A DNA stretch of 64,000 nt from an uncultured Bacteroidota bacterium (GTDB taxonomy: Bacteria; Bacteroidota; Bacteroidia; Bacteroidales; SZUA-534), in the NCBI GenBank assembly GCA_946186925.1, contig CAMHPA010000001.1, positions 17,327-81,326 of the forward strand, read 5' to 3'. A program made the position numbers and the translations under genes. The notes under the pieces were generated by a model that was given only the letters and a program-made list of their open reading frames with translations, was not told the origin of the DNA and searched no databases. Below, piece after piece: positions 1 to 64,000 of this stretch. The first letter of the stretch is position 1; the number at the start of each line of letters is the position of its first letter.

Positions 1-1
1 C

Positions 2-841
2 ATAACCGGAAAACTCGCCACCTACGCCACTCAGGCCAAAAAGATTCATTTCGATATCGACCCGTCGGAGATTAACAAGAACGTGAAGGTTGACCTTGCT
101 GTGCTTGGCGACTGCAAACAGACTCTGGCACAGGTGAATAAGTTGCTGAAAAAGAACAGCCACACCGAGTGGATTGAGAGTTTCAAGCCATATTTTGAGA
201 AGGAGCGCACGGTGGTTATCGAAAAAGAAATTCACCCCACCGAAGGTCCGATAAAGATGGGCGAGGTGGTGAATGTTGTCACCCAACAAACTGGTAATAA
301 GGCCATTATGGTTACCGATGTTGGTCAGAACCAAATGATGGCTGCCCGCTACTTCAAGTTCACCCAACGCCGCAGCGTGGTGACGTCGGGCGGAATGGGC
401 ACAATGGGATTCGGCACGCCGGCCGGCATTGGAGCGGCTTTCGGTGCCCCCGACCGCGATGTGTGCGTCTTCCTTGGCGACGGCGGCCTGCAGATGACCA
501 TTCAAGAGTTGGGCACCATTATGGAGAATCAGGTTCCTGTGAAACTTATCTTGCTCAACAACAACTATTTGGGCAACGTCCGCCAATGGCAGGCAATGTT
601 CTTCAACCGCCGCTACTCGTTCACCCCGATGACGAACCCCGATTTTATGAAGATTGCCGAAGCCTATCGCATTCCGTGTCAGACAGTTATCGACCGCAAA
701 GACCTTGCCGCCGCCGTCCGCACAATGATGGACACCAAAGGCCCCTATCTGCTTCAGGTGGCTGTTGAGGAGGAAGGCAACGTGCTGCCAATGTGCGCCC
801 CCGGCCACGATGTTGACGATATGATGCTGGAATTTAAATGA
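2..841 (+). CDS. ilvB: acetolactate synthase (AHAS) large subunit, C-terminal part; the 5' end lies outside the window
   Basis: The frame is open from the window edge (codons from nt 2: ITGKLATYATQAKKIHFDIDPSEINKN...). It contains the ThDP-binding region GDGGLQMTIQELGT...LNNNYLGNVRQWQ. ilvN and ilvC follow on the same strand. Confidence 0.9.
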   Translation: MTGKLATYATQAKKIHFDIDPSEINKNVKVDLAVLGDCKQTLAQVNKLLKKNSHTEWIESFKPYFEKERTVVIEKEIHPTEGPIKMGEVVNVVTQQTGNKAIMVTDVGQNQMMAARYFKFTQRRSVVTSGGMGTMGFGTPAGIGAAFGAPDRDVCVFLGDGGLQMTIQELGTIMENQVPVKLILLNNNYLGNVRQWQAMFFNRRYSFTPMTNPDFMKIAEAYRIPCQTVIDRKDLAAAVRTMMDTKGPYLLQVAVEEEGNVLPMCAPGHDVDDMMLEFK

Positions 842-912
842 CAACGGACAAAAGATTGTTGAACCGGCCAATTGGATGATTGATTTATTGAATTGAAAAA
901 CAAACAGATAAA

Positions 913-1479
913 ATGGAACAAGAGAGCAAAACATTATACACCATTCTGGTTTTCTCGGAGAACCTTGCGGGATTGCTGAACCAAATCACGGCTGTTTTCA
1001 CGCGCCGTCAGGTGAACATTGAGAGCCTGAACGTCTCGGCGTCAAGCATTAAGGGCATTCACAAATACACCATTACCTGCTACAGCGACGAGGAGACAAT
1101 CGACAAAATCACCCGTCAGATTGAGAAGAAGATAGATGTGCTTCAGGCTAACTATTACACTGACGATGAGATATTTATCCAAGAGTGCGGACTGTTCAAG
1201 ATTTCAACGCCGACAATGCTGAACGAGAAGGGCATTTCGCGTCAAATCCGCCTGCACGACGCTAATATTGTGGAAGTTAACCCCACCTACGCCATTGTCA
1301 CCAAAACCGGCCTGACGGAGGACATTGAGTCGCTCTACGCCGCGCTGCAGGAGTTCAAATGCGTGCTGCAGTACGTGCGCTCGGGCCGCATAGCCATTAC
1401 CAAAAGCCGCCGCGAGCATATCAGCGACTACATTAACGAGCGCGAGGAGAAGCACCGCCAATTGACAATGGAGAATTAA
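913..1479 (+). CDS. ilvN: acetolactate synthase small (regulatory) subunit
   Basis: 188 aa with an N-terminal ACT-like segment YTILVFSENLAGLLNQITAVFTRRQVNIESLNVS. It lies directly downstream of ilvB, and its size is typical of Bacteroidota IlvN. Confidence 0.85.
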   Translation: MEQESKTLYTILVFSENLAGLLNQITAVFTRRQVNIESLNVSASSIKGIHKYTITCYSDEETIDKITRQIEKKIDVLQANYYTDDEIFIQECGLFKISTPTMLNEKGISRQIRLHDANIVEVNPTYAIVTKTGLTEDIESLYAALQEFKCVLQYVRSGRIAITKSRREHISDYINEREEKHRQLTMEN

Positions 1480-1509
1480 CAGTTGACAGTGATTTAATTG
1501 GGCGGCAAA

Positions 1510-2259
1510 ATGACTGATTCTGAAATTATTGATATAATTAAAAGCCTTGAGAAGGAATGTGAACGCTATAAAGATGGCGGACGCGAATTCATCAGTCGGC
1601 TTGCACAAAAATTAAACAATACTGTTGACGAAGAAAAAGAAGCGGTTTTTGGTTTTTTCTTTAAAGAAATTAGAAATCAGGTCAATAGTCACTTCGGTAA
1701 TTTGGCATTAGAGGTGTTCTCGGAGATGAAAACCACCGAAGTTGCGCCAACTCTCGAGAAAATTTGCAGAGAAGAATATTCTGCAGGAAACAGTAAGAAG
1801 AAAAATTTCATCATTGCAACAATGATGGAGTTGAAATACGACAAGCCTGTGGATTTGTATGCCGAGTATCTAAAATATTATAATGATGACGTTTATGAGA
1901 GATACTGGAATGTATTTTTTGACTATTGCAAAGACGATTGGAGCCGTTCAATTCCTATATTGTCATTGTACTTCGCTGACGTTCTATCATTTTCCACACT
2001 GTCTTTGTTCTTTTTGAAAAAGAAAGTAGCCAAACTCTGTATGGTGCAAAGAATCAACCACTTGTCATACTACTATTTCCAAAACAACGACTCTTATTTT
2101 TTGGAATTGGTAAAACAAGTGGCACTCAAAAATAAGAAGGCAGCCAAAGCATTAAAAAAATTGCTGACGGAATATTTGAGTAAAAAAACTTCAAAGGATT
2201 GCTATACTGCGGAGAAATGCGATAAAATAATAGGTCAGTTAGAGCGGTTTACGATTTAA
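1510..2259 (+). CDS. hypothetical protein, predicted all-alpha, no recognisable family
   Basis: A 249-codon open frame from ATG 1510 (the track starts at TTG 1498) lies in DNA of about 30-35% GC, where stop codons are frequent. No catalytic or binding motif was recognised. Confidence 0.55.
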   Translation: MTDSEIIDIIKSLEKECERYKDGGREFISRLAQKLNNTVDEEKEAVFGFFFKEIRNQVNSHFGNLALEVFSEMKTTEVAPTLEKICREEYSAGNSKKKNFIIATMMELKYDKPVDLYAEYLKYYNDDVYERYWNVFFDYCKDDWSRSIPILSLYFADVLSFSTLSLFFLKKKVAKLCMVQRINHLSYYYFQNNDSYFLELVKQVALKNKKAAKALKKLLTEYLSKKTSKDCYTAEKCDKIIGQLERFTI

Positions 2260-2320
2260 AAATCTAAAAATTCGTTAATAGGATTATCCAATAATAAGTT
2301 GTATTTTGCAATCAAAAATT

Positions 2321-2509
2321 ATGAATATGGATTCATCTTTCACAAACGACACTATGCAAATTCCACGTGCAAAAAGCGGGCGAAAAAGTCGCGTTGCACA
2401 GCAGAGTGTCGTGTCAAAAACACCTGAAAATGAATTGGCTACGGTAGAGGAGTTTTTTGATGCAGTTTGGAACCGCTACCTTGAGAAAAATGAAAAACTA
2501 CAGGGTTAG
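2321..2509 (+). CDS. putative antitoxin partner of the ParE/RelE-like toxin
   Basis: 62 aa from ATG 2321. Its 3' end overlaps the downstream toxin start by 20 nt (2490-2509), a typical type II TA arrangement. It has a basic N-terminus and a helical C-terminus (ELATVEEFFDAVWNRYLEK). No family was recognised. Confidence 0.4.
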   Translation: MNMDSSFTNDTMQIPRAKSGRKSRVAQQSVVSKTPENELATVEEFFDAVWNRYLEKNEKLQG

Positions 2510-2798
2510 GGTTTCGCGGAAAGCGTGGAATGATATTGAAGATTTAGCGGATTTCCTGCTGACGGTGAAAGATTTTGAAAGTGCACGCAGGTATCTTGAT
2601 ACAATGATGGCTGAAGTACAATCGCTGGCTTTATTTGCCGATTTGTATCGCATAAGCACAATGGCAGATATTTTAAAGTACCATCTAAAGGCTCGGCGAA
2701 TGGTAAGCCACAACCGCCGTTGGGTTTATATTTTTCATATTGAAGATGATACGGTCATTGTTGACCGCATCCGTCCTTCAAAAATTATTACAAAATAA
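2490..2798 (+). CDS. type II toxin, RelE/ParE superfamily (ParE-like)
   Basis: 102 aa from ATG 2490. The N-terminus MKNYRVRVSRKAWNDIEDLADFL and the C-terminus RRWVYIFHIEDDTVIVDRIRPSK match the ParE pattern (Y-R-x-x-x-S-x-x-A-x-x-D ... I/V-F-Y/H-x-x-x-D-x-V-x-I-x-R-I). The upstream small ORF overlaps it. Confidence 0.6.
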   Translation: MKNYRVRVSRKAWNDIEDLADFLLTVKDFESARRYLDTMMAEVQSLALFADLYRISTMADILKYHLKARRMVSHNRRWVYIFHIEDDTVIVDRIRPSKIITK

Positions 2799-2936
2799 AA
2801 GACGATTGAAAAGATTGCATTTTAATTTACATTGACTGAAAAAAAATATTGAAAATTGCTGAAAGTCTTTTACTTTCGCAGTTCGAATCGCTGATTCGTA
2901 AAAATGTGATAACAGTTTAATTTAAAGCAAAATAAA

Positions 2937-3980
2937 ATGGCACAAATGAATTTTGGCGGTGTTATCGAGAACGTGATGACCCGCGAAGAGTTTCCATTGG
3001 AAAAAGCACGTGAAATATTAAAGAACGAGACCATCGCCGTCATCGGTTATGGCGTTCAAGGTCCTGGTCAGTCGCTCAACCTGCGCGACAACGGCTTCAA
3101 CGTTATCGTTGGCCAGCGCGAGGGCAAGACTTACGACAAGGCTGTTGCCGACGGTTGGATTCCGGGCAAGACTCTCTTCTCGATTGAAGAGGCTGCCGAG
3201 CGCGGCACAATTGTTATGTGCTTGCTGTCTGACGCCGCTGTAATGTCAGTTTGGCCGACACTTCAAAAGCACCTGAAACCGGGCAACGCTCTCTACTTCT
3301 CGCACGGTTTCGCCATCACTTGGAACGACCGCACCGGCTGCGTTCCTGCAAAAGACATCGACGTTATTATGGTTGCACCTAAGGGTTCGGGCACATCGCT
3401 GCGCACAATGTTCCTTGAGGGCCGCGGCCTGAACTCGTCATACGCTGTTTACCAGGATGCTACCGGCCGTGCAATGGACCGCACCTTGGCTCTTGGCATC
3501 GGCATTGGCTCGGGCTATCTGTTCGAGACCACATTCCAACGTGAGGCCACTTCTGACCTTACCGGTGAGCGCGGCTCACTGATGGGCGCCATCCAAGGAT
3601 TGCTGCTGGCTCAATACGAGGTTCTGCGTGAGCACGGACACACCCCGTCGGAGGCCTTCAACGAGACTGTTGAGGAGTTGACTCAGTCGCTTATGCCGCT
3701 CTTCGCTAAGAACGGTATGGACTGGATGTACGCCAACTGCTCAACAACCGCACAGCGCGGCGCATTGGACTGGTTCCCGCGTTTCCACGATGCTGTGAAA
3801 CCCGTTATGGAGTGGCTCTACCTGTCAGTTAAGAGCGGTATTGAGGCTCAAATCTCAATTGACAGCAACTCGAAACCCGACTACCGCGTCGGCCTTGAGA
3901 AGGAACTGAAGGCAATGCGCGAGAGCGAGATGTGGCAGACTGCCGTTACCGTTCGCAAACTGCGTCCGGAGAACAATTAA
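2937..3980 (+). CDS. ilvC: ketol-acid reductoisomerase
   Basis: 347 aa with the Rossmann motif IAVIGYGVQGPGQSLNLRDNG and a conserved class I KARI C-terminal domain. Confidence 0.95.
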   Translation: MAQMNFGGVIENVMTREEFPLEKAREILKNETIAVIGYGVQGPGQSLNLRDNGFNVIVGQREGKTYDKAVADGWIPGKTLFSIEEAAERGTIVMCLLSDAAVMSVWPTLQKHLKPGNALYFSHGFAITWNDRTGCVPAKDIDVIMVAPKGSGTSLRTMFLEGRGLNSSYAVYQDATGRAMDRTLALGIGIGSGYLFETTFQREATSDLTGERGSLMGAIQGLLLAQYEVLREHGHTPSEAFNETVEELTQSLMPLFAKNGMDWMYANCSTTAQRGALDWFPRFHDAVKPVMEWLYLSVKSGIEAQISIDSNSKPDYRVGLEKELKAMRESEMWQTAVTVRKLRPENN

Positions 3981-4003
3981 TGCTCATTGCAGATTTCTGA
4001 TAG

Positions 4004-4035
4004 AGCCGTCTCTGAAAAGGGGCGGCTTTTTTATT
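4004..4035 (+). terminator. rho-independent terminator after ilvC
   Basis: A 9-bp stem pairs 4004-4012 with 4019-4027 (agccgtctc / gaggggcggct region, two G-U pairs). A T-run follows (cttttttatttt). Confidence 0.6.
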
Positions 4036-4111
4036 TTATTGTGGCCAGGGTTATTTGTGGCTTATAACAATCCTTCAGTTAATCAATCATTCAATCCTTG
4101 AATTAAAAAAC

Positions 4112-4119
4112 TATATTTG
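4112..4119 (+). promoter_or_regulatory. Bacteroidota -7 promoter box (TAnnTTTG) upstream of ileS
   Basis: tatatttg is an exact match to the TAnnTTTG consensus. It lies 38 nt upstream of ATG 4158. Confidence 0.4.
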
Positions 4120-4157
4120 CGCGTTTTTTCGAGAAATCAATATAAAGCATCATAATT

Positions 4158-7100
4158 ATGAGCGGTAAATTTCCAGAATACAAGCAGTTGGACTTGTCGC
4201 AGATTAACAAAGACGTCCTTGAGCAATGGAACAAGGACAACACCTTTCAAAAAAGTATCGACACTCGCGCGGGACACCCGAAATTCATCTTCTTCGAAGG
4301 GCCGCCGTCGGCTAACGGAATGCCTGGCATTCACCACGTTATGGCGCGAAGCATTAAGGATATCATCTGCCGATACAAGACGCTGCAGGGCTTTCTGGTC
4401 GACCGTAAGGCTGGCTGGGACACTCACGGCCTGCCCGTTGAGTTGGGCGTCGAGAAGCAATTGGGCATCACCAAAGAGGATATCGGCAAGAAAATCAGTG
4501 TTGACGACTACAACCACGCCTGCCGTTCCGAAGTTATGAAGTACACCGCCCAATGGCGCGACCTGACCGCCAAAATGGGCTATTGGGTGAATATGGACGA
4601 CCCCTACATCACCTACGACAACCGCTACATCGAAACGCTTTGGTATCTGCTTAAAACCATCTATAACAAGGGGTTACTCTACAAGGGATACACCATTCAG
4701 CCGTACTCGCCCGCCGCTGGAACGGGCCTTTCGACTCACGAGTTGAACCAACCTGGCTGCTACCGTGACGTGAAGGACACCACCTGCACCGCGCAGTTTA
4801 AGGTCACGGACTCTGACAATCAGTTGGTTAAAGATATTCTGGCGAAAGCCGACGCCGACCACAAGCAACTCTTCATTCTGGCCTGGACCACCACGCCGTG
4901 GACCCTGCCGTCGAACACCGCATTGTGCGTTGGACCGAAGATTGACTATGTGGCCGTTGAGACCAAGAATCCCTACACCGAGCAGGCTTGCACGGTGATT
5001 GTGGCCAAATCGCGTTTCAGCGCCTATTTCAACGATAAGAACCCTGGCACGGTGATTGCCGAAATGAAGGGCACCGACCTTGTGGGCATCCACTACGAGC
5101 AACTGTTCCCGTGGGTTGACCCGTGTGAATTGGTTGACAAACAGATTGTTAACAAGAAAGCCGACGCTTTCCGCGTTATTCCTGGCGACTACGTGACCAC
5201 CGAAGACGGTACGGGCATTGTTCACATTGCGCCAACGTTCGGCGCCGACGACGCCAAGGTGGCCAAGGCCGCTGGAATCCCGTCGCTGTTTATGATTAAC
5301 AAGGCTGGCGAGACGCGTCCAATGGTCGATTTGACTGGCAAATACTACTTCACCGCCGACCTTGACGAGCAGTTTGTGCGCGATTTTGTCAACATCGGCA
5401 TCTACAAGGAATATGAAGGCCGCTGGGTGAAGAACGCCTACGACCCGCAGTTCACCGTCAACGGAAAATACGACGAGCAAGCGGCGCAGAAGGCCGAGAA
5501 TCTCGACATCTTCATCTGTATGAAAATGAAGGCCGAAGGCACTGTCTATAAGATTGAAAAACACGTGCATAACTATCCGCACTGCTGGCGCACCGACAAA
5601 CCTGTGCTCTACTATCCGCTCGACAGTTGGTTCATCAAGGCCACTGCCGTGAAAGACCAAATGGTGGAACTGAACAAGACCATCAACTGGAAGCCGCAGA
5701 GCACTGGCGAAGGCCGTTTTGGCAAGTGGCTCGAGAACATCAACGACTGGAACCTGTCGCGCTCGCGCTACTGGGGCACGCCGCTGCCCATCTGGCGCAC
5801 CGAGGACGGCGCCGAGCAACTCTGCATCGGGTCGGTTGAGGAACTTTGCGCCGAGATTGAGAAGGCTGTGGCCGCGGGCGTTATGAAAGAGAATCCGTAC
5901 ACGGCCAAGGGCTTCAAGGTTGGCGATTACTCGAAAGAGAACTACGACAAGATTGACCTGCACCGCCCCTACATCGACGCTGTGGTGCTGGTTTCGCCCG
6001 CTGGCAAGCCAATGTACCGCGAGAAAGACCTGATTGACGTGTGGTTCGACTCGGGCGCAATGCCGTTCGCGCAGCGCCACTGGCCGTTTGAGCACAAAGA
6101 CGATTTCGACACGCTCTACCCCGCCGACTTCATCGCCGAGGGCGTCGACCAAACACGCGGCTGGTTCTACACGCTGCACGCCATCAGCACAATGATAAAC
6201 GGCAAGGTGGCCTTCAAAAACATCATCTCGAACGGCCTTGTGCTGGACAAGAACGGCAGCAAAATGTCGAAACGTCTGGGCAACGCCGTCGACCCGTTCG
6301 CCACTATCGAGAAATACGGTTCCGACCCGCTTCGCTGGTATATGATTACCAACGCGCAGCCGTGGGACAACCTGAAATTCGACATTGAGGGCGTTGACGA
6401 GGTGAAACGCAAATTCTTCGGAACGCTCTATAACACATATAGTTTCTTTGCGCTTTACGCGAATGTTGACGGTTTCACTTATCGTGAGAAGGACATTCCG
6501 CTGGCCGAGCGCCCCGAGATTGACCGCTGGATTCTGTCGCTCTTGAACTCGCTGATTGTTGAGGTGCAGGACGCTCTCGACAACTACGAGCCAACCCGCG
6601 CGGGCCGCGCCATTCAGGATTTCGTCATCGACAACTTGAGCAACTGGTATGTGCGTCTGAACCGCAAACGCTTCTGGGGCGGGCAGTACGACGCCGACAA
6701 GATTGCGGCCTATCAGACGCTCTACACCTGCCTTGAGACGGTGGCCGTGCTGGGCAGCCCGATAGCGCCTTTCTATATGGATTTGCTCTACCGCGACCTG
6801 ACGCAAGCCACTGGCCGCGCCGCCACATCGGTGCACCTGGCGCAGTTCCCCAAAGCCGACCGCTCGGCCATCGACACCGACCTTGAAGAGCGAATGGCTC
6901 TGGCACAGCGCATATCGTCAATGGTTCTCGGTCTTCGCCGAAAGGTGAGCCTTAAGGTTCGCCAACCGCTGAGCAAGATTATGGTGCCCATCCACAGCGA
7001 GAAAATGCGCCGTCAGATTGAGGCGGTCAAGCCGATAATTATGACCGAGGTGAATGTGAAAGACATTGAACTTCTGGAAAATACGACGGGCATCCTGGTT

Positions 7101-7628
7101 AAGCGCATCAAGCCCGATTTCAAGGTTCTGGGACCGAAATACGGCAAGATTATGAAGCAACTGTCGGCCGCCATCGGCCAAATGAGCCAAGAGGACATTG
7201 CCGCACTCGAGCAGGCCGAGAAGTTCGACCTGACCGTTGAGGGGCAGCCTGTCACCATCGTCCGCACCGACGTTGAGATTGTGTCGGAAGACATTCCTGG
7301 CTGGCTGGTGACCAACGAGGGCACGCTCACCGTGGCTCTCGACATCACCCTGACCGACGAGTTGAAGAACGAAGGCGTGGCCCGCGAGTTGGTGAACCGC
7401 ATTCAGAACATCCGCAAGGACAGCGGCTTCGAGGTAACTGACAAAATCAACATCCGCATCTCTGACAACGCCTACTCGAACGACGCCATCGCCAACTTCC
7501 GCCAATACATTGCAAGCCAAACACTTGCCAACAGCATCGAAATCGTCAACACCCTGACCGCCGACAACGCCATCACGGTGGACATTGACGAAGAGGTGAA
7601 TTTGTTTGTGGAGGTGAAGAAGGCGTGA
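4158..7628 (+). CDS. ileS: isoleucine--tRNA ligase (long, type-2 form)
   Basis: 1156 aa with a HIGH-region variant (PSANGMPGIHHVMARSIKD), the KMSKS motif (GSKMSKRLGN) and a CP1 editing domain. Confidence 0.97.
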   Translation: MSGKFPEYKQLDLSQINKDVLEQWNKDNTFQKSIDTRAGHPKFIFFEGPPSANGMPGIHHVMARSIKDIICRYKTLQGFLVDRKAGWDTHGLPVELGVEKQLGITKEDIGKKISVDDYNHACRSEVMKYTAQWRDLTAKMGYWVNMDDPYITYDNRYIETLWYLLKTIYNKGLLYKGYTIQPYSPAAGTGLSTHELNQPGCYRDVKDTTCTAQFKVTDSDNQLVKDILAKADADHKQLFILAWTTTPWTLPSNTALCVGPKIDYVAVETKNPYTEQACTVIVAKSRFSAYFNDKNPGTVIAEMKGTDLVGIHYEQLFPWVDPCELVDKQIVNKKADAFRVIPGDYVTTEDGTGIVHIAPTFGADDAKVAKAAGIPSLFMINKAGETRPMVDLTGKYYFTADLDEQFVRDFVNIGIYKEYEGRWVKNAYDPQFTVNGKYDEQAAQKAENLDIFICMKMKAEGTVYKIEKHVHNYPHCWRTDKPVLYYPLDSWFIKATAVKDQMVELNKTINWKPQSTGEGRFGKWLENINDWNLSRSRYWGTPLPIWRTEDGAEQLCIGSVEELCAEIEKAVAAGVMKENPYTAKGFKVGDYSKENYDKIDLHRPYIDAVVLVSPAGKPMYREKDLIDVWFDSGAMPFAQRHWPFEHKDDFDTLYPADFIAEGVDQTRGWFYTLHAISTMINGKVAFKNIISNGLVLDKNGSKMSKRLGNAVDPFATIEKYGSDPLRWYMITNAQPWDNLKFDIEGVDEVKRKFFGTLYNTYSFFALYANVDGFTYREKDIPLAERPEIDRWILSLLNSLIVEVQDALDNYEPTRAGRAIQDFVIDNLSNWYVRLNRKRFWGGQYDADKIAAYQTLYTCLETVAVLGSPIAPFYMDLLYRDLTQATGRAATSVHLAQFPKADRSAIDTDLEERMALAQRISSMVLGLRRKVSLKVRQPLSKIMVPIHSEKMRRQIEAVKPIIMTEVNVKDIELLENTTGILVKRIKPDFKVLGPKYGKIMKQLSAAIGQMSQEDIAALEQAEKFDLTVEGQPVTIVRTDVEIVSEDIPGWLVTNEGTLTVALDITLTDELKNEGVARELVNRIQNIRKDSGFEVTDKINIRISDNAYSNDAIANFRQYIASQTLANSIEIVNTLTADNAITVDIDEEVNLFVEVKKA

Positions 7629-7686
7629 GGATATTTAGGATTTAGAAGTTAGGAATTAGAATTTAGTAATTGATATTCTTTAAAAC

Positions 7687-7717
7687 CGCTGCAGACTTGG
7701 GTTTGCGGCGTTTTTTT
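7687..7717 (+). terminator. rho-independent terminator after ileS
   Basis: The stem cgctgca (7687-7693) pairs with tgcggcg (7704-7710): 7 bp including one G-U pair. A T7 run follows (7711-7717). Confidence 0.65.
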
Positions 7718-7742
7718 GTTGTCAATTGGGATTCGAGTTAAT

Positions 7743-7958
7743 CGCGCTGAAAGCGCAACCAGTCCATAGCCCAACGCAAAGTGAGCGCAGCGAACGGCAC
7801 GTTGGGTAATGCCGCTCCCATAGCCGCAGCGCGCTGAAGGCGCAACGCGTAATGCATATTTATGTTCTGCCCCTGCAGGGCGGCAACATTACGTGGTAAT
7901 GTTACCCAAGGCGCCGCTGCGCTTGCCTTGGGCTATGCAGTTTTTGTGCTTCAGCGCG
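7743..7958. repeat. nested palindromic (REP/MITE-like) non-coding element
   Basis: Two ~65-bp units in inverted orientation (7743-7812 and 7895-7958) are about 75% identical when one is reverse-complemented: cgcgctgaa..catagcccaa..gcgcagcg..ttgggtaa. Each has its own internal hairpin (cccaacg/cgttggg; cccaaggc/gccttggg). The centre holds a partial third copy (gcgctgaaggcgcaac), a cgtaatg/cattacg stem and the perfect palindrome ccctgcaggg (7871-7880). Confidence 0.5.
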
Positions 7959-7987
7959 TAAAGTTTGCCGCACAACAAAATTAACCC

Positions 7988-8115
7988 CGCATTTTATCGG
8001 AATTTTCAAGGGCTATTTTTGCGTTTTATCGGAATGCCAGAAGGTGATCCCTTCATTTTATCGGAATTTTGAGAAACTTTTTCTTCATTTTATCGGAATT
8101 TAGCACAACAAAACT
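7988..8115 (+). repeat. four direct repeats of C(A/G)TTTTATCGGAAT phased at exactly 32 bp
   Basis: The 12-nt core ttttatcggaat starts at 7992, 8024, 8056 and 8088. Three copies extend to cattttatcggaattt. The 15-18-nt spacers are unrelated. The array ends 1 nt before the -7 box of the downstream ATPase gene. Confidence 0.85.
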
Positions 8116-8116
8116 T

Positions 8117-8124
8117 TATCTTTG
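8117..8124 (+). promoter_or_regulatory. -7 promoter box (TAnnTTTG) of the AAA/DUF4143 ATPase gene
   Basis: tatctttg lies 20 nt upstream of ATG 8145. Confidence 0.4.
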
Positions 8125-8144
8125 TATTCGTTAAAACAAAAAAT

Positions 8145-9446
8145 ATGGTTGACGAATCGCGTATATTACAAGTTCTTGCTGAACAAAAAGAGGAGAATGC
8201 CTCCCTCAAGCCACGGCATTGGGTTAAGCGTATGGAAGAATCTTTGTTTGAGTTCGATAGTCCGTTAGCGCAGGTTGTGATAGGTGTACGCCGCAGCGGA
8301 AAATCAACCTTATGCCATAAAGTGTTGAAAGAGCGCAGTGTGCGTTATGGATATGCCAACCTTGACGATGACCGTTTGGCCGATATGCGAGTCGAAGATT
8401 TAAACACGCTTCTCTCGTGCCTTTACCAACTTTATGGCACCGATGTGTCATATTTGTTTTTCGATGAAATACAAAACGTTGATGGATGGCATTTGTTTGT
8501 CAACCGTCTGTTACGCAACGGATTACATATTTTTGTAACAGGTAGCAACGCCAAATTGCTCAGCAGTGAACTTGCCACTTATCTCACAGGCCGCTACAAC
8601 GAAATCCACCTTTATCCGTTTTCATTTCCAGAATATTGTGCGTTCCATAATATTGACACTAAGGGTATTACAACAAAAGCCGATGCGGAATGCAAACGGG
8701 CGTTTGTTGATTATTTAAATACCGGTGGATTTCCCGAAATGCAGTCAATGCACAACAAACGCGGATATGTTCAGAGCCTTTTAGGTGCCATTTTGCAAAA
8801 AGACATACGGCAACGTTTTGGAATCTATCATATTGATGCTCTCGAAAAAATAGCATACAATCTGATTAGCAACGCCTGTCAAGTGGTGAATTACAATGAT
8901 TTGGCAACAACACTTGGATTGTCGGACAAGACGGTTAAAAAGTATGTTGGCTACCTACAGCAAGCATTTCTGGTGCAATTACTTCCGCGGCATTCATTCA
9001 AGAGTAAAGAAAGGTTGGTAGGTGAGAAGGCTTATCTTGTTGATAACGGACTGGAAAACAACCGCTATTTTTCGATGGCAGGCGAAAACACTGGATGGAG
9101 ATTGGAAAATGCTGTTTACATCGAATTGCTTCGCCGTTGTTCGAAAGCGTATTTCGATGTGTACTACTATCGACCCGATTCTAGGTCCAAAGAGGTTGAT
9201 TTTGTGGTATGTAACCAAAACCGCGCAGTAGAATTGGTACAAGTTGCTTTCGAAATCGACAAACCGAAAACTTTTGCGCGTGAGACGTCGTCGTTAGTTA
9301 AAGCATCGGCTTTGTTAAGGTGTGATAAGCTGACTCTTGTTGCATTTTCACCATCGAGAACCGAAGTTGTTGATGGCAAGGAGATTAAAATAGTTTCGGT
9401 AACAGATTGGTTTTTAAAGTCAGAAGACATATACGGAGAGTTGTGA
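8145..9446 (+). CDS. AAA-type ATP-binding protein with DUF4143-like C-terminal domain (COG1373-like)
   Basis: 433 aa with Walker A (GVRRSGKST), Walker B (LFFDEIQNVDGW) and the conserved GSNAKLLSSELATYLTGRY...LYPFSFPEY. The C-terminal segment is KEVDFVVCNQNRAVELVQVAFEI. The gene is lower in GC than its neighbours. Confidence 0.8.
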   Translation: MVDESRILQVLAEQKEENASLKPRHWVKRMEESLFEFDSPLAQVVIGVRRSGKSTLCHKVLKERSVRYGYANLDDDRLADMRVEDLNTLLSCLYQLYGTDVSYLFFDEIQNVDGWHLFVNRLLRNGLHIFVTGSNAKLLSSELATYLTGRYNEIHLYPFSFPEYCAFHNIDTKGITTKADAECKRAFVDYLNTGGFPEMQSMHNKRGYVQSLLGAILQKDIRQRFGIYHIDALEKIAYNLISNACQVVNYNDLATTLGLSDKTVKKYVGYLQQAFLVQLLPRHSFKSKERLVGEKAYLVDNGLENNRYFSMAGENTGWRLENAVYIELLRRCSKAYFDVYYYRPDSRSKEVDFVVCNQNRAVELVQVAFEIDKPKTFARETSSLVKASALLRCDKLTLVAFSPSRTEVVDGKEIKIVSVTDWFLKSEDIYGEL

Positions 9447-9504
9447 AAACTCACCGCATAACATAAAATCCGTCAACCAACTGACTGAATTAACGTTTTT
9501 GGAA

Positions 9505-9546
9505 CAAAAAAACCGCCGCAATCAACCTGTGACTACGGCGGTTTTA
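9505..9546. terminator. bidirectional rho-independent terminator between the ATPase gene and ribH
   Basis: The stem aaccgccg (9511-9518) pairs with cggcggtt (9536-9543). It is flanked by an A-run upstream and a T-run downstream, and sits between convergent genes. Confidence 0.6.
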
Positions 9547-9562
9547 TACCAAATAATAGAAT

Positions 9563-10135
9563 CTATTTTTGTTGTCTAAATTCCCGTTCGGCTTCTTCGC
9601 AAATGGCGTTCATTTCTTCAACAGTGAGACGTTTCGGAACATACTGCGTCATTTTCAGAGCCGTAACAGCGGCTTCAATGCCCTTGTTGCCAAGGCGTCC
9701 GCCTGAGCGGTCGAGAGCCTGCTGAAGGTTGTCGGTGGTGAGCACGCCGAATATTACAGGAATCTCACCGGCCGCGTTAATTGTTGACAAGCCGTTGGCC
9801 ACGCCTTCGCAGATGAAGTCGAAATGGCGCGTTTCGCCTTGAATCACACAGCCCAGGCAGATTATGGCGTCGGCCTCGCGCTCGCCGTCAATCAGTAGGT
9901 GGCTGTGGGCGTAGCGGGCGGCGGCGTATGTCAGCTCAAAGGTGCCCGGAACGTGGCAGACCAGAATGTCCTCGTCTTTCACTCCGTTCTCCTTCAGCGT
10001 CTTGATGGCGCCTTCAGCCATTGCGTTTGTGACCTGTTCGTTCCATTCGGCCACAATAACAACAAAACAGCGACCCTCACCCGAAGGTATGGTCGCTGCA
10101 TTGTATTCTGATAAGTTCTTAAGTGCTGTTGCCAT
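9563..10135 (-). CDS. ribH: 6,7-dimethyl-8-ribityllumazine synthase
   Basis: 190 aa with the motifs FVVIVAEWNEQVT, HVPGTFEL and GCVIQGETRHFDFI. A C-terminal extension is present. Confidence 0.9.
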   Translation of the reverse strand: MATALKNLSEYNAATIPSGEGRCFVVIVAEWNEQVTNAMAEGAIKTLKENGVKDEDILVCHVPGTFELTYAAARYAHSHLLIDGEREADAIICLGCVIQGETRHFDFICEGVANGLSTINAAGEIPVIFGVLTTDNLQQALDRSGGRLGNKGIEAAVTALKMTQYVPKRLTVEEMNAICEEAEREFRQQK

Positions 10136-10828
10136 TTATTTTGCAATCTCAGCGTTCATCTTCTCAATGTTCTTGTCGGCGTTCATTGCCTCCTGCGACA
10201 TTGCAAAGTCCTCTTTGATGGTCTTGTAGAGAGCCAGGGCCTTTTTGTTGTTGCCCAGTTTCTCGTAAACCTGTGCGGCCTTGTTCAGATAGAGCGGTGT
10301 TGTGAAATCGTTTTTGGCGTTGGCAGCGGCTTTCTCGTAATACGATGCGCCTTTTGCCTCTTCGCCTAACTCAACGTATGCGTCGCCCATCACGCCAAGT
10401 GCGACAGAACTCAAAGTAATGTCTTTCGATTTGAATTTCTTCAGGTGGCTGATGGCGCTCTCATAGTCGCCAGTGTACATATAGCACAAACCGGCATAGT
10501 AGTTGGCCAGCTTGGCGGTTTGGGTAATGCCGTAGTTGTCAATCACGTCAAGGAAACCGGCGTAGTTGCCGTCACCGTTAAGGGCGAGGTTGAACGAGTC
10601 GCGTTGAAAATATTGTTCGGCAGCGAACATTGCGGCGCTGGCCTCGTTGTTCTTCGGAATCAAGTAGAAGCGCTGAATAGCGAAGAAAATTGCCACTACG
10701 GCCAAAATACCGATGGCACCGTATGAGAGAACCGATTTGTGGTCGTTGATGAACAATTCGGCTTTGTTCAGTGATTCCTGTACACTTTCGAAGCTGTCAG
10801 GTTGCTGTTCTTTTGTATTTTTCGACAT
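10136..10828 (-). CDS. tetratricopeptide-repeat membrane-anchored protein (YfgM-like)
   Basis: 230 aa with one N-terminal TM segment (LSYGAIGILAVVAIFFAI) and TPR-like repeats (AKLANYYAGLCYMYTGDYESAISHLKK...). Its stop codon abuts the ribH start. Confidence 0.75.
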   Translation of the reverse strand: MSKNTKEQQPDSFESVQESLNKAELFINDHKSVLSYGAIGILAVVAIFFAIQRFYLIPKNNEASAAMFAAEQYFQRDSFNLALNGDGNYAGFLDVIDNYGITQTAKLANYYAGLCYMYTGDYESAISHLKKFKSKDITLSSVALGVMGDAYVELGEEAKGASYYEKAAANAKNDFTTPLYLNKAAQVYEKLGNNKKALALYKTIKEDFAMSQEAMNADKNIEKMNAEIAK

Positions 10829-10856
10829 AAGACTATTTATTTTTCAATTAGCGTGG

Positions 10857-10864
10857 CAAAAATA
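10857..10864 (-). promoter_or_regulatory. -7 promoter box (TAnnTTTG on the minus strand) for the TPR-ribH unit
   Basis: caaaaata is the reverse complement of tatttttg. It lies 28 nt upstream of the start at 10828. Confidence 0.35.
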
Positions 10865-11020
10865 ATCGTTTTTATCATTTATCGAAATAAATCTTTGCCG
10901 CTGTAACTTAGCGAAGTTTTAAGTTATAAGTTGTTGAAGTTTTAAGTTTAATTAATTTATTTTCTGATAATTATCGGATAACAAGTTGTTTTTTGTCTGC
11001 AGTCTGATGTCCGTAGTCTT

Positions 11021-12058
11021 TTAATACGCCGATTTGAATTGTTTCAGGAATCGGATGTCGTTCTCGAAATAGAGTCGCAGGTCGCGCACTTGGTATTTGA
11101 GCATTGCAATGCGCTCAACGCCCATACCGAAGGCGAAACCAGTGTATTTCTCGCTGTCGATGCCGCAGTTTTTCAGCACGTTGGGGTCAACCATTCCGCA
11201 GCCCAGAATCTCGAGCCACCCGGTGCCTTTGCAGATGTTGCAGCCCTTGCCGCCGCAGATTGAGCACGACACATCCATCTCGGCCGACGGCTCGGTGAAC
11301 GGGAAGTACGACGGGCGCAGACGGATTTTGGTGTCGTTGCCGAACATCTCTTTGGCGAAATATAAAAGTGTCTGTTTTAAATCGGCAAACGAAACATTTT
11401 CAGCAACATACAAACCCTCAACCTGGTGGAAGATGCAGTGTGCGCGGGCCGAAATGGCTTCGTTGCGGAACACGCGGCCCGGGAAAATCATACGGATTGG
11501 CGGCTGGCGTTTTTCCATTATGCGCGACTGCACGCTCGAAGTGTGGGTGCGCAGCAGAATGTCGTGCGGGTCGGGCTCCATCGATTTCTTCTCAACAAAG
11601 AATGTGTCCTGCATATCGCGTGCGGGGTGCTCGGCGGCGAAGTTCATTGCCGAGAACACGTGCCAGTCGTCCTCAACCTCGGGACCTTCGGCAACGGTGA
11701 ACCCGATGCGGCTGAAGATGTCCACAATCTCGTTCTTGACGATTGAAATGGGGTGGCGGGTGCCAATCTCAAACGGCTCGCCAGGGCGCGTCAGGTCATG
11801 GCGGCTGTCGTCCGACACTGCGTTTTCGAGTGCGGCGGCGGCATCGTCATATTTCTGCTGTGCAAACTGTTTCAGCTTGTTGATTTCAGCGCCCAGCTGT
11901 TTTTTCATCTCGGCCGGAACGGTGCGGAACTCGTCGAACAGTTGGCCAATCTCGCCCTTCTTGCTCAAATATTTCAAGCGGAATTGCTCAAGGCTTTCCG
12001 CCGAATTGGCCTGGAACTGCTGAACAGAGCTTGCCAATTCCTTTATCTTGTCTAGCAT
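11021..12058 (-). CDS. pheS: phenylalanine--tRNA ligase alpha subunit
   Basis: 345 aa with class II aaRS motifs (FRNEAISARAHCIFHQVEG; GFAFGMGVERIAMLKY). Confidence 0.95.
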   Translation of the reverse strand: MLDKIKELASSVQQFQANSAESLEQFRLKYLSKKGEIGQLFDEFRTVPAEMKKQLGAEINKLKQFAQQKYDDAAAALENAVSDDSRHDLTRPGEPFEIGTRHPISIVKNEIVDIFSRIGFTVAEGPEVEDDWHVFSAMNFAAEHPARDMQDTFFVEKKSMEPDPHDILLRTHTSSVQSRIMEKRQPPIRMIFPGRVFRNEAISARAHCIFHQVEGLYVAENVSFADLKQTLLYFAKEMFGNDTKIRLRPSYFPFTEPSAEMDVSCSICGGKGCNICKGTGWLEILGCGMVDPNVLKNCGIDSEKYTGFAFGMGVERIAMLKYQVRDLRLYFENDIRFLKQFKSAY

Positions 12059-12082
12059 ATATTGTTGTTTTTAAAACGAGTG

Positions 12083-12090
12083 CAAAGGTA
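12083..12090 (-). promoter_or_regulatory. -7 promoter box for pheS
   Basis: caaaggta is the reverse complement of tacctttg. It lies 24 nt upstream of the start at 12058. Confidence 0.35.
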
Positions 12091-12241
12091 GTAAAAGTTA
12101 GCGTTTATTAGGAACATTATTTCGATGAAAGGCAGACGGACCGAATAAGCATTTTGCATTTGGGTGAGAATAAAAAAATTGGCACTACAAGTCGAACATT
12201 CAGTTTTTTTTCGCAATTTGCTGATTGTAAAATTCATCACA

Positions 12242-13294
12242 ATGAGGCTATTAGTTTCAACGTTCGTCATGGCGGCCGTCGCATTGTCGGCGTGTCATCC
12301 GGTCAGTACTCGCAACAGCGAAAAACATGGCGGCACACTGCGAGTCAACATTAGCGATATTCCGCACATTATTTTTCCCGGACAAGTTGAGAAGCGAAGC
12401 GAGCAAATTATTGTTAACCAAGTGTATGCAGGGTTGGTGAAATACAACCAGCGCACGCTCGAGATAGTGCCGTCCATTGCCAAGAATTATAGCATTTCGC
12501 CCGATGAGCTCACCTATACGTTTGTGCTCAATAAAAAGGCTCGTTTCCAAGACGATCGTTGTTTCAGGCAGGGGCGGGGGAGGCATATTGTAGCTGCCGA
12601 CTTTAAATATTCTATTGAGCAGATCTGCCGAAATAAATTGGTTGAGGGAAATGTCATATCGCGACAGGTGATGAACATTGTGGGAGCCGACAGTTTCATG
12701 CTGAAGGCCAGAAACAATGACTTAGTGGATATTCCGGGGATTGTAGCTCCAAACGACAGCACGCTGATAATCAATCTAAAAACACCCGACAAACTTTTCA
12801 TTCATTATTTGGCCAGTACCAATGCGCTTGTTTTTGCCCGCGAGGCGTTCAATGCCTACGGAGTCAATGGTTCTGTTGGTTCAGGACCATTCAAGTTTAA
12901 GTATCCTAAAACCATCGGGCAGGCTATCGAATTGGTTTATAATCCATACTATTGGGAGGTGTCGGAGCAGAACGAGCAGCTGCCGTACCTTGATACCGTC
13001 ACAGTATCATTCATAACCTCGACTCAAAAGGAGCTGTATATGTTCGGCTCAGGTTTTGTTGACTTGGTATTTGATCTGCCGATAAGCTATTTGGCTGATT
13101 TTCTGGAATCGAACATTGGCGGATTTCAGTCTGATCCGCCACGATTCATAATGACAAACACCACAAGGGCAAATAATGAAAAACGCTTTAACCTGATGAC
13201 ATCCAACATCAATGGTGTGCACATTAACTCACAAAACTACTTCGATTTCTCGAAAGTATACCTGAGTTCCCCCGAGTCTGACAGTGGTTTTTAA
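12242..13294 (+). CDS. solute-binding-protein family 5-like lipoprotein (short, orphan)
   Basis: Likely start is ATG 12242 (MRLLVSTFVMAAVALSAC, lipobox LSAC). The N-terminal lobe is typical of SBP_bac_5 (GGTLRVN...IVNQVYAGLVKYN...LEIVPSIAKNYSISPDELTYTFVLNKKARFQD). It is only about 350 aa. Confidence 0.6.
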   Translation: MRLLVSTFVMAAVALSACHPVSTRNSEKHGGTLRVNISDIPHIIFPGQVEKRSEQIIVNQVYAGLVKYNQRTLEIVPSIAKNYSISPDELTYTFVLNKKARFQDDRCFRQGRGRHIVAADFKYSIEQICRNKLVEGNVISRQVMNIVGADSFMLKARNNDLVDIPGIVAPNDSTLIINLKTPDKLFIHYLASTNALVFAREAFNAYGVNGSVGSGPFKFKYPKTIGQAIELVYNPYYWEVSEQNEQLPYLDTVTVSFITSTQKELYMFGSGFVDLVFDLPISYLADFLESNIGGFQSDPPRFIMTNTTRANNEKRFNLMTSNINGVHINSQNYFDFSKVYLSSPESDSGF

Positions 13295-13297
13295 CGG

Positions 13298-14206
13298 CTA
13301 CGAGTCAGCCTGTTCGTCGAGTTTGTCGGCAAATAGGTTGAGGAACCGCTTGGGAGTGTGGCTCTCAAACCGCAAAATTTTATCTGTGGCCGGATGTCGG
13401 AACGACAGTGCCCAGGCGTGCAGACCTAACCGTCCGAGAGGATTCAGTGTGGAGCCATAGCGCAGATCGCCCACAATGGGATGGCCAATATCGTGAAGTT
13501 GAGCCCGAATCTGGTGCTTGCAGTTGGTCTCAATGTTGACGCGCAGCATCGAAAACCGCCCGTTGCTTTTCATTGTATTCACATGAGTGACGGCTAATTG
13601 CCCTTGGTTAGGATTTTGGCTTGAACATATTTTTTGTGTCTTTTTATCGAGCCAGAGGTATGATTTTAAAATGCCGTTTTCTTTGTCGATAGAGCCCTCA
13701 ACAATAGCCAGATACGTATAATCATCAATGCTTAATTCCTGTTGCAGGCGCTCTTTGGCCAGACGGCTTTTAGCAAATACTACCAAGCCCGATGTCTCAC
13801 GGTCGATGCTGGTGATCATGAAAACGTTGTTGGCCGGGTGCTGACGCCTTACGTAGCGGAGCAGAGTGGATGTCACTGTCTTCGAATCTTTCGATGCCGA
13901 TGAGCAGAGCATTCCAGCGTGTTTGTCGACAACTATAATATGCTCGTCTTCAAACACTATGGTCATTCCGGCAAAAGACATTTCGGCCGGGGCTTTGAAT
14001 TTCAGAATCTGTACGGTATCGCCTTTTTGCAGCTGGTGGTTGTAGAAGCCCACAACCTGTCCATTGACAAGCATCTGGCGGTGATTGAGCAGGGTTTTGA
14101 TGTTGTTGCGGTTTTTGCCCGGAAGGCTTGTCAGCAGAAACTCCATCAGTTGGCCACCATCTTTGGCCACCATTGGAGGCACCTCTTTAACACGTGGTTT
14201 ATGCAT
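13298..14206 (-). CDS. RluA-family 23S rRNA/tRNA pseudouridine synthase with N-terminal S4 domain
   Basis: Catalytic motif IDRETSGLVVFAK and an S4-like segment NNIKTLLNHRQMLVNGQVV. The start is set at ATG 14206 because the upstream 12 codons overlap the queA terminator hairpin. Confidence 0.85.
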   Translation of the reverse strand: MHKPRVKEVPPMVAKDGGQLMEFLLTSLPGKNRNNIKTLLNHRQMLVNGQVVGFYNHQLQKGDTVQILKFKAPAEMSFAGMTIVFEDEHIIVVDKHAGMLCSSASKDSKTVTSTLLRYVRRQHPANNVFMITSIDRETSGLVVFAKSRLAKERLQQELSIDDYTYLAIVEGSIDKENGILKSYLWLDKKTQKICSSQNPNQGQLAVTHVNTMKSNGRFSMLRVNIETNCKHQIRAQLHDIGHPIVGDLRYGSTLNPLGRLGLHAWALSFRHPATDKILRFESHTPKRFLNLFADKLDEQADS

Positions 14207-14223
14207 ATCTGTAGTTTTTTTCA

Positions 14224-14254
14224 CAAAAAAAGGAAGCCGCAAAACCGGGCTTCC
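14224..14254 (-). terminator. rho-independent terminator after queA
   Basis: On the minus strand: GGAAGCC (14254-14248), a 9-nt loop, GGCTTCC (14238-14232), then T7 (14231-14225). Confidence 0.65.
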
Positions 14255-14277
14255 TTGTAATTATATTTTGCTGGTTA

Positions 14278-15327
14278 TCAAAGAATCAGCATAGCATCAC
14301 CATATGCGCCGAATTTGTAACCCTCTTTAAGAGCCACGCGGTATGATTCCATCAGCAAATCGTAGCCGGTGTATGCTGCAACCATCATCATCAGTGTCGA
14401 TTGCGGCAGGTGAAAGTTTGATACCATTGAGCTTGCCACGCTGAAGTCGTAGGGCGGGAAGATGAACTTGTTGGTCCATCCGTCGAACGGTTTCAGGTAG
14501 CCGTAGGTTGACACCGAGCTCTCGAGCGTGCGCATCACTGTGGTGCCAATGGCGCAAACCTGATGGCGGCCGTCTTTGGCTTTGTTCACAATGTTGGCGG
14601 CCTCTTCTGGAATGAGTATCTGCTCTGAGTCCATTTTGTGTTTTGTCAGATCCTCAACGTCAACTGAGCGGAAGTTACCAAGGCCCACGTGAAGGGTGAT
14701 TTCAGCAAAATTGATTCCTTTGATTTCGCAGCGTTTGAGCAGCTCACGGCTGAAGTGCATGCCGGCTGTTGGTGCGGCCACGGCGCCCTCGTGTTTTGCA
14801 AAAATAGTCTGATAGCGGTCGGCGTCCTCAGGAACCACCCCGCGTTTGATATATCGCGGAAGCGGTGTCTCGCCAAGCGAATAGAGTGTTTTCTTGAATT
14901 CCTCGTAAGGCCCGTCGAAAAGGAAGCGCAGGGTGCGGCCGCGAGAGGTGGTGTTGTCGATGACCTCGGCCACCAGTGAGTCGTCTTCGCCAAAGTAGAG
15001 TTTGTTACCGATGCGGATTTTGCGCGCTGGGTCAACAAGCACATCCCACAGACGCTGGTCGTGGTTGAGCTCGCGAAGCAGAAAAACCTCTATTTTTGCG
15101 CCAGTCTTCTCCTTGTTACCGTAGAGGCGGGCTGGGAACACCTTGGTGTTGTTGAACACAAACACATCCTGGTCATCGAAATAATTGATGATATCTTTAA
15201 AGATGCGGTGCTCAAACTGCCCCGTTTTGCGGTTTACAACCAACAGGCGCGCTTCGTCGCGGTTTTCCGAAGGGTAAAGTGCGATGCTTTCCTCGGGCAA
15301 ATCGTAATTAAATTGCGAAAGTTTCAT
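14278..15327 (-). CDS. queA: S-adenosylmethionine:tRNA ribosyltransferase-isomerase
   Basis: 349 aa starting [19 protein letters not shown], with ...AAPTAGMHF... conserved throughout. Confidence 0.95.
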
Positions 15328-15389
15328 TCAAAAAAATTTTTACTGTTTTAAAAGCGTTTGCGTGTGGCGCAAAGCCATTCTGGTGTTAT

Positions 15390-16136
15390 TTATAACAAGT
15401 CATTTACGCTGTTATTTGCAATGGGTTGCAAGTTTTTGATAATTTTTTCAAATTCTGTTATTTCAATGGCGTCGCTGACGCTGAAATTGCCGCTGGCGGT
15501 GCGCCTGAGGTCGTGCAGATAGGCTCCCGAGCCAAGCCGCTCGCCAAAATCGCGGGCCAAGGCGCGGATGTATGTTCCCTTGCTGCATTTTATGTTCACG
15601 GTCACCATTGGCAAATCGCACTCAATCAGTTCGATGCGCTCGATGTTGATTCGTGCCGGTTTCAGCTCAACCTCTCTGCCTTTGCGAGCGGCCACGTAGG
15701 CGCGCTGGCCTCCAATCTGCTTTGCCGAAAAGAGAGGTGGCACCTGGTCCTGCTCGCCCTCGAAGGTTCGCAGCACTTCCTCAACACGCTCACGGGTTAT
15801 GCCCTCGGTGCTGAGGGTGCGGTCGATTTCGGTCTCGCGGTCGTACGACGGAGTGGTGGCGCCAAGCATAAACGTGCCGATGTACTCTTTGTCGTGAGCC
15901 TGAATCTCCTCAATGCGCTTGGTGAACTTCCCTGTGCACACAATGAGCAGGCCGGTGGCCAGAGGGTCGAGCGTTCCGGCGTGACCGACTTTGATTTTTT
16001 TCAGACCAAACTGGTTTTTAAGCAGATAGCGCACCTTGTTCACCACATCGAACGAAGTCCACTTGAGCGGTTTGTCAATCAATATGATTTGTCCCTCCTC
16101 AAAATCATATTGCTTTTTTCCAGGTGTGAAGATCAT
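15390..16136 (-). CDS. truB: tRNA pseudouridine(55) synthase
   Basis: 248 aa with the motifs LIDKPLKWTSFDVV and KVGHAGTLDPLATGLL. Confidence 0.95.
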   Translation of the reverse strand: MIFTPGKKQYDFEEGQIILIDKPLKWTSFDVVNKVRYLLKNQFGLKKIKVGHAGTLDPLATGLLIVCTGKFTKRIEEIQAHDKEYIGTFMLGATTPSYDRETEIDRTLSTEGITRERVEEVLRTFEGEQDQVPPLFSAKQIGGQRAYVAARKGREVELKPARINIERIELIECDLPMVTVNIKCSKGTYIRALARDFGERLGSGAYLHDLRRTASGNFSVSDAIEITEFEKIIKNLQPIANNSVNDLL

Positions 16137-16148
16137 CGCAAACGGCTG

Positions 16149-16394
16149 TCAATCATCGTTTTCCGGTTTACGCATAATGGCGTAGATTTCGAACAGGAAT
16201 CCGGCCAGCACCACAACCGGTGCAATCACTATCCGGCGGACGTTGAACATTGCCTCGTTGAACACTTTCGGGTCGTCGGAGCGGCCGCCGGCCATCAGAA
16301 TGAAGCCGAAAACCAAGATGGCGATTCCAATCCAAATCAGTTTGTAGTTGCTGGGGTGAATGGCAAAACCTGTTTTTTTTGTCTCGTTATCCAT
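16149..16394 (-). CDS. small two-TM membrane protein (DUF3098-like)
   Basis: 81 aa with two hydrophobic helices. It sits between ftsX and truB, the position typical of Bacteroidota DUF3098. Confidence 0.6.
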   Translation of the reverse strand: MDNETKKTGFAIHPSNYKLIWIGIAILVFGFILMAGGRSDDPKVFNEAMFNVRRIVIAPVVVLAGFLFEIYAIMRKPENDD

Positions 16395-16406
16395 AAGTGT
16401 TTGATT

Positions 16407-17294
16407 TTATGCATATAAGTCGTTGCCTTTCATTCGCAGGTAGCGGTTGACGGCAAAAAAGTTTGAAATCCAGACAATGAAAAAGCCGATGGCCATGATG
16501 CCGGCGAAAAGGATGGCGATGGTATCGAGCTCATACAATATCGACAGTTCGGGCAAGTGTCTGTCAGTGATGTAGATAGTGCCGCCAAGCAGCACAAATG
16601 TTATCAGTATGCTGATGAGCGCGTGCTCAAGGCTCTTGATGATGAAAGGCGCCCGCACAAACGACCTGGTAGCTCCTACCAGCTCCATTGTCTTTATCAG
16701 AAAGCGGCGGGCGTATACCGACAAGCGTATTGTATTGTTAATCAGTGAAAGTGAAATGATGAACAGCAGCCCACAGAAGACAAGCAGTACAAGACTAATT
16801 TTCTTAATATTCTGATTGACAGCCTCAATGAGCGATTTTTGGTATGCCACTTCTTTTACCTGTGAGTATTTGACAAGCTTTTTCTCGATTTTGGCAATGC
16901 TGTCGGCGTTGGCGTACTCGGCTTTCAGCTTGACCTCGATTGACGGCAGCAACGGATTGTAGCCCAAGAAGTTGACAAAATCCTCGCCAAGTTCGTCCTT
17001 CAGCTCCTGCGCGGCCTGCTCTTTTGATATGAACTCGGTTGAGCGCACGAAATTTGAGGCATCGAGGCTTTTTTGCAGTTTTATCATGTCCACCTCTTTG
17101 ATGTCGTTGTTAAGGAACACGGTGACACCGATGTTCTCTTTAACGTGGCGCGATATTTTGTGGGCGTTCAGAATCAGCAGTCCGACAAGCCCTATCACAA
17201 ACAAAACCAATGAGATGCTTATAATGGTTGTCAAGTACGAACTCCGCAATTGCCGCGCTGTGACACGAGTTTCTTTTTTGCTCATTTTCAACAA
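16407..17294 (-). CDS. ftsX: cell-division FtsX-like permease
   Basis: 295 aa with an N-terminal TM segment, a periplasmic domain and three C-terminal TM segments (FtsX topology). It has the conserved ELVGATRSFVRAPF motif. Confidence 0.8.
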   Translation of the reverse strand: MLKMSKKETRVTARQLRSSYLTTIISISLVLFVIGLVGLLILNAHKISRHVKENIGVTVFLNNDIKEVDMIKLQKSLDASNFVRSTEFISKEQAAQELKDELGEDFVNFLGYNPLLPSIEVKLKAEYANADSIAKIEKKLVKYSQVKEVAYQKSLIEAVNQNIKKISLVLLVFCGLLFIISLSLINNTIRLSVYARRFLIKTMELVGATRSFVRAPFIIKSLEHALISILITFVLLGGTIYITDRHLPELSILYELDTIAILFAGIMAIGFFIVWISNFFAVNRYLRMKGNDLYA

Positions 17295-17305
17295 TTATTG
17301 GTTGG

Positions 17306-17313
17306 CAAATATA
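17306..17313 (-). promoter_or_regulatory. -7 promoter box for the ftsX-DUF3098-truB-queA unit
   Basis: caaatata is the reverse complement of tatatttg. It lies just upstream of the ftsX start. Confidence 0.35.
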
Positions 17314-17480
17314 GGTGAGTTCCGCAAAAATGCCAACAAAATTTATCGTGGCGGCTAAACACAAAAAAGGCTGTCCGCCTGACGCCCAAAAAGCCGAAAA
17401 CGAAAAAAATGCTGTTTAAACGCCTGAAACCTTAAATTATTCGGGAACTTGCCTTAATTTTACAAAACAAACATTACGAT

Positions 17481-18098
17481 ATGACAAACAGACTTTTCAA
17501 CTGTATATCAATCATTTTGCATCCGATATTTACGCTTACATTAGGAATGGTTATTATTATCAGCGTCCTTTTGCCGGGCTCGTTGGCAAGCCAATGGATG
17601 ATTTTGGCGTTCTGCGCTTTGTATTCCGTTGTAATGCCGATGGCCTTTATCGGGTTTGCGCGCATTCTGGGCTATGTCGACGATTTGCGTATGCGAAACA
17701 AGCGCTCACGTATATTCGCATTGGTTGTCTGCGCCATCAGTATTTTGGCTTTCGGACATCTGCTTAAAAACTGGCACGCGCCATCGGTGATGCAGATGTT
17801 TGTGACGGGCGTGGTTGTAACGCTTCTGATTGCCGCTTTGCTGGCATTTTTCACGCGAATCAGCTTGCACACCATCGGTTGGGGCGGCCTGACGGCGGTG
17901 GTGTCATTTCTGTCGTTCTCGCATCCGTGGATTTCGACACTGCTGGCCGTTGTTGTGCTGTTGGCAGGTCTGGTCGGCACGGCGCGCGTCTATCTCAATG
18001 AACACAAACCATGGCAGGTGTATGCAGGTTTCGCAATAGGTTTTGTCACTATCTGGATGACATTCATTATCTGCCCCGTATTTGGATTACAATTATAA
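17481..18098 (+). CDS. polytopic membrane protein, PAP2-like phosphatase candidate
   Basis: 205 aa with about 6 TM segments. Two of the three PAP2 motifs are recognisable (SLHTIGWGG resembles PSGH; ARVYLNEHKPWQ resembles SRxxxxxHxxxD). The first motif (KxxxxxxRP) is not clear. Confidence 0.45.
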   Translation: MTNRLFNCISIILHPIFTLTLGMVIIISVLLPGSLASQWMILAFCALYSVVMPMAFIGFARILGYVDDLRMRNKRSRIFALVVCAISILAFGHLLKNWHAPSVMQMFVTGVVVTLLIAALLAFFTRISLHTIGWGGLTAVVSFLSFSHPWISTLLAVVVLLAGLVGTARVYLNEHKPWQVYAGFAIGFVTIWMTFIICPVFGLQL

Positions 18099-18108
18099 TC
18101 AGCTCTAT

Positions 18109-20283
18109 ATGACACGAAAATCACAACCCGCAAAAAAAGCTCGCACCAAAAAGGCTGCCGGCGATACCAAAAAATCACTCATTGGCCGCGCACTGTCAAC
18201 GCTCCGTCAGCATCCAGGCAAACTGCTCAACTACAAGCAGTTGTCGAAGTTGATGGGAATCACCGACGACGAAACCCGCAAGCTGCTCAACAGCTGCCTG
18301 AACGAGCTTTCGGCGGCGGGCGAGATTGAGGAGCCCACGCGTGGAAAATTCCGTATGCAGGGCAAAGAGGAGCTTGTTACCGGCACCATCGACATAACAA
18401 ATAACGGCGCGGCCTTTGTGGTTGTTGAAGGCCAGGACGATGATATTTATGTGGGACCCAACAAGTTGCGACACGCGCTAAACGGCGATATTGTGACGGT
18501 CCGCATCACATCGGGCGGCGGAGGCAGACACGCTGAGGGCGAGGTTGTGGAGATTGTGAAACGCCGCCGCGAGCAGTTTGTGGGCATTGTCGAGATTTCG
18601 AAACACTACGCGTTCCTGGTTCCCGACAAGACTCAAATGCCGTATGAGATATTTATTCCACTCGACAAACTTAATAACGCCGAGCGCGGTCAAAAGGCTG
18701 TGGCGCGCATTGTTGAGTGGACCGAAAAACAGAAAAATCCGATTGGCGAGATTATTGAGGTGCTGGGCAACGTGGGCGAGAACAACACCGAGATGCACGC
18801 CATTCTGGCCGAATACGGGTTACCCTACCGCTTCCCGAAACGTGTTGAGGATGCCGCCGCCGAGGTTGACGAGACCATTTCGGAGCAGGAGATTGCCGCC
18901 CGGCGCGATTTCCGTCAGGTGACAACCTTCACCATCGACCCAGCCGACGCCAAAGACTTTGATGACGCCATATCGTTCCGCCGGATTTCCGACGACCGCT
19001 TTGAGGTGGGCGTACACATTGCCGACGTCACCTTCTACGTGCGCCCCAACACCGCTTTGGAAAAAGAAGCCTACCAGCGCGCCACATCGGTCTATCTGGT
19101 TGACCGCACGGTGCCAATGCTGCCCGAAAAGCTGTCGAACAAGGTCTGCTCACTGCGCCCCAACGAGGAGAAACTGTGCTTCTCGGCCGTTTTTGAGCTC
19201 GATGCCGACGCCAACGTGCTCAAAGAGTGGTTCGGCCGCACGGTCATCTGCTCCGACCACAGGTTTGCGTACGAAGACGCGCAGCAGGTGATTGAGACCA
19301 AGGAGGGCCCGCTTGCCGAAGAGATTCTGACACTCAACGACTTGGCGCAGAAAATGCGCAAAAAACGGTTTGCCGCCGGTGCAATTTCGTTCGAGAGGAG
19401 CGAGGTGAAATTCAAACTGGACGAGGAGGCGCGCCCAATCGGCGTCTATCTGAAGGAGCAAAAAGAGGCCAACCAGCTCATTGAGGAGTTTATGCTTCTG
19501 GCCAACCGCAAGGTGGCCGAGTTTGTGGGCAAACCCGCCGAGGGCAAAGCCAAGCGCACGTTTGTCTATCGAATCCACGGTGAGCCGAATCAGGAGAAAC
19601 TGACGGCTTTCGCGCAGTTTATCAAGCGGTTTGGCTATCAGCTTCAGACAAAAACGAAAAAGAAAATCGCAAGTTCCATCAACAATCTGCTCACCGACGT
19701 GAACGGAAAAGCCGAGCAGACGGTGGTTGAGACGCTGGCCATCCGCACAATGGCGCGCGCCGAATATTCAACCAAGAACATCGGCCACTATGGCCTGGCG
19801 TTCGACTACTACACGCATTTCACGTCGCCCATCCGGCGCTACCCCGATATGATGGTTCACCGCCTTCTGGCGCACTATCTGGAGAACGGCAAAAGTGTTG
19901 ACGCCGACGCTTACGAGGCAATGTGCAAGCACTCGTCGGAGATGGAGCAGCTGGCCACCAGCGCCGAGCGCGCGTCGATTAAATACAAGCAGGTTGAGTT
20001 TATGAAAGACAACGTGGGCAAGATTTTCGACGGCGTGGTTTCGGGTGTCACCCAGTGGGGCATTTATGTTGAGCTCGACGGAAGTATGTGCGAGGGAATG
20101 GTCTCAATCCGCACCCTCACCGACGACCATTACGAGTACGACGAGGCCGAGTTTGCAGTCATCGGGCGCCGCACCCACCGCCGCTACACAATGGGCGACA
20201 AGGTTTCGGTTCGCGTTGTGGCCGCCAATATGGAGAAGAAACAGCTCGATTTTGAGATGGTGCGGATGGAAGTGCCGTTTTAA
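18109..20283 (+). CDS. rnr: ribonuclease R
   Basis: Start set at ATG 18109. It contains cold-shock/OB domains, an RNB catalytic domain (TIDPADAKDFDDAIS; HYGLAFDYYTHFTSPIRRYPD) and a C-terminal S1 domain. Confidence 0.93.
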   Translation: MTRKSQPAKKARTKKAAGDTKKSLIGRALSTLRQHPGKLLNYKQLSKLMGITDDETRKLLNSCLNELSAAGEIEEPTRGKFRMQGKEELVTGTIDITNNGAAFVVVEGQDDDIYVGPNKLRHALNGDIVTVRITSGGGGRHAEGEVVEIVKRRREQFVGIVEISKHYAFLVPDKTQMPYEIFIPLDKLNNAERGQKAVARIVEWTEKQKNPIGEIIEVLGNVGENNTEMHAILAEYGLPYRFPKRVEDAAAEVDETISEQEIAARRDFRQVTTFTIDPADAKDFDDAISFRRISDDRFEVGVHIADVTFYVRPNTALEKEAYQRATSVYLVDRTVPMLPEKLSNKVCSLRPNEEKLCFSAVFELDADANVLKEWFGRTVICSDHRFAYEDAQQVIETKEGPLAEEILTLNDLAQKMRKKRFAAGAISFERSEVKFKLDEEARPIGVYLKEQKEANQLIEEFMLLANRKVAEFVGKPAEGKAKRTFVYRIHGEPNQEKLTAFAQFIKRFGYQLQTKTKKKIASSINNLLTDVNGKAEQTVVETLAIRTMARAEYSTKNIGHYGLAFDYYTHFTSPIRRYPDMMVHRLLAHYLENGKSVDADAYEAMCKHSSEMEQLATSAERASIKYKQVEFMKDNVGKIFDGVVSGVTQWGIYVELDGSMCEGMVSIRTLTDDHYEYDEAEFAVIGRRTHRRYTMGDKVSVRVVAANMEKKQLDFEMVRMEVPF

Positions 20284-20446
20284 CAGCCACAATGCTGCAA
20301 ACCATGCACTTAGGAGCTTAAAACCTTGAGCTAAAATACATTTCCGACAACGGAAAAGAATTCGTAAACCAAATAAAGCTCAAAGGAAAGGCATGATTTG
20401 TGCCTTTAATGCGAGAAAAACAGCGCATTAGCATTATAAAATATGT

Positions 20447-20454
20447 TATATTTG
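20447..20454 (+). promoter_or_regulatory. candidate -7 promoter box for the giant gene
   Basis: tatatttg lies 70 nt upstream of ATG 20524. That is further than for the other boxes in this window. Confidence 0.3.
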
Positions 20455-20523
20455 AAAGTTTTTTTGCAAGACTTTTTGTTTTGCCGTGTGAATTAGTTAA
20501 CATATTTATAATCAAATAGAAAC

Positions 20524-23500
20524 ATGAAAACCATAGCAAAAAAAGTATTCGCGGTTTTGGCATTAGCCATCACAACGGTCGCATCAGTTTTCGGACAAAA
20601 CGGATTCTCCTATCAGGCAGTCATCCGTAACGCCGAGGGCGAGTTAGTTGCCAACAAGCAAATTGTGGCAAAGTTCACACTCAAGCACGATGGCGAAAGC
20701 TATTACACCGAAACACAATCGGTAGCGACAAACCAGTATGGCAACATCCAGGTTGTTGTGGGCGCGGGCGAGAAAGTTGACGGCGAGTTCGCCAATGTTC
20801 CATGGAACACAATGGCAATCAAGATGCTGGTTGAGGTTGACCTCGACGGCGCAGGAAAATACACGGCTCTGGGCGAAGTTCCGATTCAGGCCGCGCCATA
20901 CGCCATGCACGCGCAAAAAGCAGGCGGAGTGGCAACCCAAAACGCTAACACAAAAGACGGCGATGCTCTTTTTGCAGTGAACGACGCCAGCGGCAACCCC
21001 GTGTTTGCCGTGTTTGCCGAAGGCATTGTGGTTTATGTTGACGATGCCGCCGACAAGGCAGCCCGCCGCAGCGGATTCGTCGTTACCGGCCGATCGGCAA
21101 CCAAAGACCAGGCCGCAGCCGAATATTTTGCTGTAACAACCGAAGGAACACACATCTACGTTGACGACGCTGACGACAAGGCAGCCCGCCGCAGCGGATT
21201 CGTTGTCACTGGCCGCTCGGCGACCAAAGACGGCGAGCAGGCCGACTATCTGACCGTCGGAGGCGAGGGCACAACCGTTTATGTTGACGGTGCTGACGAC
21301 AAGGCAGCCCGCCGCAGCGGATTCGTTGTCACTGGCCGCTCGGCGACCAAAGACGGCGAGCAGGCCGACTATCTGACCGTCGGAGGCGAGGGCACAACCG
21401 TTTATGTTGACGGTGCTGACGACAAGGCAGCCCGCCGCAGCGGATTCGTTGTCACCGGCCGCTCGGCAACCAAAGACAGCGCAGAGCAGCAATACTTTGC
21501 CGCCACAGCCGACGGCACAACCGTATATGTCGACGATGCCGCCGACAAGGCAGCCCGCCGCAGCGGATTTGTTGTCACCGGCCGCTCGGCAACCAAAGAC
21601 GGCGAGCAGGCCGACTATCTGGCCGTTGGCGGCGAGGGCACGCAAGTGTTCATCGACGGAGCTGACGAAGAGAGCGACAAGGCAGCCCGCCGCAGCGGAT
21701 TCGTTGTTACCGGCCGCTCGGCAACCAAAGCCGACGAAACGATGTTCGCCATTGAGGGCGGATTCACCCGAGTGTACATCGACGAAGAGGTGGACGACAA
21801 GGCAGCCCGCCGCAGCGGATTTGTTGTTACTGGCCGCTCGGCAACCAAAGCGCCGACCAAGTACATGGCGATTGACAGAGACAGCACCAACATACAGACA
21901 ACGGAATTAACCATAAATGAGAAACCCGACATTCAGCAAGTTCAGCCGAGCGACACGCAGAAGCGCAAGAACACCTTCTCCATCAAAGGAGGAAACGTGC
22001 AGGTTGGCGGCGACGTGGTAATGACCGGCGATGTGGAGAAAAAAGTTGATGTCATTCCGACTGACACCGGCATTGAGCTTCCGAAACTCGACAAGATTGT
22101 CGACCGCGTCGATACTGTCGACTGCTCAATCTACAAGCCCTTCATCTACGGCGACGACAGCGACAGTGAGGGCTATGCCATTCTGGGTGTCTACTCGGAA
22201 GGATCGTACTCCGTTGTCGACAACACCGACGCATCAGGCAACACGGTGCTGCTTATCGACGAGAACGGATTCGTAACCAAGAAACAGAAGAACGCCACCG
22301 TGGTTGTACTCATGCCTGAAGGTGGCAAACAATTGTACATCAGGCCGATTGCAGCCACAAACCAGACTATCAGCTTCGGTCTGATTAAGAGAAAAGCCAC
22401 CGAGCCATACCAATATATAATGGTTGAGGTTGAAGTTGAGGCTAAAGCCGGCATACCTTACGAAGTGAAGACAGCCAGTGTTGAAGGCGGCCGCGTAATC
22501 ATCAGTAGTGCAACCGCGCTCTACGGCGAGAAAGTACAGATTGAAGCTGTGCCTAACGACGGCTATACCTTCGCGGGCTGGAGCGATGGCGCAACATTCC
22601 TCTTAAAGCGCACCATGACTGTGACAAGCGACATCTTTATCACTGCCTCTTTTGAGATGGACAGTTACAGTGTCGAGACTTCGGTCAACGATGAGGGTAT
22701 GGGTTATGTTGACGTTGAAGGCAGCCACAACTATGGCGACAAGGTGACCTTTACAGCCAATCCGAATGAGGGATACAGTTTTAAAAACTGGTCGGGTGAG
22801 AGCATTGAGAACATTGAAGGCATTGATTTAACCGCAAATCCGCTTGAGGTGGTGCTGAAGTCAGATTTGAATGTGACAGCCAATTTTGAGATCATCACCT
22901 TTACCGTGACTTTCGACCCGCAGGGCGGAAAAGTCAATCCGGCCACTGTATCAGTGGATTACAAAGGAACAATTGCCGAGCCCAAAGCCGAACGCAAAGG
23001 ATACCATATTGTTTATTGGGCCACAAATGTCGATGGAAAACTAGTGAAGTTCAACTTCAACGATCCGATTGTGAGCGACACTACAATAATTGCCCAATGG
23101 GAGGTACAGCCGTACACAATAAGTTATAAGGAAGTTGATGACAATTTTGCCAGCGCCACAAGCTACACGGTTGAGGAGTTGCCTACAATTGCGGAGCCAT
23201 CAAAAGAAGGTAACGAATTCATAGGCTGGACCGGCAAAAATTGGCCAGAGCCAACCAAGGAAATAAGTTTTGACGATCTGGCAGAGGACATTGAGCTTAC
23301 AGCCAACTGGGCGCCCAACCAGCACAGCGTTACATTCATCAATGGCAACGAAACAGTTGCTGAATCGACCGTTGAATATGGCGCACAAATTGAGCAGCCT
23401 GAGAACAATCCGGAGAAAGAAGGCCATGAGTTTGTAGGGTGGAACACCGACAGCAATGCCACTGAGGCCGCAGCCATTGGTCAGATGCCAGATGACGATG

Positions 23501-26500
23501 TTGTCTATTACGCCATCTGGAGCGTGAAAAGCTATGAGCTCACATGGGTTTACGAAGGCACCATTAACGAGACCATAGCGTACACCATGGCCGGCAGCGT
23601 AGAGTATGGCACGCAACTGATAGCGCCGAAAATCAACCGCGCAGGTTACGAGTTGGAAGGCTGGGAGCCCGAGGTGACCACCATGCCGGCAGAAAATATG
23701 ACTTACACCGCAAAGTGGAAGCCCAACACCAACACTGCATACACGGTGAATATCTATAAACAGGATGTTTATGGAAAAGATTATGAACTGGTCGACCAAA
23801 AATCAAAAACCGGTACCACCGATACTGACGCCACCTTCGACGCACAAGAAATTGAAGGCTTTGAAGTACAGCCGATTACTTCTGTAAAAATCAGCGGCGA
23901 TGGCTTGGCAGAGCTTAGAGTTAAATACAACCGTTTGCCATACCAAGCCTTATGGATGGCAAATGGCCAGAAGTTTGCTGAGACCGAGGCCTTATACGAA
24001 GCCGAAATACCAGCATTGGCCGAACAACCGACGCTCACGGGCCACAGTTTCGACGGCTGGTATTATGAGGTGAACGGCGACGAAGCAATGTTTGAAGAGG
24101 GAAAACTCACAATGCCCCTCGGCGGCATAACCTTCACCGCAGGATTCAGTAAAAAATACTATGCCGTTAATTTGCCGGATGCGGGATTGATTATTGAAAG
24201 CCCGCAGGACGTTGACGGAAAATATGAGTATGAAGCTGAAGTCACACTCAAGGTGACCGACGACTATGAGCTGACAGGCGACATTACCGCAACCGACGCC
24301 AGCGGCAACAGCATCGTTATTAATGACAACAATGGCAGCTACACATTCACCATGCCTGACGACGTTGTCACAATAACAGCAGAACTCACCAAGATATACG
24401 CCGTGACCTTTGATGCCAACGGTGGCAAGTTTGCCGATGGTGAGGGAACCATGACAATAAAAGTGGCGGAGAACACCGCAATCAGTGATGTTCCTGTGGC
24501 AACCCGTGACGGATACTCTGTAAAATGCTGGCTGAAAATAGCTGGTGAGACAAACGAAGAATTCGATTTTTCCACTCCGATTGCAAGCGCAATCACGCTT
24601 AAGGCCGACTGGACTCCCGATGTGTACACCAAGGGCAGTCTGCAATTGAAGGATAACGCTGGAAGAGTAGCTGATGCAATGTACGCATATTATAAGTGTG
24701 CCGCCGGCGAGTATCTCTATCTGTGCCACCAATATCATATTGGAAACGAAGATCAATTGACATCAGAATACCGCAACTACTATGTAGTTAATGGCAAAAT
24801 ATATGAAGACGATGTTTATGCTTCAAAAACGTTGCAGTTAGGGTATGGTGTGATGCCAGTGCCGATAGGGAACGTTGTTACTGGATACGAAGAGACTATT
24901 GAAAATGGCGAGCACAGCATGCAGAACCTGCTTGGTGAATACGCCGCAAATATTCCAACCGACCTGGATGCATTTAACGCCTTGCCATTTAGCAGTTTGG
25001 TGAAGAAATACTCTTATTTCCCAACAGGTGGAAGCTTATCGGAAATAACCAAATCAACAGACAATAGCTACACTCTGACAGGAACCAGTATAAAACCGGA
25101 AGAAATTGTAAGCGCAGAAAAAAATGGCAATAACGACACATGCAATTACGAATCTTCGATATTCTCGGAAAAGAGTTACTACAATCGCCTGACACTTGCC
25201 GAAATTGCCAGCAAGTTTGATTTAATCAGAAATGGATGTGACATTGTAACCGATTACGAAGGGGGCACCGTTGCTGTCAGCGGCAACAAAACGCACGTGA
25301 ACTATCGTGAGGAGGTAACTCTTACGGCAACAGCCAAAGAATCATACATCTTCTATTGCTGGGCCGACTATAGCCTGGATAACCCGCGCACAGTGAAAGT
25401 TACCGAAGCGGCACTGGTTCAGGCCATCTTCATTGAGCCGGCAATATATGTGTCGAAGAATGGCAACAATATGAATAGCGGTATCACCAGAAATGAGTCT
25501 GTGCCTACAATTGCCGATGCATTGCACCGCATACCGCCACAATCAGACCCTGACAATTGGGCCGATTGGGAGATACGCATTATTGGCACACTTAAAGGAG
25601 GTCAGAGCATTGCAGATGATATGAATATTGAAGGTATCAGATCTCCCATTCCCGCTAAATCAATCACTCTTACGGGCGCCAGTGAATTGAAGGACGGCCA
25701 GCCGCAGGATACAATTGACGCAGGTTGGGAATATTACAATACAGGAGAGTTTGACGGTGATAATGAGCCAATTTACGCTTGGAGAAACGTGTATAATTAT
25801 GCAGGAGAAGTGCCGGCACTTACCATCACAGCCCCCGTGCCGGTTACCATCAAGAATCTGATAATCACTCGAGGTAAAAGTATGACGGGTGGAGGAATCA
25901 AAATAACATACGAAGACTACGATGTTATCCCTGACGATGCTGGCGTTACGCTTGCCGAAAATGCAATCATAACAAACAATGCAGCAACAAATGACGGTTG
26001 CGCTGGTGTATATATTAATTCAGGAACACTTCGTATGCTCGATGGCAGCAAGATTTCCGGAAACCAAGCCATTTATGGTGGTTCGGGTGGCGGCGTGGTG
26101 TTAGAAAACGGAACGCTTGATATGCAAGGCGGCATAATCAGTGGTAACAATACTACCAGTTTCGGCGACGATATCTATTTCAGCGATGGAACGCTATTGT
26201 TGAGTGGCGCTCCGGTTATTGGTAAGTTATACTATTCTGATGGATACATTGTGTTGGCCGAAAATCTGACCGATGGTGCCTCCATAACCATTCAGCCAAA
26301 TTATTATGAAGAGCCGTATATGTGGTATGATGAGTTATATTACACCACCTTGCTCACGGCCGAGAGTGGAGTATCGGTTGCCGATAACATCGACGGACAT
26401 TTCGACTTAATACAACCAACTGGCGACAGTCGTACATGGTTTATTGCCTGCAACGATGAAAACGAGGGAATTCTCACGTACAATTGCACAGTTACAGCCA

Positions 26501-29500
26501 ATGGCACAGAATACCCTGTGCCGCGTGGTACAAAAATGGAACCTCTTGCTGAGCCTACCAAGCCCGACAATGTAGACGCGGAAAGCGAGTTCACAGGTTG
26601 GCTTAACGGAGATATCTTTTTCGATTTCGAAAACGATTATGTGCTTGAAGATATGACGCTTACACCTGTTTGGGCTAAGCCGAAGACCGAGCTATACGTT
26701 AATCCGGAATACACAAACTCCGACTCCGACGGAACAAGTGAAAAACCGTTTGCCAGCATTCAGGATGCCATACACGATATTTATCTTTACAACAAAGCCG
26801 ATTACGACTACACTATCTATGTAAATGGATACGAGCAAAACCAAGTTGTGATTGGAAATTCATTATCGGCCAAAACAATTTTATTGCTGGGTGTTGGTGA
26901 TAATAGCGGTTTTGACATTCCTTCGTATGGGTATATGCCGCTTTCAATAGAGACGAATGTACCTGTTACGCTCAAGAACGTTAAAATTAATGTTAGGACT
27001 TTTGTAAATAGCTGTGTTTCAAAAGCATTGGCAGTCGCAATAGGTTATGATGCCGATGTGACTTTTGCCGAAGGAACTGAAATCAACGGAAACGGTATAA
27101 ACCAAACATCTGATAATGCCGGTGTGGTTGTCAACGGAAAACTCACAATGAGCGATGATGCCAAAATTCATGGATTCACGGCAGGGGTTGCAGGTGGTGT
27201 CTTGCTTGAAAACTCTAATAGCGTGCTGATTATGGAAGGCAACTCATCGATTTATGAATGCTCCTCAAAAAATAGTAACGGTGGTGGTGGAATTCACATG
27301 AGTTCGGGACAAGTGACAATGAACGATAATGCAATAATCCGCAACTGCACTGCCAACTATTATTGTGGCGGTGTTACTATCGAAGGTGGTGAGTTTGTAA
27401 TGAACAACGAATCGGCGATCACCGCTTGCCGAGGCGGCTCTAACGGATCGGCCGGTGTGTACATCAAAAACGCCACAGTCACCATGAATGGAGGAGAAAT
27501 AAGCAACAATACAGTGTCTGAGAGATATGGTGCCGGGGTGTATATGGGCGAGGGTTCAAAATTCATAATGAAAGGCGGAACAATATCTGATAACAAAGGT
27601 GGTGGTGTATATATTACTGGCAGTTCTTATACCAGTTACGGTGAATTCGATATGCAAGGCGGCACAATTAGCGGCAACTTGAGTGCGGATGGTTCTGCAC
27701 CATGGTTTGGTGTGCATGTGTGCGCGGATGTAGTATATGACAATAATGATAATAAAATTCATTCAGGGGTAGGTGTTTTAAAAATGAGTGGCTCGGCCTA
27801 TGTTGATGAGGACAATGAGGTTATTTTGTGTTATGACGATGAGGAAAGAAATAATACAATTGTTTATGAGCAAGCTCAAATCACCATTACTGGTCAGCTG
27901 ACTCATGATGGGCCGGCGGCCAGAATAAAATTGTTAGATCGATTATCATCTGTTCCAAGGTATTCTAGGGGGAAGAAACTGATAGATGGCGACGATTATG
28001 TTTCGGAGTATTACAGCAAATTCATACTTGACAGCGATGAATGGACAATAGGCAGCGATGGTACTTTAAAACGCATATCAGAGGGCACCATCAGCAGCAA
28101 GTTCACGGTTAACGCGGAGGGCAAGCAAGTGTACTTCTCGCAAGGCAACCTGCAGTATAACATGGGCAGCCATACGTGGCAGTTTGCCGAGGATCAGTGC
28201 GCTTACATTGGTACGGATAATGAAAACATAAGTAATGCCGATTACAAAGATTGGATCGACCTCTTCAGCTGGGGCAAAGGCAACAATCCAACAGAGTACC
28301 TGTCAGATGCCGATTACAGCGAATTTGTCGACTTTGGCAGCAATGCCATCAGCAACGGCGGTAATGCACAAAACAAATGGCGTACGCTTACAAAAGATGA
28401 ATGGGATTATCTGCTGACACGTAGCAGTATGGTAACTGTTGGGGATCAAAAGGTTTTGGTTCTGACACCCGATGGATTCGAAGTACCCGGCAGCCACACT
28501 TTATTGAAAAATAAATGGAGCGACCCAGAGCATGGGTCATACCATCAATTATCTCAATATGAAATGTCGCAGTTGGAGTCGTTTGGAGCAGTATTCCTTC
28601 CGGTAGCAGGATATCGCAGCGGAGACGATGAAAACGTTTATGTATACAACGTTACTACTCATGGAACCTATATGTCGGCAACACCTGACAATGACGTGAA
28701 CGCATGGTATTTTGACTTCAGTTCAGACGGCGGCATATTAACAGCCAAAGGCGCACGAAGCTTAGGCTACTCAGTCCGCCTTGTGCAGGATGTTGAGGGT
28801 TCGGGCAGCAGTTCCGGCAGCGGTGGCAGCACAACATTCCACGTTGCTCCAGGCAGTAATGGCAACGGCACAGAATCTGCTCCGTTTGGCTCAATAACCG
28901 ACGCATTGGCTGCCATGACCGATGAAACAGCCAGCTACACAGTTATTGTTGACGGTGATTTCTCAGAAGACGGTGAATGGCGTATTGAAGGTGAAAATTA
29001 CGAATCAATCAAAGCCAGCAACATCTTGATTAAAGGCAAGAACGGTAACAATGCCGACAAGCTGCCGGGCGTTTATGTGAAAACCGAAGCCGAGGTGACA
29101 TTCGAAACAATTCATATTGGCGCAATGTTTATTGGCGCTGTGCAGATAGACGAGGACGATTATGCTCCGGCAAACGTGATTTTTGAAAACGGAGCGGTTG
29201 TCGAAAACAACACTTCAATAAAGTATATTGATGAAACAGGTTTGAATGGAACCGTTGAACTTTTCCAAAAGGGCGCTGTGACGCTCACCATCCGCCAGGG
29301 AGCTGAAATAGTGAACAACGACATCAACGGTGAATATGAAAACAATTCTTGTGGCGGCGTGTATATTGGCCAGTATTCAAAATTAGTGATGGAGGGCGGC
29401 ACCATCAGCGGTAACACCAAATACGATGTCTGCAACAGCGCCGATGGCAGCGTGACTTTGAGCGGAGAGGCCAAGGCCGGCAAGGTTTATATTCACGGAG

Positions 29501-30285
29501 ACAATGATACGAATGTTCCAATCATAATTGGAGGCGAGCTTACCGGAACAGGAACGGTGGCAACCATTTGTCCGGCGAAATATTCTGAGGGTGACCAGGT
29601 AATTGTTTTGGCAACCGACGACGATAACAACAACATTAGCGGTACCTCATTGCCCGATGTGTACAGCCGCTTCGAGGTTGCCGAACAGTTCAATGCAGCC
29701 AATCCGGGCAAACCAACCCAATGGTATGTCGATTCTGAGGGAAAACTCACCAAGACTGATCCAAACAGCACCAGCCAAACCGTTCCCTCGTGGATGACAG
29801 ACGATGGCAACGGGCACTATTATGTTGATTTAGGTCTGTCTACCCTTTGGGCAACCACCAATGTGGGAGCAGATAACCCTCAAGACAAAGGCACTGCCAT
29901 CCAATGGAGCGAGAACATTGGTGGCAGCTGGGGTACTGACTGGAAGGCACCTACGCAGCAGCAGTTTGCAGAGCTTGATGAATGCACCATGGAATATGTC
30001 GACAGTTATGCTGGCACAGGCAAAAAGGGAATTGTTGTGTATGGGGAAAACAACAGCAGCCAGTCACTCGACAGCCCACATATTTTTATTCCATACGATG
30101 CTGATATAAATGGCAACTATTGGACATCGGAGGCTGGGGACGAAAGTGGTACGGCGAAAGTCGTTATTTTCACTTATAGTGAAGGTGGTCATGGAGGTAC
30201 TGTATCTGTGGTCGGAGCCAGTGATACACAATCCATCGAACAGGCTTATGAAAATGAGCATGTAGTGCGTCTGGTTAGAAAGTAA
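20524..30285 (+). CDS. giant secreted multidomain surface-type protein (3,253 aa)
   Basis: An uninterrupted 9.76-kb ORF. Module order: Sec signal peptide MKTIAKKVFAVLALAITTVASVFGQ; a ~110-aa N-terminal domain; 7 x 41-aa basic repeats; at least 10 Listeria-Bacteroides/InlB-B-type repeats (GYTFAGW, GYSFKNW, GYHIVYW, GNEFIGW, GHEFVGW, GYELEGW, GHSFDGW, GYSVKCW, EFTGW). Three beta-helix-like regions follow, opening with YVSKNG..SVPTIADAL, YVNPEY..EKPFASIQDAI and HVAPGS..SAPFGSITDAL. There are also two FISUMP/DUF1566-like lectin-fold modules (VYFSQGNLQY...SVRLVQD; LWATTNVGA...YWTSE...VRLVRK). Confidence 0.9.
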   Translation: MKTIAKKVFAVLALAITTVASVFGQNGFSYQAVIRNAEGELVANKQIVAKFTLKHDGESYYTETQSVATNQYGNIQVVVGAGEKVDGEFANVPWNTMAIKMLVEVDLDGAGKYTALGEVPIQAAPYAMHAQKAGGVATQNANTKDGDALFAVNDASGNPVFAVFAEGIVVYVDDAADKAARRSGFVVTGRSATKDQAAAEYFAVTTEGTHIYVDDADDKAARRSGFVVTGRSATKDGEQADYLTVGGEGTTVYVDGADDKAARRSGFVVTGRSATKDGEQADYLTVGGEGTTVYVDGADDKAARRSGFVVTGRSATKDSAEQQYFAATADGTTVYVDDAADKAARRSGFVVTGRSATKDGEQADYLAVGGEGTQVFIDGADEESDKAARRSGFVVTGRSATKADETMFAIEGGFTRVYIDEEVDDKAARRSGFVVTGRSATKAPTKYMAIDRDSTNIQTTELTINEKPDIQQVQPSDTQKRKNTFSIKGGNVQVGGDVVMTGDVEKKVDVIPTDTGIELPKLDKIVDRVDTVDCSIYKPFIYGDDSDSEGYAILGVYSEGSYSVVDNTDASGNTVLLIDENGFVTKKQKNATVVVLMPEGGKQLYIRPIAATNQTISFGLIKRKATEPYQYIMVEVEVEAKAGIPYEVKTASVEGGRVIISSATALYGEKVQIEAVPNDGYTFAGWSDGATFLLKRTMTVTSDIFITASFEMDSYSVETSVNDEGMGYVDVEGSHNYGDKVTFTANPNEGYSFKNWSGESIENIEGIDLTANPLEVVLKSDLNVTANFEIITFTVTFDPQGGKVNPATVSVDYKGTIAEPKAERKGYHIVYWATNVDGKLVKFNFNDPIVSDTTIIAQWEVQPYTISYKEVDDNFASATSYTVEELPTIAEPSKEGNEFIGWTGKNWPEPTKEISFDDLAEDIELTANWAPNQHSVTFINGNETVAESTVEYGAQIEQPENNPEKEGHEFVGWNTDSNATEAAAIGQMPDDDVVYYAIWSVKSYELTWVYEGTINETIAYTMAGSVEYGTQLIAPKINRAGYELEGWEPEVTTMPAENMTYTAKWKPNTNTAYTVNIYKQDVYGKDYELVDQKSKTGTTDTDATFDAQEIEGFEVQPITSVKISGDGLAELRVKYNRLPYQALWMANGQKFAETEALYEAEIPALAEQPTLTGHSFDGWYYEVNGDEAMFEEGKLTMPLGGITFTAGFSKKYYAVNLPDAGLIIESPQDVDGKYEYEAEVTLKVTDDYELTGDITATDASGNSIVINDNNGSYTFTMPDDVVTITAELTKIYAVTFDANGGKFADGEGTMTIKVAENTAISDVPVATRDGYSVKCWLKIAGETNEEFDFSTPIASAITLKADWTPDVYTKGSLQLKDNAGRVADAMYAYYKCAAGEYLYLCHQYHIGNEDQLTSEYRNYYVVNGKIYEDDVYASKTLQLGYGVMPVPIGNVVTGYEETIENGEHSMQNLLGEYAANIPTDLDAFNALPFSSLVKKYSYFPTGGSLSEITKSTDNSYTLTGTSIKPEEIVSAEKNGNNDTCNYESSIFSEKSYYNRLTLAEIASKFDLIRNGCDIVTDYEGGTVAVSGNKTHVNYREEVTLTATAKESYIFYCWADYSLDNPRTVKVTEAALVQAIFIEPAIYVSKNGNNMNSGITRNESVPTIADALHRIPPQSDPDNWADWEIRIIGTLKGGQSIADDMNIEGIRSPIPAKSITLTGASELKDGQPQDTIDAGWEYYNTGEFDGDNEPIYAWRNVYNYAGEVPALTITAPVPVTIKNLIITRGKSMTGGGIKITYEDYDVIPDDAGVTLAENAIITNNAATNDGCAGVYINSGTLRMLDGSKISGNQAIYGGSGGGVVLENGTLDMQGGIISGNNTTSFGDDIYFSDGTLLLSGAPVIGKLYYSDGYIVLAENLTDGASITIQPNYYEEPYMWYDELYYTTLLTAESGVSVADNIDGHFDLIQPTGDSRTWFIACNDENEGILTYNCTVTANGTEYPVPRGTKMEPLAEPTKPDNVDAESEFTGWLNGDIFFDFENDYVLEDMTLTPVWAKPKTELYVNPEYTNSDSDGTSEKPFASIQDAIHDIYLYNKADYDYTIYVNGYEQNQVVIGNSLSAKTILLLGVGDNSGFDIPSYGYMPLSIETNVPVTLKNVKINVRTFVNSCVSKALAVAIGYDADVTFAEGTEINGNGINQTSDNAGVVVNGKLTMSDDAKIHGFTAGVAGGVLLENSNSVLIMEGNSSIYECSSKNSNGGGGIHMSSGQVTMNDNAIIRNCTANYYCGGVTIEGGEFVMNNESAITACRGGSNGSAGVYIKNATVTMNGGEISNNTVSERYGAGVYMGEGSKFIMKGGTISDNKGGGVYITGSSYTSYGEFDMQGGTISGNLSADGSAPWFGVHVCADVVYDNNDNKIHSGVGVLKMSGSAYVDEDNEVILCYDDEERNNTIVYEQAQITITGQLTHDGPAARIKLLDRLSSVPRYSRGKKLIDGDDYVSEYYSKFILDSDEWTIGSDGTLKRISEGTISSKFTVNAEGKQVYFSQGNLQYNMGSHTWQFAEDQCAYIGTDNENISNADYKDWIDLFSWGKGNNPTEYLSDADYSEFVDFGSNAISNGGNAQNKWRTLTKDEWDYLLTRSSMVTVGDQKVLVLTPDGFEVPGSHTLLKNKWSDPEHGSYHQLSQYEMSQLESFGAVFLPVAGYRSGDDENVYVYNVTTHGTYMSATPDNDVNAWYFDFSSDGGILTAKGARSLGYSVRLVQDVEGSGSSSGSGGSTTFHVAPGSNGNGTESAPFGSITDALAAMTDETASYTVIVDGDFSEDGEWRIEGENYESIKASNILIKGKNGNNADKLPGVYVKTEAEVTFETIHIGAMFIGAVQIDEDDYAPANVIFENGAVVENNTSIKYIDETGLNGTVELFQKGAVTLTIRQGAEIVNNDINGEYENNSCGGVYIGQYSKLVMEGGTISGNTKYDVCNSADGSVTLSGEAKAGKVYIHGDNDTNVPIIIGGELTGTGTVATICPAKYSEGDQVIVLATDDDNNNISGTSLPDVYSRFEVAEQFNAANPGKPTQWYVDSEGKLTKTDPNSTSQTVPSWMTDDGNGHYYVDLGLSTLWATTNVGADNPQDKGTAIQWSENIGGSWGTDWKAPTQQQFAELDECTMEYVDSYAGTGKKGIVVYGENNSSQSLDSPHIFIPYDADINGNYWTSEAGDESGTAKVVIFTYSEGGHGGTVSVVGASDTQSIEQAYENEHVVRLVRK
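21052..21850 (+). repeat. in-frame tandem repeat, 7 copies, period 123 bp (one 132, one 120)
   Basis: The core gacaaggcagcccgccgcagcggattcgt.gt.ac.ggccg.tcggc.accaaag (D-KAARRSGFVVTGRSATK) starts at 21052, 21175, 21298, 21421, 21544, 21676 and 21796. Units 21175-21297 and 21298-21420 are identical at all 123 positions. Confidence 0.95.
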
Positions 30286-30315
30286 GGCTGCACCGTCACT
30301 TTGCAGTTAATATAA

Positions 30316-30370
30316 AGCCGCCGCCGCTTGAGGGAATTAGACAAAAACCTTTGGGCGGCGGCTGTTTTTT
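30316..30370 (+). terminator. terminator-like hairpin after the giant gene
   Basis: A 10-bp GC-rich stem pairs agccgccgcc (30316-30325) with ggcggcggct (30354-30363), with a 28-nt loop. A T6 run follows (30365-30370). Confidence 0.55.
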
Positions 30371-30422
30371 GCCGATGTGGATAACCTTGTGTTGTTTTAT
30401 GGCCATACAACCCGAAAAAAAC

Positions 30423-30430
30423 TATTTTTG
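30423..30430 (+). promoter_or_regulatory. -7 promoter box upstream of coaD
   Basis: tatttttg lies 23 nt upstream of ATG 30454. Confidence 0.4.
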
Positions 30431-30453
30431 CAAAGCATTCGGATTTTTTTGAG

Positions 30454-30945
30454 ATGGCAAAAAAGATAGCAGTTTTCCCCGGTTCGTTCGACCCGTTCAC
30501 GCTGGGCCACCACTCGGTGGTGACGCGCGCCTTGCCGCTTTTCGACGAGGTGGTGGTGGGCATTGGCCGCAACACCCTGAAAAACGGGTTCTTCAGCATC
30601 GACGAGCGTGTTGAGCTGATTGAGAACGTTTACCGCGATGAGCCGAAAGTGCGAGTTGAGGCTTACGACGGGCTGACTGTTGATTACTGCCAGCGGATTG
30701 GGGCGGCTTTCATGCTGCGCGGAATCCGCACAGTGTCCGATTTTGAGTATGAGTGCGCCATATCGCAGATGAACCAGCTGATGCGCCCCGGCGTTGAGAC
30801 GGTCTTTCTGCTCACCACTCCCGAGCTCACGCCTGTCAACTCGACTATTGTGCGCGACATTCTCAGCTACGGCGGCGACGTGAGCCAGTTTGTGCCGCCC
30901 GCAATGAACATTACCGAAGTGTTGAACAAACGGAACTTGAAATGA
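30454..30945 (+). CDS. coaD: pantetheine-phosphate adenylyltransferase
   Basis: 163 aa with the FPGSFDPFTLGH nucleotidyltransferase motif. Confidence 0.93.
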   Translation: MAKKIAVFPGSFDPFTLGHHSVVTRALPLFDEVVVGIGRNTLKNGFFSIDERVELIENVYRDEPKVRVEAYDGLTVDYCQRIGAAFMLRGIRTVSDFEYECAISQMNQLMRPGVETVFLLTTPELTPVNSTIVRDILSYGGDVSQFVPPAMNITEVLNKRNLK

Positions 30946-32354
30946 AAGCTATCAAATCACTTCTGTCAGTTGCTTTGATACTTTGCCTCTCGGCGCCGGC
31001 CGGTGCCCAGACAACCATACTGTTCGGTACCAACCCCACCTACAAAAACCAGAAAATTGATGTCTATTCGTGCGTCGATTACATATCTGACGTGAACAAG
31101 CTGGTGGGCAGCGGCGTGGCCGACAGCCTCGGCAATTTCCGCATCGAGGTAAGCATCGACAAAACCTGCCGCCTTACGCTCGACCTAGGCCGGCAGCGCG
31201 GCATTCTGTACGCCGACACCGCTATGACCTACAACATTGTGCTGCCCGACTACTCGCCCAAAAACAAAGGCGATCTGCTGAATCCCTATTTCGTGCCCGA
31301 AGAGTTTCTTGTGGGTGTCAAAAACCCCGACAGGTACAACATAAACATGTACGTCGACATGTTCGACTACTACTATCAGGACTGCGTTGAGAAATACTAC
31401 TACACGCTCTTCCGCCAGCGCGACAAGGTGGCCGTCGACAGCCTCATCGACCATATGGAGCGCACGTTCGACACCATTCCCAGCGAGTTTTTCCGCACCT
31501 ACCGCGAGTATAAATACGCTTGGCTGAAGTTTGTGAGCTATATGCGCGACTGGCGCTATATGTCGCGCGAATACTTCGACGGGCGCGCCGTAGCCTATGA
31601 AAATCCGGCCTATATGGACCTGTTCAATCAGATGTTCACCAACTTCCTGAAGTTCTATATGAACACCCGCGAGGGCGAGCGCATCTACTCCGACATCGCT
31701 CTGTCGAAAAGTCCCGTCAAGGCCAAGCAGACGCTCTCGAACAGCCTTGCCATCACCAACGACACGCTTCAGGAGATGGTGCTGCTCAAAGGCATCCACG
31801 ACGCGCTCTACGACTGCTACTTCACAACCAGCAGTCTGCTCATCGCCCTCGACTCCATCAAGGCAACAACCAAAATACAGCAGCACAAGCAGATAGCGCA
31901 GAATATCGAGCTCAAGAACCAGATTGCCCGTGTTGGCACAATGGCGCCCGGGTTCTGCCTTGCCGACACGGCCGGAGTCTACCGCAGCGTCGACGAGTAC
32001 AAGGGCCGGTACGTCTATCTGAACTTTGTCACCATCGACAGCTACGCCTGCGTTCAGGATCTTGAACAGCTCAAACTGCTCAACGAGAAGACAAAAGGCG
32101 TGATGGATGTGATTTCAATCTCGATTGACGAGGACTTCGAAAGCGTGAAGAAATTCTTCAAGCGCAACGGCTACAACTGGACGCTGCTCGACACCAAAGG
32201 CGATATGTCGGTGGTTGAGAGCTACAAGGTGAAGGTTTATCCGTCGTACTTCCTGATTGATGTCGACGGAACGCTTTGTATGTCGCCGGCCACATCGCCG
32301 TCGGAGGGGTTTGAGTCGCGGTTCAAACAACTGTTTCAGAGCCGCAATCACTGA
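30942..32354 (+). CDS. TlpA/ResA-like thioredoxin-fold protein with a long N-terminal domain (active site SxxC)
   Basis: 470 aa with a signal peptide. The C-terminal ~140 aa align by eye to TlpA-type redoxins (APGFCLADTAGVYRSVDEYKGRYVYLNFVTIDSYACVQDLEQLK). SYAC occupies the position of WCGPC. The start overlaps the coaD stop (ATGA). Confidence 0.65.
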   Translation: MKAIKSLLSVALILCLSAPAGAQTTILFGTNPTYKNQKIDVYSCVDYISDVNKLVGSGVADSLGNFRIEVSIDKTCRLTLDLGRQRGILYADTAMTYNIVLPDYSPKNKGDLLNPYFVPEEFLVGVKNPDRYNINMYVDMFDYYYQDCVEKYYYTLFRQRDKVAVDSLIDHMERTFDTIPSEFFRTYREYKYAWLKFVSYMRDWRYMSREYFDGRAVAYENPAYMDLFNQMFTNFLKFYMNTREGERIYSDIALSKSPVKAKQTLSNSLAITNDTLQEMVLLKGIHDALYDCYFTTSSLLIALDSIKATTKIQQHKQIAQNIELKNQIARVGTMAPGFCLADTAGVYRSVDEYKGRYVYLNFVTIDSYACVQDLEQLKLLNEKTKGVMDVISISIDEDFESVKKFFKRNGYNWTLLDTKGDMSVVESYKVKVYPSYFLIDVDGTLCMSPATSPSEGFESRFKQLFQSRNH

Positions 32355-32405
32355 TTTGCCCGCTATGCGGCACAATTTTCGTAACCACAAAATTATCAAA
32401 CAGAT

Positions 32406-32996
32406 ATGCGCGAACTGATTTTTGCAACACACAATCAGCACAAGTCCGACGAGGTTGCCCGGATGATTGGCGATTTGTACAACGTTAAGGATTTAAGCCA
32501 GACAGGCATTGAGGAGGAAGTTCCCGAAACAGGCAATACCCTTGAGGCTAATGCCCGCCAAAAAGCCCGTTATGTGTATGACCGCGTGGGGCAGAGTGTT
32601 TTTGCCGACGACACCGGCCTCGAGGTTGAGGTGCTTGGTGGCAAACCGGGTGTCCACACGGCACGCTATGCCGGTCCCGAGTGCGACTCTGACAAGAATA
32701 TGCGCAAGCTTCTTGCCGATCTTGCCAACGAGGAGAACCGCCGCGCGCAGTTCCGCACGGTCATCTGCCTGAAGATTGGCGAGAGCGAGTATCTGTTTGA
32801 GGGCGTGGTGAAAGGCACCATCACGCGCGAGTTTTCGGGAGAGGAGGGCTTCGGCTACGACCCCATCTTTATGCCCGATGGCTACAACCAGACTTTTGCT
32901 GAGATGCCGATGGACGAAAAGAATAAAATCAGCCACCGCGGCCGCGCTATCGAGAAACTTGTGGAGTTTCTGCGGCGGATGGGCGATGCGCAGTAA
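32406..32996 (+). CDS. rdgB: non-canonical purine NTP pyrophosphatase (RdgB/HAM1 family)
   Basis: 196 aa with the motifs FATHNQHK, ADDTGLEV, FGYDPIF and ISHRGRA. Confidence 0.9.
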   Translation: MRELIFATHNQHKSDEVARMIGDLYNVKDLSQTGIEEEVPETGNTLEANARQKARYVYDRVGQSVFADDTGLEVEVLGGKPGVHTARYAGPECDSDKNMRKLLADLANEENRRAQFRTVICLKIGESEYLFEGVVKGTITREFSGEEGFGYDPIFMPDGYNQTFAEMPMDEKNKISHRGRAIEKLVEFLRRMGDAQ

Positions 32997-33286
32997 TGCG
33001 GAATCGATTCGGACAATAGCCGGTTGCCAGTCAGCAGCAAAATGCGATAGTCCTATGATGTAATAAGTTGCATAATAGTGCATGGAGAGAGATTTGAACC
33101 TCACGATCGACAGCCATCTGACCCCACAATGCATAGTATTGGCACACAATCAGTTGAAAGGACGCAGTCGGCTTGGTTTGCGTTTAAATGAAGTCATGGT
33201 ATGGTCCGTTTCGGCGGCCAGTAAGTGAAATTCTTATTTTACCCAAAACCATATGCGCATAATTATAAACGCCACTAAAAAAAAGC

Positions 33287-33294
33287 TAAATTTG
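33287..33294 (+). promoter_or_regulatory. -7 promoter box upstream of argR
   Basis: taaatttg lies 29 nt upstream of ATG 33324. Confidence 0.4.
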
Positions 33295-33323
33295 CAACCC
33301 GAAAGAATTTAAAAATCCTTCAA

Positions 33324-33803
33324 ATGGAAAACAGAAGCCAACGATTGGCCTTGATAACCAATATCATTCAGAATGAGGATGTTGAGTCGCAGAGCAACCT
33401 CCTTGAGAAGCTTCGTGAGCACGGATGTGAGGTTACGCAGGCAACGCTCTCGCGCGACTTGAAACTGCTGAAAATTTTCAGACGCTTCACCAACGACGGG
33501 CGCTACCTTTACGCGCTGCAAGGTCCGTCGGCTCCGGAGCCGGGTGCCATCAAGCCGTCGTCGTCGGCCGAGGGGTTCCTCTCGATGGAGTTTGCCGGCA
33601 ATCTGGCGGTCATCCGCACCGTTCCGGCGTTTGCGCAACCCATCTCACAGGCCATCGACGATATGAATATGCCGTCGGTGATTAGCACCATAGCCGGCAA
33701 CGACACCATTCTGCTGGTCATCCGCAACGGTTTTTCGGAGGTGAATGTGATGCAGGATTTTGAAAATTACTTTCCTGAGTTCGCCAGTAAAATCCACAGT
33801 TAG
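33324..33803 (+). CDS. argR: arginine repressor
   Basis: 159 aa with a winged-helix N-terminus (QSNLLEKLREHGCEVTQATLSRDLKLLK) and a C-terminal oligomerisation/arginine-binding domain (TIAGNDTILLV). Confidence 0.9.
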   Translation: MENRSQRLALITNIIQNEDVESQSNLLEKLREHGCEVTQATLSRDLKLLKIFRRFTNDGRYLYALQGPSAPEPGAIKPSSSAEGFLSMEFAGNLAVIRTVPAFAQPISQAIDDMNMPSVISTIAGNDTILLVIRNGFSEVNVMQDFENYFPEFASKIHS

Positions 33804-33934
33804 AAAATGATTAACTCCCGCAACACCCGACAGAATGCAGCGACGGCAGTTTTTGCCGAAGGGCATTCGTTTTTTTCGGTGTGCGCTGACGGGAACTGAA
33901 ATCGAACGATATAAAAACTACAAATACAGAGAAT

Positions 33935-36900
33935 ATGAAAGAAGTAAAAAAAGTGCTCTTGTTAGGTTCAGGAGCGTTGAAGATTGGTCAGGCGGGTGAG
34001 TTTGACTATTCAGGTTCGCAGGCGTTGAAGGCTATGCGCGAAGAGGGTATATCGACAGTGCTGATAAACCCCAATATTGCAACAATACAGACGTCGGACG
34101 GCGTTGCGGACAAGGTTTACTTCCTTCCTATCACCCCGTATTTTGTTGAGGAAGTCATCAAAAAGGAGCGCCCCGACGGCATTCTGCTCGCTTTCGGCGG
34201 ACAGACCGCTCTGAACTGCGGCACAGCACTTTACACTTCGGGAGTGCTGGAGAAATACGGCGTTCGGGTGCTCGGCACATCGGTTGAGGCCATTATGATT
34301 ACTGAGGACCGCGACCTGTTTGTGAAGAAACTGAAGGAGATTGACGCCAAAACACCATCGTCGCGGGCGGTTGAGAGCCTTGAGGACGCTCTTGACGAGG
34401 CTCACGTGCTGGGCTACCCCGTAATGGTTCGCTCGGCTTACGCTCTGGGCGGTCTGGGCTCGGGCATCAGCACCAACGAGAAAGAGTTCATCGACCTGTG
34501 CAACAACGCTCTGGCCTACTCGAAACAGATTCTGGTTGAGGAGTCGCTGAAGGGCTGGAAAGAGATTGAGTTTGAGGTTATCCGCGACGCCAACGACCAC
34601 TGCTTCACGGTGGTTCCAATGGAGAACGTTGACCCGCTGGGCATCCACACGGGCGAGAGCATCGTCATCGCGCCAATCATCACCCTTTCGGAGGAGCAAA
34701 TCAATATGCTCTCGGAGATTGCGAAGAAGGTTGTGCGCCACATCGGCATTGTGGGCGAGTGCAACATTCAGTTCGCCTTCAACGCGCAGACCAACGACTA
34801 TCGAATCATCGAGATAAACGCCCGCCTGAGCCGCTCATCGGCGCTGGCATCGAAGGCATCGGGCTACCCGCTCGCCTTTGTGGCAGCCAAACTGGCGCTG
34901 GGCTACACTCTGGACCAAATCGGCGAAATGGGCACGCCAAACTCGGCCTACGTTGCGCCTTCGGTCGATTACATCATCGCCAAGATTCCGCGCTGGGACT
35001 TGAGCAAGTTTGTGGGCGTTGACCGCGAAATCGGCTCAAGTATGAAGTCGGTGGGCGAGATTATGTCTATCGGCAAATCGTTTGAGGAGATTATGCAGAA
35101 GGGCCTTCGTATGATTGGTCAGGGAATGCACGGTTTTGTGGGCAACAACGACCTTGAATTCGACGACCTTGACAAGGAGTTGAGCCACCCGACCGATATG
35201 CGCATCTTCGCCATCGCGAAAGCGCTCGAGAAAGGCTACACACCCGAACGCATTGAGGAACTGACGAAGATTGACGTCTGGTTCATCAAGAAACTGAAAA
35301 ACATTGTGGATTACACCAAAGTGCTGGGTCAGTACAAGAAGATTGAGGACCTGCCCGCCGACGTTCTGCGCGAGGCGAAACGTCTGGGATTCAGCGACTT
35401 CCAAATCGCACGCTTTGTTGAGAATCCGTCGGGCACAATGGAGAAGGAGATTCTGCGCGTGCGCGACCACCGCAAGAAGAACAACATTCTGCCCGCCGTT
35501 CGCCGCATCAACACGGTGGCATCGGAGCATCCCGAGTTAACTAATTATCTTTATATGACTTACGGCGTGCAGGAGCACAGCATCAGTTACGCCTACAAGA
35601 ACGACAAGTCGATAATCGTGCTGGGTTCGGGCGCCTACCGCATCGGCTCGAGCGTTGAGTTCGACTGGTGCTCGGTGAACGCCATCCAAACGGCTCGCAA
35701 ACTGGGCTACAAGTCGATAATGATTAACTACAACCCTGAAACGGTCAGCACCGACTACGATATGTGCGACCGCCTGTACTTCGACGAGTTGTCGTTTGAG
35801 CGCGTGCTCGACGTCATCGACCTTGAGATTCCGAAGGGCGTGATTGTGTCGGTGGGCGGACAGATTCCGAACAACCTGGCAATGAAACTTTACCGTCAGA
35901 ACGTGCCGATTCTGGGCACATCGCCTGTGTCGATTGACCGCGCCGAAAACCGCAACAAGTTCTCGGCAATGCTCGACCAACTGGGCATCGACCAACCGCG
36001 CTGGGAGGCTCTGACAAGTTTCGAGGAGATTGACAAGTTTGTTGACGAGGTTGGCTTCCCCGTGCTGATTCGTCCGTCGTACGTGCTCTCGGGCGCGGCA
36101 ATGAACGTCTGCTACGACAAGGACCAAATGCGCACCTTCCTGAACGCCGCCGCCAAAGTGTCGAAGGAATATCCTGTTGTGGTTTCGCAGTTTATGCAAA
36201 ATACCAAAGAGATAGAGTTCGACGCCGTGGCCAAGAACGGCGAGATTTACGAGTACGCCATCTCGGAGCACATTGAGTTTGCGGGCGTCCACTCGGGCGA
36301 CGCCACTCTGGTGTTCCCCGCACAGAACATCTATCTGGCAACAGCACGCCGCATCAAACAGATAAGCAAGAAGATAGCCAAAGAGTTGAACATCAGCGGA
36401 CCGTTCAACATTCAGTATCTTGCCAAGAACAACGAGGTTAAGGTGATTGAGTGCAACCTGCGCGCATCGCGTTCGTTCCCGTTTGTGTCGAAGGTTGTGA
36501 AACGCAACTTCATTGAGACCGCTACGAAGATTATGCTCGGCGAGCCTGTTCAGAAGGCCGATTCGTCGGATTTCGACATCGACCACATCGGCGTGAAAGC
36601 GTCGCAGTTCTCGTTTGCCCGTCTGCACCGCGCCGACCCGATTCTGAGCGTCGATATGTCGTCGACGGGTGAGGTTGGCTGCCTTGGCACCGACTTCAAC
36701 GACGCACTGCTGGCCGCTCTCTACTCGGTGGGCTTCCACAAGCCTGAGAAGGGCGTTCTGGTATCGTCGGGCGACGTTCGCGGCAAGGTTGACTTGCTCG
36801 ACTCGTGCAAAATGCTTCAGGAGAAAGGCCTTAAGATTTACGCCACCGCTGGAACGCAGAAATTCCTTGCCGACAACGGTGTTACCGCCGAGCGCGTTAG

Positions 36901-37150
36901 TTGGCCCGACGAGCACACTGGCGACGCCAACATCACCGAACTTATGCAGGACCACAAGATTGACCTGGTTGTCAACATCCCGAAGAACCACACTCACCGC
37001 GAGTTGACCAACGGCTACAAAATCCGCCGCTCGGCAATCGACCACAATATTCCATTGCTGACAAACGCCCGTCTGGCAAGCGCGTTCATCCACGCAAGTT
37101 GCGTTAAGGAAATGGGCGACATTCAGATTAAGAGCTGGCAGGAGTATTGA
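33935..37150 (+). CDS. carB: carbamoyl-phosphate synthase large subunit
   Basis: 1071 aa with duplicated ATP-grasp halves and a C-terminal MGS-like domain. It is conserved throughout. Confidence 0.97.
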   Translation: MKEVKKVLLLGSGALKIGQAGEFDYSGSQALKAMREEGISTVLINPNIATIQTSDGVADKVYFLPITPYFVEEVIKKERPDGILLAFGGQTALNCGTALYTSGVLEKYGVRVLGTSVEAIMITEDRDLFVKKLKEIDAKTPSSRAVESLEDALDEAHVLGYPVMVRSAYALGGLGSGISTNEKEFIDLCNNALAYSKQILVEESLKGWKEIEFEVIRDANDHCFTVVPMENVDPLGIHTGESIVIAPIITLSEEQINMLSEIAKKVVRHIGIVGECNIQFAFNAQTNDYRIIEINARLSRSSALASKASGYPLAFVAAKLALGYTLDQIGEMGTPNSAYVAPSVDYIIAKIPRWDLSKFVGVDREIGSSMKSVGEIMSIGKSFEEIMQKGLRMIGQGMHGFVGNNDLEFDDLDKELSHPTDMRIFAIAKALEKGYTPERIEELTKIDVWFIKKLKNIVDYTKVLGQYKKIEDLPADVLREAKRLGFSDFQIARFVENPSGTMEKEILRVRDHRKKNNILPAVRRINTVASEHPELTNYLYMTYGVQEHSISYAYKNDKSIIVLGSGAYRIGSSVEFDWCSVNAIQTARKLGYKSIMINYNPETVSTDYDMCDRLYFDELSFERVLDVIDLEIPKGVIVSVGGQIPNNLAMKLYRQNVPILGTSPVSIDRAENRNKFSAMLDQLGIDQPRWEALTSFEEIDKFVDEVGFPVLIRPSYVLSGAAMNVCYDKDQMRTFLNAAAKVSKEYPVVVSQFMQNTKEIEFDAVAKNGEIYEYAISEHIEFAGVHSGDATLVFPAQNIYLATARRIKQISKKIAKELNISGPFNIQYLAKNNEVKVIECNLRASRSFPFVSKVVKRNFIETATKIMLGEPVQKADSSDFDIDHIGVKASQFSFARLHRADPILSVDMSSTGEVGCLGTDFNDALLAALYSVGFHKPEKGVLVSSGDVRGKVDLLDSCKMLQEKGLKIYATAGTQKFLADNGVTAERVSWPDEHTGDANITELMQDHKIDLVVNIPKNHTHRELTNGYKIRRSAIDHNIPLLTNARLASAFIHASCVKEMGDIQIKSWQEY

Positions 37151-37181
37151 TAATTTTGAATTCAAACCGGAAATCAGATAT

Positions 37182-37216
37182 GCAGGGGAGCGATTAATCG
37201 CTCCCCTGCTGTTTTA
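37182..37216 (+). terminator. rho-independent terminator after carB
   Basis: A perfect 12-bp stem pairs gcaggggagcga (37182-37193) with tcgctcccctgc (37198-37209), with loop ttaa. The sequence tgtttta follows. Confidence 0.8.
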
Positions 37217-37309
37217 TAGCACGTTATGCTGATTCGCCAACAAAAATTTGCATTTTTCTCCACAATGTTGTAATATTGGTTTGTATTAATTCAATCAATA
37301 TACAACACA

Positions 37310-39403
37310 ATGAATGTCAATGGTTTTCTGGACAAGAACCCATTTGTCAGAATTATTCTGCCGTTTATACTGGGGATTATTCTTCATCGGTATGCAGACA
37401 TTCCGGCTTGGCTGAGCTGTATGGTGTTGTGCTCGTTTTTAGCGTTCGCCATTATCCTAAGCCGGGACAGTGAGTACAAAAAACGATGGATGTGCGGAGC
37501 AATGCTTTTTGTGTCCATATTGGCGCTTGGAAGTGCTTCTGCTACTCTTAGCGCGCCACGAAATATAGCGGCAGATACGGGCGGCCGCAAATGCGAATAC
37601 CGCGCATGCGTGACTAATACGCCAACGCAGGGAGAGAAAGCGTGCAAGGCCGACCTCCGTGTCGAGGCGGTCAATATTATGGGCCAGTGGCACGATTTTG
37701 ATGCCAGAATTGTGGCAACCATTATGAAAGACAGTGCGGCAGTACGTTTAAAGGCAGGCCAGACAATAGTGTTTTCGTCAAAGATTGATTCGCTTGATAT
37801 GCCCAAAAACCCTTTTGGGTTTGATTATTCGCAATATCTGCAGCTCAATGGCGTCCAAGGAAGCATTTTTCTAAATAATGGTGAGTGGAATCTGGCTGAT
37901 GACAATGTGCGCGGGCTCAAGCAGCACGCTCTTAACGTGCGGCAGTTGCTTGTGGGGCAGCTTGAAAAGGCCGGACTTGAGGGTAATGAGCTCGGACTGG
38001 CATCAACTCTTGTGCTGGGCTACAAAAACAACATCGACGCGGAAGTCAAGCAGGCTTATATGAATGCCGGAGCCATGCACGTGCTGGCAGTGTCGGGGTT
38101 GCATGTCGGTATTGTCTGCACAGTGCTCGAATTTCTGATGATGCTGTTGGGCGGGAATATAGCGTTCCGTTTCAAGCGGATAGTAATTGTAGTATTGCTT
38201 TGGGCGTATGCATTCATCACCGGTCTGTCACCATCGGTTTTGCGCGCCACGGTGATGTTCTCGTTTGTTGAAATCGGAAGGCTCATAAAACGCGAGATGT
38301 CAATCTATAACACACTTGCGGCTTCGGCGTTACTGTTGCTCACCATCAATCCCGATATGCTGTTCAAGGCCGGATTCCAGCTGTCGTATGCGGCCGTTTT
38401 GGGCATTGTGAGCTTACAGCCGCGCATTGTCAGTCTTGTGCGCGTCAGTCGCGGAAACAAGCCTTTACGTTGGTTGTGGGAGCTAACAGCAGTGTCAATA
38501 GCCGCACAGATTTCAACACTGCCGTTCTGTCTTTATTATTTCGAACGCACGCCGGTATATTTTTGGATGTCGAACGTCATAGTGTCGCCGGGTGCCGGAA
38601 TAATGATCGGTCTGACGTTGCTGCTGTTTGCGGCGTCGCCTTTCGAAGTGGTAGCAAAAGCAGTCGGCGTGGTGGTGACGTATGCTGCCAAAAGCATGAA
38701 TGGTGTTGTTAGGGCCATTGCCAATCTGCCATATTCAACCATCGAGAACACTTATATATCGATATTTCAGGCGTTTATGATTGGGGTTGTTGTGCTTGCC
38801 GCATTGATATGGCTTATGTCGCACAATGGCAACTGGCTGTTGTGTTCGCTGACAGCATTGCTGTTATTTCAGCTACCGTTCAGCATAAGTTCCATTCGCA
38901 ATAGCAGCATCCAGGCTCTGTGTGTTTATTACTCGCCGCGAAACTCACTGGCGCAGTTTGTCGACGGCAGCCAGTCCTATTGGGTGAAGAACGCCATCGG
39001 CGATAGCCAGCGGGCGGGTCAGATGGTAAAAGGCGGAAATATTTTCTGGAACACAAGATGGTCAGAGACCATTGACACTGATTCTACCGGGAACAACGGA
39101 TGCATGATCTCGCAAAACGGATTCTTCATGTTCGACAGCATTTGCGGCCTGATAGTCGACGGCAACACTCACCGTTTCAGAATGAAAAAACCGATGACGA
39201 TTGATTATCTGATTGTGTCGGGCAATCCGCAGATAAGAGCCAGGCAGATGCCGGAGACTCTGCGATTCAAAAACGTGATTATCGATGGTTCTGTTCCGCC
39301 CTGGACAGTTAATGAATGGGTACGCCGATACCCCAATAGTGCCATACATAACATAAGGAAGCAAGGTGCTTACATTCACCGTTTCGTATCGGTGCGTAAA
39401 TAG
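37310..39403 (+). CDS. comEC: ComEC/Rec2-family DNA internalisation channel protein
   Basis: 697 aa and polytopic. It has the conserved NAGAMHVLAVSGLHVGIV and GLSPSVLRATVMF motifs of the competence domain and an N-terminal DUF4131-like region. Confidence 0.85.
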   Translation: MNVNGFLDKNPFVRIILPFILGIILHRYADIPAWLSCMVLCSFLAFAIILSRDSEYKKRWMCGAMLFVSILALGSASATLSAPRNIAADTGGRKCEYRACVTNTPTQGEKACKADLRVEAVNIMGQWHDFDARIVATIMKDSAAVRLKAGQTIVFSSKIDSLDMPKNPFGFDYSQYLQLNGVQGSIFLNNGEWNLADDNVRGLKQHALNVRQLLVGQLEKAGLEGNELGLASTLVLGYKNNIDAEVKQAYMNAGAMHVLAVSGLHVGIVCTVLEFLMMLLGGNIAFRFKRIVIVVLLWAYAFITGLSPSVLRATVMFSFVEIGRLIKREMSIYNTLAASALLLLTINPDMLFKAGFQLSYAAVLGIVSLQPRIVSLVRVSRGNKPLRWLWELTAVSIAAQISTLPFCLYYFERTPVYFWMSNVIVSPGAGIMIGLTLLLFAASPFEVVAKAVGVVVTYAAKSMNGVVRAIANLPYSTIENTYISIFQAFMIGVVVLAALIWLMSHNGNWLLCSLTALLLFQLPFSISSIRNSSIQALCVYYSPRNSLAQFVDGSQSYWVKNAIGDSQRAGQMVKGGNIFWNTRWSETIDTDSTGNNGCMISQNGFFMFDSICGLIVDGNTHRFRMKKPMTIDYLIVSGNPQIRARQMPETLRFKNVIIDGSVPPWTVNEWVRRYPNSAIHNIRKQGAYIHRFVSVRK

Positions 39404-39693
39404 AGGGGTGTAGGAGGCAATCAGACGGTCAGGCTGTGGTGGTTCTTTTAGCCGCTAACAGATTTATGAGTCCGTGACGCATTTTGCGGGAGATAACAGA
39501 AAATCTTGAATAGGCGTTGCACACTAAGTCGAAAATCGCCAGAAAAATCAATGCAAAACGTACAATCATAACTCAAAAATCTTTACACAGGCAAATGTAC
39601 GTAAGCAGGGACGATAGGTTGGTTTTATTTGACAAAACGGCGTTATTGGTTGGTGAATTGAGTGTTGGAATAAAAGAGAGACAGGCGCGCCGG

Positions 39694-39733
39694 AAAAATG
39701 AAAACAGGCACCATCTTACCGATAATGCCTGTT
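39694..39733 (-). terminator. rho-independent terminator after the PP2C sensor gene
   Basis: On the minus strand: AACAGGCA (39733-39726), a 15-nt loop, TGCCTGTT (39710-39703), then ttttcattttt. Confidence 0.55.
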
Positions 39734-39757
39734 ATAAAAACGTTAATGCAAACACTG

Positions 39758-42700
39758 TTAAATTCTTACACCCATCAGAACCACGTCGTCAGTCTGGTGG
39801 TCGGCCGGACCACGCCAGTCTTCGTAGATTTTGTTCAAGATCTCTTTTTGTTCCGGCATTGGTTTCTGGTGAATTTCGAGCAGCACTTCACGCAGGTGCT
39901 TGCTCATAAATTTCTTGCCACTCTCAAAACCGAATTGGTCTTGGAAACCATCGGAGAAGGTGTAGAGGCAGTCGCCCTTCTTAAGCTCCATATCCACGCG
40001 CTCAAACGGGTCGAGTTTGGCGTAGATACCTACTGGCATCTTGCTGGCCTTTATAACCTGAACCTCGCCGTCGCGGATGAGTACCAATGGGTTATTGGCT
40101 CCAGCGAACGATAGAGTCATCTCTTTCTCGTTGATAACATACATGGCCACATCCATACCGTCCTGGCTGCGGTCTTTTTTCTCGGTTGCCATGGCAAAAG
40201 CAGCCCGGCGGTCGGCTTTCTCGTCACCGGTTGGTTGTATGGAGTCGTCTTTCTGCCTCAGGCTGGTTATGATGGCGTTGCGCAGCTTGTTCAGAATCTC
40301 GTCGGGGCGGAGTTCCTGGCCGACAATATAGTTAAGGTTTGTCATACCAAGCATGCTCATAAAGCCGCCCGGCACGCCATGGCCTGTGCAGTCGGCCACA
40401 ATGCTCACCTTGTTGTCGCCAAACTGGCCGAACCAGTAGTAGTCGCCGCTCACCACATTACGCGGTTTGTAGAGCAGGAAGTGGTCGGGGAAAATCTTGT
40501 CGATGGTTTCGTCGGGAGTAAGCAGGGCGCGCTGGATTCGGCGTGCGTAGTTGATACTCGACTGAATCTCATCTTTCTGTTTTTCAATCTCGTCTTTCTG
40601 TTGCTCAAGCTGGACATTCTGTCCGCGAATTTCTTCGGTTGCGTCGGCAATCTTCTTCTCCAGTTTTTTCTTCTCCTCAATGAGTCGGTGGGTGTTCCAT
40701 TTCACAATACCATAAACAAAGGCTATAAGAAGAATCAGATAAACGAGATAGGCCACGATTGTCCGGTAGAACGGAGGCTTGATGGTAAATGCGAATTCTG
40801 CCACAGAACTCTCAACACCGTATATATTGCGGGCCTTCACCTTGAAGACGTATTTTCCCTCACCGAGGTGTATACGGTTGTATTCTGTGCTTTTCCTCCA
40901 TTTCGACCAGTTTTCGTCTTCACCCACAAGCATGGTGGAATACTCGGTATCTTTTTCTCCGTCATAGAAATTGGAGCTGAAGAAGAATGTCAGCGAGTTG
41001 TTTGAATATGGCAATTCAATGATGTTGTTTTTGGGTTGCATCAATGCGACGCCAAAGCCGTTTTCCGCCTTAAACGCTCCATTAAACAATGGTACCGTAT
41101 CGTTTGCCATCACTTGCCTGATCATTGCATCGAAGGGAGCGTTGTAATATGCGTTGGCTGAATCGACATTTTCTGGTGAGTAGCATACAAGAGACTCATC
41201 AAGAGAAAACCACAAATGGTCTTCATCATCAACGTATGTATAGTAAATACTGCCGTTTTGCATTGACTCCAGCTTTTTGAAAGCATTGTCATTTACAATA
41301 GTATATTTACCATCGGCGTTTTTTTTGTAAAGGTTTAGCCAAAAGCTGTCATCAAGGTAGCACGATGCGACGTACATGTCGCGGTATGGTTTGATGTCTA
41401 TTGTTCCGAAAGTGGTGTCAGTGCTAAACTCACCAAAGATATCGCTGAGTTCAAATACCGACTCATTTTCATCGAACTCATAAATGCCCGCCATGGTTAG
41501 GAAAAGCAACCGGTTGTCGATATTTTTGACCGTTGTCATTGAAATGGATGGGATGCCGTTCTCCTCATCATAAACGTTGAACGATTTTCCATCGGGCGAC
41601 AATTTGAAGATGCTCTTGGTTGTTACACACCAAATGTTGCCGCTTTGATCTTCGTTTATCGAAAACACTTCAGCTCCCAGCATGGCTTCATACACTTGGT
41701 TCCAATGTTTGCTGCCATATTTGCGGTATTCATAGCATAGTAGCGACTCTTTGGTTCCAATATAAAGAAACTCAGGGTGGAGGCGCGACTGGAACAAAAC
41801 TTTGGAGCCAATATGAACCACCTCACCATTATCTTCAGTCTTCTTTCCCGTTTCTTCCGTCTTCTTTGTCGCTTCTTCAGCCTTCTTCACATCTATAGTG
41901 TTGTTGGCTGTTCCGGCAAGCAATATTTTTTTGTGGCTGTTTGGAACATTGAATACAAGCAGATCGTATGTCGCAAAGCGGTTCAATGATGTAAAATAGG
42001 GGAATCCGTCGTTGTCAAATTCTTCGCGGAAAGTATAGCCTGCCGCCACATACATATCGCCATCATATTGAATAATCTTATTGATGCATCCGCTTAATCC
42101 CGACTCGTTGCTAAAATGATGAAACACATTGTCTGTTTCGACTTTTGCTATGCAATTCTCCATTCCAACCCACAGCAAGTGACCGTTTTTGTGACAAGAG
42201 AAAGCAAAGTTTGAACCAAGTCCGTTTTTTTTGCTTAAACCGTTCAACGGATTCATGTTTTTGTCATATATGCCGATGCTGAATTCTTCGCCCATCACTG
42301 TCGGCATAATTATTTTTTCACCATCTTCAACCAGGCCGTAGGGCATATGTTTTAGGATGATGGTGCCTAATACTTTATTGTGGTTGACGAGGTCTCTTGT
42401 CAAATGTTTTCCGTCAAGTGCAGTCTCATATATATGTTCGCCGGTGGCAATCAGATAAGTGCCATTGTTGTATGGGATCATACCATAAGCGCCCCCATAT
42501 AGAGACAGAAGGTCAGTTTGGTGCAATTGGTCGTCATAATACAGCAACGTATACTCGGTTGTATCACTGCGGCTGACCAGCAATGTGTCGCCATTGGCTT
42601 TGTATGCGAAAAAACTTTTTTCGGGTAAATCAACAACTTTAACAAGGCTGTCCCTTTCTGTTATAAAAACATTACTCTCAGAGCAGTAGTAGGTCCGTTC

Positions 42701-43120
42701 TCCGATGCTGTATGTTTTGTAAATAGGGGAGGCAACGCTTACCGAGTCAGGCAATTGTGATGCCAGTGATATATATTGCAATTGGCCGGTTTCATCAGGA
42801 TAAAGATATCCGAAATCATCCTCCCAACCCACATGCACAACATTGTCAGCGTCTACTGACAGTGATGTTGAGTATTGAATGAGATCGTTACCGCGATATA
42901 GTGGCAACTTGTTTATCTTCAATCCATCGTATTCAAAAACGCCCTCATCGATGGCAAAATACAAAATGCCTCGTTGGTCTTGAGCGATATCGAGAGTTTG
43001 CGTTGCGCTGGGCTTATAGTTGGTGATAAACGGCAAACCATATTTGTTGACTTTTCCGGTTTGCGCGAGCCCCACTGAACAAATCACGGCAGATGCAAGT
43101 AGTAATGCTAATCTTCTCAT
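39758..43120 (-). CDS. periplasmic beta-propeller/Y_Y_Y sensor fused to a PP2C (SpoIIE-type) serine phosphatase
   Basis: 1120 aa. It has a signal peptide and a ~750-aa extracytoplasmic region with two-component-regulator-propeller-like repeats. A Y_Y_Y-like Ig domain follows (GEGKYVFKVKARNIYGVESSVAEFAFTIKPPFY), then one TM segment (IVAYLVYLILLIAFVYGIV) and a coiled coil (QQKDEIEKQKDEIQ). The C-terminal domain is PP2C/SpoIIE (SGDYYWF, ADCTGHGVPGGFMSMLG, DGMDVAM, TFSDGFQDQ, DDVVLMGVRI). Confidence 0.8.
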   Translation of the reverse strand: MRRLALLLASAVICSVGLAQTGKVNKYGLPFITNYKPSATQTLDIAQDQRGILYFAIDEGVFEYDGLKINKLPLYRGNDLIQYSTSLSVDADNVVHVGWEDDFGYLYPDETGQLQYISLASQLPDSVSVASPIYKTYSIGERTYYCSESNVFITERDSLVKVVDLPEKSFFAYKANGDTLLVSRSDTTEYTLLYYDDQLHQTDLLSLYGGAYGMIPYNNGTYLIATGEHIYETALDGKHLTRDLVNHNKVLGTIILKHMPYGLVEDGEKIIMPTVMGEEFSIGIYDKNMNPLNGLSKKNGLGSNFAFSCHKNGHLLWVGMENCIAKVETDNVFHHFSNESGLSGCINKIIQYDGDMYVAAGYTFREEFDNDGFPYFTSLNRFATYDLLVFNVPNSHKKILLAGTANNTIDVKKAEEATKKTEETGKKTEDNGEVVHIGSKVLFQSRLHPEFLYIGTKESLLCYEYRKYGSKHWNQVYEAMLGAEVFSINEDQSGNIWCVTTKSIFKLSPDGKSFNVYDEENGIPSISMTTVKNIDNRLLFLTMAGIYEFDENESVFELSDIFGEFSTDTTFGTIDIKPYRDMYVASCYLDDSFWLNLYKKNADGKYTIVNDNAFKKLESMQNGSIYYTYVDDEDHLWFSLDESLVCYSPENVDSANAYYNAPFDAMIRQVMANDTVPLFNGAFKAENGFGVALMQPKNNIIELPYSNNSLTFFFSSNFYDGEKDTEYSTMLVGEDENWSKWRKSTEYNRIHLGEGKYVFKVKARNIYGVESSVAEFAFTIKPPFYRTIVAYLVYLILLIAFVYGIVKWNTHRLIEEKKKLEKKIADATEEIRGQNVQLEQQKDEIEKQKDEIQSSINYARRIQRALLTPDETIDKIFPDHFLLYKPRNVVSGDYYWFGQFGDNKVSIVADCTGHGVPGGFMSMLGMTNLNYIVGQELRPDEILNKLRNAIITSLRQKDDSIQPTGDEKADRRAAFAMATEKKDRSQDGMDVAMYVINEKEMTLSFAGANNPLVLIRDGEVQVIKASKMPVGIYAKLDPFERVDMELKKGDCLYTFSDGFQDQFGFESGKKFMSKHLREVLLEIHQKPMPEQKEILNKIYEDWRGPADHQTDDVVLMGVRI

Positions 43121-43563
43121 TTAAAACAAACATATATTTGGTTCAACAAGTTATGTGTCGGGTTATGGTTGACAGAAAGATAAAACGGCAAACAGCTTGT
43201 TGACACACAACAAGATACGCAACCATGAGCAGCCATTTTTAAACAATCAACCATCTCTATTAAAATACACAACACGGCAAGTCAGTATACAATTGCCTTA
43301 ATTTCGTTTAAATATGCAAATTTAATAGTTTGGAGCAAAGTTGTACTATAAAAAACATTACTGATAGACTATTTTGTCAACTTATGAGTGTTAGAAAAAC
43401 AAGCTTGTGACTTATTATGAGGATGTCAAGCAGCAGGGTTAATGTGAGGACTATCAACAGTCGCCAGCAATCGGTCGTCAGTAAAAACATACCGATTCCA
43501 CGAAAAAAAATACATGAAACACCGAAATTTGCAATTCGCACTTAAAAGTTTGCGCGCTCGTTG

Positions 43564-43571
43564 TATATTTG
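43564..43571 (+). promoter_or_regulatory. -7 promoter box upstream of the NrtR-like gene
   Basis: tatatttg lies 18 nt upstream of ATG 43590. Confidence 0.4.
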
Positions 43572-43589
43572 TAGGGTTAACAAATAACG

Positions 43590-44273
43590 ATGACTCAAGC
43601 AAACTACAACGATTATCCGAAGATTCACGTCGCAGTCGACTGCGTTATTTTCACTTATGATGACGAACAACTTAAGGTGTTGCTATATCCGCGCAATATT
43701 GAGCCATGCAAAGGCGACTGGTCGCTTATGGGTGGTTTTGTCGGTGACCGTGAATCACTCGAGGACGCTGCCCGGCGCGTGCTGCGCCAGACGGTCGGGC
43801 TGAACGACATTTTCATGGAGCAGGTGCATGGTTTTTCGAATCCGAACCGTGAGCCTAACGACAGGGTGATAAGCATGGCTTTTTACGCGCTTATTTGCAA
43901 TGACAAGCACAGTCGCGAACTAGTGGAGGAACACAAAGGTGAGTGGTATCCAATAACCCAACTTCCACCATTGATTTTCGACCATAATGAAATGATATCG
44001 TGTGCGCTACAGCGTCTGCAGTACAAAGCCAGCTGTGAACTGGTAGGACGTGACCTGCTGCCCGAGAAATTCACGCTGACACAGCTCAACAACTTGTACA
44101 ACGCCATTTTCCAGCGGACATTCGACCAGGGCAATTTCCGCAAGAAGATCGCCTCGCTGAAAGTGCTGATTCAGACACCGGACAAAGACACCTCAACATC
44201 GAAAAAAGGGGCTTTTCTGTATGTCTTCCCGCATAATTATGTGGCCACCGAAAGCCGCATAGTTAAGATTTGA
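43590..44273 (+). CDS. Nudix-domain transcriptional regulator (NrtR family-like)
   Basis: 227 aa with an N-terminal Nudix fold (WSLMGGFVGDRESLEDAARRVLRQTVGL) and a C-terminal winged-helix-like region (FTLTQLNNLYNAIFQRTFDQGNFRKKI). Confidence 0.75.
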   Translation: MTQANYNDYPKIHVAVDCVIFTYDDEQLKVLLYPRNIEPCKGDWSLMGGFVGDRESLEDAARRVLRQTVGLNDIFMEQVHGFSNPNREPNDRVISMAFYALICNDKHSRELVEEHKGEWYPITQLPPLIFDHNEMISCALQRLQYKASCELVGRDLLPEKFTLTQLNNLYNAIFQRTFDQGNFRKKIASLKVLIQTPDKDTSTSKKGAFLYVFPHNYVATESRIVKI

Positions 44274-44317
44274 AACTGGTTGACAGGTAACCATAGGTGT
44301 TGTCAGGCGCCGGATAG

Positions 44318-45166
44318 CTATTTTCCAATTGATCGGAAATCGGGCAGGTGGTTTTTGTTCTCGCGAAGTTTAAAAATCAAGCTGGCAGTTATAAACTGAT
44401 ACTGATCGATCCATTTGCCAAACACCCAAGGCTTGGTGGGCGTTGTTGCAACTTTGCCGTCGCAGTTGTCGATTTTATCACTTAAAGCTATTCGGGCGCC
44501 GGCCTCCAGTCCTATGCTGATTCCGCTGTTGATGCGCAGCCTGGTTCCAATGCCGCCAATAAGCACGGGGGCGATGGTTGAGAATTTCTCGCTCTGTCGG
44601 CCTTCTTTGTTATCCCATGAAAACTTGCCGGTTTCGAACAGTCCGCCTGCGGCAACAAACAGGTATGACGGCATCAGTGTGGGGCGTTTCATCGTGGGCC
44701 GCCCTTTGTTATAGGAGAAACCTCCACTTTTCTCTTTGATGAAAAACCACTCGTAGCGCAGCGACAGTTCGACAAAAAACGCATCGAACCCAATGCCGTT
44801 CCGGTAATAGTATTTGCTGATGTTTTTCTCGACTTCCTCGGCTTTCAGTTTTCCGAAAAAGAACGATCCGCCTATGGTTTGAGAGCCAATTGTGGAGTAT
44901 CCGCATTCGTCGCGGTGGCCAAGGTTGTATTTGAAGCCGACAATACCCACCGGCCCGATGGTTTGAGGCAGAACCCAAGCCATTTTTGAGGAGCTCCGAG
45001 GAGAGCAGATGTCGCCCATGAAGTTGCTCAAGCCACCACCTAATTGAATTTCATACCGCTGAATGCGCCGGTTTTCGGCCTGAGCGTTTCCGAGCATGGC
45101 CAGCAGCAGCATTGCCGTCAATGCCGATGTTTCTAAAAAGCCGGTATGAGAACTTTTCAGCATCAT
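44318..45166 (-). CDS. putative outer-membrane beta-barrel protein
   Basis: Start set at the MMLKSS...AMLGNAQA signal peptide (45166). The sequence is rich in Gly and aromatic residues with alternating hydrophobicity. The family was not identified. Confidence 0.45.
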   Translation of the reverse strand: MMLKSSHTGFLETSALTAMLLLAMLGNAQAENRRIQRYEIQLGGGLSNFMGDICSPRSSSKMAWVLPQTIGPVGIVGFKYNLGHRDECGYSTIGSQTIGGSFFFGKLKAEEVEKNISKYYYRNGIGFDAFFVELSLRYEWFFIKEKSGGFSYNKGRPTMKRPTLMPSYLFVAAGGLFETGKFSWDNKEGRQSEKFSTIAPVLIGGIGTRLRINSGISIGLEAGARIALSDKIDNCDGKVATTPTKPWVFGKWIDQYQFITASLIFKLRENKNHLPDFRSIGK

Positions 45167-45384
45167 CGTCTTGTTTTTTTCGCCCATTGAGCGTTGATAT
45201 GGTCCCCCATACGCCAATGGTAGAAATGTTTATGCAATTTACTGATAATTTGCTAACGGCGATGCCCATTATTGTCACGTCCGTCACTTTTTTACTGATT
45301 TTCACGGATTTTGTGATTTTTCAAATAGTCAGTTGCTTGTCAGAGTTCAGCAACATTCTTCTTGTTACTTGCTTTTCAAAATGC

Positions 45385-45392
45385 TACCTTTG
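45385..45392 (+). promoter_or_regulatory. -7 promoter box upstream of the glycosyltransferase gene
   Basis: tacctttg lies 19 nt upstream of ATG 45412. This supports the shorter start. Confidence 0.45.
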
Positions 45393-45411
45393 TGCCCTCA
45401 AACAGAGACAG

Positions 45412-46539
45412 ATGGTTATTGCAGTTAACACGCAGACGTTGCTGAAAAATAAGCTCGAAGGGCTGGGCAGTTTCACAGACGAAGTGTTGTCGAGAATGGT
45501 TCGCAACCACCCCGAGCACCAGTTCATCTTTATTTTTGACCGCGAGTGGGATCCGTCGTTTGTCTATGCCAACAATGTGCTGCCGGTGAAGACGATGCTG
45601 CCATCGCGTCATCCGCTTCTATGGTACGCCCGGTTCGAGTATGCAATTCCGGCCATAATCAAGAAACACCATGCCGATCTGTTCTTGTCAACAGATGGTT
45701 ATATGCCGATGCATCCTGATGTCAAGACTTACAATATAATCCACGACATCGGTTTTGTGCATCAACCTAAAAATCAACCATTTCTAACAAGCAAGTACTA
45801 TAACAGGTTTTTCCCGCGTTTTGCCCGTAATGCCCACCGTTTAGGCACCGTATCGGAATATTCAAAGGCCGATATTGTGAAAACATGGGGAATAAACCCT
45901 GATAAAATCGATGTCATCTACAATGGTGTGAAAACCGTGTTCGGGCCATTGGAGGAAAAAGACCGGCAGGCTGTTCGCGAAAAGGTTACGGGCGGATGCC
46001 AGTATTTTGTATACGTAGGGTCGTTAAATCCTCGCAAGAATATTGAAGGCATGCTTCGTGCTTTCGATGTCTTTAAAGAGAAGACGGGGCTGCCGCAGAA
46101 AATGGTTATTGTTGGAGAATGCATGTGGTCCATGTCAACCATAGATCTTGAACTCGAGCATATGCGCCACGCTGATGATGTGATTTTCATGGGGCGTCTT
46201 CAGCCGGCTGATCTTCAACAAGTGGTGGCAAGTGCGCAGGCGTTAGTGTTAGTTTCGTTTATCGAGGGTTTTGGCGTGCCGATTGTCGAGGCAATGAATT
46301 GCGATGTGCCGGTTGTCACATCAGACCGCACCTCGATGCCGGAAGTGGCTGGCGACGCAGGTTTGCTTGTCGATCCGTTTTCAATCGATGCCATTGCAAG
46401 AGCCATGGAGAGCATGGCCACTGATGCCAATCTTCGGGCACAACTTATAGAGAATGCTAAAACGCAGCGGATGAAATTTTCATGGGAAAAATCGGCTGTT
46501 GATCTTTGGAATGGCATAACAAGGGTTATGAGCGATTGA
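45412..46539 (+). CDS. glycosyltransferase, GT4 (group 1) family
   Basis: 375 aa from ATG 45412 (MVIAVNTQTL...). It has the EX7E region FIEGFGVPIVEAMNCDVPVVTSD. The track ORF starts 300 nt earlier but overlaps the divergent gene. Confidence 0.85.
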   Translation: MVIAVNTQTLLKNKLEGLGSFTDEVLSRMVRNHPEHQFIFIFDREWDPSFVYANNVLPVKTMLPSRHPLLWYARFEYAIPAIIKKHHADLFLSTDGYMPMHPDVKTYNIIHDIGFVHQPKNQPFLTSKYYNRFFPRFARNAHRLGTVSEYSKADIVKTWGINPDKIDVIYNGVKTVFGPLEEKDRQAVREKVTGGCQYFVYVGSLNPRKNIEGMLRAFDVFKEKTGLPQKMVIVGECMWSMSTIDLELEHMRHADDVIFMGRLQPADLQQVVASAQALVLVSFIEGFGVPIVEAMNCDVPVVTSDRTSMPEVAGDAGLLVDPFSIDAIARAMESMATDANLRAQLIENAKTQRMKFSWEKSAVDLWNGITRVMSD

Positions 46540-46567
46540 CAGCTTTTTGCAATGAATGTGTATCTAT

Positions 46568-46597
46568 AAAAAAAGGCGGCCTTGCGGTCGCCTTTTG
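46568..46597. terminator. bidirectional terminator between the glycosyltransferase and ferredoxin genes
   Basis: The stem aggcggc (46574-46580) pairs with gtcgcct (46587-46593). An A7 run lies upstream and tttt downstream. The flanking genes are convergent. Confidence 0.55.
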
Positions 46598-46615
46598 TGT
46601 CTATTCCAAAACTGA

Positions 46616-46786
46616 TTATTTATCCAATTTTGGTGCCTCAACCGGGCAAACACTTGCGCATGTTCCACACTCTGTGCACTTTTCAGGGTCGATAACATAG
46701 ATATCGCCTTCTGAAATAGCCTCAACCGGGCATTCGCTCATGCAAGTGCCGCAAGCCAAGCAATCTTCTGAAATTTTGTAAGCCAT
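46616..46786 (-). CDS. 2x[4Fe-4S] ferredoxin (56 aa); absent from the ORF track because it is under 60 aa
   Basis: The minus-strand translation is MAYKISEDCLACGTCMSECPVEAISEGDIYVIDPEKCTECGTCASVCPVEAPKLDK. It has two complete CxxCxxCxxxCP cluster motifs, an ATG start and a TAA stop. Confidence 0.85.
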   Translation of the reverse strand: MAYKISEDCLACGTCMSECPVEAISEGDIYVIDPEKCTECGTCASVCPVEAPKLDK

Positions 46787-46887
46787 AATTTTAATTTTTA
46801 AAGTCGGTGTAAATATAAGTTATCTTCTAAAAACATCACCAATAAACTTCATTTTGCCTTTCGGCGATGTTTATTGTTGATTTTCAA

Positions 46888-47547
46888 TTATTTCTGTTCG
46901 GCAATTATTGTCTTGCGTCCGACAACTTTCTGTCCGAGAGCCACTTTAACATCGTAATCGAGCGGCAAGAGAATATCGACACGCGAGCCAAAGCGGATGA
47001 AACCCATCTCATCGCCGGCTGCGCATGCGTCGTCTTCCTTCACGTAGGTGAGTATGCGGCGTGCAACGGCACCTGCGACCTGTTTCACCATCACCGGCTC
47101 GCCTTTGGCGCGGTTTATAACCACTGCTGAGTGCTCGTTCAGGTCAGATGATTTTGGGGTGATGGCGCGGGTGAATTTGCCGTCGAAATGGATAACCTGC
47201 TTGATGATTCCACTAACCGGAATCCAGTTGATATGCACATTCCAGCACGACATGAAAATCGACACTTGAATGCGCTTGCCAGTCACAATGCTCTGCTCAT
47301 CAATCTCTTCGATGGCAACAATAACGCCGTCGGCAGGACACAAAACCTGACTGTCGGTCAGTTGTGGCTGCTTGCGGTTGGGGCAGCGGAAGAAGCGCAG
47401 TACAAAAAGAAGCACCAAGCCTGATATGGTTGCCGATATATACAAGGCCAGACCAATCCGTCCGAAGAAATACACTATTGCATTTATTACCAATAAAATG
47501 GCCAATGCTTTCAGTATGACCGGATAACCGGCGCGATGAATTTTCAT
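46888..47547 (-). CDS. psd: phosphatidylserine decarboxylase proenzyme
   Basis: 219 aa with an N-terminal TM region and the self-cleavage region GDEMGFIRFGSRVDILLP. Confidence 0.9.
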   Translation of the reverse strand: MKIHRAGYPVILKALAILLVINAIVYFFGRIGLALYISATISGLVLLFVLRFFRCPNRKQPQLTDSQVLCPADGVIVAIEEIDEQSIVTGKRIQVSIFMSCWNVHINWIPVSGIIKQVIHFDGKFTRAITPKSSDLNEHSAVVINRAKGEPVMVKQVAGAVARRILTYVKEDDACAAGDEMGFIRFGSRVDILLPLDYDVKVALGQKVVGRKTIIAEQK

Positions 47548-47562
47548 AACTATCAGAATCGA

Positions 47563-48372
47563 TTACGAAACGAGCCGCAAATATGCAAAAATTACGGGGA
47601 TTGCCAAAATGATGCTATCGAAACGGTCGAGAATGCCGCCGTGGCCCGGCAGAATGTTGCTCGAATCCTTGATGCCGATGGTGCGCTTGAGTTGCGATTC
47701 GGTTAGGTCGCCAAGCGTGCCGAAAACAACGGTGAGCAGCGCCGTCACAATCCATTGCTGCTGCGTGAGCACGGGGAAGAACCGCGCCAGAAGCAGCGAT
47801 GCGCCAACAGCTGCCAAGGCCCCGCCAATGAAGCCTTCCCACGTCTTTTTGGGTGATATGCGCTCAAACATCTTGTGACGTCCGATGGTGACGCCAAAGC
47901 AGTAGGCGCCCGTGTCGTTCACCCAAATGATGATGAACATGCCCAGCACCAAAATACTCTGATATTCGCCCGTGTGGAATGCTATCGGGCTGATGAGTGC
48001 GAACGGCAAAGCAATGTAAAGCAGACCGTAAAAAGTATAGGCGATGGTTGTTATGGGGTTATCGTAGTGACCGAATAGTACAATAATGAATACTGGCGTG
48101 AGCAGAACAGCAACAATCAGCATCAGCTGGCTGCTGACAAGGCCTGCGCTCATCAGGAAACTCAGAGCAAACGCCACAAGTCCTGCGGCTGTGCCATAGA
48201 CTGCAAGCGGTTTGTATCCGCCCTGACGGCCGATACGGTAGAATTCCCACAAGGCAAGCACATCAATCACGGCAAAAAGCGCCGCAAACGTCCACTCGCT
48301 GTAGACTATGCCCGAAATGAGCACTACCAGAAAAACGATTCCTGTTATCAGTCGCTGCCAAAAATTACTCAT
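47563..48372 (-). CDS. cdsA: phosphatidate cytidylyltransferase
   Basis: Signature SQLKRTIGIKDSSNILPGHGGILDRFDS. The start is set at ATG 48372 (MSNFWQRL), which overlaps the upstream stop in ATGAGTAA. Confidence 0.9.
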   Translation of the reverse strand: MSNFWQRLITGIVFLVVLISGIVYSEWTFAALFAVIDVLALWEFYRIGRQGGYKPLAVYGTAAGLVAFALSFLMSAGLVSSQLMLIVAVLLTPVFIIVLFGHYDNPITTIAYTFYGLLYIALPFALISPIAFHTGEYQSILVLGMFIIIWVNDTGAYCFGVTIGRHKMFERISPKKTWEGFIGGALAAVGASLLLARFFPVLTQQQWIVTALLTVVFGTLGDLTESQLKRTIGIKDSSNILPGHGGILDRFDSIILAIPVIFAYLRLVS

Positions 48373-48574
48373 TATCAATGCTTTTAATGATTGTTTCGGC
48401 TTGCTCGGCCTGTTCCGGCGAAACATAGACTTCAACATCACCAAACAAGTATGATGAGTCCTGCTTGTTCATCACAACCGGCTCAATGCCTGCGCTTTCT
48501 AACATTCCTCGCATCATTTCGGCATCGTAAACTGATTTTGCCGAATAAACCAACTTCCAGTCCTGTTCCATCAC
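48365..48574 (-). CDS. DUF2007-like small protein
   Basis: 69 aa ([40 protein letters not shown]...). It is translationally coupled on both sides, with a 4-nt overlap with ftsH and an 8-nt overlap with cdsA. Confidence 0.6.
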   Translation of the reverse strand: MMEQDWKLVYSAKSVYDAEMMRGMLESAGIEPVVMNKQDSSYLFGDVEVYVSPEQAEQAETIIKSIDNE

Positions 48575-50661
48575 TTTTCAGTTATGTCCGGTTCTGCGGT
48601 TTCTCCTTTGGACTCAGAATCTTTCTCCGGCTTAGTTTCCGCTTGCCCGTTGTTTATCGTTTGATGCTCGTAGTAAGGTGTTTTGCCGTTTGGGCGGGGA
48701 CCCAGAATCTTCTCAAGGTCTTCGGCAAACAGCACTTCGCGCTCAAGCAACAAGTTGGCCAGCTGGTGGTGCTGATCTTCGTATTTGGTCAGCACTTCCT
48801 TCGCCTTGGCGTATGCTTCGTCGATGATGCGCTTTGTCTCTTCGTCGATGGTGCGGGCCGTCTCTTCGCTGTAAGGTTTGGCGAATGAGTACTCCGACTG
48901 ACCCGACGAGTCGTAGTACGACAGATTGCCCACTTTGGGACTCATGCCGTAGTAGCAGACCATCGCGTAAGCGTGTTTGGTGGTGCGCTCTAGGTCGTTG
49001 AGAGCGCCTGTTGATATGCGGCCGAAGAAGAGTTCTTCAGCAGCACGACCACCAAGCAAGGCAGCCATCTCTTCCATAAGTTGCTCTTTGGTGGTGAGTT
49101 GGCGCTCTTCGGGCAGATACCATGCGGCACCCAGAGCCTGACCGCGCGGAACAATCGTCACCTTGATGAGCGGATTGGCATGCTCAAGCATCCAACTTAC
49201 AGTGGCATGACCTGCTTCGTGATAGGCGATGGTCTTCTTCTCTTCGGCCGAGATTATCTTGTTCTTTTTCTCGAGTCCACCCACAATGCGGTCGATGGCA
49301 TCGAGAAAATCCTGTTTTTCAACTTTCTGCTTGTCGTGACGGGCGGCGATGAGCGCGGCTTCGTTGCAGACGTTGGCAATGTCGGCGCCCGAGAAGCCCG
49401 GCGTCTGCTTTGCAAGCGATTCTGCTGTAACGTCAGATGCCAGTTTGGTGAGCGGGCGCAGGTGAACTTTGAAGATGTCGGTGCGCTCGTTCAGGTCAGG
49501 CAGTTCAACGTGAATCTGACGGTCGAAGCGGCCGGCGCGCATCAGGGCACGGTCGAGAATGTCGGCGCGGTTGGTGGCTGCCAGAATGATGACACCGCTG
49601 TTGGTGCCGAAACCATCCATTTCAGTAAGTAACTGATTGAGAGTATTTTCACGCTCATCGTTAGCACCCCAGTTGGGGTTCTTGCCACGGGCGCGGCCAA
49701 TGGCATCAATCTCATCAATGAAGATGATGCAAGGCGCTTTCTCTTTGGCCTGCTTGAACAGGTCGCGCACACGCGATGCGCCCACGCCCACAAACATCTC
49801 AACAAAATCGGAACCCGACAGCGAGAAGAACGGCACGTGCGCTTCACCGGCCACGGCTTTGGCCAGCAGCGTCTTGCCCGTTCCCGGGGGGCCCACAAGC
49901 AGAGCACCCTTTGGAATCTTGCCGCCAAGTTGTGTGTATTTTTGCGGATTCTTCAGAAAATCAACAATTTCCTTAATCTCAACCTTTGCTTCTTCAAGTC
50001 CGGCCACATCTTTGAAATCGACTTTGATTTCCGACGTGTCCTTGTCGAACATTTTTGCGCGCGACTTGCCGATGTTGAAAATCTGGCCGCCACCAGCGCC
50101 ACCGGCCATCCGGCGGAAAATGAAAATCCAGACACCAATCAGCAGCAGCGGGAAAATGAGCCAGTTGAAAATGGCGTTCATGTTGTTTTCACGAGTTTCG
50201 TATGTGTACGGAATCGATTCGCCCGGGGTGTAATTTTTAATGGCATCATCAAGTTTTTCTTCGAATCGTTCGGCAGAGGCTATGGTGAAGAAATACTGTG
50301 GTTTGCCGCTGACAGCGGCGCGTTTTTTATCCTGATGGGTGTCTGCATAACGCGGTTCGCCAAGTTTTTCAGGTTTTATGTAGATTTCAACACGCTCGTG
50401 ATTGACTACCACAACATGGCTGACATCGTGATTTACAACCATTTCGTCCCAGAAACGGCTTTGCGGAATTTCAATCGAGCCGCCTCCTTCCATTGGCGAC
50501 ATAAACATAAATCCAAGCAGCACAATGGCAATGATGCCGTAAATCCAGTTCATGTTGAATTTCGGCGCCTTCTTGCCAAGCGGATGCATTTCCTGCGATT
50601 TTTCCTGCTTTTTCGGCTCTTCCTGTGCGGTTTGTTTTTCGTCTTTAACTTCGTTATCCAT
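48571..50661 (-). CDS. ftsH: ATP-dependent zinc metalloprotease FtsH
   Basis: 696 aa with Walker A (GPPGTGKT), the SRH region and the zinc site HEAGH. Confidence 0.97.
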
Positions 50662-50667
50662 AGCGGG

Positions 50668-51036
50668 TTAGTCTTCGTTTTCAATAATTTCTTTTTTGGC
50701 GTCGGCCCACAAGTCTTCAATGTTGTAGAAATGACGGATTTCTTCCTGGAAGATGTGCACCACAATGTCGCCGTAGTCCATCAGAATCCATTGCGCATTC
50801 TGCTGGCCTTCAACGTGTAACGGGTGTTCGCTTGTCTCGGTACGTGCAAAGCGCTCAACGTGGTCGGCCAAAGCATCCACCTGAGAGGTTGAATTTCCGT
50901 GACAAATTATGTAGTAATCAGCTATCGCCTGCTCATTTTCAGTTAAATCGATAACGACAATGTCGCGCCCTTTTCGCTGCTTAATTGCCTCAACAATAGC
51001 ATCTTTAAGGCCTAAATTTTGTTTTGCTTTTGCCAT
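50668..51036 (-). CDS. rsfS: ribosome silencing factor
   Basis: 122 aa and Iojap-like (DIVVIDL...ADYYIICHGNSTSQVDAL...WILMDYGDIVVHIF). Confidence 0.9.
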   Translation of the reverse strand: MAKAKQNLGLKDAIVEAIKQRKGRDIVVIDLTENEQAIADYYIICHGNSTSQVDALADHVERFARTETSEHPLHVEGQQNAQWILMDYGDIVVHIFQEEIRHFYNIEDLWADAKKEIIENED

Positions 51037-51055
51037 TCAAATTCAAATAAGGTTG

Positions 51056-51063
51056 CAAATGTA
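51056..51063 (-). promoter_or_regulatory. -7 promoter box for the rsfS-ftsH-DUF2007-cdsA-psd operon
   Basis: caaatgta is the reverse complement of tacatttg. It lies 19 nt upstream of the start at 51036. Confidence 0.4.
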
Positions 51064-51270
51064 AGTTTTTTATGGCGAATGCTAAATAAAAGTTTTGTTG
51101 ATAATGGCAATTAGGGAAAGATAATGAGTTAGATTATTGGTATGCCAGTAGTTGAGGAAAACAAGAAAATTCAGTCAGACTGGTCAATCAATCTAAAAAA
51201 TCGCTATTATTATCATCACCTAAGTAAAAAGAAAGGGTACATTTTACATTAAACTGAAAAACAACAAATT

Positions 51271-51924
51271 ATGGTTATAAATCTTGGCACTCAGAACAGC
51301 ATTGTGAACCAGTATATGGCCGAATTGCGCGACAGCGTGATTCAGAAAGATGGTATGCGCTTCCGCAAGAATCTTGAGCGCATTGGTGCGATTTTCGCCT
51401 ACGAAATCAGCAAACAGCTCGAATATAAGCAAACCGAAGTGCAGACTCCGCTTGGTGTGGCGCAGGTTCCGCAGCTTTCCGCTCAGCCGGTGATTGCCAG
51501 CATTCTGCGCGCCGGACTGCCGATGCACGAAGGTTTTTTGAGCGTTTTCGACAAGGCTGAGAACGCCTTTATCACGGCCTGCCGCCAATATGAGAAAGAC
51601 GGCCGCACGTTCCACATCAGCTTCAACAGCATTTCGGGGCCGTCAACCGAGGGCAAGACGCTCATTCTGGTTGACCCGATGCAGGCCAGCGGCGCCTCGA
51701 TGGTGCTGGCTTATCAGGCTCTGCTCAAGAAGGGCACGCCGGCGCACACGCACATTGTGTCGCTCATCTCGAGCCGCGAAGGTCTTGATTATCTGCAACG
51801 TAACGTAGTCAACCAGCCCGTCACCATCTGGACCGCCGCCATCGATGAGGAACTGACCGTAAAATCGTACATTGTGCCCGGCCTGGGCGACGCTGGCGAT
51901 TTGTGCTATGGTGAGAAGGAATAA
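51271..51924 (+). CDS. upp: uracil phosphoribosyltransferase
   Basis: 217 aa with the PRPP-binding loop LILVDPMQASGAS and the C-terminal YIVPGLGDAGD. Confidence 0.93.
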   Translation: MVINLGTQNSIVNQYMAELRDSVIQKDGMRFRKNLERIGAIFAYEISKQLEYKQTEVQTPLGVAQVPQLSAQPVIASILRAGLPMHEGFLSVFDKAENAFITACRQYEKDGRTFHISFNSISGPSTEGKTLILVDPMQASGASMVLAYQALLKKGTPAHTHIVSLISSREGLDYLQRNVVNQPVTIWTAAIDEELTVKSYIVPGLGDAGDLCYGEKE

Positions 51925-52092
51925 TTACTGCTGGTGAATTGTTTTTGAACGCCGACGACACAGATTAAACGGATTTATACAGATTGTTTGATTAAATTTT
52001 AATTGAATTATTGGCACGGACGCGGCACGCCACCTCCCTACAATGCAACAGATTTCATTTTTAATTGTTCATTCCTAAATCCTAACTGGAAA

Positions 52093-52710
52093 ATGCTGAT
52101 AAAAATATATCCCGAAAATCCCAATCCGCGCGAAATCAAGAAGATAACGCAGATTATTGAAGATGGAGGCGTTGTGATTTACCCCACCGACACCATCTAC
52201 GGCATTGGTTGCGACATCAGCCAACCGAAAGCAGTAGCGCGGCTAGCGAAAATTCAGGGACTGGATATGGACAAGGCTTTCTTCTCGTTCATATTCAACG
52301 ATTTGAGTCAAATATCGGAATACACGAAACCGATGTCGAACCCGGCTTTCAAACTGCTGAAACGCAACGTGCCCGGGGCGTTCACCTTCATTTTCGAGGC
52401 TAACAACAACATTCCCAAACTCTTCAAGACGCGCCGCAAGACGGTGGGCATCCGTGTGCCGGACAACAACATCATCCGCAGCATTGTGGCCGAGTTGGGG
52501 CGCCCGCTGCTATCGTCGTCGGTGCACGACGTTGAGGACGATGTGACCGAATACATCACCGACCCCGAGCTCATCCACGAGCGCTACGGCAACGTAGTTG
52601 ACGCGGTCATCGATGGCGGATATGGTGATAACCAGCCATCTACGGTCATCGACTGCACAACCGACGATTTTGAGGTTATCCGCGAAGGGAAAGGAGAAAT
52701 AAATTGGTAA
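52093..52710 (+). CDS. L-threonylcarbamoyladenylate synthase family protein (YrdC/Sua5/YciO fold)
   Basis: 205 aa from ATG 52093 (MLIKIYPENPN...). It has the motifs VIYPTDTIYGIGCD and VGIRVPDN...PLLSSS. I cannot separate TsaC from YciO by eye. Confidence 0.85.
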   Translation: MLIKIYPENPNPREIKKITQIIEDGGVVIYPTDTIYGIGCDISQPKAVARLAKIQGLDMDKAFFSFIFNDLSQISEYTKPMSNPAFKLLKRNVPGAFTFIFEANNNIPKLFKTRRKTVGIRVPDNNIIRSIVAELGRPLLSSSVHDVEDDVTEYITDPELIHERYGNVVDAVIDGGYGDNQPSTVIDCTTDDFEVIREGKGEINW

Positions 52711-52754
52711 ACGAGCGGAATACTATCTACTTTCGCATCCAAATAACAAACAAT

Positions 52755-54863
52755 ATGAAATTAAATCTCATTCCGGCAGCCTTGCTGATGCTGATGGCAT
52801 CGGGCTGCCAACAAACAAAAATCAATTATCCGATGACAAAAAAAGTTGATACTGTTGACGTTTACTTCGGTCAGCAGGTGGCCGACCCGTACCGTTGGCT
52901 TGAGGACGACAATTCCGACGAGACTGCGCGATGGGTGGCCGAACAGAACAAGCTGACTTTCGGCTATTTAGAGAAGATACCGTTCCGTAGTCAAGTGAAG
53001 AACCGTTTAGAACAGATTTATAATTTTCCGAAAATGTCGGAACCGGTAAAGCGGGCTGGACGTTATTTCTGGTTTAAGAAAGATGGTATGCAGAACCAGT
53101 TGGTGCTGTACTATAGCGATACGCTTGGTGGAGAGGAGATTGAGCTTCTGAATCCGAACAATATGTCGGACGATGGGACTGTGGCACTTTCGGCAGTGGC
53201 GGTGTCGCACGATGGCCGCTATCTGGGTTACGGAATCGCCCGCGCAGGTTCTGACTGGAACGAGCTGTATGTCAAAGAGATTGCCACGGGCAAAACACTC
53301 GACGACCATATTCAATGGGTGAAATTCTCGGGAATTGCCTGGTACAAAGATGGATTCTTCTACTCGCGTTTCCCCGAGCCAGCCGACGGCAATGCTCTTA
53401 CCGAATCGAATGAGAACAGCAAGGTTTATTATCATAAGATAGGTGACAATCAAGAAGATGATAAACTCGTTTACGAAGACCCGCAGCACCCCGAGTGGAT
53501 GTTTACTGCCGAGGTGTCGGACGATGAATCGACGCTTGAAATATATGTGTCAGAATCAACCTCAGGCAGCGCGCTGTATATCAAAGATTTGAAAAACAAC
53601 GGTCAGATAATGCACATAGTTGATGGTTTTGAAAACAACTATAGTGTTATTGATAACATCGATGGCAAATTGCTGGTTCTGACCGATATGGGTGCGCCTA
53701 AATACAGGCTTGTGCTAATTGATCCGGCCAAGCCCGAGAGTAAAAACTGGGCCGAGGTGATTCCGGAAAAGGAGAATGTTCTGGAATCGGTAAGTATTAA
53801 GGCTGGTCGACTGATTGCAGGCTACATCAAGGACGCACAAAGCCATTACGAGGTTTATTCGCTCAAAGGTGGGTATCTGCACGATGTCGATTTGCCGCAA
53901 ATAGGCTACGCAAGTGGCTTCAGCGGTGACAAGAGCGACAACATTACCTTCTATCAAATAGAGACTTTTACATCGCCGTCGACCATCTATAAGTACGATG
54001 TTAATACCAATAAATCAGAGGTTTATCGCCAAACTGATATTGATTTCGATGGTAGCGGCTATATTGCCAAACAAGTGTTCTACACAAGTAAGGACGGAAC
54101 GCGTATACCAATGTTCATCGTTCATAAAGAAGGTATTAAACTCGACGGTAGCCACAAGGTTTGGATGTATGGCTATGGTGGTTTCAACATAACACTGACG
54201 CCTGGATTCAGCATTACTCAGGCGTTGTGGCTCGAGCAAGGCGGAATCTACTGCCAAATGAATCTGCGCGGCGGCGGCGAATATGGCGAGGATTGGCACC
54301 GCGCCGGAACACTGATGCAGAAGCAAAACGTGTTCGACGATTGCATTGCGGCGGCCGAATATATGATTGCCGAGGGCTACACCACGGCCGGAAACATTGT
54401 GCTGCAAGGCGGATCGAACGGCGGATTGCTGGTGGGTGCGGTTGTTAACCAGCGGCCCGACTTGTACGGAGTTTCGCTGCCATCGGTTGGAGTTATGGAT
54501 ATGCTTCGTTATCACAAATTTACCATCGGGCGCCATTGGGCAACCGACTACGGCACAAGCGAGGACAGTTTGCAAATGTTCCAATATCTGATTGGCTACT
54601 CACCGCTGCACACCATCGCCGACAAGGCCTACCCCGCAACGCTTGTAACCACTGGCGACCACGACGACCGCGTTGTTCCGGCTCACTCGTTCAAGTTTGC
54701 CGCCACGCTGCAGGAGCATCAGCAAGGCCCGGCCCCAATTCTTATCCGCATTGAGACCAATGCCGGACATGGTGCCGGAAAGCCGACATCGAAAATGATT
54801 GAGGAGAGAGCCGATCTGATATCTTTTGCTATGTATAATTTGGGAATGATGCCAAAATATTGA
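52755..54863 (+). CDS. prolyl oligopeptidase (S9A) lipoprotein
   Basis: Start at ATG 52755 (MKLNLIPAALLMLMASGC, lipobox). It has an N-terminal propeller (DPYRWLEDDNS) and the catalytic GGSNGGLL, with D and H in the C-terminal alpha/beta-hydrolase domain. Confidence 0.9.
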   Translation: MKLNLIPAALLMLMASGCQQTKINYPMTKKVDTVDVYFGQQVADPYRWLEDDNSDETARWVAEQNKLTFGYLEKIPFRSQVKNRLEQIYNFPKMSEPVKRAGRYFWFKKDGMQNQLVLYYSDTLGGEEIELLNPNNMSDDGTVALSAVAVSHDGRYLGYGIARAGSDWNELYVKEIATGKTLDDHIQWVKFSGIAWYKDGFFYSRFPEPADGNALTESNENSKVYYHKIGDNQEDDKLVYEDPQHPEWMFTAEVSDDESTLEIYVSESTSGSALYIKDLKNNGQIMHIVDGFENNYSVIDNIDGKLLVLTDMGAPKYRLVLIDPAKPESKNWAEVIPEKENVLESVSIKAGRLIAGYIKDAQSHYEVYSLKGGYLHDVDLPQIGYASGFSGDKSDNITFYQIETFTSPSTIYKYDVNTNKSEVYRQTDIDFDGSGYIAKQVFYTSKDGTRIPMFIVHKEGIKLDGSHKVWMYGYGGFNITLTPGFSITQALWLEQGGIYCQMNLRGGGEYGEDWHRAGTLMQKQNVFDDCIAAAEYMIAEGYTTAGNIVLQGGSNGGLLVGAVVNQRPDLYGVSLPSVGVMDMLRYHKFTIGRHWATDYGTSEDSLQMFQYLIGYSPLHTIADKAYPATLVTTGDHDDRVVPAHSFKFAATLQEHQQGPAPILIRIETNAGHGAGKPTSKMIEERADLISFAMYNLGMMPKY

Positions 54864-54900
54864 AGGACTGATAGGTATCAGAATAAATGCGTAAAATAAA

Positions 54901-54929
54901 AATGCGAGCCGTATGGTTCGCATTTTTTA
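54901..54929. terminator. bidirectional terminator between the peptidase and DUF4249 genes
   Basis: The stem aatgcga (54901-54907) pairs with tcgcatt (54918-54924). A-rich sequence lies upstream and a T6 run downstream. Confidence 0.6.
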
Positions 54930-54987
54930 TTCTATCATTCAGTTAATCAGTTCTTCAATCACGCTGCCGTGTGGCTGTTTTTTCCAC

Positions 54988-56283
54988 TCACTTGTATATG
55001 GTGTCGTAGAATGGTGGCCTGTAGTTTTTCAAAATAGGGACTTTGACATTGGTTGTTGTGGTGACGCAGAAGTTTCCGCTGCCGTCGTGCACGTTTGTCG
55101 GCACTTTCATCGCGCCAGTGAGACTGCTCATATCATCGTAGAACGACGATTTAACGGCGTTCATCGCACGCAGATAGTAGTATTGCTGCTCTGAAATGGA
55201 TTGCAGTTTTACGTACAGATTCCAATTATAGAAGTCGCCAGTCAGCTCCATATCTTCCTCAGTAAGTCTTCCATCATACATTTTACTTATATGTGAAGGA
55301 ATTATGCCCGAGCACGGAACTATAACATTGAGCTGCGCAGTTGAGTTGCTGAACTTCTCATCAGAAAAGACGTGGTAGGTGTTTTTGATGTCAGACATCA
55401 ATAAATCGACATCGCTGCCATCACCGTCAGTATTTGACTGCGACTGTGACTCGCCCTCAGACAATATCTGGCAGCCACGATAGTTATAATCCACGAGCTT
55501 GATTCCTCTTTCCCAATACGGACTTTCTTTTACAAGATAGTAAACATCAACAAAACCATAGCCGTCGTACTTAAATATGGGAGTTTCAAAGTTTTTCTTT
55601 GCGTAATCCACAATCGAGTCCAATTCGTACAGGTTTTTCTCATAAGGGAAAAACTGCTCAAAATAGCAATGTTCATGGTAGAATTCAGAGTAGATGGACA
55701 TTCGGTAGTAATCGGCATCCGGACCGATGTCGTTGAAACTGACATCGAGTAAGGTCCGCTCTTTAGAGGATGCATCATTTTGGTCGCTGGAAACGTGTGT
55801 GTAGGTGTGCTTTATAATAGGTTTTTCGATTTTTTGCGGGGCAACGTCTTCGGCCCAGACGTGCTGGCCGCCGCCGAAAACGTCAACCCGCACATTATCA
55901 CCCACATTGAACTTGCTTCTGAGCATATAAGTGCCCCAGATGGTATCGGTCACCGTTTCCCTATTTTCAACAGTCGTCCACCCAGTATAGTCGCTGAACT
56001 GCTCCGACATATAAATGTTGGTACGTGTAATCCGATAACAATCAGTCACTGTTTCAACCAATTGGCCGTTGACACGAAGTTCGATACGGGCGTCGCTCAC
56101 CACCATAGGTTTTGTACGCATCGTGCGCGAAACGTAAACAAAATTGGTGTCGGCGCCGGTTTGCAGATTGGCGTTGAGGCATAGCACACCTTCAATGTTG
56201 TCGAGGTCGGCATCGAGGTTGTTCTCGCAGGCCGGTAGCGCGGCTATCGCCAAAGCTGATAATATGAAGATTAGTTTTTTCAT
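54988..56283 (-). CDS. DUF4249-like lipoprotein (TonB-receptor companion)
   Basis: 431 aa with the lipoprotein signal MKKLIFILSALAIAALPAC. It lies 4 nt downstream of a CarboxypepD_reg-type TonB receptor, the usual context for DUF4249. The assignment rests on context and length, not on a motif. Confidence 0.5.
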   Translation of the reverse strand: MKKLIFILSALAIAALPACENNLDADLDNIEGVLCLNANLQTGADTNFVYVSRTMRTKPMVVSDARIELRVNGQLVETVTDCYRITRTNIYMSEQFSDYTGWTTVENRETVTDTIWGTYMLRSKFNVGDNVRVDVFGGGQHVWAEDVAPQKIEKPIIKHTYTHVSSDQNDASSKERTLLDVSFNDIGPDADYYRMSIYSEFYHEHCYFEQFFPYEKNLYELDSIVDYAKKNFETPIFKYDGYGFVDVYYLVKESPYWERGIKLVDYNYRGCQILSEGESQSQSNTDGDGSDVDLLMSDIKNTYHVFSDEKFSNSTAQLNVIVPCSGIIPSHISKMYDGRLTEEDMELTGDFYNWNLYVKLQSISEQQYYYLRAMNAVKSSFYDDMSSLTGAMKVPTNVHDGSGNFCVTTTTNVKVPILKNYRPPFYDTIYK

Positions 56284-56287
56284 CGGT

Positions 56288-58729
56288 TCAGAATTTGTAA
56301 GTAAGTGTGAATGATGGAATTATTGGCAGAATTGTGAGTTTCTTTATGCGATGCCGCGATGCGCCGTCGTACCTTCCCGAGCCGTAATCATCTAATTCTG
56401 TAGCATACACCAAAGTGGGATTCATATGGTTGTAGAGGTTGTAAACCGATATGTTGAAGATGCGCTCACAGTGTTTTTTCTGTTTGTGGAAATCGACTCC
56501 GAGGCACATTGTGTGGCTGCAAGGCAGACGGTAGTTGTTGCGGCCTGGCACGTAAGCAACTTTGTCGAAATTATACTGTGGATAATTACTTCTAAAATCA
56601 ATATTGTTGTCGGGCTCGACAAACTGTTGGTATGTTTCGGTGAGAGTGGCGCAGTTTCCGCTCTGAAGCGACCACGAAAGGTCAACAAAGATTCGTTCGT
56701 TCACCTTCCAATTGACAACCATATTCAAGTTGTGTCGGCGGTCGTAGGTGAATGGGAAGCGCTGTCCATCGTTCACGCCCGACGAGCGGCTGAACTTGCG
56801 GTCGGTTTTCGAGAGCGTGTACGACACAAGGCCAGTTACCGCGCCTTCGGTTTTCTGCGCCATAAACTCAATGCCCCGCGACACACCCTGACCGGCGGCC
56901 ACAAGTTTTTCCCACGAGCCCGAGAATCCGGCAAAGTTCATACCGTCTTTATACTCTAAAACATTGTCGCTCACCTTGTAATAGCCTTCAACCGAAAATT
57001 CCCAGCCGTCGATTTTGGTGTAAGCGCCAACGCTGTACTGGTTGGCCACTTCGGGCTCAAGCTCCTCGGTGATGGGCACCCAAAGGTCGGTGGGCATTGC
57101 GAGCGGCGACGATGTGAGCAGGTGCACACATTGCGTCATTCGCGAATACGATGCCTTAAGTGTCAGAAAATCAGTGGGGGCATACTTCAGCGACACACGT
57201 GGCTGCAAGTTGTGGTAGGTTTTGTTTTCCAGGTTGAATATGGTGTGCGCCAGGCCAATGTTAAGGCTTAGATTGTCAAACAGTTTCCAATCGTCATCAA
57301 CATAAACCGAAAGCTCATTGGCGAAAGCCGCCGAACCTTTTGCCGTGGCCGATGTGTCGGAGAGCAACACGCTGTCTTCTCTTGCCAGATAGGTGGATGT
57401 GGTTGTTTCGGGCTCAAAATTGTGACGGGTGTAATTGGCGCCAAACTTCACGGTGTGCGATGGCGATGGCAGCCAGTCGAAATCGATAATCGCGCCAAAG
57501 TCCTTTATTTCAGACTGATAGTCAGAACTACCATCGTCGAACGCCTTATTGACATTCGCCAGCGGGTCATTGTTATAATAGTACGAATTGTCGTACGACG
57601 CCATTCGCATTTTGTAGTGGTTGAAGTTGACGGTGGTGTTGGCAAATAATTTTGACGAGAAGACGTGATTCCACCGCAGCGACGGAATGAAGTTGCGCCA
57701 CTTCAGGTCGCTGCCATAGTCGTAGATGCTACCGTGGTCATCGAATATATAAGTGTCGTGGCAGTCGTTCCTAAACTTGTCAAGTCCGTTATACAAAGAC
57801 AGATAGATGCGGTCGGCGTCAGAGAATTTGTGGTTCAGTTTCAGGTTGATGTCGTAGAACCAGTAGTTCACCTTCACTTCGTCGTCAAGGAAAGGCTGCA
57901 CCAGAGCGCCCGCATAGGTTGTGCGCCCCGACAGGCTGAACGATGTCCGCCCTTCGCTAATCGGCCCTTCCACATTGAATCGCGACGTGAGCAGCCCCAC
58001 CGACACCGTGGCGTGGTAGTTGTTCATATCGCCGTCTTTGGTGCGCACGTCGATAACCGACGATGTGCGGCCGTTGTAGCGCGCCGGAAACGATGATTTA
58101 TAGAAAGTTACCTTCTTCACCGCTTCGGGCGTGAACACCGAGAAGAAGCCGAACAGGTGGTCGATTTTGTAAACCGTGGCGCCGTCGAGCAGAATCAGGT
58201 TCTCGTCGCCGTTGCCGCCGCGCACATAGAGAGTTGAAGCGCCGCCCACGCCCTGCTGCACGCCGGGTGTGAGTTGAATGGTTCGCAGAACGTCGGTCTC
58301 GCCCAGCAGCGACGGCGTGTGCTCAATCAGCCGCACGGGAATGTCAAGGCTGCCCATTTTGGTCGATTCAATGCCGCTTTCGCGACTTTTGCCCACAACC
58401 ACCACTTCTTCCAGCTCGTTGTCGCTCGAAAGGCTGATGTTGATTGCCGTGTCGCGCCGAAGGTTCAAGTCGATGGTCCGCCGGTTGTAGCCCACATACG
58501 AGACAGTGAGCCGATGTTGCCCCGCGGGAAGCGTGAGCGAGTAAAATCCGAAATTGTTCGATGCCGTGCCGTGGCGGCTGTTCTCGTCAACCACGGTTGC
58601 CCCGATAATTGTTTCAGCCGATTTGCCGTCGGCAATGTAGCCGCTCACAGTTATTTTGCTCTGTGCCAGCACATTGTCACAACACAGCACAAGGCCGATG
58701 GCGGCGAAAAAAAGTTTGGTTAGTTTCAT
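56288..58729 (-). CDS. TonB-dependent receptor with N-terminal carboxypeptidase-regulatory-like domain
   Basis: 813 aa with a signal peptide. It has a CarboxypepD_reg-like start (ITVSGYIADGKSAETIIGATVVDE...GFYSLTLPAGQHRLTVSYVGY), a plug region (LRTIQLTPGVQ), a long beta-barrel, and a C-terminal aromatic residue (TLTYKF). Confidence 0.85.
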   Translation of the reverse strand: MKLTKLFFAAIGLVLCCDNVLAQSKITVSGYIADGKSAETIIGATVVDENSRHGTASNNFGFYSLTLPAGQHRLTVSYVGYNRRTIDLNLRRDTAINISLSSDNELEEVVVVGKSRESGIESTKMGSLDIPVRLIEHTPSLLGETDVLRTIQLTPGVQQGVGGASTLYVRGGNGDENLILLDGATVYKIDHLFGFFSVFTPEAVKKVTFYKSSFPARYNGRTSSVIDVRTKDGDMNNYHATVSVGLLTSRFNVEGPISEGRTSFSLSGRTTYAGALVQPFLDDEVKVNYWFYDINLKLNHKFSDADRIYLSLYNGLDKFRNDCHDTYIFDDHGSIYDYGSDLKWRNFIPSLRWNHVFSSKLFANTTVNFNHYKMRMASYDNSYYYNNDPLANVNKAFDDGSSDYQSEIKDFGAIIDFDWLPSPSHTVKFGANYTRHNFEPETTTSTYLAREDSVLLSDTSATAKGSAAFANELSVYVDDDWKLFDNLSLNIGLAHTIFNLENKTYHNLQPRVSLKYAPTDFLTLKASYSRMTQCVHLLTSSPLAMPTDLWVPITEELEPEVANQYSVGAYTKIDGWEFSVEGYYKVSDNVLEYKDGMNFAGFSGSWEKLVAAGQGVSRGIEFMAQKTEGAVTGLVSYTLSKTDRKFSRSSGVNDGQRFPFTYDRRHNLNMVVNWKVNERIFVDLSWSLQSGNCATLTETYQQFVEPDNNIDFRSNYPQYNFDKVAYVPGRNNYRLPCSHTMCLGVDFHKQKKHCERIFNISVYNLYNHMNPTLVYATELDDYGSGRYDGASRHRIKKLTILPIIPSFTLTYKF

Positions 58730-58832
58730 AAAATAGTTGTTAAATCAAATATCGGAATAACTGGTTACGCAGTTACCCATTATTTTTCAAATATAATACC
58801 AAAAACGACAATGCGCCTGGTTATATAAAAAT

Positions 58833-60479
58833 TCACTGCACCAACCCTTCAATCACGCTGCCTGTGGTGCCGTTCGGGAACGGAATGTCAAGGAAATTGG
58901 CGATTGTGGGGGCAATGTCGCGGATGTCGATGTTCTGATTCAGGCGCGTGCGCTTAATCTTCCAGCCGTACCAGATGAGCGGCACGTGGGTGTCGTAGTT
59001 GTAGCCCGAGTTCGCGCTGCTCACGCCCGAACCTTGCGCAATCCAGCCCGGCTCAAGGCAGATAATCACGTCGCCCGAGCGCTTCGGGTTGAACGAATTC
59101 TGCATTTGGCGCATTATGCCGTCGGTGAAAGTGGTTGATTTCAAGGTCGATGCCGAGATGGCGTTGGCCACACCCGAAAACTGCAGCATAAAATCGCAAA
59201 CCACACTCTCGAAATCCTGAACCTTCATTCCCGCCGTCTCTATCAGATTGTGGTTCAAATAAATCTGATTGTTATGGTAGGCCGAAACCCATTTGCCCTT
59301 GTCGTATTTTGCGTTCAGATAGGTGCCCAAAAGCATAACGGCGCGGTCGGCGTTGAAGGTGCCGGCCGGAATGTTGTTGGCCTGCAGCATAGCCGGGTTG
59401 TATGATGTGCCGTGGTCCGAAGTCAGGTAGATGAGCACGTTGTTGCGGCCCACATTCTCGTCGATAAACTGCAGGAAATGTTCCAAATCGCGGTCGAGCC
59501 GGATGTAAAGGTCTTCAAGCTCGACAGAGTTTGGTCCGCAGGCGCTGCTCACGTCGGCCGAAGCCGAGAAGGCGATGCTCAGATAGTCGGTGTCGTCGTC
59601 TTGGCCAAGTTGCTCATTCACAATGGCGTTCACGCAAAAATCCTTGACAAGGCTGTTGCCCGCTGGATTCGATTTCAGTTTGCTGTAGTGCTTTGTGCGC
59701 TTGAGCAGACTGTTGATTTTCTTGCCCAGAACATTGTCGCCTGAGAATCCAGCGTTTTTCGACTGTCCGCGTTCAGAGCCGGCACGGTATTTTTCGGGCG
59801 GCAGCAGCGGCAGCCAGTCTTTTTCAATATACATATCGGGGAACTTCTTGCCGTTGAACTCGTTAACCCACGCTGGCAGCGAGTCGGCATAGTAATTGCT
59901 TGTCACCCAAAGCCCCGACGCGTCGTCGAACCAGTAGGCCGCGTCGGCAATGTGGCCGGCAGGCAGAACGGCCGTTGTCGGGTTCAGCGATACCGCAAAC
60001 ACCTTCGAGCGGTTGTTGCTGAAGAGTTTCATTTCGTCGGTGAAGGTGGTTGTCAGGATGTTGCGCGGCGAGTAGGTCCCTTTCTCAATTTCGGCGCCCA
60101 CGGGCTTGACTTTCTCGTCGAAAGCCGCGCCAATGTTTTTCTCTTGAAGCTGAACGTACCACGCGTCGCTCACAATTCCGTGAACAATTGGCTCACAGCC
60201 AGTTGCAATGGTTGCGTAGCCCGGCGATGTCTGCGTGAGCATATAGTTGTAGTTGGCGTTTCGGCAGAGCGCGCCTTCGCCAATGAGCCGCCGAAATCCG
60301 CCTTCGCCAAAGTTGTCCCAATAGCGGTGGATATAGTCGTAACGCATTGATTCCACAACAATTCCGATAATCAGTTGCGGTTTTTCCGATGGTATGTTTC
60401 TGCGTTTCTGCGCCATCAGCGCCGGACTTGTCAGAACCAAGGCGGCAAGCAGACTGGCAGCGAAAAATCTTGATTTCAT
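58833..60479 (-). CDS. PafA/NPP-type alkaline phosphatase-superfamily phosphoesterase
   Basis: 548 aa with a signal peptide. The nucleophile motif LTQTSPGYATIATG matches the NPP pattern T-x-T-x-P-x-x-x-T-x-x-T-G. The metal-site motif LTSDHG is present. Confidence 0.75.
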   Translation of the reverse strand: MKSRFFAASLLAALVLTSPALMAQKRRNIPSEKPQLIIGIVVESMRYDYIHRYWDNFGEGGFRRLIGEGALCRNANYNYMLTQTSPGYATIATGCEPIVHGIVSDAWYVQLQEKNIGAAFDEKVKPVGAEIEKGTYSPRNILTTTFTDEMKLFSNNRSKVFAVSLNPTTAVLPAGHIADAAYWFDDASGLWVTSNYYADSLPAWVNEFNGKKFPDMYIEKDWLPLLPPEKYRAGSERGQSKNAGFSGDNVLGKKINSLLKRTKHYSKLKSNPAGNSLVKDFCVNAIVNEQLGQDDDTDYLSIAFSASADVSSACGPNSVELEDLYIRLDRDLEHFLQFIDENVGRNNVLIYLTSDHGTSYNPAMLQANNIPAGTFNADRAVMLLGTYLNAKYDKGKWVSAYHNNQIYLNHNLIETAGMKVQDFESVVCDFMLQFSGVANAISASTLKSTTFTDGIMRQMQNSFNPKRSGDVIICLEPGWIAQGSGVSSANSGYNYDTHVPLIWYGWKIKRTRLNQNIDIRDIAPTIANFLDIPFPNGTTGSVIEGLVQ

Positions 60480-60496
60480 AAAACTCTGTTTTGGGG

Positions 60497-60504
60497 CAAA
60501 AATA
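60497..60504 (-). promoter_or_regulatory. -7 promoter box for the phosphatase-TonB receptor-DUF4249 unit
   Basis: caaaaata is the reverse complement of tatttttg. It lies 17 nt upstream of the start at 60479. Confidence 0.35.
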
Positions 60505-60712
60505 ACCGATAATGCATTTTGCCGCCGACCATTTGCCGCGGGTTATGAATAGTGCGGTGTTCAAAACGCAAAGGCTTTAAAAGCTTTAGTGCAAATCCGC
60601 CAATATCTTGCTTGGATTGATTAAAACATTGAAAAACAAATAGAATGCGCAAGTTATGATAGTTTTTTTTAGAGGAAAACCACTTTTAACAAATTTGTAA
60701 TTTACAATTTTG

Positions 60713-60720
60713 TAAATTTG
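60713..60720 (+). promoter_or_regulatory. -7 promoter box of the DUF234-type ATPase gene, embedded in an inverted-repeat cluster
   Basis: taaatttg lies 22 nt upstream of ATG 60743. It overlaps the third hexamer of TTGTAA(60695-60700)/TTACAA(60702-60707)/TTGTAA(60710-60715). Confidence 0.4.
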
Positions 60721-60742
60721 CAATCATATAAAGCATTGAATT

Positions 60743-62053
60743 ATGATTTTTTATGACCGCGAGCAAGAAATTGCACAATTACAGCAAATCGACAGTATGT
60801 CAGAGTCGAATGCCAACTTCACAGTTATTATAGGAAGAAGGCGCACTGGCAAAACAACATTGATTACAAAGGCTTTTGAAAACAAACGGTATCTGTATTT
60901 TTTCATATCAAACAACTCAGAACAAATGCTTTGCAATGAATTTCAGCAACAAGCCGAACAACTACTCAATATTCATTTTTATGGTAACATTGACCGGTTT
61001 GCAAAACTGATTGAAGAACTTATGATTTTTGCGAAAAAAGAGCAACTCACCATAGTAATCGATGAGTTTCAACGTCTTGCAAACATTCGCAGCGGCATAA
61101 TGAGTGAGCTGCAACAAGTGTGGGATAAGCACAACGGGACTGCTCGCATTCATCTGATTGCTTGCGGCTCAATATATTCAATGATGAAACGTATTTTTGA
61201 GAATAGCAACGAGCCACTTTTTGGACGCTGCACCGCAAAAATGACCGTCAAACCATTTTGTATCAATGTATTAAAAAAGATTTTAAGAGATTACAACCCC
61301 GCATATACACCGGAAGACCTTCTTATGCTTTACGCCATCACCGGTGGAGTGGCAAAATATGTTGCCTTGCTAATGGATAACAAAGCTGTTACCAAAGATC
61401 TTATGCTACAGTACGTTTGCCAGCCAACATCGGTTTTCTTAAGTGAAGGTGTTGACTTGCTCGTAGGCGAATTCGGCAAACATTTCAGCATTTACTACAG
61501 CATTATGCAACTGATAGCCAACGGCAAAACATCACAATCAGAAATCGACAGCATTATTAAGAAAAACACAGGCCGGTATCTTGACACGCTTGAGAATGAA
61601 TATACACTCATAAACCGACGCCGACCGATGTTTTCAAAGCCCACATCTCAAGGCATAAAATGGAGCATTGGAGATTGTTTTTTGCGATTTTGGTTCAGAT
61701 TCATCGAACCTAACCGAACACTTATCGAGCGTGACAAATACGCCCTGCTGAAAGAGTACATCGACGATAACTACACGCAATATAGCGGCACTGTGCTGGA
61801 ACAATATTTCAGGCAACTGTACGGCGAAAAAGAACGTGTAACCGAAGTCAGCAATTGGTGGGACAAGAAGGGAGAAAACGAAATCGACCTTATTGCAATC
61901 GAGGGTTTTGACAAAAAAATAACGGTTGCCGAAGTGAAACGCAACATTCGCAAATACAACGAAGAGGAGCTGAAACGGAAGTTCGCTCTTATAGATTATA
62001 ATTTCTCTGACTTCACTATCGTTTTTCGCGGTTTGTCGCTTGATGATATGTGA
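60743..62053 (+). CDS. ATP-binding protein (archaeal-type ATPase domain plus DUF234-like C-terminal domain)
   Basis: 436 aa with Walker A (GRRRTGKTT) and Walker B (IVIDEFQRL). The C-terminal motif EIDLIAIEG...VAEVKRN is compatible with a PD-(D/E)xK core. The gene is low in GC. Confidence 0.75.
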   Translation: MIFYDREQEIAQLQQIDSMSESNANFTVIIGRRRTGKTTLITKAFENKRYLYFFISNNSEQMLCNEFQQQAEQLLNIHFYGNIDRFAKLIEELMIFAKKEQLTIVIDEFQRLANIRSGIMSELQQVWDKHNGTARIHLIACGSIYSMMKRIFENSNEPLFGRCTAKMTVKPFCINVLKKILRDYNPAYTPEDLLMLYAITGGVAKYVALLMDNKAVTKDLMLQYVCQPTSVFLSEGVDLLVGEFGKHFSIYYSIMQLIANGKTSQSEIDSIIKKNTGRYLDTLENEYTLINRRRPMFSKPTSQGIKWSIGDCFLRFWFRFIEPNRTLIERDKYALLKEYIDDNYTQYSGTVLEQYFRQLYGEKERVTEVSNWWDKKGENEIDLIAIEGFDKKITVAEVKRNIRKYNEEELKRKFALIDYNFSDFTIVFRGLSLDDM

Positions 62054-62122
62054 CATCAAAGAAATACCTAACAAAAAAAGCCGAACCAAACGGCCCGGCT
62101 CTTATCATTCGTTTGCCAATTT

Positions 62123-62464
62123 TTAGATGGCGCGGATAGCATTCACACGGATGCGGTCAAGAAGGCGTTTAGCCTGCGAGGTTAAAGCCGTGCGGATTTT
62201 TGCTCTGTCTTCAGGCGATAATGTTGCTTGGCAGTGACCGTCCTTTTGCAAGGCATCTATAAGTTTGTCAATTTCATCTTCTTTATATTCCTTCCCTTTA
62301 TACTTGTATAATTCCTCTTCCGGGCAAAGTTCTGCCACACTAATGTCGCACTTTGAGCCTTCAATGGGGTCTGCTTGTTCACAACCAGCCTCTACAACAT
62401 CATCTCCGCACGCTGCAAGTCCAAGTACTGCAAACAATGCGATTGGCAATAAAATCTTCTTCAT
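62123..62464 (-). CDS. small Cys-rich lipoprotein, unknown function
   Basis: 113 aa with the lipobox MKKILLPIALFAVLGLAAC. The mature part has four further Cys residues. Confidence 0.5.
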   Translation of the reverse strand: MKKILLPIALFAVLGLAACGDDVVEAGCEQADPIEGSKCDISVAELCPEEELYKYKGKEYKEDEIDKLIDALQKDGHCQATLSPEDRAKIRTALTSQAKRLLDRIRVNAIRAI

Positions 62465-62491
62465 TTTAAATAAATTTTAATTAAACAACAA

Positions 62492-63127
62492 TTACTTATT
62501 TAGTTCGTATTCAACAATTTTGCCAAATTGTTCTATTTTGCGGTGCCCTTTGTATAGATGGTTACCAATCACAAATATAGGAGTAACTTTTGAACCAAGG
62601 GCACTGAAAAGCGCATTATTTTTTTTCACATAAGCAAAATCATCGGCCACAAGGCATTCTGCCAATTCGGGGTTACCGTTGATTATGTCATCAATCAGTT
62701 GGCGGAACTCATCGCTGTAAACAGTCTCCGGCTCGGTTTGGAGCAATTCAAGAACATCATCAGCGTTGCCGTCGCGATTCATACATCCTGCCAACATCAG
62801 GGCTGACATCATATCATAATTCTCTGTCCAGTCAATGGGTTTAATCACTAAACGCACCTTACCATTGGTAATGTAGCGTTTTTTGATTTCCGGCAAATCC
62901 TGATTTAAAAACGCGCGGCAATGGCGGCAGTTGTATGTCGCGAACATATAGACTGTTAGCCGCGCTGTGTCGGAGCCGTAACAAATGTCAAGGTCGCTGT
63001 CATCGATGGTGACATCGGTAACTTTGAAACGTAATTCACGCTGCATACGTGTGCTCCAAAGGTAGGTGGCAACAACCAACAAACCCACCAACAGAACGGC
63101 AGCCGCTGTATACAATCGTTTCCTCAC
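62492..63127 (-). CDS. DsbA-like thioredoxin-fold oxidoreductase, membrane-anchored
   Basis: 211 aa with an N-terminal TM segment (AAAVLLVGLLVVATYLW) and the CxxC active site FATYNCRHCRAF. Confidence 0.65.
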   Translation of the reverse strand: MRKRLYTAAAVLLVGLLVVATYLWSTRMQRELRFKVTDVTIDDSDLDICYGSDTARLTVYMFATYNCRHCRAFLNQDLPEIKKRYITNGKVRLVIKPIDWTENYDMMSALMLAGCMNRDGNADDVLELLQTEPETVYSDEFRQLIDDIINGNPELAECLVADDFAYVKKNNALFSALGSKVTPIFVIGNHLYKGHRKIEQFGKIVEYELNK

Positions 63128-63130
63128 AGG

Positions 63131-64000
63131 TTAACGGAATTTCACGAAAGTGTCATACACTATCAAACGAGGATTGAAGCCAAGTCTTAATTGCATTTCC
63201 TGACCTTTAATCTTTTTCTGCATATTTCTCTTGCGGTTCTTATTGTCAAATCCATACTTCGACTCGCCATCAATTTCGTATGCCAAAAGGCTGATTGAAG
63301 ATACATTATCCTCGTCTGCCAGGTTGTCTTTCATTTTTTTCTGCGTCTTCATTACCTTTTTCGAGCTGAGTGCCATAATTTCACCTGGGAAAACCTTGAT
63401 GTGATACTCAAAGTTGTCGTTATCCATTCCCTGCATAGCAAACAACGACATACTCATAACGGTTGTTTTTATGTCTGTTTGTGGCAGATAGAGATAGCCA
63501 TTGCGGACGAACAAACTTGTTTCAAGTGTTTGAAACCTAATGTTATTAAGCTCACGCATATGTACTGCGTTGTCCAGTGATTTCAACATTTCCAAATTCA
63601 CAATCGCACCGTCTTCCAATTTTAAATCGCCTAACACCTTCACATCACCCATTGGAATGCTATCTCCCATATTTATCACATTAAGGTAACCGTCAAGGTC
63701 GGCAGTCATCAAACCGCTCAAATTCTCCGAAGTCACGGTGGTCTGGTCGAAGTTGTCGAACTCTATGAGCAATTGGTTCAAATCCATCTTGTCGAAATGA
63801 GTGCGGAACCAAACGGTCATCAAAGAATCAGATTTGAATTTGATACGTGCTGAGGCATCCAAAGCTCCTTTGAATGCTCCAAGTTTCAGATGTTCAACCA
63901 CAACCACGGTGTCGTTCACGTTGAATTTCGCCGATATTGTGTCGATTGACGATTTGCCGTATTGCAGGTGGCCGAGTCGGAACATTCCTTTCACCTCAAC
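63131..64000 (-). CDS. AsmA-like C-terminal region protein; the 5' end lies outside the window
   Basis: The frame stays open to the window edge (two further sense codons beyond the GTG at 63994). The beta-rich repetitive sequence is typical of the C-terminal part of AsmA/TamB-like proteins. The assignment is tentative. Confidence 0.5.
   Translation of the reverse strand, partial: VEVKGMFRLGHLQYGKSSIDTISAKFNVNDTVVVVEHLKLGAFKGALDASARIKFKSDSLMTVWFRTHFDKMDLNQLLIEFDNFDQTTVTSENLSGLMTADLDGYLNVINMGDSIPMGDVKVLGDLKLEDGAIVNLEMLKSLDNAVHMRELNNIRFQTLETSLFVRNGYLYLPQTDIKTTVMSMSLFAMQGMDNDNFEYHIKVFPGEIMALSSKKVMKTQKKMKDNLADEDNVSSISLLAYEIDGESKYGFDNKNRKRNMQKKIKGQEMQLRLGFNPRLIVYDTFVKFR

Follow-up and report, generated by a model that had tools for sequence, protein, structure and literature searches.

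The Array-Bearing Gene and Its Neighborhood

The window, i.e., the whole stretch of 64,000 nucleotides analyzed here, comes from an uncultured Bacteroidota bacterium and contains the array-bearing gene, listed here together with its features upstream of the array:

20524..30285, plus strand: gene of a predicted secreted giant surface protein (3253 aa) that carries the repeat array; the sole long ORF here
20524..20595, plus strand: putative signal peptide, aa 1–24 (MKTIAKKVFAVLALAITTVASVFG), followed by Q25 (direct sequence reading)
20602..20898, plus strand: conserved N-terminal beta-sandwich, aa 27–125, a putative cell-proximal anchor (AlphaFold2 pLDDT 90–96)

According to the AlphaFold2 (AF2) model, aa 2–24 of the protein form a helix, and cleavage of the signal peptide presumably occurs after aa 24. 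The signal peptide has no lipobox Cys, and a T9SS C-terminal sorting domain was not found in the protein by the Pfam and NCBIfam scans. The N-terminal ~470–1060 aa are common to the homologues. Downstream of the array, the Pfam scan located five Flg_new, three Flg_new_2, and Beta_helix matches. Two other ORFs overlapping the array, 20644..21645 on the minus strand and 21404..21910 on the plus strand, are by-products of the repeat.

The flanking genes were scanned over ~3 kb upstream and 2.7 kb downstream of the array-bearing gene. They are housekeeping genes (RNase R upstream and a cytidylyltransferase-like gene downstream), and therefore the array-bearing gene is not located in a prophage. 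In addition, the repeat was found neither in IMG/VR contigs (pattern scan) nor in GenBank phages (tblastn). An exact-protein look-up gave no exact copy of the protein on record, and a single-protein scan of genome contigs detected no close relative; relatives in genome contigs were recovered by an alignment-based rescan.

Organization of the Seven-Unit Array

The array contains the following elements:

20983..21849, plus strand: array of seven ~41-aa units, aa 154–442 (motif positions; the unit profile matches seven of seven units)
21055..21105, plus strand: core 1, 51 nt (exact motif positions)
21178–21228, 21301–21351, 21424–21474, 21547–21597, 21679–21729, 21799–21849, plus strand: cores 2–7 (exact motif positions)
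21169..21455, plus strand: stretch with a perfect period of 123, 287 bp, comprising two identical units and 41 bp
21850..21903, plus strand: degenerate terminal half unit (APTKYMAIDRDSTNIQ; APTKYMAIDRDSTNIQTT) that closes the array (sequence reading)

Each unit comprises an acidic beta-hairpin, [YF][FL]xVxxxGTxVYVDDxxD, followed by a basic core, KAARRSGFVVTGRSATK. The sequence-only reading of this DNA had reported seven copies with an invariant 17-aa core; indeed, KAARRSGFVVTGRSATK occurs exactly seven times in ORF 20524..30285(+), starting at aa 178, 219, 260, 301, 342, 386, and 426 (nucleotides 21055, 21178, 21301, 21424, 21547, 21679, and 21799), and no frame of the window contains a further copy. 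The unit lengths given there (123, 123, 123, 123, 132, and 120 nt, with a 54-nt core at the end) are correct, all units are in frame, and the nucleotide identity of units 21175–21297 and 21298–21420 was confirmed, the perfectly periodic stretch being longer than had been stated. The Tandem Repeats Finder program detected the array at 21031–21876 (period 123, score 819). A more natural phase of the unit is the acidic beta-hairpin followed by the core, which gives seven complete units and then the degenerate half unit; arrays of the relatives have equivalent "YLSVTGESIDFS"-type endings.

The alternation of invariant cores with variable segments of near-constant length resembles a non-coding, CRISPR-like DNA repeat (51–54-bp repeats, 69–78-bp spacers) in which the ORF would be incidental. 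The chance of this is practically nil, since every unit length is divisible by 3, the enclosing 9.8-kb ORF has hundreds of protein homologues, the core differences are all synonymous, the "spacers" are mutually homologous and kept as positional orthologues in other genes, and the ~3 kb upstream and 2.7 kb downstream that were scanned hold housekeeping, not cas, genes. The in-frame position of the array in a conserved ORF already refutes a CRISPR array.

Composition, Selection, and Homogenization of the Basic Core

The core contains five basic residues (K, R, R, R, K) rather than the four R/K counted initially, and the conserved block is 18 aa long in the window array, with D before every K. 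Only six nucleotide differences exist among the seven cores, all six at third codon positions (synonymous), and 11 of the 17 codons are the same in all seven. Codon identity among these cores is 0.835, whereas the codon usage of the gene itself would give 0.325. Part of the core invariance in the window gene is recent DNA-level homogenization or duplication.

In the L065 locus, which belongs to another genome, 15 identical 16-aa cores are distributed over five paralogs with a codon identity of 0.47 vs. 0.43 expected. Since the synonymous sites are near-random at L065 and at two further loci with identical cores (L064 and L058), strong purifying selection must also act on the cores; gene conversion as the sole cause of their invariance is ruled out by these three loci. 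The initial suggestion that the core is not a mere spacer is upheld to the extent that the 15 identical cores with random synonymous sites reflect real selection.

Two further comparisons support homogenization in the window gene. Core identity is 0.86 within proteins vs. 0.53 between proteins, the corresponding values for the variable part being 0.41 and 0.34. All cores of the locus L079 have K (AAA/AAG) where all window cores have R (CGC), and the variable parts of the two arrays are positional orthologues with 79–83% aa identity on the diagonal. The 17 residues are invariant only within a lineage; across the family, conservation is limited to the K, A, G, F, V, G, R, A, and K positions, which follow an i/i+2 beta-strand pattern. 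Conserved positions of the whole unit are F/L8, V/I10, G14, T15, V/I17, Y/F18, V/I19, and D20 on the hairpin side and K26, A27, G31, F32, V34, G36, R37, and also K41 on the core side. The family-wide charge is about +4.3 for the core (plus the leading K) and about −4.8 for the variable part, and 98% of the cores have a charge of at least +3. The same cores are mostly common to the paralogs of one genome, and for this reason a per-paralog core "barcode" for homotrimer specificity was rejected.

These data bear on the possibility, raised in the sequence-only reading, that each basic core is a repeated functional site (ligand binding, RR/SG processing, or a covalent cross-link) and not primarily a structural element. 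Candidates would be an anionic polysaccharide or LPS ligand, a protease acting at RR/SG, and a Lys–Asp isopeptide. The exact identity of cores, which at L065 persists despite randomized synonymous sites and is also seen among the paralogs of one genome, is stricter than is typical of structural repeats and would suit a common partner; the family-wide retention of positive charge and the conservation of K26, K41, and D20 agree with such a role as well. It is nevertheless rather improbable. No observation singles out binding, cleavage, or cross-linking, and the setting is probably a fibre stalk, given the collagen, YadA-head, and S74-chaperone modules of the relatives. No match to binding, protease, or isopeptide domain families was obtained, and other lineages have KR, ST, KS, VG, or AK in place of the dibasic RR, a lack of conservation that rules out an RR|SG site as the function of the family. 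The conserved residues form the i/i+2 pattern of a beta-strand with glycines at the strand ends, and, alongside the positive charge of the core, the unit carries a negative charge that is just as well conserved, which suggests internal salt bridges.

Copy-Number Variation and Probable Exchange of the C-Terminal Part

One sequence for comparison is a metagenomic allele, L078. It lacks exactly one 123-bp unit, with a clean gap in 21169..21455, and has six units vs. seven in the window. The two sequences are identical at 861 of 868 positions (99.2%) over 20710–21700, at 133 of 149 (89%) over 21701–21849, and at only 20 of 47 over 21850–21900, where they are unalignable. At the protein level, similarity stops at about aa 796. 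One more feature can be placed on this basis:

21701..21849, plus strand: putative recombination junction in core 6/unit 7 (abrupt loss of identity to L078)

This comparison suggests that units have been gained or lost and that the C-terminal part has been swapped, and the stretch 21169..21455 is probably the footprint of a recent one-unit duplication. The earlier proposals of a recent duplication behind the identical pair and of a variable copy number are supported by the missing unit in this 99.2%-identical allele and by the unit numbers of three close relatives, P0047, P0056, and P0060 (4, 3, and 2 units, respectively). P0060 is a short protein that combines the N-terminal domain and its two units with a YadA-like head and S74. 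Duplicated unit pairs are present in P0077.

An assembly artefact, either an expansion in the window or a collapse in L078, could also explain the identical pair and the difference of seven vs. six units. The perfectly periodic stretch of 287 bp exceeds common assembly k-mers, both sequences come from metagenome/MAG-type assemblies, from which alone the two counts were read, and a short-read collapse in L078 could give the observed difference. This explanation is, however, hard to favor. In assemblies, collapse of identical repeats is much commoner than expansion, and the count of seven in the window is therefore more likely a minimum; the three close relatives and the duplicated pairs of P0077 are independent instances of the same phenomenon, and copy number across the family ranges from 1 to 17.

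A Family of Repeats without a Named Domain

The unit profile matches 1,495 protein clusters (50% identity) at E ≤ 1e-3; with the threshold set to E ≤ 1e-10, it matches 756. Many of the proteins are 2–4.4 kaa long. The arrays of 215 fetched proteins consist of 2–9 units, the period mode being 40 aa. Their first unit follows the N-terminal domain immediately and has a median start of aa 154, which is also where the window array begins. The repeat is present in 77 of 79 fetched loci, with 1–17 units per ORF and up to eight tandem paralogs per locus.

The view that the unit belongs to no named domain was confirmed, as Pfam, NCBIfam, PHROGs, PDB sequence and profile searches, and Foldseek gave no match covering it. 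Neither the whole protein nor its N-terminal 499 aa yielded a Pfam, NCBIfam, or PHROGs family on the repeat, and the PDB sequence search with the 499-aa fragment returned no matches. The PHROGs matches were sums of sub-threshold repeat matches, and no stretch passed alone. A word-indexed search with the 41-aa profile, a query too short for the index, gave a single irrelevant 70-aa match. Literature searches for the motif strings, for Bacteroidota "tail fiber domain-containing protein", and for rumen Salinivirgaceae found nothing relevant. The unit is also distinct from the Listeria–Bacteroides repeat/InlB B-repeat (PF09479, PF18998, TIGR02543), which matches the protein only downstream of the array: the best Flg_new/Flg_new_2 matches lie at aa 718–1000, and aa 154–442 have no Pfam match.

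A new family, the Bacteroidota fibre stalk repeat (acidic hairpin plus basic strand, ~40 aa), is proposed here. It is defined by [FL]xVxxxGTxV[YF]VD...KAxxxGFxVxGRxAxK, in tandem, directly after an N-terminal FxYQAV[IV]R beta-sandwich. In the window protein, all seven units match the profile.

The N-Terminal Domain and Structure Predictions

The N-terminal domain of the window protein matches the NCBIfam model NF053851 (Bdello_MAT_N, the N-domain of the Bdellovibrio "mosaic adhesive trimer", or MAT, fibres) with 31.1–31.5 bits over profile positions 4–78 of 162, which is below the membership cut-off of 60 bits. The same model matches 48 of 54 relatives (best E 7.5e-13). This suggests that the domain may be remotely homologous to the MAT N-domain while lying outside the family. 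Foldseek found no PDB match for it at E ≤ 1e-3.

In the AF2 monomer model of aa 1–560, only the N-terminal domain is confident, the array having a pLDDT of 35–50. Modeling of the array alone with a cleaner alignment gave a pLDDT of 50 and a pTM of 0.48 for the best model (pLDDT 36–42 for the other four), with three strands per unit, namely, the two hairpin strands and RSGFVVT. Foldseek searches against the PDB returned nothing significant for either model.

A seven-bladed beta-propeller of the YVTN type, with each unit forming a blade, was considered because of a similarity between the unit profile and the Methanosarcina surface-layer YVTN propeller 1l0q (summed E 1.8e-6, motif aVxpDGTkVYV); the ~41-aa period, close to the ~40 residues of the YVTN repeat, and the seven copies would fit. 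The match is restricted to 11 hairpin residues per blade (xVxxDGTxVYV), and no single stretch is significant alone. Pfam and NCBIfam give no propeller/YVTN match, AF2, which is normally confident on propellers, produced none, and none was returned by Foldseek. Since copy number in the relatives is open-ended (1–17) and close relatives or alleles differ by single units, a closed propeller is incompatible with the family, and this fold is very improbable. With a likeness confined to the hairpin, an open copy number, and no whole-blade family match, the array was not assigned to the YVTN propellers.

Relation to Known Fibre Proteins

In the relatives, the common N-terminal domain and the array are joined to unrelated C-termini, i.e., across paralogs the N-terminal part is conserved, whereas the C-terminal parts attached to it are diverse and exchangeable. 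This N-domain and these repeats are paired with Collagen (PF01391), YadA_head (PF05658), and Peptidase_S74 (PF13884), and about 10 of 54 members match trimeric-autotransporter head models in NCBIfam. The repeat is probably a trimeric stalk module, because the relatives combine the array with these three modules. Collagen, YadA-head, and S74 modules were not detected in the window protein by Pfam and NCBIfam, so the argument for its trimerization comes from the relatives only.

The Bdellovibrio MAT fibres (NF053851; Caulton et al. 2024, PMC10769870), whose N-domain is weakly matched by the window protein and its relatives, are one of the closest known systems. They are displayed on the cell surface as trimers in which the N-domain is invariant and the tips can be swapped, and the solved tip regions are described as trimeric beta-helix (PMC10769870). 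Both systems follow the same overall plan: the N-terminal domain is invariant, a shaft forms the fibre, and the C-terminal parts vary strongly and can be swapped; in both, one subgroup ends in a Peptidase_S74 chaperone and others do not, and many paralogs occur per genome. The N-domain scores of the repeat family, however, are all below 60 bits, its hosts are Bacteroidota (rumen/gut Salinivirgaceae and other Bacteroidales) and not a predator, and the window protein has a C-terminal part of ~2,800 aa (Flg_new repeats, beta-helix) instead of a compact tip.

Similarity to phage-type trimeric tail fibres of the endosialidase-like type (PF13884) consists in the Peptidase_S74 domain that ends many repeat proteins, often preceded by collagen or YadA-head-like repeats. 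In contrast, the window protein has no S74, its gene lies among housekeeping genes, and the repeat is absent from the GenBank phages and IMG/VR contigs searched. The S74-ending repeat proteins are annotated by the sources as "tail fiber domain-containing protein".

YadA/UspA1 stalks and Alp/Rib and M-protein repeats also have in-frame tandem repeats between an anchor and a distal functional part, with copy number differing between close strains and intragenic homogenization. The window unit differs from them in being beta-strand rich with an acid/base dipole and shows no sequence similarity to them; unlike YadA/UspA1, the repeat family lacks both an autotransporter beta-barrel anchor and a coiled-coil stalk.

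Proposed Stalk Model

The array is probably the stalk of a cell-surface fibre or adhesin in which the units stack, most likely as a parallel homotrimer, with the N-domain presumably at the cell surface. Across the family, the most likely role of the arrays is that of a cell-proximal stalk in the mosaic surface fibre proteins of rumen and gut Bacteroidota. The protein would then consist of three sections: a signal peptide with a MAT-fibre-like beta-sandwich, seven stalk units of ~41 aa, and a C-terminal "cargo", which is very long and lineage-variable, with InlB-type B-repeats and beta-helix regions. Each unit would contribute an acidic beta-hairpin (YxxV-xxxGT-xVYVDD) and a basic beta-strand (K-A-x-R-S-G-F-x-V-x-G-R). 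The units are probably stacked along the fibre axis and held by buried F/V/I residues and acid–base pairing, so that stalk length would be set by the number of units. Selection keeps the cores exactly uniform, as expected for equivalent strands stacked in register. The window gene has also undergone recent unit duplication or gene conversion, probably via the 51-nt identical cores, which permit in-frame gain and loss of units and appear to serve as junctions joining different C-terminal parts.

Several points run against this model, namely, the low AF2 confidence for the array in the monomer together with the lack of a significant Foldseek match; as regards a trimer in this protein, the absence of collagen, YadA-head, and S74 modules and the presence of Flg_new repeats typical of monomeric domains; the score of the MAT N-domain match (31 vs. 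60 bits); and the chance that the difference of six vs. seven units is a short-read collapse.

The stalk could alternatively be a single-chain, beta-solenoid-like rod instead of an intertwined trimer, its function as a spacer or stalk being unchanged. The three strands per unit and the pTM of the best array-alone model agree with such a rod, as does the non-significant tail of Foldseek matches, which consists of single-chain beta-helices (tailspikes, pectate lyases, SufD, FapC); the C-terminal domains of the window protein (Flg_new, Beta_helix) also occur in monomeric proteins. The low pLDDT of all five models weakens this reading. In the relatives, moreover, the array sits between a collagen triple helix and the S74 trimerization chaperone, and therefore three chains must run parallel there; arrays of 1–3 units, too short for a stable single-chain solenoid, also exist. 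A single-chain rod is thus considered unlikely.

As a further point against the stalk model, the exact identity of the cores across the units and paralogs of a genome is stricter than most structural repeats need, which leaves room for a specific partner or chemical role. A tentative and somewhat doubtful extension is that the cores are a lineage-specific "uniform zipper", selected to be identical in every unit and every paralogous fibre gene of a genome, also where synonymous sites are saturated, through a shared partner or mutual recognition, and that they are also DNA recombination hubs. The uniformity could be imposed by a dedicated assembly or anchoring factor, by mixed trimers among paralogs, or by in-register ladder stacking, in which all rungs change together. 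As hubs, the cores would mediate changes in stalk length and swaps of multi-kilobase C-terminal adhesin modules between fibre genes. If this were true, rumen Salinivirgaceae would possess a programmable surface-diversity system.

Attachment of gut and rumen Bacteroidota to plant fibre, host tissue, and other microbes is determined by fibrous surface proteins. The family of at least 1,495 clusters has no Pfam, NCBIfam, or PDB entry and is a specific target for structural work, as well as for annotating thousands of "hypothetical" giant proteins. Its evolutionary pattern is unusual, combining cores uniform within a genome under selection, variable positional-orthologue hairpins, single-unit length polymorphism, and a putative junction for C-terminal exchange. 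Taken as a stalk, the array may provide a testable model for the variation of stalk length and adhesin tips in gut and rumen Bacteroidota.

Repeat array in the giant gene

The tandem repeat is encoded within one giant ORF, and two further ORFs that overlap the array are by-products of the repeat that could mislead gene callers:

20524..30285, + strand: giant ORF, 9.8 kb, 3253 aa, with an N-terminal signal peptide
20644-21645, - strand: repeat-generated ORF, 333 aa, antisense over the array
21404-21910, + strand: repeat-generated ORF, 168 aa, in the +2 frame over the array

The seven-copy repeat described in the sequence-only reading is real: the core KAARRSGFVVTGRSATK, a basic block of 17 aa, occurs exactly seven times in the giant ORF (aa 178, 219, 260, 301, 342, 386, and 426), and no further copy was found outside the array in any frame of the whole window. 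Since the unit lengths are 123, 123, 123, 123, 132, and 120 nt, followed by a final 54-nt core, all units of the array are in frame. The reported pair of nucleotide-identical units (21175-21297 and 21298-21420) matches fully; perfect periodicity extends over 287 bp (21169-21455), and the Tandem Repeats Finder score of the array is 819. The number of basic residues per core, given earlier as four, is actually five. Six nucleotide columns vary among the cores, every one a third codon position; a CRISPR-like array was excluded by the coding evidence. Each core is preceded by D. In its natural phase the unit is an acidic variable hairpin followed by the core, so that seven units are complete (aa 154-442) and a degenerate half unit comes after them.

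Some 70 nt before the ATG of the giant ORF, the sequence TATATTTG (20447-20454) matches the Bacteroidetes -7 promoter consensus (TAnnTTTG) and is a putative promoter. The neighboring genes are housekeeping ones (RNase R, a cytidylyltransferase-like gene, a thioredoxin-like protein, and Ham1). A gene encoding an AAA_14/DUF4143 ATPase (8145-9443) also lies among housekeeping genes (KARI, class I tRNA synthetase, FtsX, and RNase R) and has no relation to the array.

Database searches and size of the family

Pfam matches in the giant protein were limited to Flg_new, Flg_new_2, and Beta_helix, all downstream of the array; NCBIfam returned List_Bact_rpt and a weak N-terminal match to NF053851 (Bdello_MAT_N). 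PHROGs, PDB sequence search, and Foldseek gave no usable match for the protein or the array, literature searches on the repeat motif found nothing, and the repeat was not found in the phage collections searched.

The query of aa 1-471 matched 76 proteins, chiefly from Salinivirgaceae MAGs, which share a common N-terminal domain (N-domain) followed by 2-9 similar units. A unit profile of 41 positions built from 59 units matched 1,495 clusters (50% identity) at E<=1e-3 and 756 at E<=1e-10, including many proteins of 2-4.4 kaa. In 215 fetched proteins, the unit period was 37-44 aa (mode 40), and the first unit started at a median of aa 154. The genome scan gave 570 relatives. The repeat was present in 77 of the 79 loci examined (77 from the genome scan and two from the metagenome scan), with 1-17 units per ORF and, at some loci, up to eight tandem paralogous fibre genes; rumen Salinivirgaceae genomes contain many paralogs each. 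The relatives are annotated as "hypothetical", "tail fiber domain-containing", or "InlB B-repeat-containing". The window repeat is a member of a large family that has neither a name nor an entry in the searched libraries of protein families and structures.

In other Bacteroidales/Rikenellaceae MAGs, tandem clusters of 5-8 same-strand paralogous fibre genes were found (L058, 1-21011; L065, 1-17432; L067; L069; L063), with 2-4 units per gene and cores identical across paralogs. The only locus labelled non-Bacteroidota (L057, JBKHIH010000043.1, a MAG labelled Thiohalospira sp.) encodes the N-domain and five units; mis-binning or horizontal transfer could account for this.

Anatomy of the unit

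Family-wide, the conserved positions are F/L8, V/I10, G14, T15, V/I17, Y/F18, V/I19, and D20 in the hairpin and K26, A27, G31, F32, V34, G36, R37, A39, and K41 in the core. Their spacing is the i/i+2 pattern of beta-strands; the DGT turn is tight, and glycines bound the strands. AlphaFold2 (AF2) modeling of the array alone predicts three strands per unit, namely, two hairpin strands and RSGFVVT. Charge is also conserved: about +4.3 in the core (plus a leading K) and about -4.8 in the hairpin/loop, the core being at least +3 in 98% of 866 units. The acidic hairpin probably packs against the basic strand, with salt bridges that would be internal or inter-chain.

The resemblance to the YVTN beta-propeller is confined to an 11-residue hairpin, and the open-ended copy number, AF2, and Foldseek contradict this assignment. 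In the KAAKSRFAVAGRSA-type subfamily (P0021, P0030, and P0036), the GTxVYVDD and GSTFYV forms of the hairpin alternate, which suggests a two-unit (~78-aa) super-repeat.

Invariance of the cores

The invariance of the cores has two separable components, selection and, in the window gene, DNA-level homogenisation. At L065, fifteen 16-aa cores across five paralogs are 100% identical as protein, while their codon identity (0.47) is near that expected from codon usage (0.43), so synonymous sites are random; the cores of L064, L058, and L053 show a similar pattern. Most paralogs within one genome share cores, and cores differ between lineages. In the seven window cores, codon identity is 0.84 against 0.33 expected, and 11 of 17 codons are invariant (simulation maximum, 3); the hairpin DNA on either side reaches only 33-68% identity.

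The hairpins of locus L079 and of the window are positional orthologues (79-83% aa identity on the diagonal), yet where the seven window cores all have Arg (CGC), the six L079 cores all have Lys (AAA/AAG), which shows concerted change of the cores. Across the 215 proteins, identity of the cores is 0.86 within a protein and 0.53 between proteins; the corresponding figures for the hairpin part are 0.41 and 0.34.

Given the unusually strict identity among cores, a role with a specific partner is possible. For the binding, cleavage, or cross-linking site proposed in the sequence-only reading, positive evidence was not obtained, and the RR dipeptide that cleavage would involve is not kept across the family.

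Copy number and mosaicism

Over 20710-21700, metagenomic contig L078 and the window are 99.2% identical, excluding a clean 123-bp gap that takes out one unit of the identical pair. Identity is 89% over 21701-21849 and falls to noise past 21850; protein similarity stops near aa 796. The two genes therefore have near-identical 5' halves, six versus seven units, and different C-terminal parts, and the alignment places the junction within the last cores. The difference in unit number could, less probably, reflect a short-read collapse in L078. Close relatives have four (P0047), three (P0056), and two (P0060) units, and unit pairs are duplicated in P0077.

Probable fibre architecture and oligomeric state

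The signal peptide of the giant protein is followed by Gln, without a lipobox Cys, and a T9SS C-terminal sorting domain was not detected in its 3253 aa by Pfam or NCBIfam. The N-domain preceding the array is confidently predicted as a beta-sandwich (AF2 pLDDT 90-96), and 48 of 54 relatives match Bdello_MAT_N in this domain, consistently and sub-threshold (best E 7.5e-13). The mosaic adhesive trimer (MAT) fibres of Bdellovibrio are trimers displayed on the surface, whose N-domain is invariant and whose tips can be swapped (PMC10769870). The N-domain of the window family is most likely distantly related to that of MAT fibres and may anchor the window protein at the outer membrane.

In relatives, the array sits between collagen triple-helix segments and YadA-head-like repeats with a Peptidase_S74 intramolecular chaperone, all of which are obligate trimer modules. 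According to Pfam, the window protein lacks these modules and has Flg_new repeats and beta-helix regions instead, so its own trimerisation is an inference from relatives. The array is probably a trimeric fibre stalk. Monomer AF2 gave low confidence over the array, which is compatible with an obligate oligomer and is no proof of one; a stalk in the form of a monomeric beta-solenoid is a live alternative to the trimer.

Internal arrays that reach 9-17 units and start >500-1200 aa from the N-terminus occur in some giant proteins, at L010, L013, L004, L053, and L061 (the L010 ORF at 6176 has 17 units, from aa 1281); the repeat is thus not confined to the position directly after the N-domain. In some relatives, the N-domain is separated from the array by tracts of collagen GXY and by repeated globular modules of ~90 aa (YRGxW...EPR motif):

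P0077, aa 124-330: collagen/~90-aa module insertion
P0082, aa 135-650: collagen/~90-aa module insertion
P0064, aa 140-260: collagen/~90-aa module insertion

In mosaic surface fibres of Bacteroidota, this repeat family is most likely the stalk. Tandem-repeat stalks are already known in modular fibrous adhesins, and the window family is one such; it is distinguished by cores that selection keeps uniform, hairpins that are positional orthologues, unit-length polymorphism, and junctions located in the cores, as well as by the large size of an unannotated repeat family.
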